DNA of 13,498 bases, taken from Gammaproteobacteria bacterium. Its GTDB lineage: Bacteria; Pseudomonadota; Gammaproteobacteria; GCA-001735895. Under the pieces are notes generated by a model. The model did no database searches and was not told where the DNA came from. It was given only the letters and a program-made list of their open reading frames with translations. A program made the translations under genes and the position numbers. Of the stretch, positions 1 through 13,498 are shown piece by piece (the first letter of the stretch is position 1; the number at the start of each line of letters is the position of its first letter). The stretch is taken from the NCBI GenBank assembly GCA_050298595.1, contig JBNKUM010000060.1, forward strand, positions 1-13,498, in the 5' to 3' direction.

Positions 1-192
1 TTTCTGTACCGCGATGAATGGGCCTGAAGCTAAATCAGTTGACTGACCCGCTAACAATTTACGATGACGATAAAAGGTTTTACTGGATAGTCCATTTGCC
101 AGACAAAATGCTGCCGCATTTAAATCACTACTGGCTTGTTGTTCGATCAGCTCCTGCCATTCTGATTTACTGCGATGCTTTCGTTTTCCCAT
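1..192 (-). CDS. tnpA: IS66 accessory protein TnpA (N-terminal 64 aa, runs off window)
   Basis: Not in the ORF track. Manual translation from ATG at 192: MGKRKHRSKSEWQELIEQQASSDLNAAAFCLANGLSSKTFYRHRKLLAGQSTDLASGPFIAVQK. The W..LI..Q..S.L....FC...GLS..TFY..RK.L pattern is the IS66 TnpA HTH-like signature. Confidence 0.85.
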   Translation of the reverse strand, partial: MGKRKHRSKSEWQELIEQQASSDLNAAAFCLANGLSSKTFYRHRKLLAGQSTDLASGPFIAVQK

Positions 193-270
193 CTCTGTTA
201 CCTTTTGAAAAAAGTAATAGTTTAGAGAAAGGTATTCAGATATTTTAGGTGCTTATCGCTGGACGCTTAC
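1..270 (-). mobile_element. IS66-family insertion sequence, left end (continues beyond window start)
   Basis: The - strand from 270 reads GTAAGCGTCCAGCGATAAGCACC, a typical IS66 terminal repeat start (GTAAGCG), followed about 80 bp later by an IS66 TnpA-like ORF. Confidence 0.85.
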
Positions 271-336
271 TGCATACGGACCGGTATGTACGCTGCTGTT
301 GGAGGGGGGGCTACTTGAGTAGCTTCCTATCCCGAA
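271..336 (+). mobile_element. 3' end (partial domain V plus domain VI) of a group IIC (attC-targeting type) intron, degenerate
   Basis: TGCATACGGACCGGTATGTACGCTGCTGTTGGAGG resembles the class C DV consensus (..CCGTATACGGACCCGTACGTACGGTGGTGTGGGAGG); 271-277 pairs with 284-290. DVI hairpin GGGGGCTAC-TTGA-GTAGCTTCC, candidate branch A at 329, terminus CCTATCCCGAA (canonical is ..CCCGAY). It abuts TATGTGC, the remnant of an attC R'' box. Confidence 0.8.
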
Positions 337-671
337 TATGTGCGCTTTGTAGTTTATTATGACTTTCTAAAAGCATGGGGACAAAAATTTACTATTGTAA
401 AAATAAAACTGATCTAGAAGTCGTAGATTAGTTTGGTCTTTCTTTTTCTAATTTGGCTCTTTTTTATTTTCAGGCTGTACTAAAAAAGTTAATGGGATTG
501 CAAAAGGTCCCAAGATAACAGCAATCACTCTCTGAACCATATTTGGCTTTACATTCCTGGATTGTGCAATGTAGTGACAAATAATCGAGCTAACCACCCA
601 AATTATTACTAGTACATAAGCAGCCATTTTATTTCTCCTTTAGTGGTTTCAGTATAGTTTTTAGCACATAA
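337..671 (-). mobile_element. Integron gene cassette 2 (its attC is interrupted by the intron)
   Basis: Begins G|TTATGTGC (672|671, - strand) and ends GCACATA (343-337, - strand), the exact complement of its own core site, cut where AC of R'' should follow. Contains one ORF. Confidence 0.8.
448..627 (-). CDS. Cassette-encoded 59-aa small membrane protein, function unknown
   Basis: Absent from the ORF track (whose shortest entries are 61 aa). MAAYVLVIIWVVSSIICHYIAQSRNVKPNMVQRVIAVILGPFAIPLTFLVQPENKKEPN*. Strong RBS AAGGAG 7 nt upstream (640-635), two hydrophobic segments, lies inside a cassette. Confidence 0.8.
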   Translation of the reverse strand: MAAYVLVIIWVVSSIICHYIAQSRNVKPNMVQRVIAVILGPFAIPLTFLVQPENKKEPN

Positions 672-752
672 CGTTTTGCCTCAAAGGCGAGCACTACAGC
701 TCTCACCAAAGCGGCACAACTCGTGCCACGAGTCTTTTGGGGGCCCTTAAGC
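666..752 (-). other. attC site (87 bp) of cassette 1, with defective R'' box
   Basis: R' GTTATGT (672-666). The bottom strand folds: 678-688 pairs with 732-744 with an extrahelical G (in the 739-743 G run) and an extrahelical T (733). Internal hairpin GGCAC-AACTC-GTGCC (713-727). R'' reads GCTTAAG instead of GCTTAAC. Confidence 0.85.
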
Positions 753-1071
753 ATTGTTTGCAACTAGCCCCATTAGCCAGGGAACAAATACTTTTTGAAG
801 ATAAACCAAACTTACTATGCCAATCCCAATGGCTATATACCTGAGCACATTAACCCGATAATTATATAAATATTGAGAAATAGGAGACGCTAAAAACAAC
901 CATAATAAGCCACCGCCAATAAGCCCTGATATCAAAGCTTGGGGTATTTCAAATGATCTATTCGATAACCAACCAGCAGTAATGGAAAGCAATACCATCC
1001 CCAACGAAGGTAAACGATTTTTTCTTCCTATTAATACTGATCTGATCATCTGGATCTTTCCGTATGCTTAA
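672..1071 (-). mobile_element. Integron gene cassette 1
   Basis: Starts G|TTAAGCA (1072|1071). The ORF stop lies within the complementary TGCTTAA (753-747), followed by attC: classic cassette architecture. Confidence 0.8.
747..1049 (-). CDS. Cassette-encoded 100-aa hypothetical membrane protein (about 3 hydrophobic segments)
   Basis: The ORF fills the cassette, ATG about 22 nt after the crossover point, TAA inside R''. Hydrophobic stretches LGMVLLSITAGWL, LISGLIGGGLLWLFLA, YIAIGIGIVSLVYL. Confidence 0.8.
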   Translation of the reverse strand: MIRSVLIGRKNRLPSLGMVLLSITAGWLSNRSFEIPQALISGLIGGGLLWLFLASPISQYLYNYRVNVLRYIAIGIGIVSLVYLQKVFVPWLMGLVANNA

Positions 1072-1117
1072 CAGCTTAAATATGTAAAAAATTGAGGTAT
1101 TTAAATACCTCAATTTT
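1066..1117 (-). other. Candidate attI-like/primary insertion site with adjacent perfect 30-bp palindrome
   Basis: Core GTTAAGC at 1072-1066 has no upstream R''/L partner able to fold as an attC. AAAATTGAGGTATTTAAATACCTCAATTTT (1088-1117) is a perfect palindrome 15 bp upstream. The attI identity is an inference. Confidence 0.5.
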
Positions 1118-1499
1118 CCGGATATGACTTTTGGAATAAAAATGATATTCCCGGGATAAAATTGAAGTTTTTTCCTTTAGTTCAACAGGTTGAAAACCTT
1201 TCATCCTTTTACCCTTAACTAACACCTCGGAATATTAACTCATTTTTCCATGACATTGGTAAATTAATTTGATTCTTCAGTGTTTGTTGGCTAAATACCT
1301 CAATGAAAACGTATTGAGAACTTTAGTCATGGAAGATAGAATAATGAATGGAGTCAGCCATAGAATAGAAATTAATGAAAGATGAAGGTATTCAGGTTTA
1401 AGCCAACAAAATCAGTTTGGGAAGTGCCTTCTTTTTTTTCAGGAAACTCATCGTAGTGTAAGTATTGTATCTATCATAATAAAAAATGAGATCATGCAT

Positions 1500-1844
1500 T
1501 TAGATTTGGAGTCTTTTTAATTGAGCCTCTAATTTTTCAATTCTTTCCAGTAGATTGAGCGCCAGCGCAACACCAGAAAGATTAATGTCGAGGTCATTTT
1601 GTAACCTGATTGCTGTACGTGCTCTTTGCAGACTAATCGTAGTAAATCGCCACTGTGTTATCTGGACGCTATGCCTTTCATAATCAGCAGGATCAAGATT
1701 AACAGGTTCAATGACACCTTCTTCAACCAGCTTTATGATCCATTCAGCAGAGCTTGAGCATGCAGTGCAAAGTTCATTCAAAGATAATTCAGTTTGATCA
1801 TCAAGCAAAACACCGTTGAGTATTTTATGTTCCATTCTTCTCAC
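1500..1844 (-). CDS. cbpM: Chaperone modulator CbpM (MerR-like HTH)
   Basis: LSLNELC...WIIKLVEEGVIEP...WRF...RARTAIRLQNDLDINLSGVALALNLLERIEKL matches CbpM. Directly downstream of cbpA (GTGA overlap; alternative ATG at 1835). Confidence 0.92.
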   Translation of the reverse strand: MRRMEHKILNGVLLDDQTELSLNELCTACSSSAEWIIKLVEEGVIEPVNLDPADYERHSVQITQWRFTTISLQRARTAIRLQNDLDINLSGVALALNLLERIEKLEAQLKRLQI

Positions 1845-2782
1845 ACCCCCATTGCACTGCGTGGATTATAAAAGAGTTTTTGTTTCATTTTATGGTACAG
1901 CTCTTTAGCCTCATCACTTTTAGCTGGCGGTAAAGTAATCTGGAGAATCACGTAAAGGTCACCTGGAGAAGAAGCAGGTATTCCACGAGCTTTTAACCGA
2001 AGTTTGCGTCCACTAGTACTGCCGGCTGCAATTTTTAAATCAACAGGACCATTGGGTGTTGGTACCTTTACAGTGGCACCTAAAGCTGCTTCCCAGGGCG
2101 TAACAGGCAAGTTCAGATATACATCATGCCCCTCTGCTCTATAGATATTATGAGGCTTGAATTCAATCACCAGATATAGGTCACCAGATGGGCCGCTTCC
2201 TAGTCCTGAGGATCCTTGACCGCTTAGCCGTATTCTCTGCCCTTGTTTAACACCTTTAGGAATTTTAACATTCAAGGTGCGCCGTTTATAAACGACATGC
2301 CCACTGCTATCCAGTTCGGGCGTTTGCAGAGAAATACTACGAGTAGCACCCCGATAGGCATCCTCAAGGTCGATGACTATCTTAGCATGGTGATCCTCTC
2401 CACGAGCGTAATATCCACTGTGCCGACTTCTTGCGCTAAAGCCGCGGCCAAATAAAGATTCAAAGAAATCACTATATTCGGCAGCATTTCCACCAGTAAA
2501 GCCGCCACCACTAAACTCAAAACCAGCATCCCAATCAGGTGGAGGATTAAAGTCCTGGCCGGCCTTCCAGTTTTTCCGTAGTTGATCATAGGCGGCACGT
2601 TTCTCTGGATCTTTTAGTGCTTCGTAGGCCTCACCAAGTTCTTTAAAGAGGTCTTCGGCATTTTTTTCATTACTGACATCTGGGTGATATTTGCGGGCAA
2701 GCTTTTTATAGGCTCGCTTAATCTCAGTCTGACTCGCATCATTATTTACACCAAGAATCTGATAATAATCTTTAAAGTCCAT
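1841..2782 (-). CDS. cbpA: Curved DNA-binding protein / DnaJ-class co-chaperone CbpA
   Basis: J domain (KDYYQILGV...KYHPDVS), G/F region, DnaJ C-terminal domain without zinc finger, paired with cbpM. Confidence 0.95.
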   Translation of the reverse strand: MDFKDYYQILGVNNDASQTEIKRAYKKLARKYHPDVSNEKNAEDLFKELGEAYEALKDPEKRAAYDQLRKNWKAGQDFNPPPDWDAGFEFSGGGFTGGNAAEYSDFFESLFGRGFSARSRHSGYYARGEDHHAKIVIDLEDAYRGATRSISLQTPELDSSGHVVYKRRTLNVKIPKGVKQGQRIRLSGQGSSGLGSGPSGDLYLVIEFKPHNIYRAEGHDVYLNLPVTPWEAALGATVKVPTPNGPVDLKIAAGSTSGRKLRLKARGIPASSPGDLYVILQITLPPAKSDEAKELYHKMKQKLFYNPRSAMGV

Positions 2783-3014
2783 GCATGGCTCCAGATATGA
2801 GCAGTTGATTAATGAAAATTATAGACCACAATTCATAACCTAAAGTATATGCAAATAACTAGAGAAGCGAACTTTATTTATAACATCCTACTTTCGAAAG
2901 TGTTCCTGAGTGCATACGAAGCCGCATTTGGCTCTAAATCCGAAAGTCATAGATTTTTCCGCTAAGCAACTTATCGTGGGCATATTGGGAGCAATCTGGT
3001 CAGTTTTGCGTCAT

Positions 3015-3053
3015 CTTTCTCAGTTATCTTCTACTTTCTCAGTTATCTTCTAC
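3015..3053. repeat. Perfect 19-bp tandem duplication
   Basis: CTTTCTCAGTTATCTTCTA at 3015-3033 and 3034-3052 (the match extends to C3053). Confidence 0.95.
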
Positions 3054-3244
3054 GTATCGTTGCAAGTGCCTTCTTTACCATCGATAGTTTTATCTCTTTA
3101 AGAGCAGTATTTAGGCTAGGTTTTTCAGTTATGATCACAATTTCTGCGAGGTTGGTCCAAATTTACTTCGGATTGTCTTCCCTATGACCGACGCTGGGTT
3201 CCGTTAACATCCAATATCCTCCTTTTTTTGAAATTATCATCAAT

Positions 3245-3371
3245 CGTCAATTTATTTTACAAAGTAAAATTATCGGATTCGATGAATATGTAAAGTATTT
3301 TTACATGTTCAACGTACTGCTTTTGTAAGTCATTGTAATTATATGATTTATTTTATTGGTCTGATTTATAC
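3245..3371 (+). promoter_or_regulatory. PEP-CTERM-type upstream region: two TGT-N11-ACA-like enhancer boxes and a degenerate sigma54 -24/-12 site
   Basis: TGTAAAGTATTTTTACA (3289-3305) and CGTCAATTTATTTTACA (3245-3261); AT-rich IHF-like TAAGTCATTG (3326-3335); TGGTCTGATTTATAC (3357-3371) is GG-N10-AC versus consensus GG-N10-GC. Confidence 0.65.
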
Positions 3372-3464
3372 GTTATATGTATATAGTAAAAAGACAGAGA
3401 AGTCTTCTGTTCTTGTCGTTTCTATCCATGTTGCTTCTACAAACCAACTTTGAGGTTAGGCACA

Positions 3465-4127
3465 ATGAAACAAAGACAAATATGGACCAAAATATTCAAA
3501 ACACTATCGCCGATGATGCTCTTATTCGTGGCTACTTTTGCAAACGCAAATTTAATTATTAATGGCGACTTTGAAAGCGGGGACCAGGACTTTATTACGG
3601 ACTATGTATTGGGAATCGGGGTTGCCGATCAACGTTACAACGTAACAACAGACCCTCATCTTCATCATAGCGGCGCTGCCTCTTATGGTGATCATACATC
3701 TGGTTCCGGGCTAATGATGGCGGTTAACGCAGCAACAGACGCTAATCAACTCGTTTGGGGGCAGAGTATCTCCCTTAACTCTAACACCGACTACGAGTTC
3801 TCAATTTGGGTTTCATCCTGGACATCGACTTATCCGGCAAACCTTATATTTGATATTGGAGGGATTTCACTTGGCTCCTTTATTGCGCCATCTACAACTG
3901 CTCTGTGGGATCAATACTCGATCTCCTTTAATTCAGGTGTGATATCAGGGCCTGCTCTCCTTAGCATTATTGATACCACACGGGCCTTCGGTGGTGATGA
4001 TTTCGCTCTCGACGATATCTCACTGATTGTGCTAACTACACCAAATGGGATTCCGGAACCCTCCACCCTCTTGCTATTGGGTATTGGTCTAATCGGTATC
4101 GGCTATAGAAGATTCAAGGTCGCATAA
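3465..4127 (+). CDS. PEP-CTERM sorting domain-containing surface protein
   Basis: Signal peptide ending ANA|NLIINGDFESG; C-terminal IPEPSTLLLLGIGLIGIGYRRFKVA (PEP + TM + basic cluster). ATG 3465 with GAGG RBS preferred over the track start at 3450. The NGDFE...FALDDISL frame suggests a CBM-like beta-sandwich. Confidence 0.93.
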   Translation: MKQRQIWTKIFKTLSPMMLLFVATFANANLIINGDFESGDQDFITDYVLGIGVADQRYNVTTDPHLHHSGAASYGDHTSGSGLMMAVNAATDANQLVWGQSISLNSNTDYEFSIWVSSWTSTYPANLIFDIGGISLGSFIAPSTTALWDQYSISFNSGVISGPALLSIIDTTRAFGGDDFALDDISLIVLTTPNGIPEPSTLLLLGIGLIGIGYRRFKVA

Positions 4128-4837
4128 CTTTACTATAGTCACACAAAATATACCCGTTTAGGTTTTTATCCACTGCAGGTTTTTTCTGCCTGGTGAAGAG
4201 GGTTCGTGGCCAAAAAATATAAGAAAATATATCACAAGGACGTGAACAACCTTTAGCAATTCCAGATGCTTATTATCCTGAAAAACGTAGTTGAGGGTAA
4301 ATAAAGATAAGTACCAGGAGTAGGTGCTTTAGGCAAAAAATAACTGAAATAACTGAGGGCAAAAAAACTGGAATTACCGGGTGTAGATACAAATTAAACA
4401 TCAATCTGGTATCACAGATTTCAGGATCATTTTGTTCTGAGAAGCCAGTCAGAGATAAAACAGCCAAAACAGAGAAACAAAACCCGAATTTGGGCTTAAT
4501 ACCCCTTTCTTTTAGCTAAAGCCGTAGCTGAATAGCTGAAGATTAAGGTACTTTCCAATAGCTGAGTGTCTATAATCTTGTATAGGTCGGTTATTTAGCT
4601 GTCACAATGATAAATCGGTCATGAAAATGACTTATGCATCACATTTTCACATATCCAAAAATAAGATGTATGGGCTAGTTGATATAGGTATATTTCTCTG
4701 GGTTGCTATTGCTCTAAAAGGGTACATACTCAAATTAGTTCAATACTGATCTTAACTGTATCAGTGGCTCAATAGATTGAGGTTTTTACGAAACCGATTT
4801 TTTTAATTATCCAATTTACGCATTCCGGAACTAGCCC

Positions 4838-5965
4838 ATGTTTTCTTTTAATAACACTAGCAGGGAGCTGATCGAGGAAAAGGAAAAATCTTCCAAACTT
4901 AACACTCGACTGGATGAGCTTGAAAAAGCACTGCAGAGTCGAGACTACGAAATTTCTCAGTTAACGGCAGAGACTGAAAAACTTAAGAATCAGCTCCTGC
5001 TCTCCATTGGCCTATTCGCACATTTTGAACATTTTGGCCAAAGTCTGAGTTCCTTACAGGGTACCTTACAGGACTTATCCGGCATGTTGCTCACTGAAAA
5101 ACAGACTGCTATTGATGCTGCTAACGAGTCGGTTTTAGCCAACGAAGGCACCGCACAACTGGTAGAAAATCTGGCTGTGGTCAAACAGACGGTTGCAGAA
5201 GCGGTTACCGATGTTGTGAATCTTAACGACCGGGTAAATGCGATTGATGATGTGGTTACGCTGATTAATGGCGTTTCTCAACAAACCAATTTACTTGCTT
5301 TGAATGCAGCCATTGAAGCAGCTCGTGCTGGTGAGCATGGGCGTGGGTTTGCAGTAGTGGCCGATGAAGTCAGAAGTCTGTCTGGCAGAACCAATTCGGC
5401 CACCGAGGAAATTTCTTCAGAGGTCAAAATGATTCAAACAGGTGCCGAAGAAACCACCATGAAAATGAATCAGATGTCAGAAGAATCTGAAAGGCTTGCA
5501 GAGATAGGGCATAAGGCGGGGGATAGCATCCTCAGGTTGCTGGAACTGTCCAGGAAAATGGAAGGGACCATCTCAGCCGGTGCATTACGTGGTTTTGTTG
5601 AATTAGCCAAGATTGATCATCTGGTGTTTAAATTTGATATTTATCAGATATTAATGGGGCATAGTCGTTCATCTGCTGCTAGCCTGTCTAATCACACCAA
5701 TTGCAGGCTTGGTAAATGGTATCTTGAAGGAGATGGTAGAGATTGTTTTTCTCACTTGCCTGGATACCGTGAAATGGATGAACCTCATAAAGATGTACAC
5801 CAGCATGGATTGTTGGCGGTTGAACAGTATAACCAGGGGGATTACACCACAGCTTTATCTCATGTCGAGTTGATGGAAACAGCTAGTATGGCTGTGCTGG
5901 AAAACCTTGAAAAGATGGCAAAAGCCGGTGAGACTGATAGTAATCTACTGTGTGCCAGTCATTAG
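4838..5965 (+). CDS. Soluble methyl-accepting chemotaxis protein with C-terminal CZB zinc-binding domain
   Basis: MCP signalling motif [33 protein letters not shown]; CZB ligands [19 protein letters not shown]; no transmembrane segment. Confidence 0.93.
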
Positions 5966-6170
5966 TTGATTGAGATTTAATCGTTGCACTGTTGACCTTG
6001 ATAAGCGATACGAAAAGTTATCAACCCGGGTAGCTATTCTTTACACTATCTAGTGTGCAAATACTTGCGCAAATAGGGTGTTAATTTCAATTGGAAAGGG
6101 AAGCAGGGAAGCTGTCGTTTTAATACCTGTTTCAAAGAAAAGTCGCTACATAGTGATTAAGCATGGGTTT

Positions 6171-6655
6171 ATGAAACGAGGGCCCTTTGGGTCTATGGAT
6201 GACATTCGCGATATCGACAAAATATTCCGCACAAAAGATATGCTGTTAGAGCTTGATCTGGTGTTAAACCATAGCTCAGATGAATATGAATGGATTAAAA
6301 AAGCGCTAGATGGGGAAAAAGAGTATCAGGATATGTATTACCAGTACGATGACCGTAGTATTCCCGACCTGTTTGAGAAAACCTTGCCCGAAGTCTTTCC
6401 AACCACTGACCCTGGCAATTTCACTTACATTGAATCCCTCAATAAATGGGTGTTTAAAACCTTTAGTAACTTTCAGTGGGATTTGAATTACAGCAATCAT
6501 AAGATCTTTATAGAAATGACCAAGATTCTGTTTCACCTGACCAATCAGGGGGGGGGTGATATCCTGCGTCTGGATGCTGTCGCTTTTATGTGGAAGCGAC
6601 TGGGTACCAATTGCTAAAACCTTGAAGTGGCTCATGTACTGTCACAGATGTTCAA
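6171..6655 (+). pseudogene. Internal fragment of an amylosucrase-like GH13 enzyme
   Basis: LDLVLNHSSDEYEW, TLPEVFP..PGNFT, FQWDLNYSN, LRLDAVAFMWKRLGTNC are amylosucrase-type motifs. N-terminus absent; in-frame TAA at 6615-6617 with similarity continuing (NLEVAHVL), then cut off by the MITE at 6656. Confidence 0.85.
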
Positions 6656-7003
6656 CCTGGATTCCGCAGTTGACCGCTCGCATAAGAGTGTAACCCAGTG
6701 TTTCATAGATAATTTAAATTGATGTGTCTTTTCATGCTCCTATGCATCGGCTCTGGCATTCTCGGCTCAGGCATCCTGCTTCGCCCTAGCTCCTCCCTCC
6801 CTGGAGTCGTGCTTCGCTCTATCACCTAAATCCCTTTAGGTGTCCATGCATTCTTGAAATAACAGCATCCATGCTGAAAACACCAATCGGTGTATCCTGC
6901 TACGAACTGAATTGCACGTTTGAGGCGGCGTATTTCTGTGTCGTCACGCCTTGATCTATACCACCACAAACGCACTTCAACTCGTCCAACTGCGGATTCC
7001 AGG
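6656..7003. mobile_element. 348-bp MITE-like non-autonomous element
   Basis: Terminal inverted repeats CCTGGATTCCGCAGTTG (6656-6672) and CAACTGCGGATTCCAGG (6987-7003), 16/17 match; no ORF in the track; several internal hairpins. Confidence 0.75.
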
Positions 7004-7028
7004 ATGATATCGGGAGTAGGAGTAGAGT

Positions 7029-8333
7029 CTAGCGCTGTAAGGCTGTTTTGATCGCTTGATATGATGCCTTGGGACTACGTTCCAGACTGTCAAAATCTAC
7101 ATGTAATAGACCGAAACGTAAATCATAACCTTTGGTCCATTCGTAGTTATCCATCAAGGACCAGAAATAGTAACCGGCCAGGGGCACACCATCGCTTATC
7201 GCTTCACGCGCAACCTTGAGGTGAGCATCAAGATAGTCAATACGGTCACTGTCATCGAGCCCACTAAAAGAAGCCATGCCATTTTCGGTGATATAGATCG
7301 GTAACCCTCTGGAATATTCCGCATGGGTGCGGCGTAGAAAAAAAGCCAGCCCCTCGGGGTATATCTCCCAGTCCATAGCAGTTTTGGGAAGAGGGCCTTC
7401 AAGCTCGGCCAGACTCGGCCAGGGGCTATCATCGAAAGCGATGTTTTTACGCGTGTAATAGTTAATGCCAACCCAGTCAACAGGCGTACTTATTGTGTTT
7501 AGATCATCCTGCCAATTGGCAGGGAGATGAGGTTCAATGCCTGCTAATACATCGGCAGGATATTCCCCACGTAGTGCGCCAGAGATAAAGAAACGGTTGT
7601 AGATACCATCGTACAGAGAGGCAGCACGTTCGGCTTCGGGCGTGTTATCGGCAGGGTTGGCGTATTCCATATTAAACACGGCACCCAGGTTATTGATGCC
7701 GAGATCACGCATGGTTTGAATGGCCTTGCCATGCGCCAGCATGACATGATGCATAGACTGAGCTGCTGCTGTAATATCGCGCAGTCCTGGAGCGTGATAG
7801 CCCATATAATGCGAAAGCCAGGTCACACACCAGGGTTCATTGATCGGTGCAACACTAAACATGCGGTCACCAATTCGCCCCATAATGGCTTCGGTAAAAT
7901 TGGCGAACCAGTCCGAGATATCGCGATTACACCAGCCGCCCTGTTTAGCTAACGCAACAGGTAATTCCCAGTGATAGAGTGTAGCGGCCGGTTTAAGTTG
8001 ATGTTCAAGCATACTGTCGACCAGGCGGTCGTAGAAATCCAGGCCTTGCATGTTTACCGTGCGTCCATCAGGCATTACTCTTGCCCAGCTCGTGGAAAAA
8101 CGATAACTGTCGAAGCCTGCATCTTGCAGTAATGCAAAGTCTTCTGGATAGCGGTGATAGTGATCGCAGGCCAGCGCTCCGTTTTCCTGGCGGTCAACTT
8201 TCCCCGGTTGCCTGGAAAAGGTATCCCAATGAGTTTCACCGGCGCCTCCAAACTGATGTCCCTCGATCTGATAAGCCGAAGTTGCTGCTCCGAACAAAAA
8301 ACCTTGTGGGAAATCCTGGCGTGTAAATTTCAT
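7029..8333 (-). CDS. bglA: GH1 beta-glucosidase
   Basis: FLFGAATSAYQIEG N-terminal signature, YRFSTSWARV, acid/base INEP, nucleophile ITENG, WSLMDNYEW. Confidence 0.95.
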   Translation of the reverse strand: MKFTRQDFPQGFLFGAATSAYQIEGHQFGGAGETHWDTFSRQPGKVDRQENGALACDHYHRYPEDFALLQDAGFDSYRFSTSWARVMPDGRTVNMQGLDFYDRLVDSMLEHQLKPAATLYHWELPVALAKQGGWCNRDISDWFANFTEAIMGRIGDRMFSVAPINEPWCVTWLSHYMGYHAPGLRDITAAAQSMHHVMLAHGKAIQTMRDLGINNLGAVFNMEYANPADNTPEAERAASLYDGIYNRFFISGALRGEYPADVLAGIEPHLPANWQDDLNTISTPVDWVGINYYTRKNIAFDDSPWPSLAELEGPLPKTAMDWEIYPEGLAFFLRRTHAEYSRGLPIYITENGMASFSGLDDSDRIDYLDAHLKVAREAISDGVPLAGYYFWSLMDNYEWTKGYDLRFGLLHVDFDSLERSPKASYQAIKTALQR

Positions 8334-8361
8334 TATCTAGCTTTGTCTAATTGTTGCGTTA

Positions 8362-9465
8362 TCATTTTGCGTAAAACAATGATTTCCCGTCGGCAAACAG
8401 ATGCACTTTTGAAGGATCGGCAGTCATTCGCATATTTTGATGACGAATATCACGGTGAATCCCCGGAAGTTTGGCAATTACAGGGGTATCCTTCGATTTT
8501 TCTCGTGTCAGAAAAGCCTGAGTGACTTCACCGAGTATTTCAGAGACACCGACTTTACCTTCGAATGCATAATTTTCGGATGTGGTTGGTTGCATATCTT
8601 CAGGGCGGATTCCAATATTAATTTTTACACCCTTTAGATCTGCCGATGTAGGTATATTAGCGGAAAATATACCACCACCGTCGTCGGTAACTTTAACCTG
8701 CGTGACTTCTCCGGTATCGACGATTTCACCCGGCAATATATTCATTGCCGGTGACCCTATAAATTGAGCGACAAATTCATTTTCGGGGTGTTCGTATAAT
8801 TCCAGAGGCGTTCCCACCTGGGCGATACCTTTGTTGGCAAGTACAACAATGCGACTGGCGAGAGTCATGGCCTCAACCTGATCGTGAGTAACATATACCA
8901 TGGTAGACTCAGGCAAACTTTCTTTAAGTTGCGCTATCTCGATTCGTGTTTGTACGCGCAGTGCAGCATCCAGATTGGACAGGGGTTCGTCGAACAGGAA
9001 GACTTTGGGGTCACGTACTATGGAGCGACCTATCGCCACGCGCTGTCTTTGTCCTCCCGATAGTGCCTTGGGTAGTCGATCCAGATAATCGGAAAGTTGT
9101 AATGTCTGGGCAGCTTTTTGAATGGCAGCCTCTATTTCTGCCGGTGACTTTTTCGCCAGTTTTAAAGCAAAAGCCATATTCTCACGAACGGTCATATGCG
9201 GGTACAGCGCATAAGACTGGAACACCATTGCGATACCACGTTGCGCTGGAGGCACATCGTTCATGCGTACGCCGTCAATCAATAAATCCCCCTCGGTGAT
9301 CTTCTCGAGTCCGGCAATCATGCGCAGTAAAGTAGATTTCCCACAGCCGGATGGGCCTACGAAAACAATAAACTCACCGGTTTTGACGTCAAGGTTGATT
9401 TCCTTCAGTACTTTAATATGATTGCCGTAGCTTTTACCGACATTGGTTAGGGTTATCTCAGCCAT
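8362..9465 (-). CDS. aglK: Sugar ABC transporter ATP-binding protein (MalK/AglK type)
   Basis: Walker [46 protein letters not shown]; symbol assigned from operon context. Confidence 0.92.
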
Positions 9466-9480
9466 AAATCCTCCAGTTAT

Positions 9481-11100
9481 TTATATTTTAATAGCAATGC
9501 AGGGTTGCCACGGCTCAAGGTGAATTACACCATCACCTGTTAGTTCGACCGTTCCCAGTTCTGCTCCAATTTGAGTCCAGTTGCCTTCAGGTAGCATGAG
9601 TGATGCAGCAGAATCAGATAAATTAAAGGCACAGAATATTTGTTCGTCGTTATTGCTCCGAATAAAGCTGGCAACATTACCGTTTGCTTGTAAAGTACTC
9701 TGTCCCCCATGCTTAAGCATCGGATTGGCCTTTCTAAATGCAATGGCTCGGCGATAGTGATGCAAAAGGGACGATAAATCCTTTTCCTGAATATCTACAC
9801 ATAGCGGCAGGTGCTCATCTGGTATCGGTAACCAGCTTTTAACGGGTGAAAATCCACAGTTTATAGACGAAGATTCCCATACCATTGGCGTGCGGCTGCC
9901 ATCCCGACCTTTAAATTCGGGCCAGAATGCGAGTCCGTACGGATCCTGTAAATCTTCGTATTTAATGTCGGCTTCGGGTAAGCCGAGTTCTTCTCCCTGG
10001 TACAGACAGAGGCTACCGCGTAAACACATCATTAACGTTGTGTATACTCGCGCGGCTTCAATCGAAAGGTTCCAGCGACTAATATGTCGAACTACATCAT
10101 GATTTGAAAACGCCCAGCATACCCAACCATCGCTGGCATCTTTAACGTATTCTGCAAATACCTCGGTGAGGCGAGATGCGCTTAAAGAATCACCGGACAG
10201 AAAATCAAACGCATAACACTGGTGGATATGTTTGTCACCACGCGTGTAATCGCCGAGGATTTTTATTCCATACTGTGAATCACCTACTTCGCCCATTAAT
10301 GCCTTAGAGTCATATTCATCCATTAAGGCTCTAAGTCGAGCCAGGAAGTCTAAATTTTCCAGTTGATTCTTAGAGCGAGTATGATCCTGATAGTTATAAG
10401 GGTTGACCGATGGTGCCGTGGTCGCATTGCGCCTTTCAGGCGCTAGAGGAGGGTTATCGCGTAATAGTTTGTCTGCAATATAGAAATTGATAACGTCCAG
10501 CCTGAAACCATCAACACCGCGATCCAGCCAGAAGCGGAAGATATCCAGCAGAGCGTCCTGTACATCATGATTATGAAAATTGAGGTCAGGTTGTTCTGCC
10601 AGAAAATTATGGAGATAGTATTGTTCTCGACGTGTATCCCATTGCCAGGCGGGACCTCCAAATACAGATAGCCAGTTATTCGGTGGCGTTCCATCAGGTT
10701 TGGGGTCTGACCATACATACCAGTCAGCTTTTGAATTCACTTTATTAGACTGGCTTTGCTGGAACCAGTAGTGCTGATTAGAAGTATGGCTTATGACCTG
10801 GTCTATCATAACCTTAATACCCAGTTCGTGTGCTGTTGCTAATACCAGGTCGAAGTCAGCGAGCGAACCAAAGAGTGGATCAACGTCGCGGTAATCAGTG
10901 ACGTCATAGCCGAAATCTTTCATCGGAGAGGGAAAGAAAGGTGATATCCATATTGCATCGACACCCAGTGAAGCAATGTAAGGCAGGCGTCTCACAATAC
11001 CCGCCAAATCACCTATGCCATCATTGTTACTGTCCTGATAACTGCGCGGCAAAATCTGATAGATGATAGCGCCTCGCCACCATTGAGAATCCTTCAGCAT
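9481..11100 (-). CDS. aglA: GH13 alpha-glucosidase
   Basis: WWRGAIIYQI, DFGYDV, QYYLHNFLAEQPDLN, catalytic GFRLDVIN / GEV / SNHD, YQGEELGL, GRDGSRTPM. TAATG coupling with the upstream permease. Confidence 0.93.
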   Translation of the reverse strand: MLKDSQWWRGAIIYQILPRSYQDSNNDGIGDLAGIVRRLPYIASLGVDAIWISPFFPSPMKDFGYDVTDYRDVDPLFGSLADFDLVLATAHELGIKVMIDQVISHTSNQHYWFQQSQSNKVNSKADWYVWSDPKPDGTPPNNWLSVFGGPAWQWDTRREQYYLHNFLAEQPDLNFHNHDVQDALLDIFRFWLDRGVDGFRLDVINFYIADKLLRDNPPLAPERRNATTAPSVNPYNYQDHTRSKNQLENLDFLARLRALMDEYDSKALMGEVGDSQYGIKILGDYTRGDKHIHQCYAFDFLSGDSLSASRLTEVFAEYVKDASDGWVCWAFSNHDVVRHISRWNLSIEAARVYTTLMMCLRGSLCLYQGEELGLPEADIKYEDLQDPYGLAFWPEFKGRDGSRTPMVWESSSINCGFSPVKSWLPIPDEHLPLCVDIQEKDLSSLLHHYRRAIAFRKANPMLKHGGQSTLQANGNVASFIRSNNDEQIFCAFNLSDSAASLMLPEGNWTQIGAELGTVELTGDGVIHLEPWQPCIAIKI

Positions 11101-12254
11101 TATTTAACGGAACCGGCAAGCAGGCCTCGAACCAGATATTTTTGCATGGCAAAGAATACCATCAGCGGTACCGCTATCGATACAAATGCGGAGGTTGCAA
11201 GAATTTCCCAATTGCCTCCACGCGTGCCCAGTAGCTCGACAATTTGCTTGGTCATCACAGTGGTATCACCGGTCGAATCAATCAAAAATACCAGTGCAAC
11301 AAGCAAGTCATTCCAGGTCCATAAAAACTGGAAGATTGCGAACGATGCCAGGGCAGGGAAGGACAGCGGCAGAATTATTTTGGTAAAGATCTGGAAATCG
11401 CTGGCTCCGTCAACCTTGGCATTTTCGATAATGTCACGTGGCAGGCCAACCATATAGTTTCGTAACAGGTAGATTGCCAGAGGTAGGCCAAATCCGGTAT
11501 GTGCAAGCCAGGCCCCCAGATACCCTTTACCTATACCGATTTCATTGTGAAACTTGAGCAGTGGAATTAAGGCCAGTTGTAGAGGGACAACCAGTAATCC
11601 CACAACAGCTGCTATTAACAGGGCGCGACCGGGAAATTCCATCCACGCCAGTGCATACGCGGCGAAAGCAGCAATCAGAATGGGGATGATGGTTGCAGGA
11701 ATAGTGACCGTTAAAGTATTGAAAAAGGCCTTGGCCATACCTTCCCGGTTAGATGGATCGAACAGTACGTAATTATAGTTCTGCAAGGTGAACTCTGGTG
11801 GCGTCCTGGCGGTGGCAAAGATTCGTGCGCCCCGTTTTTTCTTAAATGCTTTGCCACTTTTCATTTGATAATCACCATTCTCCAGAACGGTGACTGTCGC
11901 CCCCCCTCTTAACTCAGCCGTATCTCCGGGCTTGTATTTACTGATTTCGAGTGAACTGGTACCCCACTTCGAGATTGTGGCGTCAGAGATTTTATCAGCC
12001 TCGAACAGGTTACCTTCAATCACGAACAAACCGTCTTTTTCAATTTGTTTGCTTGCTCCATCGGTTCGTAGTGTTAAATTACTTTCAGAAGATACTAGAG
12101 ATTTCCACCATCCACTGGTTGCAATTTGATCGGCGGTTCTAAAAGAGGATACCAGCAGACCTACTGTTGGAAAGAGCCACAGGAACACCAGTAATGCCAG
12201 TGATATATGGACAGCCCAGGTTAAAGAAGATTTAGTACCAGCAATATTATCCAT
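11100..12254 (-). CDS. aglG: Alpha-glucoside ABC transporter permease (MalG-like, with large periplasmic loop)
   Basis: EAA-like loop LPRDIIENAKVDGAS, FQFLWTWNDLL, QKYLVRGLLAGSVK; TAATG overlaps at both ends. Confidence 0.92.
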   Translation of the reverse strand: MDNIAGTKSSLTWAVHISLALLVFLWLFPTVGLLVSSFRTADQIATSGWWKSLVSSESNLTLRTDGASKQIEKDGLFVIEGNLFEADKISDATISKWGTSSLEISKYKPGDTAELRGGATVTVLENGDYQMKSGKAFKKKRGARIFATARTPPEFTLQNYNYVLFDPSNREGMAKAFFNTLTVTIPATIIPILIAAFAAYALAWMEFPGRALLIAAVVGLLVVPLQLALIPLLKFHNEIGIGKGYLGAWLAHTGFGLPLAIYLLRNYMVGLPRDIIENAKVDGASDFQIFTKIILPLSFPALASFAIFQFLWTWNDLLVALVFLIDSTGDTTVMTKQIVELLGTRGGNWEILATSAFVSIAVPLMVFFAMQKYLVRGLLAGSVK

Positions 12255-13261
12255 TAATCCATCTCCTTACGGGCGTTATACACATTCCAGATAAGTATCG
12301 GGGTAACAAGCAACATAATGATCATGGCGCTGGCTGAACCCACTCCCCAGTCATTGGCTCGAAATAATTTGTCGTACATGTAGTTAGCGAGTACCTGCGT
12401 TTCCCACTGCCCGTTTGTCATCGCAAAAACGATATCAAATATCTTAAGTACTACGATGGTGATGGTGGTCCATACGACGACTATAGTACCCATTATCTGT
12501 GGCACCTTAATCTTAAAGAACACCTGAAAGGGGTTTGCACCATCTACAATTGCTGCTTCTATGGTTTCCTCGGGAATACCTCGTAATGCAGCTGACAGTA
12601 TCACCATGGCAAAGCCGGTCTGAATCCATACAAGTACAATCATCAAAAAGAAATTATTCCAGAATGGGATAGTCAACCAGGTATTAGGAGCGTCACCCCC
12701 GAAATAAAGGTACAGCGCATTCAGTACACCAATCTGATCCTGATCGATGGGTCTGGTGTCGTACACCAACTTCCAGATAACGGCTGCACCGACAAACGAA
12801 ATTGCCATGGGCATGAATATGATCGATTTGGCGATATTTCCCCAGCGTACTCGATCAGACAGCTGAGCCGCAATCAGGCCAAAAATAGTCGACAGGGCCG
12901 GAACCACAAGTAGCCAGACCAGATTGTTACGCATGGCCTCCCAGAACTTCGGTTCGCCAAACATTTGCTGGTAGTTAGCGAGACCAACAAACGTTGACTC
13001 CCCACCAGGAAGTCGCTCAGTGAGTGAAAGTCGTAATGTTTCAACTACGGGATAAGCAAGGTAGAGACTCAGTGCGGCCAATGCAGGAAATAGAAAAAGC
13101 CAGGGGCGTACCATATTTGCCCTGGTTATATTTCTACCAGCATTGATACCTTTCGCTGGAAATATAACTTTATCGAGCACCTGGTTGGCAGTATAAAAAT
13201 AGCCAACGCAACCGCCGACTCCAATGATTATTGTTAGTAAACCTTGTAGTGCTGGATGCAT
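12254..13261 (-). CDS. aglF: Alpha-glucoside ABC transporter permease (MalF-like)
   Basis: FVGLANY, IFMPMAISFVGA, EAA loop IPEETIEAAIVDGAN, LKIFDIV; RBS AGGAG upstream. Confidence 0.92.
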   Translation of the reverse strand: MHPALQGLLTIIIGVGGCVGYFYTANQVLDKVIFPAKGINAGRNITRANMVRPWLFLFPALAALSLYLAYPVVETLRLSLTERLPGGESTFVGLANYQQMFGEPKFWEAMRNNLVWLLVVPALSTIFGLIAAQLSDRVRWGNIAKSIIFMPMAISFVGAAVIWKLVYDTRPIDQDQIGVLNALYLYFGGDAPNTWLTIPFWNNFFLMIVLVWIQTGFAMVILSAALRGIPEETIEAAIVDGANPFQVFFKIKVPQIMGTIVVVWTTITIVVLKIFDIVFAMTNGQWETQVLANYMYDKLFRANDWGVGSASAMIIMLLVTPILIWNVYNARKEMD

Positions 13262-13367
13262 CGCTTTCTCCTATATACTGCCTGTTGGTAGTGAATAAGT
13301 GGAAAAATAAACCAATCTTAACTTCAGGTTATTAAAATACTATATGTGCTTAAGCGAATCAAAATAT

Positions 13368-13419
13368 GTACCCGCAGACTCCATAGCTTTGCAGTTTTTC
13401 ATCAGGAGTATGCGGGTAC
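13368..13419 (-). terminator. Intergenic stem-loop (terminator or mRNA-stabilising element)
   Basis: GTACCCGCAGACTCC (13368-13382) and GGAGTATGCGGGTAC (13405-13419), 14/15 complementary, 22-nt loop, 7 nt after the upstream stop. Only a weak U tract (ATATTTT) on the - strand. Confidence 0.6.
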
Positions 13420-13426
13420 TTTAGCA

Positions 13427-13498
13427 TCAAAATGCGTAGTTAAAACGTACCTTAACGCCGGAAACATCTTCACCCACAGAAGCCGCGCCCGTTACTGA
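13427..13498 (-). CDS. C-terminal 23 aa of a probable outer-membrane beta-barrel protein (partial)
   Basis: Manual translation ...SVTGAASVGEDVSGVKVRFNYAF*: alternating hydrophobic residues ending Y-x-F, the beta-signal pattern. Only 72 nt are visible. Confidence 0.6.
   Translation of the reverse strand, partial: SVTGAASVGEDVSGVKVRFNYAF

Follow-up and report, generated by a model that had tools for sequence, protein, structure and literature searches.

The left end of the window (the whole 13,498-nt stretch analysed here, contig C60 of its assembly) is best explained as belonging to a small chromosomal integron, now defunct, of which it forms the distal end. Under this explanation, a group IIC-attC intron left a relic in the R'' box of the attC site of cassette 2 (attC2), and an IS66-family element then inserted into the domain V sequence of that relic; we give the explanation as a whole a probability of about 0.6. 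Three nested layers are present from left to right, namely an IS66 end, a remnant of intron domains V and VI, and an attC R'' box, as the initial annotation had read them from the letters, and the identity of each layer and its boundary on the right-hand side are observed directly (Table 1).

The parent assembly comprises 119 contigs (5.49 Mb, 45% G+C), and C60 begins within a repeat. We refer to the present genome as G000, to its contigs as C60, C36, C71 and so on, and to relatives as G002 (same genus), G010 and G011. Searching a plasmid collection with window positions 1-700 returned no DNA match.

Table 1. Features at the left end of the window; arrows give the direction of minus-strand features.
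Feature	Position	Strand	Remarks
IS66-family insertion sequence, left end	1..270	-	runs off the contig start
IS66 terminal inverted repeat GTAAGCGTCCAGCGATAAGCACC	270->248	-	starts GTAAGCGTCC (270->261)
TnpA start, 64 aa	192->1	-	frame open at the contig end
Candidate target-site duplication TGCATACG	271..278		adjoins the IS end
3' relic of group IIC-attC intron, 66 nt	271..336	+	BLAST to five paralogues, alignment, Rfam alignments of the paralogues, family model
Domain V, from the base after the CGC triad to its end (3' two-thirds)	271-296	+	
Domain VI with bulged A	about 300-333	+	follows a linker
R'' box remnant of the cassette 2 attC (attC2)	337..343	-	GCACATA on the cassette strand; complementary to cassette 2 start
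Cassette 2	337..671	-	bounds from attC1 R' and the intron end
Cassette 2 ORF, 59 aa	627->448	-	predicted membrane-like
attC1 (of cassette 1)	666..752	-	R'' GCTTAAG 752->746, paired L boxes, R' GTTATGT 672->666
Cassette 1	672..1071	-	starts G|TTAAGC, where the homology of three attI modules ends
Cassette 1 ORF, 100 aa	1049->747	-	no Pfam or NCBIfam family
attI / intI-promoter module of a decayed integron	1066..1339	+	91% identical to C100:90901-91174
intI stub ATGGAAGATAG	1329-1339	+	ATG plus three codons; homology to C100 ends here

An integron that has lost its integrase

Read on the minus strand from position 1339 downwards, the window contains an intI stub, attI, cassette 1, attC1, cassette 2 and seven bases of the R'' box of attC2. 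Besides its close counterpart on C100, the attI module has a second relative on C8, to which it is 81% identical. The homology of the module stops after ATGGAAGATAG, which indicates that intI has been deleted from codon 5 onwards. On C100, an N-terminal intI fragment lies about 30 nt downstream of the module in the same orientation (C100:91205-91363; TIGR02249, 44.2 bits, one stop). The three attI modules diverge exactly at G|TTAAGC, G|TTAGGC and G|TTATGC (minus strand), which is the attI crossover point. A search with the integron integrase model TIGR02249 finds nothing on C60, and elsewhere in the genome it exceeds its curated cut-off on C89 (466 bits), C75 (374 bits) and C99 (361 bits, with two stops), in addition to several further integrase fragments. 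We also note that C100 carries an intron relic 2 kb from its attI-intI module, in the right orientation.

The attC1 site aligns with eight other copies in the genome (BLAST and alignment), and an HMM made from the attC copies finds 16 sites (nhmmer). The family consensus, gCCTAAC-AAtGG-CCTTCAAAGG ... CCTTTGAGGC-nnnnC-GTTAtgc, folds with paired L'' and L' boxes and one extrahelical base, and the R boxes pair as well in two individual copies. Its R'' box is CTAACAA, which reads TTGT|TAG on the bottom strand, and AACAA is present in six of the nine aligned copies. Within this family attC1 is a variant, with an R'' box that ends in AAG instead of AAC and a spacer that is 3 nt shorter. Folding of positions 650-780 alone gives a structure no better than that of shuffled sequences (z -1.09). 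The cassette 2 ORF, like that of cassette 1, matches no Pfam or NCBIfam family.

The intron junction lies in the R'' box of attC2

The seven bases TATGTGC (337-343, plus strand) directly follow the last intron base and are thus the 3' exon of the intron. In the 4 kb downstream, the reverse complement of these bases has a single occurrence, at 664-670, with AC after it. This match is the terminal R' box (minus strand GTTATGTGC, 672->664) of an independently identified attC site. The complementarity of the R'' remnant to the start of cassette 2, already noticed in the initial annotation, is thereby borne out (TTATGTGC at 671->664). A chance match of seven bases has a probability of about 1 in 16,000 when both positions are fixed by other evidence, and of about 0.015 for the 7-mer plus AC when 4 kb are scanned. 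Since the two positions are indeed fixed independently, by the last base of the intron and by the R' box of attC1, the match is far beyond chance. The R'' box of cassette 1 (GCTTAA) is likewise complementary to its cassette start (TTAAGC), so that in both cassettes R'' is the complement of the first bases, as cassette structure demands.

Introns of the IIC-attC lineage insert at R'', at TTGT/T of the attC bottom strand and antisense to cassette transcription, according to the available part of PMC7923331, and the available part of PMC3001079 makes the same statement on strand and orientation. The insertion rule that the initial annotation had brought to this locus is thus found in both of these sources, and it can also be seen directly in a class 1 integron intron (NZ_MK552108.1), where a 5' exon ...GAATTGT is followed by an intron that starts GTACGCC and ends ...CCCGAT, and then by a 3' exon TAGAC. 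The intron family of the present genome has the 3' end ...CCCGAT|TA, and the 3' exons of the paralogues described below also begin with TA. Applied to the window, the junction test for IIC-attC introns (..GT|T RRRY in R'' of the bottom strand, with the intron antisense) places the 3' junction in the R'' box of an attC bottom strand. The intron runs antisense to the cassettes, with attC1, attI and both cassette ORFs on the other strand. R'' would be completed by two further bases (AC on the cassette strand, GT ahead of the intron), which the rule assigns to the 5' exon; at that place, six of the nine aligned copies of the attC family have TTGT on the bottom strand. Across the genome, the complement test between R'' and R' is positive for three of eight introns and relics (the window, C18 and C75) and is not positive for the copies on C100, C76, C74, C48 and C85.

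The 66-nt relic belongs to an intron family of this genome

Five paralogues in the same genome, on C100, C76, C74, C48 and C85, are 83-89% identical to positions 271-336 (BLAST). A whole-genome scan with the Rfam model RF00029 (Intron_gpII, gathering score 40 bits) places the copies on C74 (45.6 bits) and C100 (43 bits) above the gathering score and those on C48 (31.6 bits) and C76 (23.4 bits) below it; the C85 copy is not listed. The same model, which the initial annotation had proposed for positions 271-336, gives no match there, either at the gathering score in a search of the window or at E<=10 in searches of 1-800 and of 262-345. The 5' strand of domain V is missing from this stretch, and we attribute the silence of Rfam to this loss, which makes the test too strict for it. 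Five weak Rfam matches on 1-800 (freshwater-2, snoU2_19, AbsR25, RNase_P and mir-4922) score far below their cut-offs and were set aside as chance. A covariance model made from six copies of the family (R1) matches the window at 263-336 with 45.2 bits (E 7.6e-9), and its only other matches in the 13.5 kb fall on a palindrome at 1086-1119 (13.8 and 12.6 bits). In the R1 alignment, ACGCTTAC at the IS terminus takes the place of the domain V 5' strand; as no upstream intron is attached to it, we consider this a coincidence and not a restored helix.

In the Rfam alignments, domain V of the paralogues reads GCGCYGUAUACG-GACC-CGUAUGUACGGUGC, with CGC occupying the place of the catalytic triad where the Rfam consensus has AGC, and domain VI (...CUAUCCCGAU) has its bulged A eight bases from the end. 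The alignment of the window with the paralogues starts at the column next to the triad, which confirms that the IS66 element cut domain V directly 3' of CGC. Similarly, domain V was correctly described as stopping at the IS end, in that the intron match starts at 271 and the IS boundary lies between 270 and 271. The helix of domain VI and its bulged A are retained. The relic ends in GAA versus GAU in the family, so that its terminal AY is AA, versus AU in six of six members. It deviates at four columns (9, 29, 36 and 70) that are each invariant in the six aligned members: one change weakens a domain V pair, one weakens a domain VI pair, that in column 29 affects a base whose partner would be on the missing 5' strand, and another falls in the terminal AY.

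The derivation of this repeat from a real intron is shown by the coding sequence upstream of other copies. The paralogues on C48 and C85 extend into sequence that encodes the C-terminal end of a group II reverse transcriptase/maturase, and the copy in G002 extends into 216 aa of an intron-encoded protein (IEP) with a YADD motif before its contig ends. This IEP piece is 49-52% identical over 216 aa to ltrA genes, which are its best plasmid matches, and the one ltrA match with its neighbourhood examined (NZ_MK552108.1) lies between class 1 integron cassettes, antisense to them. That positions 271-336 are instead a chance hairpin or a separate small repeat resembling domains V and VI, as the Rfam silence and the occurrence of the repeat in this genome only as short pieces might suggest, is scarcely credible against two paralogues above the curated Rfam cut-off, the reverse transcriptase/maturase C-terminus upstream of two others, and a G002 IEP that is 49% identical to the ltrA of a class 1 integron intron.

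The IS66 end

The terminal repeat of the insertion sequence starts GTAAGCG, which we take to be typical of the IS66 family, and a leader of about 55 nt separates the repeat from the TnpA frame. The 64-aa TnpA start scores 46.4 bits against NCBIfam NF047593 ('IS66 family accessory protein TnpA', cut-off 28) and finds no match in Pfam. It thus resembles the TnpA of the ISAeme5 type (NF047593) above the curated cut-off, and it is 43-47% identical to the frames directly upstream of PF05717 (TnpB_IS66) matches on C14 and C94. A second copy of the IS end opens C36 (1-270) and differs at one of 270 bases (99.6% identity). As the C36 and C60 copies diverge exactly after base 270, the boundary of the element is fixed at 270/271.

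Members of the IS66 family carry tnpA, tnpB and tnpC genes between terminal inverted repeats and generate an 8-bp target-site duplication. The window copy presents the TnpA N-terminus and the left repeat, whereas its tnpB, tnpC and right repeat lie outside the assembly. The likely right end of the element is at the tail of C71, where the IS starts 141 nt from the contig end and a TnpC-like C-terminus is present. Its flank there is the 43-nt terminus of another IS66-like element. This terminus is uninterrupted in the relative G010, without the IS, and we therefore rejected the outer GTAAGCGTCC on C71 as the true IS end. The element thus has at least three copies, of which one lies within the end of another IS66-like element. 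Nothing points to site-specific targeting, as the C36 and C71 copies have unrelated flanks.

Order of events and state of the intron

From the nesting we infer the order cassette, intron, IS. A group IIC-attC intron would have entered the bottom strand of attC2, in antisense orientation to the cassettes and with GT|T of R'' as its insertion point, the usual TTGT/T site of its lineage, leaving the 66 nt of its 3' end that are now visible. An IS66-family element would later have transposed into domain V, directly 3' of the CGC triad, which would make it the outermost and youngest layer. By the time of its arrival the intron copy was most likely already dead, a 5'-truncated relic of abortive retrohoming; given a simple insertion, we regard this earlier death as probable, arguing from the paralogues and from sequence decay.

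Truncation at the 5' end is found in each of the five paralogues, which share only 80-223 nt of 3' sequence. A tblastn search of the assembly with the IEP C-terminus recovers, for the reverse transcriptase of this family, only short C-terminal remnants on C48 and C85 (62 and 37 residues, plus one smaller fragment), and also finds two different introns on C13 and C75. The relic diverges by 11-17% from its nearest paralogues, versus the single difference in 270 bases between the IS copies. Because the IS copies are nearly identical, and the relic is far more divergent and altered at four invariant columns, its decay can hardly be later than the IS insertion.

These observations bear most directly on the possibility that attC2 held a full-length, working intron until IS66 split its domain V by simple insertion, with an 8-bp duplication, and thereby killed it, in which case the remaining intron and the rest of attC2 would lie just beyond the IS. 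The junctions visible in the window fit such a history equally well, and full-length members do exist in the genus, as the G002 copy retains YADD and runs off its contig. Nor does the absent left half of the locus prove anything in a 119-contig assembly that contains no contig under about 2.9 kb and lacks at least three junction partners. We nevertheless consider a working intron unlikely, since truncation is the state of every paralogue, no IEP of the family beyond short remnants was found in the assembly, and four invariant positions have changed while the IS copies remain 99.6% identical. For the same reasons, the claim of the initial annotation that the IS66 insertion inactivated the ribozyme is probably wrong. 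No activity is left at the locus, which has lost intI and has an incomplete ribozyme; cassette 2 is not excisable through attC2, because that site is split.

The far side of the IS66 element

In the preferred explanation, the IS66 element would have entered the relic by simple insertion with an 8-bp duplication, for which TGCATACG is the candidate. A second copy of this 8-mer with a matching junction is on no contig in searches of the assembly by inverted-repeat pattern and junction motif, and within 600 nt of every contig end the motif GTAAGCG occurs only on C36, C60 and C71, plus unrelated repeats. The 5' exon, TTGT, the rest of attC2 and the 5' strand of domain V, which would read ..GGTCAGGCGC in the far-side junction, are likewise on no contig of the assembly. 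The 8-mers at the three IS junctions do not pair (TGCATACG on C60, ATTGAATA on C36 and GTTTCACA on C71). The C71 junction is the only right-end junction in the assembly; its flank is unrelated and its 8-mer matches neither of the other two.

One reading of this pattern is that the junction between IS66 and intron arose by an adjacent deletion or by recombination between IS66 copies, which removed or replaced the sequence to the left, so that neither a duplication nor further intron sequence would be found next to the window copy. The unpaired 8-mers agree with this, and at least three copies of the element, including one nested in the end of another IS66-like element, provide a substrate for recombination. 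Missing contigs, however, explain the unmatched junctions just as well. The DNA expected beyond the C71 copy, known from G010, is also missing from the assembly, which brings the missing junction partners to at least three. The smallest contig in the assembly is 2,950 bp, and the record of a close relative names k141 contigs of a metagenome bin; short contigs were thus evidently dropped, and a missing junction partner is no evidence for deletion. As positive evidence for a deletion is nil, we regard this reading as rather improbable, and simple insertion into the relic remains the reading that we prefer.

Searches outside the assembly bear on the same junction. Among 30 relatives the IS end occurs only in G011, at the C36 site and again at a contig end. 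An exact-pattern scan of public genome contigs returned only the G011 record, and two scans of metagenome contigs returned nothing. Contigs from four runs that share words with the window were mapped on the G002 intron end, where many related community contigs match; the place expected for the missing junction is not among the 24 loose ends listed for these runs, 98 further ones being unlisted. A comparison of window positions 271-2900 with the 30 relatives yields cbpA-like matches but no syntenic empty site for the cassettes.

Relation to known integron introns and insertion sequences

The closest known systems are the IIC-attC introns of class 1 integrons (S.ma.I2 type), exemplified by the ltrA intron of Klebsiella pneumoniae plasmid pKpnB199 (NZ_MK552108.1). 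The window family shares with this intron the place in R'' of an attC bottom strand and the antisense orientation to the cassettes, and its insertion site would likewise be TTGT|T; both have the 3' end ...CCCGAU and a domain V lower stem that starts CGCC; and the G002 IEP is 48.8% identical to the pKpnB199 ltrA over 216 aa. Unlike the plasmid intron, the window retains only a decayed 66-nt 3' relic whose domain V is cut by an IS. The setting differs too, in that the window integron is chromosomal and intI-deleted, with cassettes without known function, and belongs to an environmental gammaproteobacterial assembly and not to a resistance plasmid. Resistance genes or other genes of known function are not involved at the nested locus.

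Truncated introns in integrons have been described before. The available part of PMC7923331 reports that IIC-attC insertion occurs also in arrays without an integrase and that truncated introns outnumber those of full length. It includes published cases of truncated IIC-attC introns in integrase-less arrays, and it ascribes the 5'-truncated integron introns UHB.F1 (IIC-attC) and H.ha.F1/F2 (CALIN) to incomplete reverse transcription. As far as they are described there, these introns resemble the window relic as 5'-truncated remnants in arrays without a working integrase, and differ from it in that they keep part of the IEP gene and, in the case of H.ha.F1/F2, belong to class IIB. An IS-interrupted truncated intron is not described in PMC7923331, in whose text 'IS66' occurs 0 times.

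Insertion sequences in attC sites have likewise been published, including the IS1111-attC group (PMC3001079, available part). The window element shares with that group, as presented there, the disruption of integron recombination sites by an insertion sequence; however, it belongs to a different family and sits in an intron relic rather than in the attC itself. The available parts of PMC7923331 and PMC3001079 contain no case of an IS66 element inside a IIC-attC intron relic. All components of the locus are nevertheless of known kinds, namely the IS66 family, the IIC-attC intron lineage and a decayed chromosomal integron. An IS66 element in an intron relic in an attC site is an ordinary stacking of such mobile elements, and the combination is unsurprising. 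Our analysis of the locus thus amounts to the annotation of known kinds of element, for which the nested anatomy had been correctly read from raw sequence and the functional inference had gone beyond the evidence.

Implications for the decay of chromosomal integrons

A wider proposal concerns the IIC-attC introns of this genus, whose 3' relics in R'' might represent a recurrent freezing of cassettes in sedentary integrons that is retained by selection. We consider this very doubtful. Relics that split R'' from the rest of attC would block excision by IntI, and they would accumulate at the cassette ends of decaying multi-copy integron platforms by selection and not only through abortive reverse transcription. 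The window would then be one such frozen cassette end, later struck by an IS.

Taken alone, the nested locus is of slight significance. It adds an annotation that gene callers miss, as the dead integron, the intron relic and the IS are none of them visible as an ORF. The genome as a whole shows that several integron platforms, numerous relics of IIC-attC introns and an active IS66 are present in this environmental gammaproteobacterial lineage. This is useful background for studies of the decay of sedentary chromosomal integrons and for tests of the role that has been proposed for IIC-attC introns in cassette formation.

Group II introns and a dispersed repeat elsewhere in the genome

The genome from which the window comes (G000) holds further group II introns, on contigs C13, C75 and C18 (see table). 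An additional one is indicated on contig C74, which carries a 5'-truncated paralogue of the window intron relic. Here the Rfam model group-II-D1D4-3 matches positions 583-829 of locus L005 (C74, minus strand) with a score of 71.3 bits. The match and the C74 relic share a strand, the match being about 680 nt further downstream, and a second intron therefore begins close behind the relic. Contig C100, which bears another truncated paralogue, includes at 88616-88726 (approximately 1330-1445 of locus L003) a sequence that is dispersed through G000, with copies on more than 40 other contigs at 85-98% identity. In appearance this repeat is of the REP or MITE type.

Features of the window and of the genome G000
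Feature	Location	Remark
Group II intron with 474-aa RT	G000:C13, whole 3,753-nt contig	contig end falls within domain V
Group II intron with GIIM domain	G000:C75:90219-92203	an intI gene is situated about 1.5 kb away
Domain V/VI end	G000:C18:3330-3399	almost the same form as in the class 1 integron intron
attI / intI-promoter module, ~270 nt, repeated	window 1066-1339; G000:C100:90901-91174; G000:C8:18015-18225	
DnaJ-domain protein, 313 aa (DnaJ + DnaJ_C), and MerR_2-family partner, 114 aa	window 1500-2782	flank the dead integron

Ends of the IS66 elements

The covariance model built from six copies of the intron family places the terminal bases of the window IS66, ACGCTTAC (263-270), on the 5' strand of domain V, which the relic lacks. 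Among these bases is a CGC, four bases away from the junction. We read the alignment of the IS end to domain V as a coincidence. The multi-copy IS66 whose right end is seen at the tail of contig C71 (57631-57814; L027 1832-2015) has itself inserted into a second IS66-like element, 43 nt in from that element's terminus. This second element is uninterrupted in the relative G010 (G010:C78:14804-14846; L028).

Integron remnants within the genus

The two proteins encoded beside the dead integron, the DnaJ-domain protein and its MerR_2-family partner, look like the cbpA-cbpM pair. Within the integron itself, the attI / intI-promoter module contains a perfect, spacer-free palindrome of 30 nt (15+15 nt; window 1088-1117). 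The attI crossover is some 20 nt away, and the palindrome is also kept in the C100 and C8 copies of the module. One possible role for it is as a protein-binding site, another as a terminator lying between intI and the cassettes.

The module is present in three copies in G000 and is matched in other genomes of the same genus, with at least six matches in G010, three in G001, two in G012 and one in G011. Its terminus is a four-codon intI stub in the window and an intI fragment with a stop on C100. Decaying integron platforms seem to be numerous in this genus.
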